Origin: a virus
Taxonomy: Duplodnaviria > Caudoviricetes
Virus record (IMG/VR): IMGVR_UViG_3300025098_000057
Coordinates: 1 to 54,767 of that record
Strand: one strand, 5' to 3'
DNA length: 54,767 nucleotides
The notes beneath the pieces were generated by a model. It had not been told where the DNA came from. It was given only the letters and a program-made list of their open reading frames with translations, and made no database searches. Of this stretch, positions 1-54,767 are shown piece after piece. The position numbers were made by a program, and so were the translations under genes. Position 1 is the stretch's first letter. Every line of letters starts with the position of its first letter.

Positions 1-3000
1 TCTGTATCAACATCCGGTGTTATAGTTACATCTTCACCATCTGATTCAAAAATAGATGTATCAAACTGATCCATTGTCATATCTACAGCAGAAGACCCAT
101 CCACACCTTCAGGCGAATTAGCTCGTTGAATTGTAGCCTGTATTTCAGATTTTGCAGGAATGTTTCCTGGGAATATAAATCCTATAGGGCTTGCTTGGTA
201 TGATCCTTTAACTTCTTCTTCAACATATTCAGCATATAATCCGGTTCTAGTTATTTTTTCAGAGTTAAATAATAATGGAGAAGCGCCTGGGTCTGCAGAT
301 CTAACTGCTTTTAATACAAATCTAGTTTTACGTGTTGCACCCGTTTGAGCTTCAGCACCACCTACAAAGTCATATGTTAAAACAGGAGGAAACTGAAATT
401 CGGTTATATTTCTACCCTTCACAGTTTTTTCCACAGGTTTTATACCTATTGCTCTATAGAATGATCTAATACTTTCAAACTTACTAAACTGTTTTGCATC
501 TAATCTAGGAAATGCTAATTGTTCTACGGCATTGTCACTTACATTTTCATAAGTCATTAAACCTTTAAAAGGTTGGAATATTAAAGTTGGATTAGCAAGA
601 GAAGAATCAATATAGACACTGTTATTCTTTATAGATAGGTCTGATGTACCTAGTACTTTTACACTATTCGGATTAGATATATTCATTAATGATCCTATCA
701 AAGACTGATCTATATTACCAGTATATAAAGAGTATCCAAAGTTTTCAGATAAAAATCCTTTCAATTGAGTTATTATACTATTGCTTGTACTTTTCTTAAA
801 AGTTTTTAATTCCTTTCTTGATATAAATGTTTTAGGTAGTAACACTTTTCTACCTTTTTCCATGTCAGCTTCTATCTTTTGAAATATATCTGATAAAGTT
901 TGAGCATAGTCTTCTATATCTGCTTTTTTATAGTAAGCACCCTTTGTTTCAGCAATGTTCTTTTTGTATGGTATTGTTATCACATTGTCTAACTTTCTAA
1001 TTTTAGAATATGTATTAACACCAATTCCAGATTCAACATCGGGTATTACAAATAACGTTTCAGGATTTTCTTTAACATAACTTTCATTTATATCTCTTGA
1101 TGATACACCTATAGGTAACTCATTATTGTATATTGGTATCTTGTTATCATTATTAGTTTTCAATAAGGTTACATACTTAGATGCTCTTGCCATCATAGGA
1201 TACTTTAAAGCAAAGTCATTAATAAGCTCATCATAGGTAACACCCATTAATCTAGGAATATTATTTTTCTTGTTATTTTTAAATGCATCGTGAATTAAAT
1301 CTATCTGACCAAAGTAACTATTTAAAACTTGCGGAGATAAAGCTCCTACAAGACCTTGGTATGCTAGCTGCAATCCATCCTTTATCATCATATAGTGAAG
1401 AATATCAATTGCATTTTGTCTAGTCCTACCATCTGCAAATAGTTTTACAAAATCACTTTGGATTAAAATTCTCTGATCATCTGTAAGTCTAGCAAATGTA
1501 TTTGCTACAACCATACTCATTCCTGTTTTATTACCTTCTTGAAATTGACCAACTGGAACGCTAAATATATCTAAGAATGTATTGGTCTCTTCACCTAATA
1601 TTCTTTTTGTATCTTCTACAATGCTCACAATATTATTTTGCTGTGAGTATAATAAATCATTTGATAGTCTTGCTACAAGTAAAGGATCTCTTCTTTGTCT
1701 TTCATACATATAACCTTTAATAGTTACATATGATAGGACGTCTCTAATTAAAGCGCTTCTATCTGAAGATCTAACAAAGTCTCTATTATCAGTTACTGTT
1801 TTAACAATATCTTTAAACATTTCAGTTTCTGATAAGAATACTGTTGGTAAAACTACATTCTCTAACTCATTATGTATATCCAAGTATGTACCTATAAAAG
1901 AATCTTTCATAATAGGTCTTAGATCCATAATAGGTCTATCTTCAACACGCATTGCTTCAATCTGCTTATCTGTAAGATCTAATCCTAAATCTTTAATTGA
2001 AGTACTTACATCTCTTACAGTTTCTAATGAAGTTCCTAGACCTTTGCTCATATTCATCAAGCCTGACATCTTTCTAGTAAACTGAGTAATTTGATTTGCT
2101 TTTAAGAACTCATTGAATATGTTCATTCTTTTTTGCGCATATTCTACATCTATGGTTCCAGCTTCTATTGCGGCTTCAAGCTCACTTACATCATCCCATT
2201 TTACATGATTATTTATTGCCTCACCTAATAGTTCATCTGTAATCTCAATCTGTTTAACCGGAATGTATGCAAAATCTCTAAACATCTTTGCTGCTTGAAA
2301 TTTAAGATTCTTTGATCCCGCTATATCAGAACCAGCTAATTCAGGAAATGCTTGTAGATATGCTATAATCTTATTAGCAATTTCTTGTGCTGCCTTATTT
2401 GCTGTACTGTTATTATTATATGCAGAAACTATGTCTGGGTTATTAATAAGTCTTACAGTTGTTTTAAGAGGTACTTGCATTTCAAGAATATTTGTAGCAA
2501 GCGCTGTAGCATTTCTATTTAAGTTAAACTTACCTGCTAATTGCTCTGCAGCATTATCTGTCATCACTGTAACTAAAGCTGAAACTATCTCTTGAACTCT
2601 TCTTCCTTTTTTAGCATTCTCAAGTCTTTCGTAATTACCGGAGAATGAGTCATAAGTTTCTTGATTAAATCTTAAAAAGTTTTTAGTTGTAAAAGTCTTA
2701 TTATTCTTTTTTACTTTAAATTGATTTAACTTAATGTTATACTCTCTTATTAGACTTAAGTATGTATTAGGTAATACAACCGCTCCAATATTAGCACTTT
2801 TATTATTAACAAATGCTCTAAATTTACCCCAAAGAGTATTGGAATCTAGATCTTCAGCGTTTGTCGTTTCAGCAAGTTCTGGAAACTCTTCTCTAAATAT
2901 ATTCCATGCTTCTGTAAATGCTTCTATATCTGCAGGAGTTTGTGCAATTGCTTTACCTGTAGTTGGATCTGCATTAACAATTGCTTCATTACCCAATAAT

Positions 3001-6000
3001 GCTACTTTAAAATCTAAAATTTGATTATTCATTGGAGCGGGGTAAGGAGGATAGCTTACTATTTTTGTTTTACCATCTGCATCTTTTACTTTATAACTAT
3101 GCTTTTTTAGATAAGCATCATACTCAGCCTGCGTTTTTGGTAATTTTAATATAGTCAATGCCTTAAGCGCATCTTTAGATAATACATCTGATTCTTCTAC
3201 AGCTATACCTTCATAATTAGCTCTATATAAAGCTTGACTGTAAGTACTACCAGGCTTTGAAACATTTTTATTTATGTATTTAGTATAATGATCAAATGAG
3301 TTATCATATTCTAAAAGAGCGCCATTCTCCTCAAAGTACTCCTTCATATGTAAGTACATGATATCAATATCAAAGTCAGCCCCGGATATCTCAATTAGCT
3401 CTCTTGCAGACATTATTGTTGAACCATAGTAGGTTGGTAAGAAATCTACCACTCTAACATTTTGTGCAGAATGTTTATCCTGAGATGGAATACGAACACC
3501 ATACATTTTTGAATATAGCTCTGGAATATTTACACTTTGAGATATAAATGTTATTGTATCATCAACTTTATCGTATTTAAATCCAAATGCAGATGCAAAT
3601 TCTTCTCTTGATCTATTAATATCAAAACCTTCAATATCAACTCTGATTATATTTGTTTCTGCTTTTGGTGAATAATTAGAGTTTCTAATCCATTTTTGAA
3701 ATTTATTCTCAATAGCATCAGCACTTAAATCTTTAATAACATTTGCTGATCTAAGTATTTCTTTATTAGGAGCTGTAAACATAGTTTCAACTTCTCTCTC
3801 TCCTGTCCAACTATTTTCATCTCTAGGATCTGTGTAATGTTTCATATTAGACCTAAGTCTATCTATAATTATTACACCTTCACCGTTAGACTCTTCTATA
3901 AGTTTTGCAAGATTAGACTGCGTAATATTTTTGTCATCACCAGACTTAAACTCACCATCTAAAATACTTATGCCGTCAAACTCACCAAAGTTTTCTCTAT
4001 ATACAAGGTCTCTGATTACTTCTTGTCTATCAGGAATGCCATTCTCATCAAGAGAATAAACTCTTCTATATATACCGTTACCAAAATCAGATAATAACGC
4101 TGCAGAATCTCCAGGTATTTTTTGTTTTAGTGATTCCTTAAAGTAAGATAAAAACAACTGCTCAAATTTACGCTGTGTAATTGAGGAGTTTAAGTTATAA
4201 TCTTTGTCTAAAAGATCATCTAGATTAAAGAATGATATCATTTGACCTGAAGACTGAGAAGCTCTCAATGAAGACTCTGCATATTTTAGAAATGATATTA
4301 AGTTTTCAGTAATGCTACCTTGTTTGATTGATTTCTGAAGTTCATCTGTAGCAAAATCAATATCAAATGTAAATAGAGTATTTCTTTTACCTGTGTAGTT
4401 TAAGGTAAGCTTTTCTTTATTTGAAAAGTTATACATTTTTTTGATGTCCTTCATCTTAAACTTCTCACCTTGAATTGTAACTTCTACATCATCTGATTGT
4501 TCTGCTGTAGCTAATACTCTAATCTGACTAGGATCTGTAACTTCTTCTTTGTTTGTAGGCTTTACTAACTGAAGACCGTAGTATTTAGGATCTAAAGCCA
4601 TAAAGTTCTCTGGCTGAAGTGGGCTTATATTTGGCTCTGTATTAAATAAGTCTTCTATTGGATTTACATTATACTTATAAGTTTTAAATACAGATAATGG
4701 TCCAGCAACAGCAATAGCATTCTTACCATAAAGAAGCTCTTGTTGTTCTTCAAGATTTTCTAGTTTTACTCTTAGATTATGAAGCTCAGGTCTAAGTGGA
4801 TTTGGTCTACCTACTCTTTTTAATATTGTTTCACCATTTGGTAAAACCTTTTCAACTCTTTCTCCTGTATCTATTGATGTATAATCAAATGTTAGTACAG
4901 TCTTAGAGAATTTAGCTTGAGTCTTACCATCTGAGTAAGCAAGCTTTCTACTATGAAGCATTGCTTGTGCTTTAGCAAATCCAATCTTACCACCAGCACC
5001 AAAGTACTCATCTTCAGTTATAGTTTCACCAAGTTCAATCTTTTGTAAGATCTCTAACATAGGTTTTGTTAATTCACCATAACCAAACAATTCGTATAAC
5101 ATACTTTTTGTTGTACCATAAAGTTGTGCATCGGCTACCTTTATTTTTTCACCAGAGTGTGTTGATGCATTTGTAGGTTCCTCAAATGGTACAGCAGCAA
5201 TAAATTCTACAGGTGATGTAATATTTGCTTCAGGGAAAGTACTTATAGTTTGGATATTCTTTATAGCTAAGTTTTTAAGCTTTGCTCTTTTTACCTCATT
5301 TACAGGACCGCTAAATGATTTTGCAGGATTACCATGTAATATCTGGTTCCATGCTGTAGTCATTAAGTAATCATTAAGGTATATTTGCTTTAAGTTATAA
5401 TTAACATTCTTTCTAAGATTCAATAACTCATTTGACTTATCTGTATCTGCAGTTTCTACACCACTAATTGTAGTTAGACCACTTGTTAGATATGATGAAA
5501 AGTCATCACTCATTATATTTTTTAGATCTGCTGCAAATCCGCTATATGTTTCATCAAGTCTAGTTCTTATATATGCTTTAAATTCATTTAGATTAGATCC
5601 AATATTAGATAAAGCCTCCTCTAAAGTTATAAGCTTTTGGTTCTTACCTGCTTTTCTAGCTTCTTCTGCTAATGCATCAGCATATCCATTTACAATAAAA
5701 TAATCACCAACTTCAGCACCATCTTGTCTAGCTTTTGACTTAAGCTCATCTCTAACTTCAGAAATTGCTAATGCAAGCTGTTTAGAGAATTTATCTTTAC
5801 CTTCAGTTTTTAATGGTCCTTCTGTTGCAAATAAAGATTCTGATATAGGTGAGTCATTAGAAATAAGATCTTCTATATAAATCTTTACTATATTTTTAAT
5901 CTTTTCATTATCTACAGTAAAGCTTATCTTTTTAGCCTTTAGTATTTTATCTATGTCAGCTTTTGTTTCAGCACCTTGTATTTGAGTAAATGCATCATAG

Positions 6001-9000
6001 TCTAAAATTTCACCGGTTTCATTATCTCTTTCTAATAATGAAGATGCATATTCAGATCTAAAGCTGTACATTTCATTTCCAGTAGTTAGATCTACAATTG
6101 GTTCTTGCAAACTAGTATCTGCATCTATACCAAGTTGTGATAGATCTTCAATAAGAGCTTGGTCTAATTCTTCCTCCTCTGTTTTTCTTTCAATTATTTC
6201 ATATACAACAAACTTTTTGTTTTTGTTTTTAGCACTTCTTGAAAAGAAAGTACCAATCTGATTAACGTCTGTGTAGAATGTTTTATCGGCTATCTTTATT
6301 GGGAATGTATGAGTGCTTGACTTATCTTCTACTATAGCGTCACCAAAATTCTTTAGATACTTTTGTCTTATAGAAGGATTAGTCATATCCTCATTTACAG
6401 ATACAACTCTAAAGTTATGTATCGTAGCATTCTCTGATTCATCTTTATATGAAAGTAAACCTTTTCTAGTTTCACCTTCAGTTACAAAGTTTATTTTCTT
6501 CTTAGCATCTTGCTCTCTATAAACAACATATTTTTGTTTATTATTTCTAAGTCTTTCAGCTTGTACTTGCGATGTAATAAAAGATGAAGTTCTTCTTTCA
6601 TCAGTAACTAAACCTTGCGCAGGCTTTAGTAATTTCTCAGCACCACCTTCATAAAACTTATATCCTTTTGTATATTCTACTATCGGATTTCCATCATCAT
6701 CAATTAATATCTCACCTTCCTCATCTACTAGTGTAGTAGATTCTTTTCTAGCAAGACCATTGCTGTCTGAGTTATAGTCAGGAATCAATATTTGAGTTCT
6801 AGTTTCCGGATTAGATTCTAATTGTATATTATTAAACTCTGTTAAAATGTTTTGAATTACAGCTTCAATATATTCGTCTGTTATTCTAGCATTTTCTAAT
6901 ACAGTTTTCTCAACAGCTTTTATTACTTCTAAAGGTACTTTATTACCTGTATTTGAAGTTTCTATAATTCTTGTAAGTATTGGAGCAAGAGCTTTTTCTT
7001 CTGTTATAGTTCTACCTTCAAACTCCGTTATTACAGAAACAGTATCAACTTTTCCTTGTGCTGGATTATAATTATTAAAGTATGTATCTATAAGGTTCTT
7101 TAGAAACTCCTTACCGTTCTGCTTACCGTATGTAACAGCTTCTCTTGTTTTACCAACTTCAATGTTAGAGTCTTCATCAACTCCTATTTTACCAGTTACA
7201 GAACCACCGGATCTACTTATATGTAATCTATCTTCTGCAGAAAGTTGTTTAAAGAAAGGACTTTTTAGTAAATAGTTTTCACTTAGGAATGTATCAGATT
7301 CTCTGAGGTCATCTATTTTAGCCCCATTGTTTTCAAGATCATTTAGCTCTTCTGTATAACTAAGCTCATATGTTGGAAGCTGATGCCCAAACACTAAGTT
7401 ACCATCCTCATTCTTAAATACACTTAAGCCTATATTTTCATCAAATTGAGCATTTCTAAGACTAAGCTTTGACATCTTTGACTTCATACCCTCATTTGTA
7501 TCTGAGAATAAATCTTTATTATCTGCCAGCAGTGTCTTAATTGTTTGTATATCGTCTTGCTCTATTGGTAATACATTTGTAAAGCCATAATAGAATTCCT
7601 TTTGACCTACTCTAGTTTCTTCCTCTAATTGATTTGTTGTAGTATTAGATAAAGCCATATCTAAAATACTATACTTTATAAAGTTTGGAGATAATGATAT
7701 ACCAACATATTCAAGCAATGTCTCATGAATATACTGAGTATCCTCTTCTAATAGGACATTGGTTATTGAAGAAGCTTCATTTGGATCTAAGTATGTTAAT
7801 AGAGCATCAAGCGCATCATTAACTTCATTCTTTACAAATTCTTCTCTTAATGCATTACGTTTTGTAATATATGCTTGAGCCCAACTATCAATTTGACTAT
7901 TAGCAGCATCTCTATTAAATGCGCTATAGTTTATAACATGAAGTGTACCCTCATCTCTAAATCTTTGTGTAATAGTATAAGGAGTTCTAAAGTTTATGAT
8001 TGTCTTCATAAGTCTGTTAAACTCATTAGGCTTTGTCATAGTAGATGTTATCTCTCCAGCTTCCACCTCTTCTCTAGATATACCAAACTCATCAAATATT
8101 CTATCCACTACAGCTTTTGTATTTGGATTTGATTGAGAATAGATATCAAGTCTTTGTAATACTTTTACTTGATCCATCTCATTCATAACACCTTTTAGTA
8201 TTCCTGAAAAAGCTTTATTAGGATCAATTGGTATTCTAATTGGAACACCTGGTGATAGCTCTTCATTACCAAAGAAATCTCTTCTTGATAATGCTGTTGT
8301 AGATAAAAACTTTCTAATTTCCACAGGAGCATTCTCTACACCACCTAGCATTGAAGCATCTCTATTAAAGTCACCTACATTTCTAATACCAACCGATTCT
8401 TCAGCTTCTTCATTAAGCTCTTGTTCTATTTCAAGCTTAACATCAAATATTGCTAGATATTCAGATATACCTCTTAGGATATTATCAGATTGCTCAAGCA
8501 ATGCTGATTCAATATCAAGAAGATCTTGCCTTTGAGCAACAAAGTCAGCTGTGTTATATCTAGGTCTTTCAGAATCATATAAATCAACATATTCATCATA
8601 AGCCTGCGTAATGCTATCTTCAATAAAGTTATCAGCATTTAAATCTTGTATATCTAATGCTCTAGCTGCAATACTTCTTATAACCTCATCTGTCAATTGT
8701 TGGTTGACATGTCTTTGGCTACCGTCTTCTTCAACTATTTTTAGTAGAGCAAAAGCTTCTCTTGTAACACCGTTATTTAAAAGCATTGCATTAGGAAGAG
8801 TAAGTTCTTGATTCTCATCAAGTTCCATTCTTGTAAATCTATTATCAACAGCTGAATAGTTTCTAAATTTACCAGAATCAATATCTCTAAAGAATTCAGT
8901 TACAACATCTTTCTCAGATTCTTTAGATAAACCTAATACTGAACGTATCCATTCTATTAGTTTATTAAACCAAGATTTTGTTTCTGAGTTTACCTTAGCT

Positions 9001-12000
9001 GCTCTAGGATTTCTTTTAAATACTTCAAACTCATCCATGATGTATTCTTCTAAGTATGAGTCTTCAAGTATAGATGTTATTCTATTAGGCACTACTAATC
9101 CTTGAGCTCTAAAATACTCTCTGTGTTCTAATACTTTCTTTTCATACTCTTCACCTAGTTCATCCATTTGCCTTTCTCTAGCAGCATTTAATAATGAACG
9201 TTGCTCTTCATCAGTTAAAAGCATTCTAAATACTGCGTGACCAGCTTCATGGTACTTATATTTATTTCTAGCACCTACATATATGTTGCCTTGTAAAGAT
9301 TCAATACCTCCGGCTATCTTTTTAAGATCCATGCTAAACTTACCTAGAGTAATAAAACCTTCAGCTAAATTATTTTCAAGAGTATCAATATCTTTTATTG
9401 TAATAAATTCAGGTAAATTCTCTGCAGCCCATCCTGTAAATGTAGTTAAGTCACTTCTGTTAATAAAAGCAATATCATACATTGTTCCCGTGTTGGGACC
9501 AACAATCTTATAACCACCTTTACTAAGCTCGTTAATTCTTTTTAAGACAGCTTGGAATTCAGCATTATCTTTTAATCTTCTAACTTGCTGACTCTTTGAT
9601 TCACCAGAAAGTCTTTTTGAAAGTTGAGTCTTTTTTGCAACTAACTTCTTTAATTCATCATCAACACTTATTGACTCTGTTGGTGTTTCTACTCCAAGTT
9701 CTGACTCAATCTCTTCTTCTTGTGATTGCTTCTGAGAAGTTGTATCAGTTAAAGTACCACCGGCTTTTATAATAAATGATGTATCTTTATAGGAATCTTT
9801 GGGGCTAAGACCTGTTTGTAGATAAAGGTTATAATCAAATCTAACTCTTGGATCAAGATTTGTAACAGTATTATCTACAATTTCATTTACACCAGACTCT
9901 TTTGCAAAAGACTTTCTAAATGATTCATTACTCAAATCAATATCTGTAGATGCTTCTTTGACCAAAGAAAGTAAAGTTTTACTAGGCTTAACCGCTGGAG
10001 AATTACTTAAAGTTGTATAGTAGTTAGTTAACTCTTCTTTAATCTCTTTTAGTTTAGAATCCATAAAAGATGCTCTATCCTGACTAGCTTTTGCATATTG
10101 CTTTACTTCATTCTGGTCAAGATAAAAGTCTGCTATTTTAAGATTACCGCCCTTTTTTAATTTTCTTTTAGAAAAAAGTTCAAGTTGAATAGAACCATCA
10201 GGTGTAACATTTAGATTAAGTATATAACCTTTTTTAGTTGCAATATAGAATCTTTCATTAAACTCTCTATTCCATCTTCTATTGTAACCATTATCTTTTA
10301 CGCTATACTTGCCACCTACAACATTTGTATTTGCATTAATTGTTGTAGCAGCTCTTGTAAATAAGTCTAACAATAAAGTATCCAATGTTTCATCTTGAAT
10401 TGTTGGTGACTTTAAACTAGCACCTACAATTTCTCCTGAAGTTGTTTTAATTACAGCAACATATCTACCCATGTTTTGAAGTGACTCATAAATACCAGCT
10501 TCTTGTAATTGTTGCTTAATTGCATTTTGGCGTTTTACAGTTTCTCTTACACTAACTCTAGTGTCATTGGTAAACTTAATATTTGTAGAAACCTCAGTAC
10601 TATTAGGTACGCGATTATTTGTCATTACTACAGTAGCACCATCATAGGTGTACTGATCAAGTTCCTTTAAATTATTTTCTTGATAGCCTTTAGTGCCTTG
10701 TTTAAGATAGCCGTATCTACTTTTTAACTGTAAATTAAAATCATTTATTACATCAAATTCAGCTTGAAGATCATTAAATGAAACTACAACTTCTTGTTTA
10801 TTACCAATTACATCCTCAACTTTATTTTCAAATGCATATTGTATTGTAAAATTATTAGCTACCTCATCTCTATGCTTTTCAAAACCTATACCTTTAATCT
10901 TTTTAAAAATTGAGTAGAATAAGTTCTTATCCTCAATAGGCTGATCAAGTTCTATTTCATTCTCACTTTTATCCAATGCTTTAATGTTTCTCATTGGTAA
11001 AAAGCCGATTGTCTCTATTGTAGTTTGACCAGGTGTTAAATAAAATAAACTAGTTTCAGATAATTTTCTATTCATTATGCCAACTTGATCTTCAGGCAAC
11101 AAAACTTCAACTTGAAACGGTGATCTTATTTTTTTAATTAATGGATTTGCTTCTTCAACAGTTGGATTTACATTATAATCACCCGTTTCAACTCCTGCAT
11201 TTTCTTCTCTAGTTATTCTAAATCTAAGATTAGCAACATCTTTAGCTGTAAGATTTGACAATATAAATTGAGTTCTTGCGTTAAAGGATTCAGCAGATTC
11301 TTGATAACCATCTGAAGTTTCAAGTCTTATAGGATAAAATCCTATTGCTTCTCTTCTTTCAAGTCTTGATGCTTTAGGACCAACAAGTAAAGTTTCACCC
11401 TCATCAATAGTAAAGTTCTTAGCAAAATCATTTTCATTTACCTTAAGTACTGCTTTTGTTCTTGCTAATGATGCTTTACTTTTAGTTACTAAATCATTAT
11501 ACTTATCTCTTGGTATTAAATAAAGTTTTGGTTTTTTAACACCTTCTATATCTTGTTTACTTGTATAAACAACATACTCTTTTCCTATATTAGAACCTTT
11601 TGTCTTTTTTAAATCTAGACCTGGGTATACTTCTATACCGCCAAATGTAAAGGTAGGATCAGCATCAGATAAATCAAGAGCATCTAAAATATTTAAAGCT
11701 ATGTTAGCCTGAGCCCTTCTTTGAAAATTATTATTTTCAATCTTACCAGCATCTAAAATATCTTGCTCAATAGCGCTGCCGTCTTTATTTACTATTCTAA
11801 ATATACTATCATCTTGTGAAATAGCTATTTCAATAACATTAAAGTTTTTACCTTGGACTGCAACTGCTGTAGTTTCAACTTGAGGTGCTGAAGGTGGTGA
11901 TGGAGTCGGAGAATCATCTGTATCTATATCACCAGGAAAACTACTAAAGTCTATATTATCAGGATCAATGTCAATATCTGTTTCAAATGTACCTGATGTT

Positions 12001-15000
12001 TGACCTGATGCATCAGCTTCTGTATCTGCCTCATCAACATAATTTGGAAGAATTTCTTTTACTCTAACATCATAGATATCTAATATCTCATATACAGATG
12101 GGCTATCAGACTCAAAACTTTTATTTAAAAATTCACCAAATTGTATATCATCATTTATAATAGATTTAAGTTCTTCTTCTGTTACGTTATCTTGAATTTT
12201 AGCAATATAAAGCTTTTTTAGATTTTCATATGTCTTTACATATTTCTGACCTAATGAGCTTGTCCATGCAGCTTTCTTTTTAGATGCTTTTTTAAGTTGT
12301 GATTGTCTAAGCTTATAATCCTTAAATAATCTATCAAGCATTGCTTTAGCAAATGGATTGTTGTTTGTCTTGTCATATTTAAAATCAATATCCTCAGCAC
12401 CTTCTGCTGTTAGTACATCTACCACCTCTTCATCTAACTTAACTTGTTTTTCTGCTACATCATTCTTTTTAGTTTGCTGTTTTTCTTCTTCTGTAGCTTC
12501 TTTAGGTTTTTGGCTAAGTTTATATGCTTCTTTTATTGCTTGAACATCTTCAAATAGTTCTGCATTAAAGTTGGGATCAACAAGTCCTGATTCAGCATAA
12601 AAAGTTTGAAGAACATCTACATCATTAGTTTTAATAAATTCAGTAACCTCTTGTGGTATTGGATATACACCAGCCTTATCTAATTCATTTAAGAATTGAT
12701 TTATTTCATTTTGAGATACATACTCTTCTATAGATTTTTTAAAAGAATCTCTTGAATTTTCAAATACATCTTTCATTCCATCAACCATATCAGCAGCAAG
12801 CTGATTTAATCTTTTGGGATTTGTTAAGTATGTAAGCGTTTTATTATATGCTTTAGCTCTATATGTAAGAATATCATGATCAACTAATTTCATAAGAACT
12901 TCATCAACTCTAGAACCATCAACAAAGCCTTTTCTATCTGCTGCTATAATATCTAAATAGTTAACAAATGGTTTTCTTAATTTTTCAACTAGCTCCTGCT
13001 TATTAGCTTGTTTATATATTTCTATATCTGCAGTAGTTTCTTTTTCACTAGGTTTTTCAGCTGCTTGTGTTAGTATTGTTTTTATTTCATTAAGAGCATC
13101 AAGTTTCTTTGAATTAAATTCTATAATCTTTCTTGAGTTTTCTGCAACTTGACCTTCCTGTTCTTTAAGTGACTCTTGCAAACTTGCAGCATTTGTAGCG
13201 AGTGTAAACATTTCTGTTTCAATTGATGCTATATCTAACAAGTTTGTAATATCAGTTGCTGCTACCTTGCTTATAACAGAATCTGATGATAAATCATTCA
13301 TTATACTTTCAGATCTTTTCACACTATCAAGAAAGCTCTCATCAGCAAACATCTTTATATATCTAGCATGCTCAAAAGCTCTAAACTTAATTGTTTCTAA
13401 AGTATGCTCTTTTGTACCCTTTTTATATTGAGAAGGATCAAATGTATTAGGATATGAATCCTTTTCATTAATATACTTTTTTTCAAGCCTATCAACTTGA
13501 GCAATCATATTATTTATTCTGGTGCGTGCTTTTCCTGTTTTTATATCTTCAGGTGCCAACTCTGGAATTGCATCTTTTAATTCCTCATCGGTCATTTTAC
13601 CCATGTCCTCAAGTTGTTCTCTAAAGAAATCAACACCACCCATATCAAGTAGTGAGTAGATGTTAGTAAACTTGGCTGAATCCTTTGCATCTTTGTAGGT
13701 CATCATTTCATTGAAGACCATGCTGTTATTAATATCAGCAGATGCCGTAACTTGACTTACTAGATTAATTTTAGACATATCAAATACAGCTTGTGGATCT
13801 TCAGCTTGCGCATTCCATGCTGTATTATATGTAGTCATTACAGAGTTGATATAGTCTTCTCTACGCTTTTCATTTTCAGCATATGTTTTTGAGTTTGCAA
13901 CACGATCATACAACTTAGGTAATGATTCAAAGAAAAGCTTTTGAGGACCTCTCACAATACCACCCATCAAAAATCCAGACATAAAAGTTTCAAACCCTCT
14001 CTCATTCATTTGAGAATCTAGATTTGTTATACCAGTTTCAACAGCGGAGTATACAGACATTTTTTCCGCATTATATCCAGCCATTGAAGAGTCTAATAAT
14101 ATCTTATTATAATAGTCTCTTGTGCCTATAGCAAGTGCTTCTTGATAAACTTCTTGAATACCTTCACCTACATTCATTGATGCATATGTCAACAAACCTC
14201 TAGCACCCATTCCGGCAACACCCTTAATTCCAGATCTTCCATATGCAGCGCCTATTTCTTTTGCTGTTTCACCTATACCAGTCTTTGCATCAATTCTACC
14301 AAAAACATCTTTATTAAATTTACCCGTCTTAACATTAATTTTTGGTTTAACTCTTGTTACTTTTTTAGCAAGCCCACTCATCCCATTATTCATCATTCGG
14401 GATATACCTCTATTAAAGCCACCAAGCGCATTACCAAGAAGTAGATTATTACTAAGATAAATAAATGGTGTATTTCCAATAGCATCAGCATATGAAGCCT
14501 TGTATGCCGCATCTTGAATATTTTCAAGTTCATTAGTTGTCATAGCTCTACCTTCAGCTTCAGCTCTAGCTTTTAATGCGTGATAACCTTCATTAAGTTG
14601 TTCATCATAAACCATACCCGCTTCCATCTTACCTTCAGAAGCTGCATAGTTTAAAGCTCTAGCATCTCTATAAAAACCTCCAAATGTTCTACCAACCTTA
14701 GCCATGTTGCTAAGATTTTGAGCACCATTTGCTGTAGTGTTCCAAGCTTTTATACCTTGCAAACTATTTGGTGTAAGAAAATTAGCAATATTTTCTCCTC
14801 TCTTTACAGCAGCATTAAAAAATCCTTTTGCCGTGCTAAGACTTTTCATACTAGACAGCATATTTCTAGTTGCTCTTGCACCACCTCCAACACTAAACAA
14901 ATCTTTAAGAGCACCCAAACCTCTTCCTATATTTGAAGCTGTTCTAACACCCCCTGCGGCACCAAGCGAACCTCCAGATGCTAATGTACCTAAAGCTATT

Positions 15001-15749
15001 GCGGCTTCTTCAACAGCAATAGAAGATAAAATACCAAATGTATAAGCAGACTGTAGTCCAAGATTATTTACAAAAGCCATTTTACCACCTCTTGATGAGT
15101 TACCAATCATCATAGCTCTTTCAAACTCTCTAGAACTTTCTAAATCCGCAGTTGAAAAATAATCATCACCATCAAATAAATCACCAATAGACCTATAGGC
15201 AGACATAAAACCTGTCTTCACAAGACCGCCATAAACTTTACGCATTCTAGCCATATCATCATATACGGTAGTATTTTCATTATAATATGATTCATTGTCT
15301 GAATATGGATGCCATCCAAGATCATTAAAAGCAGAACTCATATAAAACCTATCAAAACTACTACGGTCTCTATCAGCATATGCATTTGGAGTAATGTAAG
15401 CATTTAGATTTTCTCTACCAGGCTCAAAATTTAAAATATCATTTGTTAAACCATCTGTTCCTTCTTGAGTATTTAATGATGGCGGTTCTTGCTGACTTGC
15501 CGGATTGTATTCCCCAACAGCATTAGTTGGAAACGGAGTATTCATATTACCAACAGCTGGTGGAAATACATTATTTATACTACTTGAATATTTAGTCAAG
15601 CTAGTTAAATATTCAGGATCCATATCATCCCTCAGCATATCTAAAGCTGGAGGAATCTGTAATTCACTTATTGGAGTATATTGGAATTGTCTATCTGGAA
15701 CACCCGGAGCAGGTTGTGGCAAATTGTTATTCAAATTATCTTCAGCCAT
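1..15749 (-). CDS. Giant virion-associated RNA polymerase polyprotein (two-barrel RNAP, zincin protease motif, N-terminal hydrophobic region); more than 5249 aa, truncated by the window edge
   Basis: ATG at 15749 (MAEDNLNNNLPQPAPG...), 2 nt after the stop of the 1038-aa gene. It is absent from the ORF track, which is what would happen if the frame has no stop inside the window. Manual spot translations in one frame give YKYHEAGHAVF (HEAGH 9237-9251), KVADAQLY (~5120-5140), MYGVRIPSQDKHSA (~3465-3506), EISGADFDIDI (DFDID 3363-3377) and an open frame at positions 3-59. DFDID is the catalytic motif of crAss-like virion RNAPs such as phi14:2 gp66. Confidence 0.93.
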   Translation of the reverse strand, partial: MAEDNLNNNLPQPAPGVPDRQFQYTPISELQIPPALDMLRDDMDPEYLTSLTKYSSSINNVFPPAVGNMNTPFPTNAVGEYNPASQQEPPSLNTQEGTDGLTNDILNFEPGRENLNAYITPNAYADRDRSSFDRFYMSSAFNDLGWHPYSDNESYYNENTTVYDDMARMRKVYGGLVKTGFMSAYRSIGDLFDGDDYFSTADLESSREFERAMMIGNSSRGGKMAFVNNLGLQSAYTFGILSSIAVEEAAIALGTLASGGSLGAAGGVRTASNIGRGLGALKDLFSVGGGARATRNMLSSMKSLSTAKGFFNAAVKRGENIANFLTPNSLQGIKAWNTTANGAQNLSNMAKVGRTFGGFYRDARALNYAASEGKMEAGMVYDEQLNEGYHALKARAEAEGRAMTTNELENIQDAAYKASYADAIGNTPFIYLSNNLLLGNALGGFNRGISRMMNNGMSGLAKKVTRVKPKINVKTGKFNKDVFGRIDAKTGIGETAKEIGAAYGRSGIKGVAGMGARGLLTYASMNVGEGIQEVYQEALAIGTRDYYNKILLDSSMAGYNAEKMSVYSAVETGITNLDSQMNERGFETFMSGFLMGGIVRGPQKLFFESLPKLYDRVANSKTYAENEKRREDYINSVMTTYNTAWNAQAEDPQAVFDMSKINLVSQVTASADINNSMVFNEMMTYKDAKDSAKFTNIYSLLDMGGVDFFREQLEDMGKMTDEELKDAIPELAPEDIKTGKARTRINNMIAQVDRLEKKYINEKDSYPNTFDPSQYKKGTKEHTLETIKFRAFEHARYIKMFADESFLDSVKRSESIMNDLSSDSVISKVAATDITNLLDIASIETEMFTLATNAASLQESLKEQEGQVAENSRKIIEFNSKKLDALNEIKTILTQAAEKPSEKETTADIEIYKQANKQELVEKLRKPFVNYLDIIAADRKGFVDGSRVDEVLMKLVDHDILTYRAKAYNKTLTYLTNPKRLNQLAADMVDGMKDVFENSRDSFKKSIEEYVSQNEINQFLNELDKAGVYPIPQEVTEFIKTNDVDVLQTFYAESGLVDPNFNAELFEDVQAIKEAYKLSQKPKEATEEEKQQTKKNDVAEKQVKLDEEVVDVLTAEGAEDIDFKYDKTNNNPFAKAMLDRLFKDYKLRQSQLKKASKKKAAWTSSLGQKYVKTYENLKKLYIAKIQDNVTEEELKSIINDDIQFGEFLNKSFESDSPSVYEILDIYDVRVKEILPNYVDEADTEADASGQTSGTFETDIDIDPDNIDFSSFPGDIDTDDSPTPSPPSAPQVETTAVAVQGKNFNVIEIAISQDDSIFRIVNKDGSAIEQDILDAGKIENNNFQRRAQANIALNILDALDLSDADPTFTFGGIEVYPGLDLKKTKGSNIGKEYVVYTSKQDIEGVKKPKLYLIPRDKYNDLVTKSKASLARTKAVLKVNENDFAKNFTIDEGETLLVGPKASRLERREAIGFYPIRLETSDGYQESAESFNARTQFILSNLTAKDVANLRFRITREENAGVETGDYNVNPTVEEANPLIKKIRSPFQVEVLLPEDQVGIMNRKLSETSLFYLTPGQTTIETIGFLPMRNIKALDKSENEIELDQPIEDKNLFYSIFKKIKGIGFEKHRDEVANNFTIQYAFENKVEDVIGNKQEVVVSFNDLQAEFDVINDFNLQLKSRYGYLKQGTKGYQENNLKELDQYTYDGATVVMTNNRVPNSTEVSTNIKFTNDTRVSVRETVKRQNAIKQQLQEAGIYESLQNMGRYVAVIKTTSGEIVGASLKSPTIQDETLDTLLLDLFTRAATTINANTNVVGGKYSVKDNGYNRRWNREFNERFYIATKKGYILNLNVTPDGSIQLELFSKRKLKKGGNLKIADFYLDQNEVKQYAKASQDRASFMDSKLKEIKEELTNYYTTLSNSPAVKPSKTLLSLVKEASTDIDLSNESFRKSFAKESGVNEIVDNTVTNLDPRVRFDYNLYLQTGLSPKDSYKDTSFIIKAGGTLTDTTSQKQSQEEEIESELGVETPTESISVDDELKKLVAKKTQLSKRLSGESKSQQVRRLKDNAEFQAVLKRINELSKGGYKIVGPNTGTMYDIAFINRSDLTTFTGWAAENLPEFITIKDIDTLENNLAEGFITLGKFSMDLKKIAGGIESLQGNIYVGARNKYKYHEAGHAVFRMLLTDEEQRSLLNAARERQMDELGEEYEKKVLEHREYFRAQGLVVPNRITSILEDSYLEEYIMDEFEVFKRNPRAAKVNSETKSWFNKLIEWIRSVLGLSKESEKDVVTEFFRDIDSGKFRNYSAVDNRFTRMELDENQELTLPNAMLLNNGVTREAFALLKIVEEDGSQRHVNQQLTDEVIRSIAARALDIQDLNADNFIEDSITQAYDEYVDLYDSERPRYNTADFVAQRQDLLDIESALLEQSDNILRGISEYLAIFDVKLEIEQELNEEAEESVGIRNVGDFNRDASMLGGVENAPVEIRKFLSTTALSRRDFFGNEELSPGVPIRIPIDPNKAFSGILKGVMNEMDQVKVLQRLDIYSQSNPNTKAVVDRIFDEFGISREEVEAGEITSTMTKPNEFNRLMKTIINFRTPYTITQRFRDEGTLHVINYSAFNRDAANSQIDSWAQAYITKRNALREEFVKNEVNDALDALLTYLDPNEASSITNVLLEEDTQYIHETLLEYVGISLSPNFIKYSILDMALSNTTTNQLEEETRVGQKEFYYGFTNVLPIEQDDIQTIKTLLADNKDLFSDTNEGMKSKMSKLSLRNAQFDENIGLSVFKNEDGNLVFGHQLPTYELSYTEELNDLENNGAKIDDLRESDTFLSENYLLKSPFFKQLSAEDRLHISRSGGSVTGKIGVDEDSNIEVGKTREAVTYGKQNGKEFLKNLIDTYFNNYNPAQGKVDTVSVITEFEGRTITEEKALAPILTRIIETSNTGNKVPLEVIKAVEKTVLENARITDEYIEAVIQNILTEFNNIQLESNPETRTQILIPDYNSDSNGLARKESTTLVDEEGEILIDDDGNPIVEYTKGYKFYEGGAEKLLKPAQGLVTDERRTSSFITSQVQAERLRNNKQKYVVYREQDAKKKINFVTEGETRKGLLSYKDESENATIHNFRVVSVNEDMTNPSIRQKYLKNFGDAIVEDKSSTHTFPIKIADKTFYTDVNQIGTFFSRSAKNKNKKFVVYEIIERKTEEEELDQALIEDLSQLGIDADTSLQEPIVDLTTGNEMYSFRSEYASSLLERDNETGEILDYDAFTQIQGAETKADIDKILKAKKISFTVDNEKIKNIVKIYIEDLISNDSPISESLFATEGPLKTEGKDKFSKQLALAISEVRDELKSKARQDGAEVGDYFIVNGYADALAEEARKAGKNQKLITLEEALSNIGSNLNEFKAYIRTRLDETYSGFAADLKNIMSDDFSSYLTSGLTTISGVETADTDKSNELLNLRKNVNYNLKQIYLNDYLMTTAWNQILHGNPAKSFSGPVNEVKRAKLKNLAIKNIQTISTFPEANITSPVEFIAAVPFEEPTNASTHSGEKIKVADAQLYGTTKSMLYELFGYGELTKPMLEILQKIELGETITEDEYFGAGGKIGFAKAQAMLHSRKLAYSDGKTQAKFSKTVLTFDYTSIDTGERVEKVLPNGETILKRVGRPNPLRPELHNLRVKLENLEEQQELLYGKNAIAVAGPLSVFKTYKYNVNPIEDLFNTEPNISPLQPENFMALDPKYYGLQLVKPTNKEEVTDPSQIRVLATAEQSDDVEVTIQGEKFKMKDIKKMYNFSNKEKLTLNYTGKRNTLFTFDIDFATDELQKSIKQGSITENLISFLKYAESSLRASQSSGQMISFFNLDDLLDKDYNLNSSITQRKFEQLFLSYFKESLKQKIPGDSAALLSDFGNGIYRRVYSLDENGIPDRQEVIRDLVYRENFGEFDGISILDGEFKSGDDKNITQSNLAKLIEESNGEGVIIIDRLRSNMKHYTDPRDENSWTGEREVETMFTAPNKEILRSANVIKDLSADAIENKFQKWIRNSNYSPKAETNIIRVDIEGFDINRSREEFASAFGFKYDKVDDTITFISQSVNIPELYSKMYGVRIPSQDKHSAQNVRVVDFLPTYYGSTIMSARELIEISGADFDIDIMYLHMKEYFEENGALLEYDNSFDHYTKYINKNVSKPGSTYSQALYRANYEGIAVEESDVLSKDALKALTILKLPKTQAEYDAYLKKHSYKVKDADGKTKIVSYPPYPAPMNNQILDFKVALLGNEAIVNADPTTGKAIAQTPADIEAFTEAWNIFREEFPELAETTNAEDLDSNTLWGKFRAFVNNKSANIGAVVLPNTYLSLIREYNIKLNQFKVKKNNKTFTTKNFLRFNQETYDSFSGNYERLENAKKGRRVQEIVSALVTVMTDNAAEQLAGKFNLNRNATALATNILEMQVPLKTTVRLINNPDIVSAYNNNSTANKAAQEIANKIIAYLQAFPELAGSDIAGSKNLKFQAAKMFRDFAYIPVKQIEITDELLGEAINNHVKWDDVSELEAAIEAGTIDVEYAQKRMNIFNEFLKANQITQFTRKMSGLMNMSKGLGTSLETVRDVSTSIKDLGLDLTDKQIEAMRVEDRPIMDLRPIMKDSFIGTYLDIHNELENVVLPTVFLSETEMFKDIVKTVTDNRDFVRSSDRSALIRDVLSYVTIKGYMYERQRRDPLLVARLSNDLLYSQQNNIVSIVEDTKRILGEETNTFLDIFSVPVGQFQEGNKTGMSMVVANTFARLTDDQRILIQSDFVKLFADGRTRQNAIDILHYMMIKDGLQLAYQGLVGALSPQVLNSYFGQIDLIHDAFKNNKKNNIPRLMGVTYDELINDFALKYPMMARASKYVTLLKTNNDNKIPIYNNELPIGVSSRDINESYVKENPETLFVIPDVESGIGVNTYSKIRKLDNVITIPYKKNIAETKGAYYKKADIEDYAQTLSDIFQKIEADMEKGRKVLLPKTFISRKELKTFKKSTSNSIITQLKGFLSENFGYSLYTGNIDQSLIGSLMNISNPNSVKVLGTSDLSIKNNSVYIDSSLANPTLIFQPFKGLMTYENVSDNAVEQLAFPRLDAKQFSKFESIRSFYRAIGIKPVEKTVKGRNITEFQFPPVLTYDFVGGAEAQTGATRKTRFVLKAVRSADPGASPLLFNSEKITRTGLYAEYVEEEVKGSYQASPIGFIFPGNIPAKSEIQATIQRANSPEGVDGSSAVDMTMDQFDTSIFESDGEDVTITPDVDT

Positions 15750-15751
15750 AG

Positions 15752-18700
15752 TTATTGTTTTGTTTTCTTATACATTTTTAAAAACGCTGCATTATTTTGC
15801 GCATTCTTTGTTAAGCTAGTTTGAGCATTGCTGACCCATTTATCATACCACGTACCTGTAGATACCTGACCAGCTTTTTGATCAGACATAGCTTTTCTTT
15901 GAGTTAAATTTACACTTTGTGTTTGATCAGATATATATTTATTACCGTTATTATCCCAAGTATACGGAGTTACAGAACCTATAAGCTCTCCTCTTTGATT
16001 TTTATATATCCTAATATCTCCTCCAGCAGGTATTATCTTTTTATACTGATCATTTTCAGATCTATCAATGTTGTATAATACAGATGAAAAGTTATCTATC
16101 TGAGAATTTGCCATAGGATTGATATCGGAATTCTTAGGGAATGTAAAAATTATTTCATTGTATGCATTTATATCTGCTGATGCAATTTTATGTGGAGATG
16201 CGGAACCTTTACCCTTTGTACTTTTACCTTTCATAACTTCCTTCATCCACTCATTATTTACTTTAACCATATATGCAGCTCCATTTTCTACACCTGTAAC
16301 TTTTGAGTTTGCATGAGGTAAATACTTTATTTCTAAATTAGGAGTTTTACCTTTAGTTTTTGGATCCTTAATAGCTCTTAGAACTGCGGAAGATACATCA
16401 TCTAAAATTTCTTTAGATAATTCTGAACCACCTGCAAATTCTTTAATATCATTTTTAGCACCATCATAAAAATTAACACTATATTCAGATTCAGGACCCT
16501 TAGAATTATACTGTTTAAACATATTTAATGCCATAGTCAAACCAACATCACTTGCTCTAGGCGACATTGGATCAAAAGATCCTTTGTAAATATTAGTCTG
16601 ATAAACATCTCCTACATTCATTTGCTCAGGAGAATAACCTTCCATTGCCATTCTTACATTAAACTTCTCATATATAGGATCTTCTGAATATGGGTTCTCT
16701 GCTCCCCCACTGTTGACTTTTTTAAATTGTTCTAATTGCCCTTTCCAAATATCATAAAATAAATTACCATCTTTTGCTACTTTAGATCTTCTATCACGGT
16801 CTGCACGTATAAAGTCAGGTGCACCAGCAAATATAGTTGGACCCATACCCATCATCCTATTTGCTGTTTGCAATTTTACATCTGTAATAGGTTTAAGCTT
16901 ATTGTTATTCATAGCACCAGGGATAGCCTTAAATTGACTTAAATCAATGTCTGAAGCCCAAGCCTCTAGTTTAGGTAAATATTCTTCAAAACTCATTTCT
17001 ACAGTATTACCATTCTCATCTTCTTTTAAAAACATTGGTATACCTTTTTTGTACATATCTATAAATGGCTTGGCGTCTGCACTGCCTAACTTCAAAAACT
17101 TTTCAAAGTTCTTTGCATTATTAAGATCATTCGCATCAGATATTACAGTAATTCTTTCAATTTCAGAATCTGCATCATTCAAAACTTTTAAAGATTCAAT
17201 AAATGCAGGATCTGCTGACTTACCGGGACCAATAGCTAAACCATCAGCATTTAAATATGCAGTTCCGCTACCATTGCTAGTCTCTGTAACCATTCTCTTT
17301 ATAAACTTAGCTGCCGTATTAGGTTTTTCTAACAATTGCTTTTTAATTTCTTGTAGTGTACCTCTTATACCAGTTTTACCTATATTATAAATATTGTCAT
17401 CACTTGGATTAAACTGAGCATAAATATCTAAAGCAGCATCTACCCCTCTTTCAAGCTGTGTAGATTCCATTTCGCCAATAAGATCCCTATTTTTATCAAA
17501 TAAATCTCCTTCTACATCTCCCATTGTTATTTGTGACCTTGATTGCTCTATTCCACCACCCATTGCCGCATCAAAAGCTGCAGCTATAGCATTCTTTCCG
17601 CCATCTTTTAATGTTTGTTTTTCTTCTTGTAAAAGGGAGTCATACATATACTTCCTTCTTTGTTTTTCAAAATCATGGGCGTAACCAAGATCTCTTGATC
17701 TAACCGTATTTTCTTTTAAAGAAACCTTTTTATGTGTAGCAGCATATTGTGTAGCAGCAGCAAGCAAATCTTTATTCATATTTGTTTGCATTACTATATT
17801 GTATGCTCTATTCAATAAACTATTTACATCTTGAGTATCAAGACCTTTATTATCACCTAATACATTTCTGTTTCTTTTTAGTTTATTTACACTATCTAAG
17901 TAAGCAGCTTCAACATCACTCATTTGCTGCTCTTCTTCAGAACCAGGTATAATACCTTGTTGTTGTTTATATGAATCCCATGATACAAGAACTGATCTTT
18001 CATTTGCAGCTTTCTCAGCAAGCATTACATTTTGAGCAGCAAGTTGCTGTTCATATGCACCTATTGTTTCAGTGGCCCATGCTGCTTGTGCTTGTTTAAC
18101 ATCTGCAAACTGACCAGACTCAATAGCATCTTTAGCAAAATCTCTAGATCTAACATATGTATCTGCATAGTAAGCATTTCTTACTTGAGGATCATCTAGC
18201 AAAGCATTTTGCATATCAAACATAGCTTGCTTAGTAATAAGTTCACCATTTTGTTGTGTTACAACCCAATCAGGATTAGCAGGATCCACATAATCTATTT
18301 CAACATCATAACCTTGAGCTTCTAGATAAGCTTTACCTCTTTGGAATAAATCTGCATCTGGTATGTATTCAGGAAGCGCCATTTGCAAAGCTTCTTGTTC
18401 AGATGCATTTACAAAGTCTTCCATATCATATTCCATCTTTCTAACACCAGTATCCCAATATTGCTCTCTAACAGAAGCATCAGATGAGTTTCTCATCATG
18501 TTTACCTTAGACCTTTCATTTATATATTGTCTAGTTTGAACAAGGTCTTTAACAATCAAATCGTCTTCAAAGAATGGTTTGAATATTGCTCTAGCTGCTT
18601 CTGCATTTTGCATTACAGATAAATCCATTCCAGAAGCTTTTTCTAACTGAGGAGCTAACGTCTCAGCAAATTGATTTCTCATTTCTTGAGTATCACCTCT

Positions 18701-18868
18701 TGATAAGTCGCCATATACAACTTTACTATATAGATCATTTACTGCTTTATAGTTAGTATTATATCTATTAGTTTTTACATCAAGTATATTTGATAAGAAC
18801 TTATAGTCCGGAGTAAACGGTTTGAAGTCCGGCATATATGATTTGACGCCTGGTATATAAGTTGCCAT
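15752..18868 (-). CDS. Large putative virion cargo/ejection protein (1038 aa)
   Basis: Long ORF with a helical/coiled-coil N-terminal half (MATYIPGVKSYMPDFKPFTPDY...), immediately upstream of the RNAP gene, where crAss-like phages place cargo genes. The function is inferred from position. Confidence 0.65.
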   Translation of the reverse strand: MATYIPGVKSYMPDFKPFTPDYKFLSNILDVKTNRYNTNYKAVNDLYSKVVYGDLSRGDTQEMRNQFAETLAPQLEKASGMDLSVMQNAEAARAIFKPFFEDDLIVKDLVQTRQYINERSKVNMMRNSSDASVREQYWDTGVRKMEYDMEDFVNASEQEALQMALPEYIPDADLFQRGKAYLEAQGYDVEIDYVDPANPDWVVTQQNGELITKQAMFDMQNALLDDPQVRNAYYADTYVRSRDFAKDAIESGQFADVKQAQAAWATETIGAYEQQLAAQNVMLAEKAANERSVLVSWDSYKQQQGIIPGSEEEQQMSDVEAAYLDSVNKLKRNRNVLGDNKGLDTQDVNSLLNRAYNIVMQTNMNKDLLAAATQYAATHKKVSLKENTVRSRDLGYAHDFEKQRRKYMYDSLLQEEKQTLKDGGKNAIAAAFDAAMGGGIEQSRSQITMGDVEGDLFDKNRDLIGEMESTQLERGVDAALDIYAQFNPSDDNIYNIGKTGIRGTLQEIKKQLLEKPNTAAKFIKRMVTETSNGSGTAYLNADGLAIGPGKSADPAFIESLKVLNDADSEIERITVISDANDLNNAKNFEKFLKLGSADAKPFIDMYKKGIPMFLKEDENGNTVEMSFEEYLPKLEAWASDIDLSQFKAIPGAMNNNKLKPITDVKLQTANRMMGMGPTIFAGAPDFIRADRDRRSKVAKDGNLFYDIWKGQLEQFKKVNSGGAENPYSEDPIYEKFNVRMAMEGYSPEQMNVGDVYQTNIYKGSFDPMSPRASDVGLTMALNMFKQYNSKGPESEYSVNFYDGAKNDIKEFAGGSELSKEILDDVSSAVLRAIKDPKTKGKTPNLEIKYLPHANSKVTGVENGAAYMVKVNNEWMKEVMKGKSTKGKGSASPHKIASADINAYNEIIFTFPKNSDINPMANSQIDNFSSVLYNIDRSENDQYKKIIPAGGDIRIYKNQRGELIGSVTPYTWDNNGNKYISDQTQSVNLTQRKAMSDQKAGQVSTGTWYDKWVSNAQTSLTKNAQNNAAFLKMYKKTKQ

Positions 18869-18927
18869 ATTACTAAATTAATAAAATTTATATCATTTTT
18901 AAATTAATGCAAATACACTTTTAATGT

Positions 18928-21702
18928 TTATTTGCCCATCATTCCTACATAAAATGGAACTGCAAGTTTTCTTTTCTTTGTGCTCCCACCTTGTTTCAGA
19001 GTATATGCTCCTGTAGTTGGTTGCATTGGCATTTGATATTGCATCGTTGTACCATAAGGCATAAGACTTGGATTGTTTCTCATTTCTCTCTGAAGATTTG
19101 TTTCTTGAGGAGATAAGCGTCTTTGCTGTTGTTGAGTATACATGTCCATAAAACCTTGCATAACCTCTTGTGAAGGTGCAGTTCCTGTTGTAGCTAATCT
19201 ATTGTATATATCAGTGTAAGGTTTTATAAAATCATACTCTCCTGGTATAGGTGCTGCCTCAAATGCTTTCTTCGAAAACTGACCTATTTGACCACCACTC
19301 AAAGGATTTATCTTATAGTAATCTTGAATTGAGTTCATGTTATATGTATTAGCTCTGTTTGTAGCAGCATTAGCTAATGTATTAGCGTATTGATCATTAT
19401 CAAAGTTTCTTTCATCCATATACATCTGAAGAACCTTTTGAGTATCATCGTATTGTTTAACTTTTCTATCTCTTCTTTCTCTGTTAATTAAACCATCATA
19501 TCTTGCTTGGATAGCGTTACCTCTATTTATAGTAGAAACATTTCTTTGATTTACTCTACCTATCTCATTTGCAATTGCAGTGGCAGCTTTACCTGCAGAT
19601 TGTGCAGTTCTTGCTGCTAATTGTTGAGCTCCGCCAAACATACCCGCAGCTTGAGTTTGAATCCCAAGTTGTTCGTTTATAGCAGCTATAGCTCTTGTAG
19701 GATCTTCTAATACATACTCTAAATCAACACCTTCTACATCCGGTTGATATGGAAGGAATGCTTTTCTCTTTCTATTATTTATAGCATTTAATTGAATTAA
19801 ATCTTGCAACCACCATTCTGCTTCTGGTCTAGCATATGTCGTTTCTAAATTTGAGGCTTCAATTTTCCTTATATCCTTTTCTTCATCAGGCTTTAAAATT
19901 TCCTCTTGTATTTCTATATCATTAGTAAGAGGTTTTAAAGGCGGTGCATTATGTGTATGCATACCATGCTTACCATCAAATCCAGAACCTGAAACATAAT
20001 CATAAAGAGCTGGATTCATAGTTGGAAAATCCTCTTTTAGATTTTTAGCCCAAGCATGCGAACTTAGAAAATCCTCAATAGTTTTATTTTTAAAATATGG
20101 TTGATATACTAAATCATTTGCTTTAGCTATTTCATAATTTTTCTTCTCATAAATCTCTTGGAACTCTCTCCAATGATCTCCTTTACCATCGTAATAATTC
20201 CAACCTTGAATTTCTTTAACCCAAGGGAATCTATTTTCAAATTCATTTTTAGATTCCTCATTAAGATAATCTTTACCAAATGATTTACCTTTTGAACCTT
20301 TAATTGTTCTTTGAAACTCAGGTCTGATTCCTTCATACTGTTCAGTTACATCAGGTCCTAAAATTATATTATTTTCATCCGCAAGAGCCTTAAGATAAGC
20401 TCTAAATCCTTCATCATATATATTAACTTTACCGGTGCTAACTCTTTTACCAGAGTCATCAATATCTCTAATAGTTTGTTCTTGCAATCCTATAGCTGGA
20501 TCTATTTTAGCTTCAATTAATGTTAACAGATCTGGATTATCAGTAACTAATTTACCAGATGAAACTAATTGTTTTAAAGCACTTGCATCATATCTATTTA
20601 CAAGATTAACAAATTCATCTTTATTTATTTCATTACCATTATGGCTATAAGATGAAGTTGCTGTTTTCCACCATTCTTTATCAATTGGAAATGGTATAGC
20701 AGCAATTTGTTCAAAAAGTGGAGTATCATCAGTTTCACTACCATCTTGATAAACTTCTAAGCCATCTCTTGCTATATCTCTATAAGGAACATCGGTTGTA
20801 TCTTGTTCACCCATAGTTTCTGGAGAGACTTCTGATTGCTGAGGCATTGTCATACCAGAATCAATCATTGTTTGTTCAGTTGCTGCATTAGCATTTTGAT
20901 CTACAGCTTGTTGTTCTGCTTGCTGTTGTTCAGCTGCAGCTTGCATTTGCTGCATCAATGCTATTCTTAACTGTTCTTCTTCAGGTAATTGCTCTAATGC
21001 TTCTTGTGCTGCTCTTTGTGCAGTTATTTCTTCAACTTGAGCTGTGAACTGAATTGGATCTATATCTTCTGATATCAAGAATGGATATGCAGCCATAGGC
21101 ACACCATCTCTAAAGTTTTTACCTTCCTCTTGTTTATATGCAAGATGAGAAAGACCTTCCATATTTTTCTTAAGCATCATCTCTGCAGACTTAACCTGAA
21201 TATCATCAGCATAATCATCATTGATTGCACCATAATATTTATTTAGGTCATACTTCTTAGAGACTTTTGCTGGAGTCATTTTCTTTCTAGAGTTTATACC
21301 AAACTCTGTCAAATCATCTTTTGATATCTTAGCTGATTTTGTATCTGAAAAAATAAAAGATTGATCTGGAAGATACATAGGTACACCACCGCTACTATGT
21401 CTAGGGCCTTTTATATCATACAAACCATAATTACCATCTTGATTTAAATCTGTAAGAACAGTTTCGCCACCTTCAGCTTCTAAATTAGCTAGATCTCTTG
21501 GAACATCAGATAGGCTATATCTAACTTCTGTTGAATCATCCTGAGTCATATTAGTACTTCCTGTAAAAGCAACTAAACCATAATCTTTCTGATCACCTGT
21601 TCTTAGTTCATCTGTAGAACCACCATGAGCCATCTTTTCAACAACTTGACCATTTCTTACTTCAAAACCTTCCGGTAAATTATTTATTTTAACTTTTGCC
21701 AT
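18928..21702 (-). CDS. Putative virion cargo protein (924 aa)
   Basis: N-terminal NLEAEGGETV...KGPRHSSGGVP...FIFSD segment resembles conserved crAss-like structural proteins, followed by Q/A-rich coiled coils. It lies between the muzzle and RNAP genes. Confidence 0.65.
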   Translation of the reverse strand: MAKVKINNLPEGFEVRNGQVVEKMAHGGSTDELRTGDQKDYGLVAFTGSTNMTQDDSTEVRYSLSDVPRDLANLEAEGGETVLTDLNQDGNYGLYDIKGPRHSSGGVPMYLPDQSFIFSDTKSAKISKDDLTEFGINSRKKMTPAKVSKKYDLNKYYGAINDDYADDIQVKSAEMMLKKNMEGLSHLAYKQEEGKNFRDGVPMAAYPFLISEDIDPIQFTAQVEEITAQRAAQEALEQLPEEEQLRIALMQQMQAAAEQQQAEQQAVDQNANAATEQTMIDSGMTMPQQSEVSPETMGEQDTTDVPYRDIARDGLEVYQDGSETDDTPLFEQIAAIPFPIDKEWWKTATSSYSHNGNEINKDEFVNLVNRYDASALKQLVSSGKLVTDNPDLLTLIEAKIDPAIGLQEQTIRDIDDSGKRVSTGKVNIYDEGFRAYLKALADENNIILGPDVTEQYEGIRPEFQRTIKGSKGKSFGKDYLNEESKNEFENRFPWVKEIQGWNYYDGKGDHWREFQEIYEKKNYEIAKANDLVYQPYFKNKTIEDFLSSHAWAKNLKEDFPTMNPALYDYVSGSGFDGKHGMHTHNAPPLKPLTNDIEIQEEILKPDEEKDIRKIEASNLETTYARPEAEWWLQDLIQLNAINNRKRKAFLPYQPDVEGVDLEYVLEDPTRAIAAINEQLGIQTQAAGMFGGAQQLAARTAQSAGKAATAIANEIGRVNQRNVSTINRGNAIQARYDGLINRERRDRKVKQYDDTQKVLQMYMDERNFDNDQYANTLANAATNRANTYNMNSIQDYYKINPLSGGQIGQFSKKAFEAAPIPGEYDFIKPYTDIYNRLATTGTAPSQEVMQGFMDMYTQQQQRRLSPQETNLQREMRNNPSLMPYGTTMQYQMPMQPTTGAYTLKQGGSTKKRKLAVPFYVGMMGK

Positions 21703-21704
21703 TC

Positions 21705-24260
21705 TTATAATATTTCTATATCAGCTCCTGCTGCAATTAGTTTTGCAATCACACTAGATGATGCATTTAATGATTCTCCTCCAGATTTAAAATTACCCAT
21801 TAAAGCTTGTGTTCCTGTAGGAGTACTACCTCTTAAAAGATCTGCTCTTAAACCCGTGTTAACATCAGTACCTTGGTCTTCTTCTCTATATGAAACTCCT
21901 TTTCTTTCGGAACTACCTAATGTTTTAAGATCTTCCCTAGCTTGAATAAGTTTAGCATTTTCAGCAAATTGATTAAATATATTAGCACCTTCAACACCAA
22001 TTGTTCCTATGGTACTAGCAACATCACCAAATCTGCCATCTATCATTCTATCTAAGAACTTATTACCCTTAGCATTTATTCTTTCCCCAAGTGTTCCTTT
22101 CTCCTCTCTTCTAAGTGCTCTTTTTTGTTTTCTTGTTAAACCACTCTCATCAACAGTTTCATCAACAGTTTCATCCATAGTTTCATCAACCATCTCATCA
22201 TCTAAACCAGGATAAACTGTCATAGGTCCCATAGGCATACCAGGATCAAAGTTTTCAGCTTCAGGTAATAATGCAGCTAGTTCATCTTCATTAGCTAAAC
22301 CTTCTAGACCATCGTAGTAGTCTTGCATTTTATCCATAGCTCCTGTAGCAAATGCATTTCTAAAAGAGAATGTATCTGCTTGATCTTGTCTAGGTAAACC
22401 TTGAGCTGAAGCAGCTCTTTGGTTTGCAGATACTTGATTTTGAATATCCAAGGTATCAGCCCAATCCATTGTGCCAGCTTCACTAAATTGACTTTGAAGT
22501 TTATTAGTATCAGGATAGCTTTGCATAAATTGTTGTAGTGCGTTGGTAACCTCATCTCCAAACTGATATATGTCTAAAGACTCACCTCCAGTTTTTTGCT
22601 TAGTCCAATCTACATTTATACCTAAATCAGAAGCCCTACCTTTCAACATATCTATATAGTTCTGATACTCAGGTGTTCCTACTTCAGCATCAGTATCATA
22701 ACTTGGTGTAAAAGTAAATTTACTTGGATCTCTATCTTCCTTAGAAAGCCAGCTTTCAACCTGATTTGTTAATCTTTTCCTATTTACATTTCCTGAGTCT
22801 GCTGGTATTCCTACATCAAAACCTTTAAGAGGAAAATCTTCAATATTATCAGTCATTGTACCTTGATCATACATATATGTATATTTAAGATCTGGTGTAT
22901 TAGCTGCTTTTTTACTAGCCTTTAATTGTTTATTATAGTCTTTATTTTCTCTTCTTGCTTCCCAATCTATAATTGGTTGATATTTACCTGGAGATACACC
23001 TAACATCATTTCTTGTTGTGGTGTAAGCGTGCCTTTTTCTTGCTTCACTCTAGCAATTGAAACACCCGTTTTTGGAAAATCAACCGGACCATTAAACTCA
23101 CCTTGATCTTGATACTCATCTAGCCCTAACGTATTTTGATTTCTAGGATCTGCCATTGCTGCAATAAAAGGATTTAAACCACCAGATATTTCATCATCAT
23201 TAACATCTGGTCTAAGCTCATTATATAAATTTACAGCTTGAATAAAATCCACAGGTGATTTAGAATCTCTACTATCTATAAAGACGTCATCTACATCTGA
23301 TGATTGATTTTGATTACGTAAAGTATTTAAACCCATCATTGTATCATATAGATAAGGATTATCTCCCATATCCATATATGAGGATTCCACTCCTTCAGGA
23401 CTAATACCATAACTTGTACCTTCAGGTATATCACCTGACTGTAAACCTTTTCTATAATCAAGCAATGCCTGAGCAGAAGGTTTATTTTTAGAAAATCTTT
23501 TAACAAAATCTTCAAGTGTTATGTCGGACTGAGCTGCATTTTCTAAATATGCATCTCTTACTTTTTTATTTTTACTTAAATATCTTTCCGGATCTCTTGA
23601 TAAAAGATTTATATCATATTCACCTGTTGCAGCATCAAAATCAATAGTAGAGTATTTAGCAAGATCTTTTGCTAATTGCTTTTCATTTCTTCTATCTTTC
23701 CCAAATCTATCTTTATTGATATTTTTTTTAGCTTTTCTATCTCTAAAAACACCATCCATTAAACCATCACCATCTCTATCTTTACCACCAAATAAACTAC
23801 CAACAGCTGTAGATACAAATGGTAAAAGACTAACGGGGCTATTTCTTGAAAATAAATTCATAGGTAAAAACCGACTGTAAGGATCTGCATAATAATCACT
23901 TCCTTCTACACCTCTCATAAACTGATCGGCAGTTCTATAAGATGATGATCCACCAAATTGTTGTTGAGGTAAATCATCAACACTACCCTGTACTTTTTCA
24001 ACTTGTTGAGAGGCTTGCTGCTGTTGCTGTTGTAAAGATGAAAATGCAGTTGTTATATCATCTCCTGTATAACCAACATTCATTAAAAGACCTGTAATTG
24101 TATCAGTCTCATAGCCTTCATTAGCTAAAGTAACTATTACATCTTCTACACTAGAACCCATATTAAGCATAGTCTGAACATCAGATACTAGTCCGGCATC
24201 CATAGAAGATTGATCCATTCCGTTTTGTAAACTTTTTTTATTTAAACCTTTTCTTGCCAT
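21705..24260 (-). CDS. Putative virion cargo protein (851 aa), acidic and largely low-complexity
   Basis: Long ORF with a DRDGDG motif, a TVDE tandem repeat and several xGG motifs, located in the cargo cluster. Confidence 0.6.
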   Translation of the reverse strand: MARKGLNKKSLQNGMDQSSMDAGLVSDVQTMLNMGSSVEDVIVTLANEGYETDTITGLLMNVGYTGDDITTAFSSLQQQQQQASQQVEKVQGSVDDLPQQQFGGSSSYRTADQFMRGVEGSDYYADPYSRFLPMNLFSRNSPVSLLPFVSTAVGSLFGGKDRDGDGLMDGVFRDRKAKKNINKDRFGKDRRNEKQLAKDLAKYSTIDFDAATGEYDINLLSRDPERYLSKNKKVRDAYLENAAQSDITLEDFVKRFSKNKPSAQALLDYRKGLQSGDIPEGTSYGISPEGVESSYMDMGDNPYLYDTMMGLNTLRNQNQSSDVDDVFIDSRDSKSPVDFIQAVNLYNELRPDVNDDEISGGLNPFIAAMADPRNQNTLGLDEYQDQGEFNGPVDFPKTGVSIARVKQEKGTLTPQQEMMLGVSPGKYQPIIDWEARRENKDYNKQLKASKKAANTPDLKYTYMYDQGTMTDNIEDFPLKGFDVGIPADSGNVNRKRLTNQVESWLSKEDRDPSKFTFTPSYDTDAEVGTPEYQNYIDMLKGRASDLGINVDWTKQKTGGESLDIYQFGDEVTNALQQFMQSYPDTNKLQSQFSEAGTMDWADTLDIQNQVSANQRAASAQGLPRQDQADTFSFRNAFATGAMDKMQDYYDGLEGLANEDELAALLPEAENFDPGMPMGPMTVYPGLDDEMVDETMDETVDETVDESGLTRKQKRALRREEKGTLGERINAKGNKFLDRMIDGRFGDVASTIGTIGVEGANIFNQFAENAKLIQAREDLKTLGSSERKGVSYREEDQGTDVNTGLRADLLRGSTPTGTQALMGNFKSGGESLNASSSVIAKLIAAGADIEIL
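22147..22200 (-). repeat. 12-bp imperfect tandem repeat (about 4.5 copies) encoding DEMVDETMDETVDETVDE
   Basis: Plus-strand units tcatcaacagtt / tcatcaacagtt / tcatccatagtt / tcatcaaccatc / tcatca. Confidence 0.85.
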
Positions 24261-24270
24261 ATTACAATAT

Positions 24271-24301
24271 TAATATACAAAATATTAGGGAGATAACCCA
24301 A
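24271..24301 (-). promoter_or_regulatory. Candidate promoter (TTG-N21-TATATTAA) upstream of the 851-aa gene
   Basis: Minus-strand TTGTATATTA at 24271-24280, 10 nt upstream of the ATG, with TTG at 24299-24301. The motif recurs in other intergenic gaps. Confidence 0.55.
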
Positions 24302-24312
24302 TAAACTTAAAC

Positions 24313-27300
24313 CTATGACTTTATAACATTAGTCATTATGTAGTTAGGTATACTCATACCTGACTCCTTAGCTTCTTTATAATGAACTCTATTTAGTTTA
24401 TCATATATACCCTCCGCTCTTATGTAATCTTTACTACCATCATAAACACCATTGATAAAATCTGAATAAACTTTATAAAGATCTGTTTCACCACCATCTT
24501 CATTATAGTATTTATCTACAAGAAACTTAACAGCTTCATTATTTTTAAGGACATTATCTCTTAAATCAGTAATCCTTTTCCCATACAAAAGTTTTTCTTT
24601 CATATTGATACCCTCTTCTGTTAATGGTACTCCATAGATATAATCCATTGGGTAACCATGATAATCTTCTTCTGTATCAGGATAAACCATACCTAAACCA
24701 TTATAAGCTTGAATTTTATATAACTCTGAAAGATTGTCGTAATCAATATCTTCATCATTACGCAAATCATCTTGTTTATTTTTAAAAAGGTATATATAAT
24801 CTTCAGGCATTGCCTCTGGTGAAGGATCTTTAACATGACCTAAATTATTATCTTTTTTTCCCAACAAAGTTTCTTGTAATGCTATTGCAAGCATTGTATA
24901 AGGATCTTGTTCAGCATTTTTAGAAGTTCTTATTATATCTTCTGCAACATCTCTGCTATATCTTCCTCCAAATAAGTCTCTAGTTGGAACTATAGGTTGA
25001 CCTGAAGCTGCATTAATTTTTCTATTATCCCCTAAATAAAATGTGTCGCCATAATAACCTATAGATGTTTTATCAGGATCTTCATTTTTAACTTCCGGTT
25101 TAAAAAGTCTAGCTTCAGCTTCTTCATTAAGTCTAGCTTGTTCAGCTTCTAATGCGGCTTGCTCTTGTGTTTTACCTTCAATCATATTACCAATCCGTGA
25201 TTTTATATTTAAAGGATCTACTAGATTTGTTTCTATACCAGGTTGAGCTTTTGGCATTAGCTTATTTAACTTTGAATCATATGTATATTTACCAGAAGAA
25301 ACTTTTTTAGTAAGCCATTTACCATATCTTGAATTTGGATTTATATTACCTAAGTTTAATTCTTCTCCTCCATCTTGTAACCATCTAGGATGTCTTGCCC
25401 ATTCATTAACCTCTATAGGCTTAGGTTCTTTTTTAGGTTTAGGTTCTTTTTCAGGCTTAGGTTTTCTTTCTCTTACTGATATCTCTTCATCTAATTCATC
25501 AGGTGTTCTACCTCTTCTTCTATTAAACTTAATATCATCTAAGGGAACTCTTACACCTAATTTAACATTAAATTTATGTTGAGGCTTGAATGTATTTTCT
25601 ATTTCAGATGCAATGACAGTACCTGTACCATCATTAATACCCGTCTCTTGATTTACACCACTCTCATATGAATAAGTATTTCCAGTTTCTTGAGAAATGG
25701 AACCTGTATTACGACCAAGTAAATCTGCATTATAAGCAGCCTCACCAAAAACAGTTCCCGGAAACCATTTTGCTTTTGGTTTCCACTCACCTCTTGCAGA
25801 AGCACCATATCCCCAGTCCATCTCAAAATTATGTTTAGCGGGTTCAAAATCCATATTTTCCGAAGCTATAGAAGTACCTGCAGTAGTATTTGACAAAACA
25901 TTACTTCCATCATAACTTTGATTTGTTATACTTTGAGGATCCCATCCAGCACCAATTCTAAGATTAAAAGGTTGAACATCAAATCTTGCCCGCCCTCTTT
26001 TTAGTTCTCTATTAGGTTTACTACCAAAATGAAAATTTGGACCTGCTGAAAGATTTAGTCCAGTATAACCTTTATCATAAAACAAATCACCATCAATTCT
26101 TGCATCAAACCTTGCACCTCTACTAGTTTTGTTCAAATAAGGAGAAAAATATCTAGCATTTAAACCTCCTGTAAAACCTTCTTTATCTCCTCCAGCTTCT
26201 ATAGCTGTATCTAAAAATCCTTTTTTAGGACTTCCCATAACTGTATTAAATGTAAATTTAGGCGTCCAACTTTTAGCTGTTGGATTTAATTTACTATATG
26301 GTTGAAAACCTATGGAGGTATTATCAAAGTTTCTTAAAAATCTTCTTAAACCATCACCTGGTCCATAAGCACCACCGGGAGCATAACTATCAAGTTCTGC
26401 TTTTGGTAGTTGTTCTCCACCATCTCGGTTTTCTGGCATGGCAACACCTAATGCGCCTAGTTCATTAAGAGCATTAGCCGCATACCATTCAGGACTATGT
26501 TGTAATCTTTGAGCAAATCGTTTTTGTTTATTGCTTCCAGTGTTAGACCCTGAATTAAAACCTTCTAGATTAAGATCATTATATATTATTCTAACTAACT
26601 CATCTGTATCGCCCATCTTATCTTCACCTTTATGAGCTGCTTGATAAGCTACTCTATCTAAAAAGTCTTGAGATGGCTTATAGCTTTTATTACCTGTAAA
26701 GTATGATTCTCTTGGAAACTTTTTAGCAAGCTTTTGTTCCTTAAAACTTTCTTTTACAAAAGGTTTTAACTCATTACGTATCTGATCGTATCTAGGATCA
26801 TCTTTAGTTAATTCAACAGTACTCCTTCTTTCCTTATAACCAAATCTATCAGGCCGTTTTGACATATCGGGATATATAGGAAAAACTAAATCTAAAGGTC
26901 TATCTATAGAATTTTTAAAAGTGTCTGACTTTACAGATCTTCTTCCTTCTCCTAGTAAACTTTTAAATTCACCTTTATCTTGAAACCTTGGAACAAATCC
27001 TTCTGGATAAAGTTGTTCCTTTTCTATAGGCTTATTATAGAATCCAGCTTTTATTTTTTTGGGTGTTCTATAGTATTGAGAATTTCTACTTGGCTTATCA
27101 TTAAAAAATTCTGGAAGTTTATACTTAAAAAATGTTTTTAACTTAGCATTTTTTTGAGCTTTGTCTTCTGACCATATACCAAACTTTCTTTCATAATCTA
27201 TACCCTCTACCTCATCTCTTTCTTCAAGTTCTTCTGGTAGAGATGCATCTACAGTAAGTTCAGGTTTAATAATAGGCATAGGATCTACATAGTCTGCAAA

Positions 27301-28536
27301 GGCGGGTCTCTCTAAAACTTCTGGTGGATTATATTCTTCTTTAAAATATCTTCCAATAGGTTTGACCCACTTACCATCTTCATTTGGATCAGGTTTTGTT
27401 CGCCAGTTTCCTTTATCATCTAGTCCCCAGGCAAATTTATTTTGAGTCATCCAATACAAATCATTCCATGAAATATCTTCTGGCTCAATTCCTAAAGTAT
27501 TAACTAAATACTCAGCTTGTTTTTTATGACCATCCTCAAATGCATATTTACCTCTTACTTCTTGCATTAAACCATTTGCATCTTTTTCTACAGCCTTTTG
27601 ATATTTTTTATAAGCTTCCTCATGCTCTTTTTTTCTTTTATTATAATCCTCGTCATAAGCTTCTTTAGCCGCTAGTGAATCTTTGTAAGCTTGCATAGAA
27701 TCTTCATATTCAGGTTCTGGTGGAGGAAGTAATCTATTACTTGGAAGATCATTAGGATCTGGATTCTCACCATACTCTTTATAATACTCAGCAGCATACT
27801 CAAAATCTTCAAATGTAGGATATTTATCTTTGTCTACAGTTTCATAAGCTTCTTTCATTGTAGGCTTAGTAGGATAAGTTGGTTTGACATACATAGGCTC
27901 CAGTGGAAAACTATCAGTAGTAGTAAATGTAAAAGGTTTAACATTAAACTTTTCTGTCATATCAAATGTTTTATCCAAAACTTCATCAATACCACGCCAA
28001 TGATCCATATATTCATCAATAGTTAACCCACCTACCCAATCAGCTGGCACCGAATGGCCTTGATTATAAACCCACTTTCCATAATTAGTTTTTGATTTAG
28101 GATCGTAATTTTTTAATTGCCTAGCTAACTGTTTATCATAACGCTCCCCAGAAAAACCTATATAATTATCTTTTGCCCAATTATATGCAGCTAAACTATC
28201 TTTATATGCTGCCAGCTTTTGAGCATACGTTAAAGGTGGATCATGTGGTCCACCGTGTTCAAACATTGGAATCTCAAATACTTGATCTCCTTGGAATTTA
28301 TACTCTCCTCCAGGATACATTATTTGTTTATTACCAAGGTTATCTATACCCATTATTGGAAACTCTACATCCTTCATAGATATATTTGGAGAATTTATAA
28401 TATTAAATAGATTGTCTACATCAGGGCTATCTTTTCTATAACCTTCTGTTGAAAATACACCTGTTACATATGTAAACATTTCATTAGGGCCACCTGGTAA
28501 CCCTCTTCTCTCCATATTTGTAAACTTCTTTTTCAT
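24313..28536 (-). CDS. Multi-module putative cargo protein (1407 aa) with a C-terminal lysozyme-like/lytic-transglycosylase-like domain
   Basis: DPYTMLAIALQET...IQAYNG matches the catalytic-Glu and AYN motif pattern of SLT-type enzymes. There is also an internal amphipathic beta-strand-rich region. The start overlaps the muzzle stop (TAATG). Confidence 0.65.
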   Translation of the reverse strand: MKKKFTNMERRGLPGGPNEMFTYVTGVFSTEGYRKDSPDVDNLFNIINSPNISMKDVEFPIMGIDNLGNKQIMYPGGEYKFQGDQVFEIPMFEHGGPHDPPLTYAQKLAAYKDSLAAYNWAKDNYIGFSGERYDKQLARQLKNYDPKSKTNYGKWVYNQGHSVPADWVGGLTIDEYMDHWRGIDEVLDKTFDMTEKFNVKPFTFTTTDSFPLEPMYVKPTYPTKPTMKEAYETVDKDKYPTFEDFEYAAEYYKEYGENPDPNDLPSNRLLPPPEPEYEDSMQAYKDSLAAKEAYDEDYNKRKKEHEEAYKKYQKAVEKDANGLMQEVRGKYAFEDGHKKQAEYLVNTLGIEPEDISWNDLYWMTQNKFAWGLDDKGNWRTKPDPNEDGKWVKPIGRYFKEEYNPPEVLERPAFADYVDPMPIIKPELTVDASLPEELEERDEVEGIDYERKFGIWSEDKAQKNAKLKTFFKYKLPEFFNDKPSRNSQYYRTPKKIKAGFYNKPIEKEQLYPEGFVPRFQDKGEFKSLLGEGRRSVKSDTFKNSIDRPLDLVFPIYPDMSKRPDRFGYKERRSTVELTKDDPRYDQIRNELKPFVKESFKEQKLAKKFPRESYFTGNKSYKPSQDFLDRVAYQAAHKGEDKMGDTDELVRIIYNDLNLEGFNSGSNTGSNKQKRFAQRLQHSPEWYAANALNELGALGVAMPENRDGGEQLPKAELDSYAPGGAYGPGDGLRRFLRNFDNTSIGFQPYSKLNPTAKSWTPKFTFNTVMGSPKKGFLDTAIEAGGDKEGFTGGLNARYFSPYLNKTSRGARFDARIDGDLFYDKGYTGLNLSAGPNFHFGSKPNRELKRGRARFDVQPFNLRIGAGWDPQSITNQSYDGSNVLSNTTAGTSIASENMDFEPAKHNFEMDWGYGASARGEWKPKAKWFPGTVFGEAAYNADLLGRNTGSISQETGNTYSYESGVNQETGINDGTGTVIASEIENTFKPQHKFNVKLGVRVPLDDIKFNRRRGRTPDELDEEISVRERKPKPEKEPKPKKEPKPIEVNEWARHPRWLQDGGEELNLGNINPNSRYGKWLTKKVSSGKYTYDSKLNKLMPKAQPGIETNLVDPLNIKSRIGNMIEGKTQEQAALEAEQARLNEEAEARLFKPEVKNEDPDKTSIGYYGDTFYLGDNRKINAASGQPIVPTRDLFGGRYSRDVAEDIIRTSKNAEQDPYTMLAIALQETLLGKKDNNLGHVKDPSPEAMPEDYIYLFKNKQDDLRNDEDIDYDNLSELYKIQAYNGLGMVYPDTEEDYHGYPMDYIYGVPLTEEGINMKEKLLYGKRITDLRDNVLKNNEAVKFLVDKYYNEDGGETDLYKVYSDFINGVYDGSKDYIRAEGIYDKLNRVHYKEAKESGMSIPNYIMTNVIKS

Positions 28537-31500
28537 TATCTATATGATAGGTTTAATTTGGCATTATTAAGTTTTAATAACATCTTTCTGTTATTTGATT
28601 GTCTTCTTCTTAGAATAAGTTTATTATAATAATGTCTAAACTTTTTTCTTTGAGTTTCTGACTTTTGATAATCAATATTAATAGCATTAAGATCTCTTAT
28701 GTAACCATTCAGCTCTGTTATAAATATCTGTTGTTCAGAGTTTGTAAATTCACCTCTATCATTTGTTGCATCAAAAAATTGATTGAATCTATACTTCTGC
28801 TCTTCTTTAGAATAGAGTATTTGAATATCATTTGCATTTATAATTGGATATGTTAATGCATTAATAGGATCTTCTTTAGGATCTAAATCTAATCTTAACA
28901 AACCAGAAACTTGTTCTGTATTATAAATAATCGCCTCATCAAAATTAAAATCTAAATCATGCCATCTATCATCACCACAACCATTAAATAAATCACCTTT
29001 ATATACATAGCTTTCTAACTGGTATTCTACACTTCTCAATGTATTTACCATTTGACCTGTAGCTTCAGTGAATTCAATTTCCCAAGGATAATCAACCCCA
29101 TAGTAATTTGAATATAGATCGCATCTATAATTGTGTCTCCAAATACCACCTGTTATATAATTTGGTGCTTCGCTTATTTGAGCTATATAGTTACATCTTA
29201 ATGGATTAAAATTAACATAGTTAGGATCACCATTTGGCCCTGCTAAATACACATCATCACATTCGCCTGACTGAACAACAGTTGCACCAGGTAATCCTGA
29301 AGGTGGGCAATTACAAACTATCTTTCTGCATATAGGGGGATTATCTTCTTTGCATGCTCCTTCTGGTAATGTATAACCATTATCATTATTTGGATAAACC
29401 AATGTGTATCCCGGAGGACAGTTACATTCACCTTCTACTATTGTACTTGGTAATTCCAAAGGTGTAACAACTGCTAATTGAGTTTCTCTTTGTGTAGATT
29501 CACAACGACCAGTTGTAGGATTATATACAGAACCAGGTGGACAGTAAGGCTCTTCTGATTCAGTTGTTTTAGTTGTTAAAAAATGATTTACACTTGGTAA
29601 TAACAATTCAGGATGCCAATCATGAAATGATATCCAAGCTTTAGCTTTTGGATCATAACTTACAGTCCAAGAACAGTCCTCAAAGTATCTAGGATCTCCT
29701 ATTGTTAATTTAATACCACCTAGAAGCTTAGATTCAACTTCGTTTCCTCCAACTTGACCTAATGTATAAAATCCATCTTCAGGTCTAAACTCAACATTAT
29801 CTACAAACTCTTCTCTTAACTGAAAATCTTTTTTGCAGAAGTATACAACATCATCGCTAATATCATATATAACCTGACAACCTACACCTATAACAGGGTT
29901 ATCTCCAAGCTCATCTGATTCTAATTCTGGAAATTGTCTAATCAATCTTGATGGTAAATATTTATTAAACCACCATTTCATTCCTTGATTAGATATAGGT
30001 AAAATGCTTTGACCACTTTGCTGGAATATCTTACCCTGTGCTTGTGATATAAAAAAGAATCCATAAGGTGTATTAATTACACCTCTTTGACTTTCACAAG
30101 ATCCATACTCATTTGATAAATCTGAATTTACTAAGTTTTGAAATGGCTGACTAAATAAACCACCATCACCTATTGTAATTTTTGTACCAGCATCAGTCGT
30201 TGTTAATGAATCAACACCTTGAAACATTTGAGGAGACTGGTATGGGAAAAATATAATAGCACCACTCTTATTTATTGGCTTAATTATATTTACTTCATTT
30301 TTAAAATCCCTATAGTTGTTTGTTAGATATACTCTCCAAAAATCTCTCTTAGACTCTAACTGAGCTTGTAGTGAATATATTAAACGCTTGGGATAATATG
30401 AATAACATTTCTCTGCTACTATAGGATCATAGTCTGTAGGTTGTATAGATCCATTTGTTGTAAGATTTGTTAAAAATCTACTTGTACTTAATGAGAAGTC
30501 ATACTTGTAGAAGTTATCCTTTTTAATTATTTCAGAATTAAATAGATCATCTACATTTGTATATCGTTCTTCATCATAATATCTTTTAGCTGGATCATCA
30601 TCCCAATCTCTATAAGCTAAATTAATTTCAGATTCAACAGGAAAGTTTAATATACCGTTTACGTGTGTATACATAAAACCATACCTCATAGCAAATAGAC
30701 TATTACCAGCTTTACTACCCAAAAGGGAAGAAAATCCAGCAGCACATGTATTTGAACCTCTATCTAAATAAAATAAATCATTTGGAAGAGGTGTTTCTTC
30801 GCTATCACCAAGTCCAAATGACGTAAGCATACTTACTAAATTACTAATATCATATTGCCTTGTGTCCATCCAAAATCTAGGATAAGGAATGTTCACTCTT
30901 TGTAGGTAGTTGTATGGGTATTGATCAGGTTGTCCAAGTAAGAAGTCATTAAATATTGGCATAATAACTTTCTCACTATATTTACCAATGAATGTATCTC
31001 CTGAAAATATTGGAGTAGTTTGATAAAGAACTTCACCTGGTGCTAATGGATCAACATCATAAACGCAACCATTCATTGGCGTTTGTTTAATGTTTCTTAG
31101 TTGCCCATATTGATTTTCAAAGTTAAATTTTAAAGCTCCATAGTTCATGGAAATATCTCTAACCTGTAAGTTTTCAGGAGATTGAATATACGAATTTCCA
31201 AAATCAAACTCAGAATCTCCACCAACAGTAAATCTTGATCTATCTATAACACCGCTAATATTAGTTGGTAATGGTAATTCATTTCCAGTTCTTACAACAA
31301 TAGTATCAGGTCTATATAAGTTGTTTATTTTAAAATTACTAACACCTTGTTCTCCGCTTGAAAACCCCTTTATTGCACTTCCAACATAATCTTGATTTAA
31401 GACTTTACTTCTAAAAATATCACCACCATTACCTAAATGAAATGTGTCTAGTTCTCCAACAGAATTATATTTCCAAGCAAAATCTTGAAAGCTTATAGTG

Positions 31501-34037
31501 TTATAAATAAGATCTATTATCTTTTGAGCACCTATTGTTATATTAGTTTGTGCTAATTGTACACCTGTAAAAAGCCTAACAAACAAAGGTACTTCGCTTG
31601 TATCTTCTGTATTCTGAAAATTAAAATCATAACCACCACCCTGAAGTCCAAAAAGCGACCCTTTAGCTGTAGAAGCTCCACCTTGAACTGTTAGTAAAAG
31701 ATCTGATACAAGACCTCCTACAAATAAATCTGCAACTGATGCAGCATCATTAATAGCTGTTTCTAAAAGTTCATCTGTAATAGCAGAAACAACACTTGTT
31801 GCTGGAACTGCAGCTATATATGGACTAAAACCTGGAAAATTTGTACCAGCTGGACCAGCAAATATAGGCGGCAATGGTATATTAGAAGATGCACCTCTAA
31901 CCGTTTTATTTTTTCTACCTCTAATTGCAGCAATAGCATAACCTATACCAATTAAACCTGCTACAATTACAGCTGCATTTCTTAAAAGTTTATTTTGAGG
32001 ATGCTTTTCTGATACTTTAAAAGATCCCTCTGATTTACCAGATACCGCACCATATAATCTTAATTCTGCAGCATTGAGAAAAGGTCTTCTAAACATTAAT
32101 TCCGGAGAATGAAATGTAAAAATATCTTTTTTAAATTTTGTTAATGGCGGAAAGTTTGTTCTAGATGATGTAAAGCTATTTTCACAACCATCTGTTCTTG
32201 GAACATAATCCGGAGCCCAAGGTAAATAATCAAAGTTTGTAAAATCACCTGTACCATCATGATGATATATATCAGATCTTAAATCATTATATGGGTAATT
32301 TGGATATAAGCCTTCAGTTACACCGCCTAATAATTCATTTTGATCTCCAATGTTTGGTATATCATATGCTCTCATGTTTCTTAAAACACCTTTAGCAAGT
32401 ATTGATTTATTACCTTCTCTTGAACCTCTTAGTATTTCATAGCCAACTATATTTGGTATTATAGTACCATCATTAAATTTAGGTCTTTTAATGTTACTAA
32501 ACTCAACACCTAATATTCTAATCTTTGTACCAGCATCTCCAGATAACTGCAAACTTGAATCTAGTTCTTCTGAAGGCATTTTGTGATGTCTAATATATTT
32601 ACCACAAAGATCTCCCCATATCTCAGGCTGTGTAGCAGGATACTTTTCTGTAGATTGCCAATATGCCATTTCACCTTTAGATAATAGCAAACCTTCACCA
32701 TCTTCAGTTGGAGTGTTTATATTACTATTAGATATGGTTGCTGTATTATAAACTTGAAAGTTTAACTCATCTGATGATATACTATTTAAACCAGCAGGAC
32801 CTGTCTCATTTATATTAGCATTTTGATCAAACTGAGTAGCTCCATTAAACTTTGGTGCCCTTCCCGGTATATGGTATGATGCAGACTTTTCTCCCGTATT
32901 GTATATCCAACGTATAAAAAATGCATATTGCTCATCTCTTAAAAATCCAACCTTATTACCACCATTCTTATAATAAGTAGATGGATATTCGGCTACAGTC
33001 CAATGTGCTTTTATTTCATTTGCAATTGGTTGATAGTTAAAATCAAACTGTTCAGTTGGACCCTGCCTAATAAGCCAATCATTAACAACATACATTGATT
33101 CTGATTTTTCATAAGCAGGTGATCTTAAAAATAATTGAACAAGATCTACAGATACAGTTGATTGATCAATAAAGTCTATGGATATAATTGTTTGTTCAGT
33201 ACTATATATACCTATCTTCTTTGCAACTTTTTGACCTTGGTTATCAGAAAGTATTACAAGTTCATAAAATTCAAAATCTTTATCTAAGTTTGAAACTTCA
33301 ATGTCTAAAGATCCACCATTTATCTGATGCTCAAATAAACCTTGTATATTAGATACGCCAATATAATCTGTAACTTTTTGTTCATTAACAACATATGCTA
33401 CATATGCTTGATAACTACCATTTCTCAACTGACCACCATCTTGAGCTTTAGTAAGTTTTACACAAGGAGTTGTTAATAAAGGTGCAAGTCTTATTTTTTC
33501 ACAATCTAAATCTGTAGTGTCTTCATATATAGCACAATCAGATCCGGGAGGAGTTACCTCAACTTGAACATATGGTATATTATCAATATTAATAGTTCTA
33601 GATGGATTATTACCATCATCAAAGTATACCTGCCAAGTACAATCAAAGTTTTCTTTCATTGCGCCTGTTATAAGATATGTTCTATTAAAACTTAAGCATT
33701 TATCATTTATCAATGTAGTATACTCACACTTGCTATCATCAAATAAACCTATTTCTGAATTAACATCATCTGTAGAAAAAATAACCCATTGATCAGCAAC
33801 CTTGTGTATTGCACCTATAACAGTATAAGGAATTTTAGCACATAAAAGATTTGCTGGCTCATTACCTAGTACACCAACATCACCATCTACAGAATTGTTA
33901 GCTGCATTTCTAGCATGCGTCCAATTTGTTTTAGGTGTTAAAGATTCATTAAGATCTTTATACATCCCTTTTGAGAAAGCATTAGTCTCAATAGATGATG
34001 TACTTTGAACACCTCTTCTTCTTCTTCTTTTTGCCAT
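28536..34037 (-). CDS. Tail stabilisation / muzzle protein (P22 gp10-like), 1833 aa
   Basis: N-terminal FSKGMYKDL...NAAN beta-propeller-type start, C-terminal SWTVSYDPKAKAWISFHDWHP motif, and size and position after the tail tube/ring genes as in crAss-like phages. Confidence 0.85.
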   Translation of the reverse strand: MAKRRRRRGVQSTSSIETNAFSKGMYKDLNESLTPKTNWTHARNAANNSVDGDVGVLGNEPANLLCAKIPYTVIGAIHKVADQWVIFSTDDVNSEIGLFDDSKCEYTTLINDKCLSFNRTYLITGAMKENFDCTWQVYFDDGNNPSRTINIDNIPYVQVEVTPPGSDCAIYEDTTDLDCEKIRLAPLLTTPCVKLTKAQDGGQLRNGSYQAYVAYVVNEQKVTDYIGVSNIQGLFEHQINGGSLDIEVSNLDKDFEFYELVILSDNQGQKVAKKIGIYSTEQTIISIDFIDQSTVSVDLVQLFLRSPAYEKSESMYVVNDWLIRQGPTEQFDFNYQPIANEIKAHWTVAEYPSTYYKNGGNKVGFLRDEQYAFFIRWIYNTGEKSASYHIPGRAPKFNGATQFDQNANINETGPAGLNSISSDELNFQVYNTATISNSNINTPTEDGEGLLLSKGEMAYWQSTEKYPATQPEIWGDLCGKYIRHHKMPSEELDSSLQLSGDAGTKIRILGVEFSNIKRPKFNDGTIIPNIVGYEILRGSREGNKSILAKGVLRNMRAYDIPNIGDQNELLGGVTEGLYPNYPYNDLRSDIYHHDGTGDFTNFDYLPWAPDYVPRTDGCENSFTSSRTNFPPLTKFKKDIFTFHSPELMFRRPFLNAAELRLYGAVSGKSEGSFKVSEKHPQNKLLRNAAVIVAGLIGIGYAIAAIRGRKNKTVRGASSNIPLPPIFAGPAGTNFPGFSPYIAAVPATSVVSAITDELLETAINDAASVADLFVGGLVSDLLLTVQGGASTAKGSLFGLQGGGYDFNFQNTEDTSEVPLFVRLFTGVQLAQTNITIGAQKIIDLIYNTISFQDFAWKYNSVGELDTFHLGNGGDIFRSKVLNQDYVGSAIKGFSSGEQGVSNFKINNLYRPDTIVVRTGNELPLPTNISGVIDRSRFTVGGDSEFDFGNSYIQSPENLQVRDISMNYGALKFNFENQYGQLRNIKQTPMNGCVYDVDPLAPGEVLYQTTPIFSGDTFIGKYSEKVIMPIFNDFLLGQPDQYPYNYLQRVNIPYPRFWMDTRQYDISNLVSMLTSFGLGDSEETPLPNDLFYLDRGSNTCAAGFSSLLGSKAGNSLFAMRYGFMYTHVNGILNFPVESEINLAYRDWDDDPAKRYYDEERYTNVDDLFNSEIIKKDNFYKYDFSLSTSRFLTNLTTNGSIQPTDYDPIVAEKCYSYYPKRLIYSLQAQLESKRDFWRVYLTNNYRDFKNEVNIIKPINKSGAIIFFPYQSPQMFQGVDSLTTTDAGTKITIGDGGLFSQPFQNLVNSDLSNEYGSCESQRGVINTPYGFFFISQAQGKIFQQSGQSILPISNQGMKWWFNKYLPSRLIRQFPELESDELGDNPVIGVGCQVIYDISDDVVYFCKKDFQLREEFVDNVEFRPEDGFYTLGQVGGNEVESKLLGGIKLTIGDPRYFEDCSWTVSYDPKAKAWISFHDWHPELLLPSVNHFLTTKTTESEEPYCPPGSVYNPTTGRCESTQRETQLAVVTPLELPSTIVEGECNCPPGYTLVYPNNDNGYTLPEGACKEDNPPICRKIVCNCPPSGLPGATVVQSGECDDVYLAGPNGDPNYVNFNPLRCNYIAQISEAPNYITGGIWRHNYRCDLYSNYYGVDYPWEIEFTEATGQMVNTLRSVEYQLESYVYKGDLFNGCGDDRWHDLDFNFDEAIIYNTEQVSGLLRLDLDPKEDPINALTYPIINANDIQILYSKEEQKYRFNQFFDATNDRGEFTNSEQQIFITELNGYIRDLNAINIDYQKSETQRKKFRHYYNKLILRRRQSNNRKMLLKLNNAKLNLSYR

Positions 34038-34039
34038 TT

Positions 34040-34945
34040 CTAAGAAAGATTATTAAGTCTATTACCTTCAGCAGGATAACTCTTAAACATATTATAATAA
34101 TTATGGTACTGAGCTCTTCTGTTTGTCCACCACATCTCTTGCAACTCTCTAAAGTTAGGAGTATTGACAAAACTTAATGCATTATTTCTAGCAGCTCTAA
34201 GTCTTCCTTCTATTAAACCTAATTGTTGAGAAACATTTTCTCCTGCAAATATCATGTTTTCAAGTATTCTTTGTTTTAAAGCATATTCATAATACTCATT
34301 GCAATAAGGATGATCTAAAACTAAAAGATTACCTTCAGCATCTTCCATTGCGCCTTGATAACTAATATATACTTTACCTGTAGTAAAACTTGTAAACATA
34401 AAACCATCTCTAATTTCAGCAATATCTGGCGCTTGTATATTTACATTAGGGCAATCACATACATATTTATTTACATTCTTTATTCTTAATGGCATAAATG
34501 CAGTAAAGGTTCTGTACTGAGATTCGCCAATTCTTTGAACTAATTGATGTTCATTTTTTTCATCACAAGTTTTTATAACACATACATCTCTACATGTAGG
34601 GTCATCACAAGGTCCAGATTCACCTGGAGCTGGTACATATGGTACATCATTAAATGTTTCTATATGTGTTCCTCCTGGAGGTCTATCTACAATTGTATAA
34701 TCTCCACATCTATATGCATAATTTAAATATGCAAAATCAGTTGGTAATTTAGCTCTACCATGTTCAATATCTAAAACAACTTCCTTAGTTCTATGAATTC
34801 TTAAACCTAAATCATAATTAACTCTTGTAGCAACCTTTATTAATTGCTGCGGTTCAATCATATTTTCTAAAGCATAGTTTGCAAAATCAATTGTAACATC
34901 TTCGTATAGCTGATTAAAGCTTCTATATTTATGTGATACACTCAT
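34040..34945 (-). CDS. Tail tubular / ring protein (P22 gp4-like adaptor family), 301 aa
   Basis: Immediately upstream of the muzzle gene; the RAKLPTDF and GKVYISYQG...GNLLVLD segments are typical of crAss-like tail ring proteins. Confidence 0.75.
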   Translation of the reverse strand: MSVSHKYRSFNQLYEDVTIDFANYALENMIEPQQLIKVATRVNYDLGLRIHRTKEVVLDIEHGRAKLPTDFAYLNYAYRCGDYTIVDRPPGGTHIETFNDVPYVPAPGESGPCDDPTCRDVCVIKTCDEKNEHQLVQRIGESQYRTFTAFMPLRIKNVNKYVCDCPNVNIQAPDIAEIRDGFMFTSFTTGKVYISYQGAMEDAEGNLLVLDHPYCNEYYEYALKQRILENMIFAGENVSQQLGLIEGRLRAARNNALSFVNTPNFRELQEMWWTNRRAQYHNYYNMFKSYPAEGNRLNNLS

Positions 34946-35616
34946 TATCTATTTACGTTTACTTTGTTATCACCATCCTCAACTGGAACTTTTACTGTAA
35001 GTAACATTGCATTTACAACTTGAGTTTCAATCTCTGCAAAAAGTGCTTCTGGTATATTAATTTCTTGTCTATATCTAGGTTCACATTCAGCACCTTCTTC
35101 ACAAAGCCATGCACCTATATTATCATCAAAAACTCCTTCTAGCTTTACGGCATCCCATTCAATATTAGGAAAGTATAAATAACCGTTTAAATACCACCAA
35201 TACTTTGTATTATTATATTTAAAAGAAGTTGTCTTAGTCATTGAGGTATAAGTTCCTGGTTGAGTAGCTTGCATTTCTATAGATCCATCTATTGAAGTTA
35301 CTTGTCTAATAAGCGGACCCCAATAACCTTCAATCATGTCGGGAAGCTTTTCTTTAGTTCTTTTTATTATACAACCACTTTGAATACCTGAACAGTAAGC
35401 CTCAACCTTATCTACTTCAATTAATTCTATATAGGGAAGTGTTTTCCATACAGCATTAAACTTCATAAGCTTATTTGCTAAATCTTGACGTCTCATTAAT
35501 AATTGAGCATACTTTGTAACAAGACTATACACGTATCTATCAGTTACAAAAGCATCCTGTACTTCTGCTTTCACCTGACCTCTTATTCTAGATACAACTT
35601 CTCCTATTGTTGCCAT
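34945..35616 (-). CDS. Putative tail ring/adaptor protein, 223 aa
   Basis: Located between the IHF-like and tail tube genes; KYWWYLNGYLYF beta motif; TAATG coupling to the next gene. Confidence 0.65.
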   Translation of the reverse strand: MATIGEVVSRIRGQVKAEVQDAFVTDRYVYSLVTKYAQLLMRRQDLANKLMKFNAVWKTLPYIELIEVDKVEAYCSGIQSGCIIKRTKEKLPDMIEGYWGPLIRQVTSIDGSIEMQATQPGTYTSMTKTTSFKYNNTKYWWYLNGYLYFPNIEWDAVKLEGVFDDNIGAWLCEEGAECEPRYRQEINIPEALFAEIETQVVNAMLLTVKVPVEDGDNKVNVNR

Positions 35617-35621
35617 AATCT

Positions 35622-36182
35622 TTAATCTTCAAATTCATTATATGATTCTAGCTGTTTAGAATCAATTTTCTTATTATACAAATGTGCAATCCTATATCTA
35701 TTCTTCATAAATAAATACTTCTGCCAGTTTTTAGGATATTCTTTTGCAACAGTTCTTTTAAAATCTCTTGTTGCTTCAAACATCCATAGCTGTCTATTTT
35801 TAAATCTATACTTTGTTGACCAATTTGTATAAAATATTTTACCTATATTGCCATCAGTTTCCCAGTTTTTATTCTGCAATACTTTACCATACTGTTTAGA
35901 TAAAGCATAATTAGTATTTACAGTCTTACCTGGCTTACACGTACCTATAAATAAATAACCCAAAGAATCAGGAAGCTCTACCCCATCTCTAAATTCAATT
36001 ACACCATTCCAAATGTTATAGTTATAAAGTTTAATAATACGTTTTAGCTTTTCATTATCAATATGCTCATATAAAGGATGTTTCTCTTTAAACTCGGATA
36101 TTGTTTTCTTATTTAGTAGCCCAAACTTCTTTTCTCTATATCTAGGTGCGTTTAAATCAGGTTTCTTAAAGTTATTTATCAT
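35622..36182 (-). CDS. IHF/HU-like DNA-binding protein (crAss-type)
   Basis: Basic protein with helices followed by DGVELPDSLGYLFIG, resembling the HU/IHF VxLxGxGxF strand, at the conserved crAss-like position. The ATG at 36182 is preferred over the TTG at 36191. Confidence 0.6.
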   Translation of the reverse strand: MINNFKKPDLNAPRYREKKFGLLNKKTISEFKEKHPLYEHIDNEKLKRIIKLYNYNIWNGVIEFRDGVELPDSLGYLFIGTCKPGKTVNTNYALSKQYGKVLQNKNWETDGNIGKIFYTNWSTKYRFKNRQLWMFEATRDFKRTVAKEYPKNWQKYLFMKNRYRIAHLYNKKIDSKQLESYNEFED

Positions 36183-36194
36183 GTTATACAATTA

Positions 36195-36204
36195 TAATTT
36201 ACAA
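36195..36204 (-). promoter_or_regulatory. Variant of the repeated promoter-like motif (TTGTAAATTA)
   Basis: One mismatch to TTGTATATTA, 12 nt upstream of the ATG at 36182. Confidence 0.4.
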
Positions 36205-36238
36205 AAAAAAGAGGACTTATAAAAGCTAAATACTTAGT

Positions 36239-37420
36239 TTAGTCAGCTAAATAAGTCAGTTCGCATATATTACCTTTGCTTGGTGATTGTAATTCTAATT
36301 TACCAGATCTTCTATTACCAACATATTTTTTATGATAATGATAATAATCTGTCTTAGATAAACTGGGTAATGTCTTATGTATAAAACCTGCAGTCTCACT
36401 AGTTGTTATATACTCTATTTTTTTATTCTGATGAAAATGCCCTGTAAATAAAGTTCTATTTTTAGTACCACCCCACTCCTGAGCAAACTCCGTTGCATAA
36501 ACAATTGGTGTATTTTTACTTACAGCATCTCCATGCTCAAATGCATTAAAATTATCTTGCCAAACATGAACTTTTCTCTCTTCATATTTTACATCCCATG
36601 TTATTCTATCAGAATCTACAGCTTTAGACAAAGCATGTACTAAGTGAAATGATGATAATCTATCATGATTACCGGGTACATATACTACAGTTAAATGTTG
36701 AACATGTGTAACTATAAATGTAATAGCCCATATCATAGCATCAAATGCTTGAATATAAGCTTCTGTAGCTGTACTACAGTTGTCTAGAGGCGTTCCGCTA
36801 GTGGTTGTGCCATGAAATGTATCCATGTTAATTAAATCACCCCCTACAACAAAAAATAATTCTTCTATATTATGTGAAGCAATTGCTCTTTTTATAAGGT
36901 TCTTGACTGTATCCTCAAAATCCTTATCTATTGTTTCATTTCCTTCTTTACCAAAATGAATATCCTGAAGTGACATTATACCACATACAACATCTCTATC
37001 AGGATGTAACGCATAACCTTTAGGTGTAGATAGTTTTGGTATAGTATATTTTTTAGGTTTCCAAACATCTAATAATTCTTTTAAATAATCACTTTCTGTT
37101 TCTTTAATTTTAGTGATAAGTGCAGATACACGCCAATGATCAGCCATTTGTTTGTTCCAATACTGAGACAATTTCCATTTGCTTGTATCTATATTTAAAA
37201 GTTTTACTATCTCTTCTGCAGATTTAGGTTCGCTTTTAGATATCCCTGTTACTGTAGATTCTCCTTTATCTAAATTATAGTGTTGTTCAGATAAATCCAA
37301 CTTTCCTCTTACTAATTTTTTTAAGTGGCTATATTTTTTTGTGGATATACCCAATCTTTTAGCGCAATATGCATTACCCTTTTTCCACTTAAAGGATTCT
37401 TTTATCTTATCTAAATCCAT
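36239..37420 (-). CDS. Calcineurin-like metallophosphoesterase with a possible N-terminal HTH, 393 aa
   Basis: All five motifs are present in order: DIHFG, GGDL, GNHD, HGD, GHFH. The N-terminal NAYCAKRLGIS is HTH-like. Confidence 0.88.
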   Translation of the reverse strand: MDLDKIKESFKWKKGNAYCAKRLGISTKKYSHLKKLVRGKLDLSEQHYNLDKGESTVTGISKSEPKSAEEIVKLLNIDTSKWKLSQYWNKQMADHWRVSALITKIKETESDYLKELLDVWKPKKYTIPKLSTPKGYALHPDRDVVCGIMSLQDIHFGKEGNETIDKDFEDTVKNLIKRAIASHNIEELFFVVGGDLINMDTFHGTTTSGTPLDNCSTATEAYIQAFDAMIWAITFIVTHVQHLTVVYVPGNHDRLSSFHLVHALSKAVDSDRITWDVKYEERKVHVWQDNFNAFEHGDAVSKNTPIVYATEFAQEWGGTKNRTLFTGHFHQNKKIEYITTSETAGFIHKTLPSLSKTDYYHYHKKYVGNRRSGKLELQSPSKGNICELTYLAD

Positions 37421-37460
37421 TGTTTTTTTTTAAGTTGCTTAAATTTAGTAAATTATCTTG

Positions 37461-37490
37461 AAAAAAAGAAGCCCAGCAAAGCCGGGCTCC
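37461..37490 (-). terminator. Rho-independent terminator
   Basis: Minus strand reads GGAGCCCGGC-TTT-GCTGGGCTTC followed by T7, downstream of the Cys-rich fibre genes. Confidence 0.88.
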
Positions 37491-37500
37491 AGAACATACT

Positions 37501-37528
37501 ATGATTGAAAAACCAACAAAGCAATCAT
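37501..37528 (-). other. 3'-UTR hairpin with a loop antisense to translation-initiation leaders
   Basis: Perfect 7-bp stem ATGATTG/CAATCAT around a 14-nt loop; the minus-strand loop is CUUUGUUGGUUUUU. The structure is seen directly and the function is inferred. Confidence 0.5.
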
Positions 37529-37535
37529 TTCTGTT

Positions 37536-38087
37536 TTACAATAAGGTTCTAACTATTATTACAACGCTATCACAAGTAGCTGCTAAAGCATCTGTTGAAA
37601 CAAGTTTAATTTTATATTCTGTATCTGCAACTAAGCTTGTTACGGCTAATTGCAAAACTGTTGGTGCAACTATACCAACAGAAGTATATCCACTACCACT
37701 ATCAACTTGAACATCAATTTGAGTTGAAGCTGTAGACTCACCATTCCATACAACTGTAAATCCGCTATTAGTAATATTTGCAGCATAAACATTGTAAGGA
37801 GCATGATGAAGATCATCCGATGTACAAGCACCTAAACCTTGTGTCAATATCATAGAGAATTTTTGAAGTATTGAATCCAATCTATCACCTGTCTCAATTT
37901 TAATTACTGTGCCGGGAGCACCAACTTCAAAAGATGTACCACAATAACTAACACATTCTGCACATTGAATATCAGCACATCTTTCACTACCTACACTACA
38001 ATCTGTATAAGTACAAGGATTTGTTAAAGCTGTATCTTTACAACCGCAGTTTTTAGTTGGATTACATTTATCACAATTACATGCCAT
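37536..38087 (-). CDS. Cys-rich virion protein with a C-terminal FN3-like domain, 183 aa
   Basis: 11 Cys in the first 50 aa; APYNVYAANIT...TVVW...LVADTEYKIKL is an FN3-type pattern. Confidence 0.7.
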   Translation of the reverse strand: MACNCDKCNPTKNCGCKDTALTNPCTYTDCSVGSERCADIQCAECVSYCGTSFEVGAPGTVIKIETGDRLDSILQKFSMILTQGLGACTSDDLHHAPYNVYAANITNSGFTVVWNGESTASTQIDVQVDSGSGYTSVGIVAPTVLQLAVTSLVADTEYKIKLVSTDALAATCDSVVIIVRTLL

Positions 38088-38106
38088 TTTTTCTAATTTT
38101 TATTTA

Positions 38107-41100
38107 TTAAGGTGTGCAAGATCCACATACATCATAAGTGCTATCTAAATTTGTTCCTAATTCCGCAACTGAAGATTCGCAGTTACTAGTAATAGTAACA
38201 CATTTATTTGTTGTTGTTAACCAATCGGCTCTACCATCTCCTGGTATAAAGTCTGCCCCTGGGTTATTTAATTTAATTACGGTGCCATTTCCAATTGTAC
38301 CACATCCATGATTTGTAATTGAAACTACATAAGCATCACTAGTAGCACAATCAGTTACTATATATCTATCATTTGTAGGTATTGTACCTGCGGGGAATGT
38401 GTTATCATTTCCTTTAATTGCAGTATCCATTAGATAATCAAAATCTTCATTATCTCCTGAAGCCATTTCAGTTAAATATGTTATCGTATTATCTTGATCA
38501 AGTAAAGCAAAGTGTGAATTTATAGTAGAGACTTCAAACAATCCTGAAATTGTATTTCCACCTGGAGTTGTTGCTCCATCATATGGGTTTGAAGAACCAA
38601 TACCCTGTATTACTTGTCCAACATCAACAGCTGTCTGAATACCAAATTTAGATGGTGGAATCAATTGACCTGTTGTTGCAGCAATCATCTGTAATATATT
38701 TGCGGCATCTGCGCCAGAACTACCAGGAACAGTTAATGGGAAAAGTACAGTTGATATTCCTGCTGGATATTGAGATGATGTAAGACCTAAAGCTTGACCC
38801 CAAGAAGAATTCTGAGTTCCTGCTATAGCATCTCTATATGCATCATAATCATCTTTATATGAAGTGGATGGTTGGGTTACTGCACCTGCAAATCCTGCAG
38901 CTAATGTTGTATCATGATAAACACCATCTGAATCATTAGAAAAGACAAGCATAACAGCTTGATTCTTATATATACCCACTCCACCAGGAGTCCAAGATGT
39001 AGGTAAAACTTGAATACCTGAGTATGCACCATCTAATCCAGCACTTGCACCATTATCAACAATTGCCTTTTGATAACCAAGCCAATTTGAATTTGATGTA
39101 GGAATAATATATATCTCTCCTGTAAATCCAAATGCTGTATTCCATCTAGCTTTTAAGTCAACTAATGCATCTCTAACTTGTATTGCTTCACCAAGTGAAT
39201 ATGAATTTGTATTTATAAATGCAAAAATATCTTGATCAGTATATAACATCTTCATTCCAGCAGGAACTATTTGAATCTGAACTGTAACTGTAGCACTTGA
39301 ACAAACACCACCTACATCAGCTCTTATTTGAACTTGGAATGTATCACCATAGTTATCTGGAACTTTTTCAATAGTATTATATGTAAATACATTTTGTGAT
39401 GATGCTGATTGCGTAAGAGTTCCTCCTATAGGAGAAGTAATTATATTTATAATAGGATTACCATCTCCTAAAACATATGGTAATGTTATATTAGTTGTAT
39501 AACCATTTTCTTGACCTGCAAATACTCTAATTGTATCAGTTAATATAAACGCTGGACATTCACAACATAAAACAACTCTTTTAATACCGGTTGTTTGATC
39601 CCATCCTGCATATAAATATTGAGTTACACCTGTAGTAGCATTTACTACTTTACTAACATAAAACCAATATGATGTAGCAGGAGCTCCAGGAATAGCATAA
39701 GTTGAAGTACCACATGGTAAAAACTGTTGAGCTACTTGAACTCCAGCTGGACAGCTTCCAATAGCTAAGTCTGAATCAATACATTCACTTGGGCTTTGGA
39801 TTGTTGTAAATGAGTTAGTTGAAAAATCATATCTCCATTTTGTAGCTATACTTAGACCTGAACCACAATCTGTAATTGCTTGAACATATACAGATCCGCT
39901 AGTAATACCTGTAGCTAAAACTCTAGCACCGTCAACACCAACATCTGGAGTAGAATATGTAATATCATCTGTACTATATGAAAGTTCTATTGCTGTTTCA
40001 GCACCACTTCCCCATGCAGCTGTTAAAGAAAGATCTCCATTTACAGCCATAGATAATCCAGATAATATAGGAGAATAACAGAACCCTGCACCTCCTACAT
40101 TCGGTTCTAAAATTATATTATTTGTTCCAACATTATACGAGTATCTTGATGCAGTACCTGCAGCTAAATCACCAGTATAACCTAAGAATATATCATCTAC
40201 AGATGTTGTTGGGCTAATGGCAATATTTGATTCAACATTATTGCATGTAACTGCTAAAGCTGCAACTTCTTGTGTATCACAAATTTTTGTAACTCCACCT
40301 TGAGATACTGAAGTTACAACAGTATAAGATTGAGTTGAAAGTGCACCTGGAAATATTTGCTGCACATTTACAGGTGGATTTGTTATTGTAGCTGTTCCCA
40401 AAATATCACCTGGATTTCCTGTAACATATGCTTCAATATCATAAGTAACACCTTGACCTAAAGGATTTGTAAATCCAACTATTATCTGATTTGCTGTTGC
40501 ACTTACAGATACTGATGTTGGACATGGGATGCTTAAAGGAACTGAAATATTACTTGAGTCATTACATTGTGATGATCCATTTGAAACACAAGCATCAACT
40601 TGAACAACTAATGCTTGATATACATTTAATCCTGCTAATGAAATATTAATTCCAGAAGGTTGAGATGCTAATGAAGTTACACTTACAACTTCCGATATAG
40701 AGCTACCATTTGAATCAGTAATTGTTATTGTACTATTTTGCGTGCAATCAACATACCCTGTAGGAATAGTTGATGCAGAAAAATTAAGATTTATGGATTC
40801 AGGAATACCAGCTCCATTATTGATAATATTATATGCATAGTTGATAGTTACACCACTACATAGCTCATCACAACAATTATTTTGAATAGATGCAACAGCC
40901 GCATGTAAATCACAAATGGCAAGCCATTGATTTATATTTGATTCTGCTAGTGTTGTAGGAGTATCTACCCAACCTGTTACATTACCTAATGTACCATTGC
41001 CACTTAATTGAGGAGTTGATGCAAATAAACACTGAGCATTTATTGCTGAATTTAATAATGCAATATCACCAACTACATCTCTGAAACTACAAAATTGCGA

Positions 41101-41682
41101 CTCTAGAGCTAATACCAATGTTGATATTGGAATTGATTGTCCAGCATTTATACAAGATGATAGTACAAAAAAGTCTGACGGCTCATCTGGAGTACATGGT
41201 AATACACATTCCTCTAATACAGCAACTCTTGATTCAAGATTTGTAACGTTTTGCTCAATAATAGAAATAGTTTCTTTTATTGTACATATTTCATTTCCAA
41301 CTAAAACAGCCCAATCTGCCAACGGAAGTTCTGTTACAACATTACCTAAACTGTCTCTATAATAAAGACATTTTGGAAGAACAATATTTGTGATTGTAGT
41401 ATCCGGTGTTTCACATACCTTATCTATTAAAGCTTGAACTACTTGATCCAAGTTTGTTGGATCTGCAATTGTCAAACAGCTAGCATCTATTGCCAATACT
41501 GGATTACATTCACATGTAGCATCAATAAGTTCACAAACTTTTGTTGCTAAATTTGCAACTACATCACTGACTGTATCACCATTGCATATATCAATGCAAG
41601 GTATATCTGGACCTTGCCATACTACACAATTTGATGAAATTGGGTTACAAGGTGCTGTACTTCCGTTATTTGTAGGTATCAT
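38107..41682 (-). CDS. Cys-rich tail fibre/spike-like protein, 1191 aa
   Basis: N-terminal SSNCVVWQGPDIPCIDICNGD, a coiled-coil segment (IEQNVTNLESRVAVLE), then Ig/FN3-like beta-rich domains; located in the fibre cluster. Confidence 0.7.
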   Translation of the reverse strand: MIPTNNGSTAPCNPISSNCVVWQGPDIPCIDICNGDTVSDVVANLATKVCELIDATCECNPVLAIDASCLTIADPTNLDQVVQALIDKVCETPDTTITNIVLPKCLYYRDSLGNVVTELPLADWAVLVGNEICTIKETISIIEQNVTNLESRVAVLEECVLPCTPDEPSDFFVLSSCINAGQSIPISTLVLALESQFCSFRDVVGDIALLNSAINAQCLFASTPQLSGNGTLGNVTGWVDTPTTLAESNINQWLAICDLHAAVASIQNNCCDELCSGVTINYAYNIINNGAGIPESINLNFSASTIPTGYVDCTQNSTITITDSNGSSISEVVSVTSLASQPSGINISLAGLNVYQALVVQVDACVSNGSSQCNDSSNISVPLSIPCPTSVSVSATANQIIVGFTNPLGQGVTYDIEAYVTGNPGDILGTATITNPPVNVQQIFPGALSTQSYTVVTSVSQGGVTKICDTQEVAALAVTCNNVESNIAISPTTSVDDIFLGYTGDLAAGTASRYSYNVGTNNIILEPNVGGAGFCYSPILSGLSMAVNGDLSLTAAWGSGAETAIELSYSTDDITYSTPDVGVDGARVLATGITSGSVYVQAITDCGSGLSIATKWRYDFSTNSFTTIQSPSECIDSDLAIGSCPAGVQVAQQFLPCGTSTYAIPGAPATSYWFYVSKVVNATTGVTQYLYAGWDQTTGIKRVVLCCECPAFILTDTIRVFAGQENGYTTNITLPYVLGDGNPIINIITSPIGGTLTQSASSQNVFTYNTIEKVPDNYGDTFQVQIRADVGGVCSSATVTVQIQIVPAGMKMLYTDQDIFAFINTNSYSLGEAIQVRDALVDLKARWNTAFGFTGEIYIIPTSNSNWLGYQKAIVDNGASAGLDGAYSGIQVLPTSWTPGGVGIYKNQAVMLVFSNDSDGVYHDTTLAAGFAGAVTQPSTSYKDDYDAYRDAIAGTQNSSWGQALGLTSSQYPAGISTVLFPLTVPGSSGADAANILQMIAATTGQLIPPSKFGIQTAVDVGQVIQGIGSSNPYDGATTPGGNTISGLFEVSTINSHFALLDQDNTITYLTEMASGDNEDFDYLMDTAIKGNDNTFPAGTIPTNDRYIVTDCATSDAYVVSITNHGCGTIGNGTVIKLNNPGADFIPGDGRADWLTTTNKCVTITSNCESSVAELGTNLDSTYDVCGSCTP

Positions 41683-41710
41683 AAATTTATTTTTTACACT
41701 CAGTATATAA

Positions 41711-41740
41711 TAATATACAATTTTTTTAATTATCTATCAA
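41711..41740 (-). promoter_or_regulatory. Candidate promoter (TTG-N20-TATATTAT) upstream of the 1191-aa gene
   Basis: TTGTATATTA at 41711-41720 and TTG at 41738-41740. Confidence 0.55.
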
Positions 41741-41982
41741 GCTTCTTCTGGTGGCACAGGTAACCCTGTTTCACAATCTATTATCTGTATTGTTAACCCT
41801 GTAGAAGGTGTTAAAACTTTATTTTCTAAATCTTGCCAATCACACAAGTATTTCTTCCTTATAATTGAATCATCGTCTGTAAGACAACAACTGCTTATAC
41901 CAAACTTCTTTGATCTAAAGTCTCTCCACATTGCATCTGCAAATTTGGTCTCAATCTGTATTTTTTTTACATCATCTGCCAT
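41737..41982 (-). CDS. Small Cys-containing hypothetical protein, probably structural
   Basis: The ORF track gives 41737..42003; the ATG at 41982 (MADDVKK) gives a smaller 11-nt overlap with the upstream gene. Contains FGISSCC. Confidence 0.6.
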   Translation of the reverse strand: MADDVKKIQIETKFADAMWRDFRSKKFGISSCCLTDDDSIIRKKYLCDWQDLENKVLTPSTGLTIQIIDCETGLPVPPEEA

Positions 41983-42154
41983 TGACAATATTGTTTCGGG
42001 CATTATTTAATTTTTTTGTTAAAGGATCTGAATTGCTTGCCCCTATCTTATTATTATAAGTTGTTAAGCAAGTTTTATGGACAATTGATCCATCTTTAGC
42101 TTTTGCCTTTTGACAACCGCAACTAAATCCTTTACTACATTCTTTGCACGCCAT
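41972..42154 (-). CDS. Small Cys/His-rich, possibly zinc-binding protein, 60 aa
   Basis: CKEC...CGC...HKTC pattern; preceded by an AAAAACCAACAAAA leader; fills the gap between genes. Confidence 0.7.
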   Translation of the reverse strand: MACKECSKGFSCGCQKAKAKDGSIVHKTCLTTYNNKIGASNSDPLTKKLNNARNNIVNGR

Positions 42155-42174
42155 TTTTGTTGGTTTTTACTGGT

Positions 42175-42726
42175 TTAACAATTAGAATATAAACATGATA
42201 TTTTTTGCAGTTCTTTTAATGCATAATTATATATATCCATACCTTGATTAGGTGAACTACAATACTCAACTCTTGCTATTGCAGCATCAATAAGAGTTCT
42301 TAAATAGTACATTTTAGAAACAAGCTCTCTTTGATCATAATCAGGAGGGCAAGTTTTTAAATCAATATCACAAAGTATTTTAAAATACAATGTTAAAATT
42401 TTAGAAACTCTTAGATGATTATACTCAACATAAACCTTATCATTAGGTGATACGCTATATTTTATAACATAAACCCCATCTGGTAGAGCTGCATTTTTAT
42501 TTGCACAATCTACAGTTTGCAATCCTAAATCACAAGCTGTAATATTTAAGTTAAAATTCTGCGTAACAGAAATAAGTGCAGGACTATTAAAACCGGGTGT
42601 TGTTATTAAAAGTTCTGGACAATCAACAGGTAACAACTCAGTATATTGACTTGTGTCATTTATTGAAAGAATTTCGCAATTTGCTACCGTTGGAACTTCT
42701 AAACTCAGAATATGCTTATCAGCCAT
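42175..42726 (-). CDS. Putative tail-hub/fibre-attachment protein, 183 aa
   Basis: LPDGVYVIKYSV Ig-like motif followed by a helical C-terminus; lies directly after the auxiliary capsid gene as in crAss-like phages. Confidence 0.55.
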   Translation of the reverse strand: MADKHILSLEVPTVANCEILSINDTSQYTELLPVDCPELLITTPGFNSPALISVTQNFNLNITACDLGLQTVDCANKNAALPDGVYVIKYSVSPNDKVYVEYNHLRVSKILTLYFKILCDIDLKTCPPDYDQRELVSKMYYLRTLIDAAIARVEYCSSPNQGMDIYNYALKELQKISCLYSNC

Positions 42727-42753
42727 TTATAAAATTATTAGAGTATATATTAA

Positions 42754-42763
42754 TAATATACAA
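42754..42763 (-). promoter_or_regulatory. Repeated promoter-like motif TTGTATATTA
   Basis: Exact copy, just downstream of a terminator and 27 nt upstream of the ATG at 42726. Confidence 0.55.
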
Positions 42764-42776
42764 AAAAAGTTTAACT

Positions 42777-42810
42777 AAAAAAAGAAAGGCGAGTATAAAC
42801 CCGCCCTTCC
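42777..42810 (-). terminator. Rho-independent terminator
   Basis: Minus strand reads GAAGGGCGGGT-TTAT-ACTCGCCTTTC followed by T7, after the 407-aa gene. Confidence 0.85.
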
Positions 42811-42832
42811 TTTCAATTAATTATTTAATTAA

Positions 42833-44056
42833 TTACTGTAGTGTATCAAAAGCAACACCAGATAATGTTGATAATGCAGCCATCATATTATCTAGCTCAG
42901 TGATTACGGCAGTATCCGTACACTTTACAAAGATTTGATATAAATACTGATCATTATCAAATGTTCCAGATGGATTGTTAAATCTTGGAACACTGTGTTG
43001 AATGTAATATACTTGATATAAAGCATCTCTATCTACAGATCCAATAACTGCTTCAGAACCTTCAATCTCACGGATACGTGCTGAATCAGCTGAACCTTGA
43101 TTAAATGGAGACTGCATGTAACGGTCAGTTAAGATAAGATCGCGAAGAACTTTCTCACCTAATGTTTCAGGCATTTGTCCTGGTTTTGAATTAGCAACAC
43201 CACAATCATTACATGGGTTACCAGTTTCGTCTAATACAGAAAGAATTACTGTTACAGGCTCTTTTCCGTAGAAATCTCTAGTATCAAAAGAACAATCACC
43301 AAACTTAGTATCTACATAAGCACCAACTACGTTTGCAGTTACACTTGTAATACCATCAGCAACAGGGTCAGTAACAGCAGTAAATCCACCAGTACCATTA
43401 ACAACTTCATCAATTGTCCAAGTACCTGCGTTAGTACCACCAGCTTGTTCAATTTCAGAAGCACCAGCTGCAACAAAAGGAGCAACGATTGGATCAGCTA
43501 AAAGCATTTGGATTGCAGCAGCAAGAGCTACAGTAGGATCAAGAAACTCTTGTCCTTCAACACAACATACACCACTAAGATCACCACCATTAGCAGCAGC
43601 ATCACCAGAACTATCACCAATAGCATAAGCATTGTGATTCAAGAAACGTAGTGCTGGAGAACCTTTAACATCCATTCTTACAAATAGATTCTCTCCACAT
43701 GGAGCACATGTAGGTCCAACAGCAATAGAAGCAGCAGGTTGTGAGGCCTCATTACATGTAGACTTAGCAAGTCTTGAAATGTACTTTGAATTGATAGCTT
43801 TTCCTTTTACAGATTCAGCATAACCACCATGTCCAGGGTTGTTACCAATATTATCATTTGTACGAATACTACCTTGACATAAAACTAAATGTTTTTCAGT
43901 AGATGTACCTAATGCAGCAGTAGCAATTGATTCCCAATTACTTTCTCCTACAATTGCAACTTCTTTTGAGGGCAATGCCGAAGTTGCTGTACCTCCCGCT
44001 GTGTCATAAGAGCCAGCTAGGAAGCTTTTACAAAAAGCATGATTAAAATAAGCCAT
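42833..44056 (-). CDS. Putative auxiliary capsid (decoration) protein, 407 aa
   Basis: MAYFNHAF start and YYIQHSVPRFNNPSGTFDNDQY C-terminus. It has its own promoter-like motif and terminator, suggesting high expression, and sits at the crAss-like position. Confidence 0.65.
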   Translation of the reverse strand: MAYFNHAFCKSFLAGSYDTAGGTATSALPSKEVAIVGESNWESIATAALGTSTEKHLVLCQGSIRTNDNIGNNPGHGGYAESVKGKAINSKYISRLAKSTCNEASQPAASIAVGPTCAPCGENLFVRMDVKGSPALRFLNHNAYAIGDSSGDAAANGGDLSGVCCVEGQEFLDPTVALAAAIQMLLADPIVAPFVAAGASEIEQAGGTNAGTWTIDEVVNGTGGFTAVTDPVADGITSVTANVVGAYVDTKFGDCSFDTRDFYGKEPVTVILSVLDETGNPCNDCGVANSKPGQMPETLGEKVLRDLILTDRYMQSPFNQGSADSARIREIEGSEAVIGSVDRDALYQVYYIQHSVPRFNNPSGTFDNDQYLYQIFVKCTDTAVITELDNMMAALSTLSGVAFDTLQ

Positions 44057-44107
44057 AATTTGTTGTTTAAAATATAAATAAAAAATGTGTAACGTTGTGT
44101 TACATTA

Positions 44108-44137
44108 TAATATACAAAATTTTTAATTAACTACAAA
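44108..44137 (-). promoter_or_regulatory. Candidate promoter (TTTG-N19-TATATTAT)
   Basis: TTGTATATTA at 44108-44117 and TTTG at 44134-44137. Confidence 0.6.
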
Positions 44138-44141
44138 CTAA

Positions 44142-44849
44142 TTAATTAGATCTTTCAGCAGCTTGCTGTTCTCTATTCATTTGATTATAGTTATCTATGT
44201 CACCTGCAATAATAGCAGCTGCCTCATCAAGTATAAGTTCTACAATATCATCTTTGAATTCTGATTCAACATCAGCTGCTGCAACAATACCTGTATATGG
44301 ATTAACTACACCCGTAAACTCTATATAAGTGGGTCTTTTATAATAGGTAAGTATTGGATCTACTATATCAAAATCCTTCTTTCTATAAATACGTATTTTA
44401 TTATCTAGTATTGTACAAAATGTTTCACCCCATTCAAAACTTGGATTTCTTAAAGGATCTCTTAATATTAAGTTTACATTTGCTTCTTCAGCTAAATATA
44501 CTTGCATAGGCCTTGGATCAGGACAACACTCATCTTTTGAAAAAGCAGTTACCTTTTTATACTCCATATAATCCTCAATAGGAAAATTAGTAGTTTCAAA
44601 ATAAGTATCCGTTTGTATACCTGTTAAAACAAGCTCTCTAAGCAAGACTTGCATATCATCAATTCTTCTCTTAGAGAACTCATCACCTTCTTTATATACG
44701 TTTCCTCCGTGCAACTGTCTTCTAGACCACTCAACAGCAGCTTTATTAAAAGCTTCTATTACTTGCCAATTTTCTATATTATCATAGTCATTGCTAGATA
44801 ACTTATTTAACCTCTGCTGAAGTTTAATCTTTAACGTTGCATTATTCAT
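44142..44849 (-). CDS. Putative ring/head-tail adaptor protein, 235 aa
   Basis: LNKLSSNDYDN...FNKA N-terminus, LTYYKRP motif and a C-terminal ELILDEAA helix, typical of crAss-like ring proteins. Confidence 0.7.
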   Translation of the reverse strand: MNNATLKIKLQQRLNKLSSNDYDNIENWQVIEAFNKAAVEWSRRQLHGGNVYKEGDEFSKRRIDDMQVLLRELVLTGIQTDTYFETTNFPIEDYMEYKKVTAFSKDECCPDPRPMQVYLAEEANVNLILRDPLRNPSFEWGETFCTILDNKIRIYRKKDFDIVDPILTYYKRPTYIEFTGVVNPYTGIVAAADVESEFKDDIVELILDEAAAIIAGDIDNYNQMNREQQAAERSN

Positions 44850-44852
44850 CTC

Positions 44853-45866
44853 TTATTTCCAATAAGGTTCAACTTTATCCATTAATGATTTTAATAAATC
44901 ATCATGTTCCGGGTTCTTTAAGAATGTAACAACTTCTGCGGGAACTTTACCTAGTTTAACTCCGCTATCTAAAGTTTCAATCCATCCTGATGGTTTTGGT
45001 GTAATAAATCTATAAAACATAGAATCTTTTACTAATGCTCTAATTTTAAGATCTTCCATCTTAGATTTAGAGGCATTTAAAAAGCTTTCAGCAGCTCTCA
45101 TTCTGTTAGATTCAGTTCCTTCACCAGAAATAAACATATCCATATTTTCATATATAATATCTTTTGGTGTAGATTTAGTATACTGAACACTATCTGCATC
45201 TACAACTTTTGCTACATACATTAATTTGCTTAAGTTTTTATCAAACATTTTTTCAAGCTCAACTAACGCTCTGTTGCGCATTTTTGTATACTCAGTTCTT
45301 GTAGAAATTGTTTCTTCTAACTGATCTAAATAAAACTTCTTTGGATTTGGTGAAGTCTTTGCTTCCTTTAATGATTTAGATATCATAGAAAATCCACCTG
45401 CTTCAATTGCACATAGCTTAATTCTATCATAAGGATCTTTTGCGGGATCAAGATAAACAGGATCATTTCCACAGCGCATGCTTATTCTTGACCAGAACTT
45501 ATCATTATCTGGCTTAAGTAATGTTACTTTATTCCAAAACTCTTTGTCTTCAGGATCAATCATATTAGAAGCAAGCTCTCTCTCTAATTCAGAAACAATT
45601 CTTCTAATTTCTTTAATTTTTAACTCTCTATCGCCAGGAGCTAAACGTTTTACTTCTGGTGCAAATTCATTAAGTCCTGTTATAAATCTTTTTACTCCGT
45701 TTAATTCTAAACAAGCTAGGTTTTCTTCATGCCATACACCTTCGTGTAATGCCATACCATAATGCTCTAATCCCATATTTTGTCTGTCTTGATTAAAATA
45801 AGGGCGTACAGCAATTGTTTGGTTTTTTCCTTGCTGATACTTTTCTACAATTGTGTATTCTTCCAT
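44853..45866 (-). CDS. Conserved crAss-like protein downstream of the major capsid gene, 337 aa
   Basis: Long ORF in the conserved block between the capsid and ring genes; AAAAACCAAAAAACAA leader; function not recognisable. Confidence 0.65.
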   Translation of the reverse strand: MEEYTIVEKYQQGKNQTIAVRPYFNQDRQNMGLEHYGMALHEGVWHEENLACLELNGVKRFITGLNEFAPEVKRLAPGDRELKIKEIRRIVSELERELASNMIDPEDKEFWNKVTLLKPDNDKFWSRISMRCGNDPVYLDPAKDPYDRIKLCAIEAGGFSMISKSLKEAKTSPNPKKFYLDQLEETISTRTEYTKMRNRALVELEKMFDKNLSKLMYVAKVVDADSVQYTKSTPKDIIYENMDMFISGEGTESNRMRAAESFLNASKSKMEDLKIRALVKDSMFYRFITPKPSGWIETLDSGVKLGKVPAEVVTFLKNPEHDDLLKSLMDKVEPYWK

Positions 45867-45897
45867 TTGTTTTTTGGTTTTTGTAAATTATTAATTG

Positions 45898-45981
45898 TTA
45901 CTCAAAAGTACATAATTATGTACACTTATTAATTAATATTTCTAATGCCGGTAATTAAACCGGCAATAGTTATTTGAGTAA
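45898..45981 (-). ncRNA. Putative structured intergenic RNA (four-way junction)
   Basis: A 9-bp closing stem TTACTCAAA/TTTGAGTAA encloses three inverted repeats. It is not a canonical tRNA. Confidence 0.4.
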
Positions 45982-46641
45982 TTATAAATCTTCGTACTTC
46001 TTATCTGTCTTTTGAACAGGTGAAGCCATTTTTTTATCTGCGCCAAACCTAGATTCTAAAAGTCTATCTCCATATGTAAAAGTCTTAGAGAATTTAGTTT
46101 CAAGAGCCTGTTTAAGCCCTTTCACTTTTACAATTCTTCTATCTAACTCTTGCTGAACCTTTTTGTCCACCGTCTCATCCTCTCTAAAAAGTCTGATGCT
46201 AAAAGATATTTTGTATAACTCCACAAAATTTTTATAATATTTGGGAGATTCTACTTTTTTATCTTCTGTTATCTCTTCACATCTTTTCTTTGCCACATCT
46301 TCAGTAATTTCAGCTGCTGCTCTTACATCGTCTGTGAACGCTGCATTTAATCTTACAGCCTTTGCTTGTTCTTCTCTTACTTTATATTCTTCACAGTTAA
46401 ACTCTTTTAACCTACCAAGTGAAGTATCTGCAACATTCTGAGTAATATATTTCTTATCAAGTGCTTCTGTTACCGAAACTTTCTCACCAGCTATTGTAAC
46501 ACCTGCTTCTTGTGGAGCTTTGTAAGGTGATTCTACATAAGCTCTTTTATCAAACGTTACCCCAGCTGTTGCATTAAAAGATAATGCCTGAACTCTGTCA
46601 TCTCTAAGCGCTGCTTCTTTTGCGTATATTTCTTCTGCCAT
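45982..46641 (-). CDS. Hypothetical protein, 219 aa, charged and helical
   Basis: ATG start and tight packing with neighbouring genes; no recognisable motif. Confidence 0.7.
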   Translation of the reverse strand: MAEEIYAKEAALRDDRVQALSFNATAGVTFDKRAYVESPYKAPQEAGVTIAGEKVSVTEALDKKYITQNVADTSLGRLKEFNCEEYKVREEQAKAVRLNAAFTDDVRAAAEITEDVAKKRCEEITEDKKVESPKYYKNFVELYKISFSIRLFREDETVDKKVQQELDRRIVKVKGLKQALETKFSKTFTYGDRLLESRFGADKKMASPVQKTDKKYEDL

Positions 46642-46652
46642 GATTTCTATTT

Positions 46653-47297
46653 TTAAACAATTGTTGGTACTACCCCTTCATAACAAAGGAATTCAAAATT
46701 TGCTATTACTGTTCCTGTAGCATTTGCACCTGGACCACTTTGATTTGCAACTACAGATAAAGTAAAGTCTACCTGTGCGCCAGTCGTACTTTCAAGTATT
46801 GCCATTGAATCAGTTGCTAAACCATTACCTGTAAGGCTGTCCTGAAGTTCAGCTCCATTTTGTAATACATTAATTACATTTGAACTTAAACTAATATCGG
46901 TACATACTACAACACCTTTCATTTCCCAAGGTAGGTAATAACCTTCATTACCTTCTCCCGGAACTTCTGGAATATTAACTGAAACTAACTCAGTAAGTTC
47001 ATTAGAGGTTGCTTGAAGCGCTCCTATGATAGTTAACTTCCAACCTTCTTGTACAGTACCATTGCTAAATGTAATTCTTGTTGCTGTTTTTTGCAAAACG
47101 CTAGACGGTAGAGCTGCCGTAGATGATTCAAATTGGTCAGAAACCAACTGCAAACCTACCTCCGCTGCTTGTCCCACAGCATTAACATGAGATAGCCTAG
47201 CTACTTGAATTGTACTATCTCCTTTCTTTCCAGCTCGTATATCTTTTTTAATATACTTATCTGGGAAGAGTGCTTTTATTCTTTCTATAAATGCCAT
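46653..47297 (-). CDS. Putative head fibre/decoration protein, 214 aa
   Basis: Directly after the MCP terminator; short basic N-terminus (…VARLSHVN) followed by a beta-rich domain. The function is inferred. Confidence 0.45.
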   Translation of the reverse strand: MAFIERIKALFPDKYIKKDIRAGKKGDSTIQVARLSHVNAVGQAAEVGLQLVSDQFESSTAALPSSVLQKTATRITFSNGTVQEGWKLTIIGALQATSNELTELVSVNIPEVPGEGNEGYYLPWEMKGVVVCTDISLSSNVINVLQNGAELQDSLTGNGLATDSMAILESTTGAQVDFTLSVVANQSGPGANATGTVIANFEFLCYEGVVPTIV

Positions 47298-47322
47298 TTT
47301 TTAAAGTTTTAAAATATTAAAT

Positions 47323-47348
47323 AAAAAAGGGGAGAATGAACTCCCCTT
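47323..47348 (-). terminator. Rho-independent terminator after the major capsid gene
   Basis: Minus strand reads AAGGGGAG-TTCATT-CTCCCCTT followed by TTTT. Confidence 0.88.
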
Positions 47349-47362
47349 AATAATTGTCATTC

Positions 47363-48982
47363 TTAGAATGATCCTCCAGTAACTGGGTTTCTCATTACAA
47401 TTTTTAGAACTTTAGTTGGATCCTTAACCCAAATAGCTGGCATTGTTTGAGTCATATAAACTCTATAGCCATTGAACTGTCCAGTAGAAGCAAACCCTTG
47501 AGTTCGTCCCATGTAGTCCATTGTACCATTTTGGTAGAACCACTTAAGTTGATTATCCCATGATAATTTCAATAAGTGAATGTTATCATTTCCATTCTCA
47601 GTTACATCAAAAATGATAAAGCTAAATGAGCTAAGAGGACGTCCATCAATTAATGGGTTCTCAATATCATTAGTATGTAAGTTATCAAATGCTGGGTTAA
47701 GTACAAACTTAACATTAGCAAGGAAAGGAATAGTAAAGCTTGTGTAAGCAAAACCAAAATCAAGATCCATACCTTGTCCAGTTACTGCACCAATATCAGA
47801 AGCATTTTGAACTAATCCAGAACCATATACTTCATCAGCAATAGCTTTGTTAATTAATTGCATACCACCAATACCAGTCTGTACAATAAGCTGACGCTGT
47901 GGGTCTGGCCCCTTGAACTCAACTTTCCCTTGGTAGAAATTGTAAAGTTCAGATTTAAACATATCAAGTGTAAAGCTAGACTTGTTGTATACTCTTTTAA
48001 ATGAGTTATCCAACTGTGACCAAAGACCAACAGATAAACGAATATCATCCGGACCGTCTTGTCTAATTCTACCACCTTTACCCCACATAAGGTAAGTTTC
48101 AATATCATTTGCAATTTTTGACAAATGAGCTGCTTCCATATTAGTAATGAAAGTCTTAGTAAGAGTACCGCTTTCAAAAGCTTCTCTTGCACCTGATTTA
48201 CCCATAGTAGTTACTAAGTCTTCAATAGAAGATACCGATGGATTATTAGGATCTTGATTAAAGTTTCTCCAGATCTCAGTTACAGGTACTGTACCATCAG
48301 CATTCAATCCACCTTTGATCATAAGATCAGCACGAGATGAAATAGAATAATGAACGTGTGCTTCTGCTCCACCTACATAATTGTAGAATTCGCGGAAACC
48401 AGATCCTGTCTCAATGTCAGAAAATCTTTCACCATACTCACCACGAGCAGAACCTTTACGGAAATACTTAGTTCCAGGAACCATGTAAAGTGTAGGGTCT
48501 AAAGTAGCAGCACTGTTGTTATTTACTAACTGTACAGTATAAATGAACCCGTCACCAGCTGGGATAATATCATCAGCAGTAATGTAAAGTTCAAGTCCAT
48601 TGTACTTGTCATAAGTAATAATGTCACCATGACCAAATGCACGCTTAGAAAGCTTCACTTGGAAAGTAGTTCCATCTGCACCTACAGGATTTCCACCTGT
48701 TAAATCTTGGACAACAAACGGTAGATCTTGTGCAATTGGTGTTTGCCATTTGTACTCACCGCGAGCATTGTCAACTAAAATTGTGTTCTTTCCACCAAAA
48801 GACGCCATTTGATAAAGGGGCATTTCAACTTTTTGAGTCATAGCCCACAAATCAACAGGTCCCATATCCATAGGCTCAGAAGATCCAAGCATCTGGGTAA
48901 GGTGATAAGAATCAACGTGAGATGAAGCTTTATAAGCAGTATCTCTAAGGAAAATTCCATTGTTTAAAACTGGAGTTGCCAT
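47363..48982 (-). CDS. Major capsid protein (HK97 fold, crAss-like), 539 aa
   Basis: SSHVDSYHL start, LMWGKGG...GLWSQL, QTGIGGM, and an IWVKDPTKVLKI C-terminus; follows the scaffold-like gene and is followed by a terminator. Confidence 0.9.
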   Translation of the reverse strand: MATPVLNNGIFLRDTAYKASSHVDSYHLTQMLGSSEPMDMGPVDLWAMTQKVEMPLYQMASFGGKNTILVDNARGEYKWQTPIAQDLPFVVQDLTGGNPVGADGTTFQVKLSKRAFGHGDIITYDKYNGLELYITADDIIPAGDGFIYTVQLVNNNSAATLDPTLYMVPGTKYFRKGSARGEYGERFSDIETGSGFREFYNYVGGAEAHVHYSISSRADLMIKGGLNADGTVPVTEIWRNFNQDPNNPSVSSIEDLVTTMGKSGAREAFESGTLTKTFITNMEAAHLSKIANDIETYLMWGKGGRIRQDGPDDIRLSVGLWSQLDNSFKRVYNKSSFTLDMFKSELYNFYQGKVEFKGPDPQRQLIVQTGIGGMQLINKAIADEVYGSGLVQNASDIGAVTGQGMDLDFGFAYTSFTIPFLANVKFVLNPAFDNLHTNDIENPLIDGRPLSSFSFIIFDVTENGNDNIHLLKLSWDNQLKWFYQNGTMDYMGRTQGFASTGQFNGYRVYMTQTMPAIWVKDPTKVLKIVMRNPVTGGSF

Positions 48983-49025
48983 AATTGATTGTTTTGTTAT
49001 TTGTTATTAATTATATATTTGATTG

Positions 49026-50315
49026 TTACATCCGTTTAAAAATATTATTAGCTCTTTGAATCTTTCTCTTTGGCTTACTAGATCTTTCCTTTTGATCTAC
49101 ACCTAGAGAATTACCACCACTATTAGATTGCTCAGTCTTCAGCTTTCTTACTGTATCAGCTACAGTTTTTTGAGCTCCTTTCTCCATGATTTTTGATTTA
49201 TATCCGTTAGGATCTGATAATAACCATAATGCTTCAGTTATTAAATCATAGTTAGGTTCTACAAACTGGTACTTTTCTAATAGGTGACCTAATAAATTTG
49301 TGTTATTTCCATTAACTGATGGGTATGCTGGTTGAACAAGTCCATTGAACAGCATTGATTGAGTTTTCTTATCTACTTTAAGATCTCCTACTGTACCACC
49401 TTTTAATGTTTCATATACATTTGACATGTATTCTTTAGATGCTTTTTCTTGCTGCTTCTTTTTTAGCTCTTGTTCTTGTAGTTTTTGAGCAACAATTTTC
49501 TCTTGCATCTTATCTAATTTTGGTTTAAACTTAGAAGCTTGCTGTTGAAGCTTACCTAAGTCTTTCCAAATTTCAATTTCATCAGCTATTTCTTCTTGAG
49601 TTCCGTACCCAGTTGCTGATAAATATTCTGTTATAATTTTTTCTTGGTCCTTTTCTTTATCTAAAGAAAGTTCTTTTGATTCTTCTACATGAGAAAGAGT
49701 TTTAAATAAACCCTTTAAATCTTGACCACCATCTGCAACATATCTTGCTGCAACTTTTAATTCTGGAGGAAGCGCATCAAAGAATTTTTTAGGTGTTTCT
49801 CTTCTAACTTCATTAGCTTTTTCTTCTAAATTAGCTTGAATTAATTCTTCCCAATCTTTAGCAGAATATTCTTCTAAAGGCTTATCATCATCAAAAGGGA
49901 CTATCTTATCATCTTTAATAAGTTTAGAAAATACATCACTAATGCCGCTAATCTTTTTTCTACCTCTCGTTTCAGTAGATGTAGTTTCATTTGAAGATTC
50001 TAATTCATCATTTTCAGAAGCTAAGTCATCAATAATTGAAGCTACATCTTCAGAACTAGCTTCAGCAACAGGCGCTTCCTCTGGAGCAGCTTCAGCAGCA
50101 GGTGCTTCTGCAGCTTCCGTAGTTTCTTCAACAACTGGTTTTTTAACAGGAGTATCAAAACTCATATCTGGTGTTGCACTAGAAAGGTCTGAAAAAATGT
50201 TTTTTGGTTTAGATGACTCATCTGCAATAACAACATTATCCGCACCCGCTGGAAAAATTTCCTCTAAGTTTACTTCTTCTGTTGTTACGTTTGTATTCAT
50301 TGTATTATCACTCAT
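49026..50315 (-). CDS. Putative capsid scaffolding protein, 429 aa
   Basis: Acidic disordered N-terminus, coiled coils and a basic C-tail, immediately upstream of the MCP. Confidence 0.7.
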   Translation of the reverse strand: MSDNTMNTNVTTEEVNLEEIFPAGADNVVIADESSKPKNIFSDLSSATPDMSFDTPVKKPVVEETTEAAEAPAAEAAPEEAPVAEASSEDVASIIDDLASENDELESSNETTSTETRGRKKISGISDVFSKLIKDDKIVPFDDDKPLEEYSAKDWEELIQANLEEKANEVRRETPKKFFDALPPELKVAARYVADGGQDLKGLFKTLSHVEESKELSLDKEKDQEKIITEYLSATGYGTQEEIADEIEIWKDLGKLQQQASKFKPKLDKMQEKIVAQKLQEQELKKKQQEKASKEYMSNVYETLKGGTVGDLKVDKKTQSMLFNGLVQPAYPSVNGNNTNLLGHLLEKYQFVEPNYDLITEALWLLSDPNGYKSKIMEKGAQKTVADTVRKLKTEQSNSGGNSLGVDQKERSSKPKRKIQRANNIFKRM

Positions 50316-50355
50316 TTTTTGTTGGTTTTAAGAATGTTTATAATCTATACATATA

Positions 50356-50365
50356 TAATATACAT
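50356..50365 (-). promoter_or_regulatory. Variant promoter-like motif (ATGTATATTA) upstream of the scaffold/MCP genes
   Basis: One mismatch to TTGTATATTA, in the 146-nt intergenic gap. Confidence 0.45.
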
Positions 50366-50461
50366 GAATCTTTTTATATAAACTTATTTTATTTTAAAAA
50401 AAGTAAAGATTTTAAGCAGTATATAGCTAACGCTATTTCTAAGTTTTTAGTAAACTTATAT

Positions 50462-51382
50462 TTAATAAACTTTAGCACCTATATTAAATGCTTCTTGTGA
50501 TGCTCCGCCTGAATTATTAGCAGTTATTATAAGATATTGATCTATAGTCCAATCAATAGAATATGTATCAAATGTACTACCTGTTTGAAAGTAAGGACAA
50601 TTATCATCTTGAGTTCCGCTATCTTGAGCATATGTTCCTATAGAATCAACATAAAAATCTCTTCCTACAGTCATAGCTCTAGTAGAACTTTTCATTTTAT
50701 GAACTTGAACTAAATAATTTGTACCTGATAAATTTGTAGTATCAGAAATGTACATTTTTGCTAAACATTGCGCACCTGCTCCACTTACTATTTTAGTAAA
50801 CATTGCTTTATAACTAAATACATCTCCTGTAGTAAAACTATTAGCTGGAATAAGAATAGAGTTGAGCCTAACTTGTGCTGTACTTGAACCTGTACCACTT
50901 TTATTAACAACTGATGCACTAAAACCTGATCCTGGAACACCTTGAGGCCCTTGCAAACCTTGCAATGCTAAAAAATCCCAATCTGTGTTAGGAGGATCTG
51001 GTAAAACTGCTGGAGGAGTTGGTGCTGGAATAGCAAACTTAGCTACATAGCTAGAACCACCAAAAAATACTACATCTCCTTTAGAGTAACCTGCTGTATT
51101 ATCAAATGCCCCTAAAAAGTTTAAACCTGTAGCTCCTGGAGTACCCGGTACACCCTGAATACCTTGAGGGCCTTGAGGTCCTGTCGGCCCAGTTGCACCT
51201 GGCTCACCTTGCGGTCCTGCTAATTGACTTTTTAAAACACTTCCCGCTATTACTTTAGAATCATATTCCGGAAGTTTATTTGCTGAAGTATTTCTCGCAA
51301 TATGAACTACATCATCATCTTTTATTTCTGATATAAACCTATCTCTATTAATTAAACTTAATATTGTTTGTAGTATTTGCAT
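50462..51382 (-). CDS. Collagen-repeat fibre protein, 306 aa
   Basis: Ten Gly-X-Y triplets (51128-51217), then a LNFLGAF...YSKGDVVFFGGSSY...WDFLA module resembling small carbohydrate-binding (CBM5/12-like) modules, a second short collagen stretch and a beta-rich C-terminus. TAATG coupling to the portal gene. Confidence 0.8.
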   Translation of the reverse strand: MQILQTILSLINRDRFISEIKDDDVVHIARNTSANKLPEYDSKVIAGSVLKSQLAGPQGEPGATGPTGPQGPQGIQGVPGTPGATGLNFLGAFDNTAGYSKGDVVFFGGSSYVAKFAIPAPTPPAVLPDPPNTDWDFLALQGLQGPQGVPGSGFSASVVNKSGTGSSTAQVRLNSILIPANSFTTGDVFSYKAMFTKIVSGAGAQCLAKMYISDTTNLSGTNYLVQVHKMKSSTRAMTVGRDFYVDSIGTYAQDSGTQDDNCPYFQTGSTFDTYSIDWTIDQYLIITANNSGGASQEAFNIGAKVY

Positions 51383-54147
51383 TATTTATCTTTTTTATCT
51401 TTTTTATCTTTTTTAGCTTTTAAATCATATTGATTTTTATTCTCTCTTGCTATTTCAAGTTCTGTATTTGCTATATCTCTTCTAGTTGCTAAAGCCTCTT
51501 TATCAACCTGCATTTTATCTTGATCTTGAGATGCCTTCATTGCAAACTGTTCTCTTTTCATATTCATTTGATCTCTATACTGAGATGTTTTTTGAATAGA
51601 TTCCATAGCATCAGTATAGTCACTTACCAAGTTTTGATTTACATCTTGACCTTGACCATATCCCGCAGCTTTAATTTCGGCAACCGTAATATCTTTTTGT
51701 CTTTCTTTTTCATTTTCTTGCTGTTCAAACTGAAGTTTCATTTGTTCTTCTTGTTGTTTAGCTTGAATTTGTTGTTGTTGCATCTCCTGTTGCTGCTGCA
51801 TCTCTTGCTGTCTTTGAGCTTGAGTTTTCATTTCAGCATCTTTAAGAATATCCGAAACTTCTGCAATAGATTCAGCTTTAATAACATTACCTAAATCATA
51901 GATGCTAGCACCTGTTGTATTATTAGTTAATGCCATTTGCTTCAGTTGATCAAGAACTGCTCTATGATTTGTTTTTGTTGTAGCAAAAATATTAAAGTCT
52001 CTAAGTAATAAATCAGTACCATTTATTGTAAAGTTTACTTTCTCAGCTTTAGAGCTAATATATTGAAGTCTTATACTTGGATTGTTACTATAATAAAACT
52101 GAGCTAAATCAGTTCTCATTTGATGAACTCTAGGCATTAGATGATCAGAGTGTTGAGTAAAATAGATTTCTGTTTGAGCATATGACTGATTAAGAGCTTG
52201 TGTAACACCTGTTGCTGTTTCTTGTGCAACTGGAGCACCAAGTCTTTGTGGGTTTATACCAATAGCATCAAAAGCTTGTTGTTTAAAATAATTAGCTAAT
52301 TGTATCCTAGACATTAATCTACTAGTCTGCTCCATATTTAGAGTCTGATAGTGATTAAAGTTTGTAGCATTTTCTGTATTTGTAATAGATGTATCTAAGG
52401 GAAGCATGCTAAAATCTTTCATAGCAGTCCATGCTTTAGCATAATTATTTTTACCCCAATCTTCATCCATTGAGTGTCTGGGTAATGCATTCTGGTCAAA
52501 CATTATAACTGTACCAAGTTCATCAACTAAGATATCTGCAATTTGATTATTAACCATATTATAACCAACTTGATAAGCCTTCATTAAATCAACTAATGAA
52601 GTTGACTTTGTATTTCTATCAGAAAATACCCTTCCTTCTATAGGGAGTTTGCATCCGTAAAGTGTACTATTCCCTTTAAACTGAAAAGGAACGCGTCCAG
52701 GCTTCTTTCTATTAATACCTAAGTATATTGGATTTATATTATCTCCCATATTAGATCTCCAAAATGCAGGTAGATTTGGTCCAATTTTTACACCACCGCA
52801 AACTTCATTTATCCATATCCACTCAACATGCTCACCATAAACTAAGTTCTCTTTACTTTTTTGTTTAAATATTGAAGTATCATATATAGGTTTTTCTGTA
52901 ACCTTAAATGTTTCATCAATTATTTCTTGAAATATCTCCCCTGTTTTATCAATCTTTGTAAGATGTCCTACTTTTCTTTGAGTTTTCCAATAAGTTGTTG
53001 TTACACGCATTAACTCAGCTTCACCCCATGTGGTAACATCATCGCTTTCATTTAGAATCATACTAACAATATCACCACCTCTAGCAGGATCATCAGACCA
53101 ATTACTTACAAATTGTCTATATGCCAAACCTGGCTGATTAGTATTCCACTCATGTGATCTGGAAGCATCATAATAAGATCCATCATTTTGCATACCATTG
53201 ACCTGATATAGTGCGGATCTTGCGGGATAAATCTCTTGCAATGAGTGAAGCTGACCTTCATTCATTAAATATCCATACTTATCTATAACATCTGCAACAG
53301 TCATTAAATCAACTTTACCTGCAAAGTTTGAATCTGATATATATCTTACATCTGGTGACTTTTGATAAAATGTTAAAACAGGATTCCATAGTTCAACATC
53401 ATAATCATCTTCATACATTTTAAAATGCCAAAACTCTCTATCTGTAATAAGCATATCTCTAAAGCCTCTTTCCTCAAGCTCTTGCATTTTAAATCTTTCT
53501 TCATCAACATTTAATTGATGACTAGCCCACTCTTCTACCAAACTTCTATAGTCTTTAGAAAAGAAATCTTCTATCTCAGGAAGAGACTTTAAATTTTCAG
53601 GTGACATTTGCTGTTGAACTTCTTCTGATTGAAAATCAGCTCCCATCTCTAACATCTTTGACATAAGTTGAGCTTGTGCATCCGCTAAAAGATTTTCTTC
53701 TACCATTGCTCGTTTCTGCTCAAGCATTTCATTATAAGAAAGATCATCTACAGCTCTAAATTGAACTTTAGAATATCTTTTTTCAAACTCACCACACAAT
53801 ACGTTAACAACATTAGGTATGATTGGATAAAACTTTAGCTCAAGTGCACTTTCATCTTCTTTTGTAAGCACATCTATTAATTGCCTTTGCTCATTATCTT
53901 CTTCAACAATATAATCAGTCTTGTCAATTATACCCTTTGCCAGTTTATAATTTTTTAAAAGCTTTCTTGCATTTCTTCTTAGAAACTCTAAGCCTTGTAA
54001 TTCAAGCCAATCTAAGTTCCAAGCATACCAATCATCATCTTTCTTTTTTGCAGGAAGAAATTGTATTGGTTGAGTTAAGCTGGAAGATGTTGGATATCCG
54101 TCACCTTTAGCTCCATTTTTTAACTGTAATGCATTAAATACTTTCAT
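51382..54147 (-). CDS. Portal protein (crAss-like), 921 aa
   Basis: Follows the terminase; LKFYPIIPNVVNVLCGE, SLVDLMKAYQVGYN and GINPQRLG motifs; long Q-rich C-terminal coiled coil. Confidence 0.9.
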   Translation of the reverse strand: MKVFNALQLKNGAKGDGYPTSSSLTQPIQFLPAKKKDDDWYAWNLDWLELQGLEFLRRNARKLLKNYKLAKGIIDKTDYIVEEDNEQRQLIDVLTKEDESALELKFYPIIPNVVNVLCGEFEKRYSKVQFRAVDDLSYNEMLEQKRAMVEENLLADAQAQLMSKMLEMGADFQSEEVQQQMSPENLKSLPEIEDFFSKDYRSLVEEWASHQLNVDEERFKMQELEERGFRDMLITDREFWHFKMYEDDYDVELWNPVLTFYQKSPDVRYISDSNFAGKVDLMTVADVIDKYGYLMNEGQLHSLQEIYPARSALYQVNGMQNDGSYYDASRSHEWNTNQPGLAYRQFVSNWSDDPARGGDIVSMILNESDDVTTWGEAELMRVTTTYWKTQRKVGHLTKIDKTGEIFQEIIDETFKVTEKPIYDTSIFKQKSKENLVYGEHVEWIWINEVCGGVKIGPNLPAFWRSNMGDNINPIYLGINRKKPGRVPFQFKGNSTLYGCKLPIEGRVFSDRNTKSTSLVDLMKAYQVGYNMVNNQIADILVDELGTVIMFDQNALPRHSMDEDWGKNNYAKAWTAMKDFSMLPLDTSITNTENATNFNHYQTLNMEQTSRLMSRIQLANYFKQQAFDAIGINPQRLGAPVAQETATGVTQALNQSYAQTEIYFTQHSDHLMPRVHQMRTDLAQFYYSNNPSIRLQYISSKAEKVNFTINGTDLLLRDFNIFATTKTNHRAVLDQLKQMALTNNTTGASIYDLGNVIKAESIAEVSDILKDAEMKTQAQRQQEMQQQQEMQQQQIQAKQQEEQMKLQFEQQENEKERQKDITVAEIKAAGYGQGQDVNQNLVSDYTDAMESIQKTSQYRDQMNMKREQFAMKASQDQDKMQVDKEALATRRDIANTELEIARENKNQYDLKAKKDKKDKKDK

Positions 54148-54149
54148 AG

Positions 54150-54767
54150 TTATCTTAAGTTCTTAAATCCTGATCTAGGTTTCTTAGTACGCATAGATTT
54201 ATTACGTCCTAAATTTCTAAACGGACTACTCTTTAATTTATACAAATTTTCTGACTTTTGCAAGGGTTTCTCGCTTTCTCTTCTCTTTGCGTAACCCCTG
54301 TTTGCTTGTTGAACTTTAACAAAAGCAACTAAAGCTGAAAAGGCAACAAGTCTATCCACGTTTAATCCCGGATAGTATTGTTGCATTTCTTTTAACAACA
54401 TTGGATCTGGTATTCTTTCAATACCTAAAGTCTTCTTTATAACATTACCATCGTCATCAACTTCTTGATCTATTTCTTCTCTTAAAAATTCTATAGCATA
54501 TGATATAAGATGTGATTTAAACAATGTACCTGTATTTTTCCAACCATATTCTGAATATACAGATCTGTTTGATCCAATGTCTTTTAAAAATACCATTTGG
54601 CTCTTAGGTACTAAATACTTTTGCTTCTTTTTAGATACCATGTAGTTTATAAAATGACTAATATTGTTTTCAACTACGGTCCAAGCATTATACCATTCAA
54701 TTATTAAAAGTAATTGCTCGTGAGTTTTATTTATATCATCATATCTACCTGACCAAGCACATACAAG
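54150..54767 (-). CDS. terL: Terminase large subunit, C-terminal nuclease part (N-terminus lies outside the window)
   Basis: The frame stays open from 54767 (LVCAWSGRYDD...EWYNAWTVVENN...) into the listed 163-aa ORF. YNA..vEnN and NVDRLVAF are RNase H-like terminase motifs, and the gene is directly upstream of the portal. Confidence 0.88.
   Translation of the reverse strand, partial: LVCAWSGRYDDINKTHEQLLLIIEWYNAWTVVENNISHFINYMVSKKKQKYLVPKSQMVFLKDIGSNRSVYSEYGWKNTGTLFKSHLISYAIEFLREEIDQEVDDDGNVIKKTLGIERIPDPMLLKEMQQYYPGLNVDRLVAFSALVAFVKVQQANRGYAKRRESEKPLQKSENLYKLKSSPFRNLGRNKSMRTKKPRSGFKNLR

What the first reader, a model, noticed from the sequence alone, without database searches (positions are those of the whole stretch)
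37461..37535. 3'-UTR hairpin whose loop is antisense to the ribosome-loading leaders of three other genes (candidate phage sRNA circuit)
Seen: between the stop at 37536 and the terminator, the minus transcript reads AUGAUUG-CUUUGUUGGUUUUU-CAAUCAU, then a 10-nt spacer, then a strong terminator. This is the seed-hairpin plus terminator layout of a small RNA. The loop is complementary to the AAAAACCAACAAA leader just before the ATG of the 60-aa Cys protein (42156-42168, 13/13), the scaffold gene (50318-50329, 12 contiguous nt) and the 337-aa gene (45870-45882, 12/13). This is the only intergenic copy I saw in the opposite orientation. Inference: a 3'-UTR-derived antisense RNA that tunes translation of genes sharing this leader, or a plus-strand decoy presenting the motif to an RNA-binding protein.
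Basis: partly seen in the sequence, partly recalled or inferred. Interest (0 to 1): 0.75.

Follow-up and report, generated by a model that had tools for sequence, protein, structure and literature searches.

The report
Conserved anti-leader RNA hairpin, crAss-like phages
At the end of a virion gene, this uncultured aquatic crAss-like phage and all its relatives examined keep one small RNA hairpin whose almost unchanging loop mirrors a short box placed just before the start codons of a fixed set of virion genes, so it probably tunes their translation by RNA-RNA pairing, though no transcript has been seen.

Summary
The hairpin, spacer, terminator and three complementary leaders lie where stated, with 4 motif hits against 0.36 expected.

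The hairpin is a conserved RNA element. Of 95 related loci searched, 92 matched a covariance model, 1 more has it by eye, and 2 are cut off. It occurs once per genome in 11 of 11 genomes. A relative with only 34% protein identity has it too. All stem pairs covary and G-U pairs fit only the gene's sense strand; the loop UUUGUUGGUUUU barely changes.

Its complement, AAACCAA, is the most enriched 7-mer upstream of starts (61 seen, 6.1 expected), usually 3-8 nt before ATG. It precedes the same three gene families in 11, 11 and 10 of 11 genomes. One of 200 loop permutations pairs as well with the leaders.

Best reading: a 3'-end antisense regulator of translation, working like GcvB. Not shown: any transcript, any effect, or consistent loop-box compensation. 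There is no Rfam family.

Earlier reports of this scan describe what appears to be the same element on other genomes.

The parts
37536..38087 (-). Parent gene: a 183-aa virion-type protein with a Cys-rich N-terminal half and an FN3-like C-terminal domain. The element forms its 3' UTR.
   Evidence: ORF. A profile of 16 homologues matches fibronectin type III domains over residues ~96-181, E down to 3.7e-9. There is a weak PHROG 'major tail protein' hit, E 1e-4.
37532..37535 (-). Tentative outer helix P0, 5' arm (AACA here; CAAC or UAAC in most relatives).
   Evidence: It appears in the stem-enforced fold of the window copy. In relatives P0 is 76% paired with little covariation. AAC and GUU are present together in 80, absent together in 6 and discordant in 6 of 92.
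37522..37528 (-). Helix P1, 5' arm (AUGAUUG).
   Evidence: Sequence. In relatives P1 is 91% paired and 8 of 8 pairs show changes on both sides.
37508..37521 (-). 14-nt loop CUUUGUUGGUUUUU holding the near-invariant core UUUGUUGGUUUU; the proposed seed.
   Evidence: The loop is exactly UUUGUUGGUUUU in 69 of 92 aligned elements, and the rest differ by one to a few letters. The predicted mean unpaired probability of the core is 0.83.
37501..37507 (-). Helix P1, 3' arm (CAAUCAU).
37493..37496 (-). Tentative outer helix P0, 3' arm (UGUU here; GUUG in most relatives), inside the 10-nt spacer.
   Evidence: L113 has CAAU with AUUG, a change on both sides.
37461..37490 (-). Intrinsic terminator: a G+C-rich stem-loop at 37490-37468 and a U-run at 37467-37461.
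   Evidence: Terminator scan: 10 pairs, 7 G-C, loop of 3, T-run. A G+C-rich hairpin plus T-run follows the element in the relatives shown.
37440..37447 (-). TAAATTTA box, 20 nt before the ATG of the next gene (393-aa metallophosphoesterase/exonuclease-like). It is a possible Bacteroidota-type -7 promoter box. It marks the end of the transcription unit that carries the element.
   Evidence: Sequence. A TAnnTTT[GA] box lies within 80 nt downstream of the element in 82 of 91 relatives. The consensus TAnnTTTG is recalled, not from a call. Gene identity.
50318..50330 (-). Leader box UAAAACCAACAAA, 2 nt before the ATG of the 429-aa gene that lies just upstream of the major capsid protein gene.
   Evidence: Predicted duplex with the loop: -13.7 kcal/mol. 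This family carries the box in 11 of 11 genomes.
45870..45882 (-). Leader box AAAAACCAAAAAA, 3 nt before the ATG of the 337-aa gene.
   Evidence: Duplex: -8.7 kcal/mol. This family carries the box in 11 of 11 genomes.
42156..42168 (-). Leader box AAAAACCAACAAA, 1 nt before the ATG of the 60-aa Cys-rich ORF and about 7 nt after the stop of the preceding gene, so inside an operon.
   Evidence: Duplex: -14.3 kcal/mol. This family carries the box in 10 of 11 genomes.
49026..50315 (-). Proposed target gene, 429 aa; scaffold-like by position only.
   Evidence: ORF. No Pfam, PHROG or PDB match. The atlas gives only a weak lead to scaffolding proteins, 0.82.
44853..45866 (-). Proposed target gene, 337 aa, function unknown.
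   Evidence: ORF. No family match.
41972..42154 (-). Proposed target gene, 60-aa Cys-rich protein.
   Evidence: ORF. Homologues of 40-62 aa with the same N-terminal Cys pattern occur in 10 of 11 genomes.

Best explanation
The element is a single-copy structured RNA at the 3' end of the mRNA of the 183-aa FN3-domain virion gene. It consists of a covarying 7-8 bp helix (perhaps extended by a 4-bp outer helix), an exposed 12-14 nt U/G-rich loop, a short spacer and an intrinsic terminator.

The loop most likely base-pairs with the family's AAACCAA(C) box. That box sits 3-8 nt before the start codons of a fixed set of virion genes: a ~425-aa gene next to the capsid gene, a ~338-aa gene and a small Cys-rich protein. 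A few other genes carry it in some genomes.

The box occupies the place of a ribosome-binding site, in leaders that show no Shine-Dalgarno sequence. Pairing there would most likely block 30S loading, so the effect would be repression. Output of those genes would then be tied to the amount of late transcript that ends at this terminator.

Shown here: the structure, its strand, its conservation, the conservation and position of the box, and non-random complementarity. Inferred: that the two RNAs pair in the cell, that the effect is repression, and that the element acts in trans, either as a processed 3' fragment or as part of the full mRNA.
For: 1. Presence. 92 of 95 loci given to the model match at E <= 0.001. 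Of the other three, L195 has the element by eye, and L217 and L218 end inside the gene. In 11 genomes (1.0 Mb) there are exactly 11 hits at E <= 5.1e-10, one per genome; the next best is E 0.12. A relative with 34% protein identity has the identical loop and a different stem.

2. Structure. On a plain MAFFT alignment of 84 distinct copies, P1 is 90.7% paired. All 8 pairs show changes on both sides, and 0 of 500 shuffles reach the covariation score. On the model-fitted alignment the score is 0.400 against 0.256 for shuffles and at most 0.162 for slid partners. P1 is in the minimum-energy fold of 84 of 92 copies.

3. Strand. 98 of 637 cells in the seven core pairs are G-U.

4. Loop. It is UUUGUUGGUUUU in 69 of 92 copies.

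5. Box.
- AAACCAA is the most enriched 7-mer in the 35 nt upstream of 891 called genes: 61 observed, 6.1 expected, found in 11 of 11 genomes.
- 43 of 63 leader copies end 3-8 nt before the ATG.
- It is carried by the ~425-aa, ~338-aa and Cys-rich families in 11, 11 and 10 of 11 genomes.
- It is also enriched in the distant genome G013: 6 observed, 0.56 expected.
- At least 11 of 12 matches to AAAACCAACAAA occur in 19 of 891 leaders, against 0 for the reversed motif.

6. Complementarity. 27 of 891 start regions give a duplex of -10 kcal/mol or better with the loop, against 5.9 +/- 4.4 for 200 permutations. The one permutation that reaches 27 keeps the same GUUGGUU core. For in-gene control windows the count is 6 of 534.

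7. Layout.
- A host-type TAnnTTTG box lies within 150 nt upstream of the element in only 4 of 91 copies. Downstream, 82 of 91 have a TAnnTTT[GA] box. This fits a 3'-UTR element that shares its parent's terminator.
- The Cys-gene box lies inside an operon. The box is therefore tied to start codons and not to promoters.

8. Precedent. GcvB's G/U-rich seed silences C/A-rich leader elements (PMC5900567, passages). GibS pairs with start regions in a Bacteroidota host (PMC7366714, passages).
Against: 1. No transcript, RNA end or level has been seen.
2. Loop variants are not matched by consistent changes in the boxes.
- In G011 (loop ...GGUAUAU) and G012 (UUCGUUGG...) the leaders keep AAACCAACAA.
- Over five variant genomes, summed duplex energies for the genome's own loop against the standard loop are -90.5/-98.6, -101.4/-100.7, -219.9/-219.2, -58.9/-60.3 and -103.1/-100.6 kcal/mol.
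- Only single leaders favour the own loop: the 425-aa family in G001 and G002, and the Cys-gene region in G003.
3. The window's own stem is thermodynamically marginal.
4. A 12-13 bp duplex cannot form inside a closed 14-nt loop without opening the stem.
5. The 337-aa leader in this window pairs only moderately (-8.7 kcal/mol). The capsid gene itself has no box.
6. The box could be conserved for another reason, such as a translation enhancer. In that case only the loop's match to it needs explaining.
7. The genes were called crudely (ATG only, longest ORF, at least 50 aa).
8. Only one outgroup genome was tested. It showed some enrichment of related words (AAAACCA: 5 observed, 0.92 expected).
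Confidence: 0.55

Rival explanations
1. The hairpin is a protein-binding, stabilising or termination-assisting element of the mRNA 3' end. A phage or host RNA-binding protein, or a nuclease barrier, would recognise the U/G-rich loop. The AAACCAA box would be an unrelated translation signal, and the two never pair.
For: The loop is more strictly conserved than the boxes: it is identical in 69 of 92 copies, whereas the base after AAACCAA is A, C or T in 25, 17 and 11 leaders. There is no consistent loop-box compensation. The element always sits about 10 nt before a terminator, and a possible outer helix with a purine-rich internal loop looks like a folded domain.
Against: It leaves unexplained why the only conserved structured element found in these genomes carries the exact complement of the single most enriched leader 7-mer. 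It also leaves unexplained why only 1 of 200 permutations of the loop matches the leaders as well. A multi-target seed is expected to be more conserved than any one target.
Confidence: 0.25
2. Pairing is real but acts positively. The loop would tether or open the leaders, or protect them from nucleases, so that box-bearing mRNAs are translated or stabilised once late transcripts accumulate.
For: This rests on the same complementarity and conservation data as the best explanation. The box has Shine-Dalgarno-like spacing (43 of 63 at 3-8 nt), and the leaders show no Shine-Dalgarno sequence.
Against: The leaders are A-rich and show no obvious inhibitory structure that would need opening (not tested by folding). 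Covering the 3-16 nt before a start codon normally blocks initiation; this is established knowledge and was not tested here.
Confidence: 0.1
3. The shared word is a double-stranded DNA site, such as a regulator binding site used in either orientation. On this view it is not an RNA signal.
For: The same 12-13 nt word occurs in both orientations.
Against: A DNA site would not need a flanking stem that covaries. It would not tolerate 98 G-U cells that become A-C on the other strand. The boxes keep a fixed distance to start codons, including inside an operon.
Confidence: 0.04
4. The complementarity is chance in an A/T-rich genome. Alternatively, the plus strand presents the motif as a decoy or as the leader of the 69-aa plus-strand ORF 37501-37710.
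For: The genome is 31-36% G+C and leaders are A-rich. A plus-strand ORF starts at 37501.
Against: There are 4 hits against 0.36 expected, the permutation test favours the real loop, and the conservation runs across protein identities of 34-72%. The plus-strand ATG lies in the covarying stem and is lost in relatives. G-U pairs fit only the minus strand.
Confidence: 0.03

Closest known systems
GcvB small RNA of enterobacteria and Pasteurella (G/U-rich R1 seed against C/A-rich leader elements)
   Same: A conserved U/G-rich single-stranded seed is complementary to a short A/C-rich consensus. That consensus recurs in or just upstream of the ribosome-binding region of many mRNAs, and the C/A-rich element is thought to enhance translation (PMC5900567: abstract and passages read). 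The lead came from earlier scan notes.
   Different: There is no sequence or structure homology and no Rfam hit. Here the seed sits in a hairpin loop and not in a linker. The RNA is phage-encoded, sits in a 3' UTR, and its proposed targets are the phage's own virion genes. Hfq dependence is unknown.
3'-UTR-derived base-pairing sRNAs of bacteria that share the parent mRNA's terminator (CpxQ, SroC, DapZ type; recalled, not from a call), and 3'-UTR-derived sRNAs catalogued in Bacteroides thetaiotaomicron (PMC7366714, passages)
   Same: The element lies between the stop codon and the parent gene's intrinsic terminator. A host-type promoter box is rarely seen upstream (4 of 91). It has a conserved seed.
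   Different: No processed species has been seen, and the element may act within the full-length mRNA. It is phage-encoded.
GibS of Bacteroides thetaiotaomicron
   Same: It is a trans-acting RNA in a Bacteroidota cell that pairs with translation initiation regions of target mRNAs and represses them without a known chaperone (PMC7366714, passages).
   Different: GibS is an intergenic host sRNA with a long unstructured 5' seed. It is not homologous, and its targets are metabolic genes.
Phage-encoded small RNAs, such as the conserved 5'-UTR sRNA before a tail gene of phiKZ-like giant phages (PMC11512511, passages). Reviews and papers on phage sRNAs were seen only as search listings (PMC12197685, 10.1101/2024.10.31.621285). 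The c4 antisense RNA of P1/P7 was named in earlier scan notes.
   Same: These are small structured RNAs conserved by position next to virion genes in related phages.
   Different: Those RNAs either have no predicted targets or act on host genes or on one phage operon. Here a multi-gene set of phage leaders with a shared box is predicted. No Rfam family, c4 included, matched.

Membership tests
Any Rfam 15 RNA family (including c4 antisense RNA, GcvB, Flavo-1) | Score at or above the family's gathering threshold | tested here: not met
   There were 0 matches in the whole window at gathering thresholds. The best sub-threshold hits on 37380-37620 score 20 bits or less against thresholds of 40-111.
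Intrinsic (Rho-independent) terminator | G+C-rich stem-loop directly followed by a U-run on the transcribed strand | tested here: met
   37490-37468 has 10 pairs, 7 of them G-C, followed by T7. The equivalent is present in the relatives shown.
3'-UTR-derived base-pairing sRNA | Lies between the stop codon and the parent mRNA's own terminator | tested here: met
   Stop at 37538-37536; the element and terminator end at 37461.
3'-UTR-derived base-pairing sRNA | A discrete RNA species made by an internal promoter or by processing | not testable with these tools
   No run on record as RNA holds the stretch, and only contigs could be laid. A TAnnTTTG box upstream is present in only 4 of 91 copies. 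This argues against a host-type internal promoter and leaves processing open.
3'-UTR-derived base-pairing sRNA | Conserved, accessible seed | tested here: met
   The loop is identical in 69 of 92 copies. Mean predicted unpaired probability is 0.83.
3'-UTR-derived base-pairing sRNA | Complementarity to target start regions beyond chance, at conserved targets | tested here: met
   Permutation test, top-ranked leader 7-mer, and three target families in 10-11 of 11 genomes.
3'-UTR-derived base-pairing sRNA | Compensatory change between seed and targets, or regulation of targets | tested here: inconclusive
   Natural loop variants are not consistently matched by box changes. Regulation cannot be tested with these tools.
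GcvB-type regulator (works-like comparison only) | Homology to GcvB (RF00022) and an R1/R2 linker architecture | tested here: not met
   No Rfam match. The seed is in a hairpin loop.
crAss-like phage (context of the element) | Hallmark virion proteins of crAss-like phages | tested here: met
   Pfam CrAss_Ring_2 (E 1.6e-17) and CrAss_Ring_1 (E 2e-8), both above their cut-offs, on the 223-aa and 301-aa proteins. The major head protein has a PHROG hit, E 8.9e-30. The giant open frame of more than 5249 aa is seen; its polymerase content was not tested here.

The most novel reading that the evidence does not exclude
AAACCAA may be a phage-private ribosome-loading tag in leaders that show no Shine-Dalgarno sequence. 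The hairpin RNA would then be its trans-acting reader: a phage-supplied stand-in for an anti-Shine-Dalgarno sequence, or an adaptor, that brings or times box-bearing mRNAs at the ribosome. Different crAss-like lineages might then carry different loop/box pairs as private translation codes. An earlier scan note reports a UUGUG/CACACAAC pair in another lineage; this was not tested here.
Probability: 0.07. Interest if true: 0.92.

Novelty: new variant of a known kind. Interest (0 to 1): 0.62.

Why it matters
Post-transcriptional control in crAss-like phages appears little studied. My searches found no paper on an RNA regulator in them and none that holds these motif strings in a phage context.

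This element gives a concrete, widely conserved candidate. One RNA hairpin occurs in every relative examined, with a predicted regulon of virion genes marked by a shared box where a ribosome-binding site would be.

If pairing is confirmed, it would show how a phage sets the relative output of capsid-assembly genes where no Shine-Dalgarno signal is apparent. It would also provide an RNA family and a leader box for annotating these abundant uncultured phages, and a small, portable translational switch for Bacteroidota genetics.

Tried and rejected
DNA similarity of 36800-38300 to 50,697 phage records: no match. The nearest cultured phages are known only through 24-28% capsid protein identity.

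Rfam: nothing at gathering score, and only weak chance-level hits at E up to 10.

RNA evidence: no RNA holder listed. Three runs were laid, all as contigs. One run, guessed to be RNA, holds a 95-99% relative across 37425-38018 with no difference in the stem or loop. Contigs cannot show ends, strand or level, so this says nothing on expression.

Plus-strand ORF 37501-37710: rejected, because its ATG lies in the covarying stem.

Host from genome bins: the four contigs that hold the gene sit in bins labelled Campylobacteraceae, Pseudomonadales, Flavobacteriales and Rickettsiales. No host can be read from them.

Function of the target proteins: no Pfam, PHROG or PDB sequence match. The atlas gives only 'hypothetical protein' clusters and a weak scaffold lead.

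Loop-box compensation: looked for in five genomes with variant loops; inconsistent.

Outer helix P0: kept as tentative only.

Internal host-type promoter for a separate sRNA gene: not found (4 of 91).

Earlier-findings look-up by sequence: nothing.

Not used: structure prediction, complex prediction, and the large protein homology searches.

Supplementary files of papers were not opened. Supplements of PMC7366714 and PMC11512511 may list further 3'-UTR or phage sRNAs that I could not see.

Full report
**What is at the site.** On the minus strand the 183-aa ORF ends with TAA at 37538-37536. It is followed by AUGAUUG (37528-37522), a 14-nt loop CUUUGUUGGUUUUU (37521-37508), CAAUCAU (37507-37501) and a 10-nt spacer. 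A strong terminator follows (37490-37468, 10 pairs of which 7 are G-C, then seven U). The word AAAAACCAACAAA with up to one mismatch occurs four times against 0.36 expected; 0 of 100 shuffles reach four. One copy is on the plus strand inside the loop. Three are on the minus strand at 42156-42168, 45870-45882 and 50318-50330, each ending 1-3 nt before the ATG of the 60-aa, 337-aa and 429-aa ORFs. The one weakness is thermodynamic. The window's A/U-rich stem is worth only -2.8 kcal/mol, and the unconstrained fold prefers another pairing (-24.8 against -23.2 kcal/mol with the stem enforced).

**Context.** The window is a whole 54.8-kb virus record, estimated 47% complete. Its large ORFs are all on the minus strand. 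It encodes crAss-type tail ring proteins 1 and 2 (Pfam, above cut-off), a major head protein and a giant open frame of more than 5249 aa. The parent gene of the element encodes a Cys-rich N-terminal half and an FN3-like C-terminal domain. The next gene downstream is a metallophosphoesterase/exonuclease-like protein. No cultured phage is close: there is no DNA match, and capsid protein identity is 24-28%. The host is not identified. Bins holding related contigs carry four unrelated labels. Leaders without Shine-Dalgarno sequences and TAnnTTT[GA] boxes would fit a Bacteroidota host; the consensus is recalled, not from a call.

**The hairpin is a conserved RNA.** Homologues of the 183-aa protein were collected from viral contigs (21 loci, then 63 with a profile), metagenomes (199 relatives, the best 80 kept) and genome bins (4). 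I removed loci whose element segment was an exact duplicate. From the 164 loci of the first three scans, that left 83 representatives plus the window. To these I added the 11 of the 16 loci where a simple pattern had found nothing that were not already among the representatives or duplicates of them. This gave 95 sources for a covariance model built from 84 distinct copies.
- 92 of the 95 sources matched at E <= 0.001.
- L195 has the element by eye, and L217 and L218 end inside the gene.
- In 11 genomes (1.0 Mb) the model finds one copy per genome (E <= 5.1e-10) and nothing else below E 0.12.
- A 120-kb contig whose protein is only 34% identical still has the identical loop inside a different stem.

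On the MAFFT alignment, which was not fitted to any structure, the inner helix P1 is 90.7% paired and all 8 pairs change on both sides. No shuffle of 500 reaches the covariation score. The model-fitted alignment gives 0.400, against 0.256 for shuffles and at most 0.162 for slid partners. In the seven core pairs, 98 of 637 cells are G-U. The structure therefore belongs to the sense strand of the gene, which is RNA. P1 is in the minimum-energy fold of 84 of 92 copies. An outer 4-bp helix (CAAC with GUUG) is possible but weakly supported: it is 76% paired, the two sides are lost together in six copies, and one copy changes on both sides. The loop is UUUGUUGGUUUU in 69 of 92 copies. No Rfam family matches.

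**The leader box is conserved too.** In 11 genomes I called 891 genes crudely (ATG start, longest ORF, at least 50 aa).
- AAACCAA is the most enriched 7-mer in the 35 nt upstream of starts: 61 observed, 6.1 expected, in all 11 genomes. The overlapping words TAAAACC, AAAACCA and TTAAAAC come next.
- Of 63 leader copies, 43 end 3-8 nt before the ATG. This is the spacing of a ribosome-binding site.
- The box precedes the ~425-aa gene (just upstream of the capsid gene) in 11 of 11 genomes, the ~338-aa gene in 11 of 11 and the Cys-rich 40-62-aa gene in 10 of 11.
- It also precedes a ~98-aa gene in 5 genomes, a ~90-aa gene in 4 and a ~170-aa gene in 3.
- The Cys-gene box lies a few bases after the preceding stop codon, inside an operon, so the box goes with start codons and not with promoters.
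- The distant genome G013 keeps the enrichment (6 observed, 0.56 expected) and the boxes before the 425- and 338-type genes.
- The one outgroup tested, Cellulophaga phage phi17:2, has no model hit (best E 1.86) and AAACCAA at 2 observed against 0.75 expected. Related words are mildly enriched (AAAACCA: 5 against 0.92).

**Is the match more than chance?** With the standard loop, 27 of 891 start regions give a duplex of -10 kcal/mol or better. For 200 permutations of the same letters the count is 5.9 +/- 4.4, and for in-gene control windows it is 6 of 534. The only permutation that reaches 27 keeps the GUUGGUU core. Matches of at least 11 of 12 to the box occur in 19 leaders, against 0 for the reversed word. 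In the window the best duplexes are the Cys gene (-14.3), the 429-aa gene (-13.7), a site upstream of the 219-aa gene (-9.9) and the 337-aa gene (-8.7). One further gene (924 aa) gives -8.4, and the other genes give -1.1 to -6.9 kcal/mol.

**What argues against, or is missing.**
- No transcript has been seen. No run on record as RNA holds the stretch, and the laid runs are contigs.
- Natural loop variants are not consistently compensated. In G011 and G012 the leaders keep AAACCAACAA.
- Over five variant genomes the summed energies for the genome's own loop and the standard loop are about equal. Only single leaders favour the own loop.
- An earlier scan note says that relatives change loop and boxes together. 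My data neither confirm nor exclude that.
- A full 12-bp duplex needs the stem to open.

**Mechanism.** The most likely reading (0.55) is an antisense regulator. The 3' end of the late FN3-gene transcript, whole or processed, exposes a U/G-rich seed. The seed pairs with the A/C-rich box at the ribosome-loading site of a small set of virion mRNAs and most likely lowers their translation. A host-type promoter box upstream of the element is rare (4 of 91), while one follows it in 82 of 91. This fits a 3'-UTR element that shares its parent's terminator. It works like GcvB, whose G/U-rich seed silences C/A-rich leader elements (PMC5900567, passages). It also works like GibS in a Bacteroidota host (PMC7366714, passages). 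It is not a member of either family.

The rivals are a protein-binding or stabilising 3' element with an incidental match (0.25), positive control by the same pairing (0.10), a DNA site (0.04), and chance or a plus-strand role (0.03).

**Novelty.** Searches found no description of this element or of these motif strings in phages. Conserved phage sRNAs of unknown function are known elsewhere (PMC11512511, passages). Earlier reports of this scan describe what appears to be the same anti-leader hairpin on other crAss-like genomes and reached the same partial verdict. Those are unchecked AI notes and are not independent evidence.

Noticed in passing
window 49026-49508 (-), inside the 429-aa gene: An in-frame internal ATG at 49508 is preceded by AAACCAA 11 nt upstream and would give a nested 160-aa C-terminal product. 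The same arrangement (160-162 aa) is found in 5 of the 11 genomes. It could be a nested start of the kind known for scaffold genes, or simply conserved coding sequence (KFKPKLDKM).
   Followed up: partly
window 46661-46668 (-), about 20 nt upstream of the 219-aa gene start at 46641: A further ACCAACAA word gives the fourth-best predicted duplex with the loop in the window (-9.9 kcal/mol). Its conservation in relatives was not checked.
   Followed up: no
window 50340-50365, 45905-45925, 44100-44120, 42745-42765, 41700-41720 (-), approximate: Palindrome-like words (TGTATATTAT..., GTACATAATTATGTAC) sit upstream of several virion genes and recur before the orthologous genes of relatives. They may be late promoters or operators.
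   Followed up: no
G001, G002, G004, G010 (loci L026, L028, L037, L071): ~88-94-aa gene: A small gene whose product begins MKIIPLGKKVLIK, resembling a GroES-type co-chaperonin by eye only, carries the AAACCAA box in 4 of 11 genomes. No such gene was looked for in the window.
   Followed up: no
window 37536-38087 (-): The 183-aa protein is not clearly a 'major tail protein' (PHROG E 1e-4 only). A profile shows an FN3 domain at residues ~96-181 after a Cys-rich half with 12 invariant cysteines. It looks like a surface-exposed decoration or fibre module.
   Followed up: partly
loci L233-L236 (genome bins): Whole ~115-120-kb phage contigs of this family sit in bins labelled Pseudomonadales, Rickettsiales, Flavobacteriales and Campylobacteraceae. 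These are probably binning artefacts and should not be used for host assignment. L233 is 98% identical to the window's protein.
   Followed up: no
G003 (locus L031), upstream of its 60-aa Cys gene: This genome's variant loop (UUUGUUGGUUAC) is matched over 12 pairs, one of them G-U, by a second box GUAACCAAUAAA that overlaps the preceding stop codon. This is a single case and may be coincidence.
   Followed up: partly
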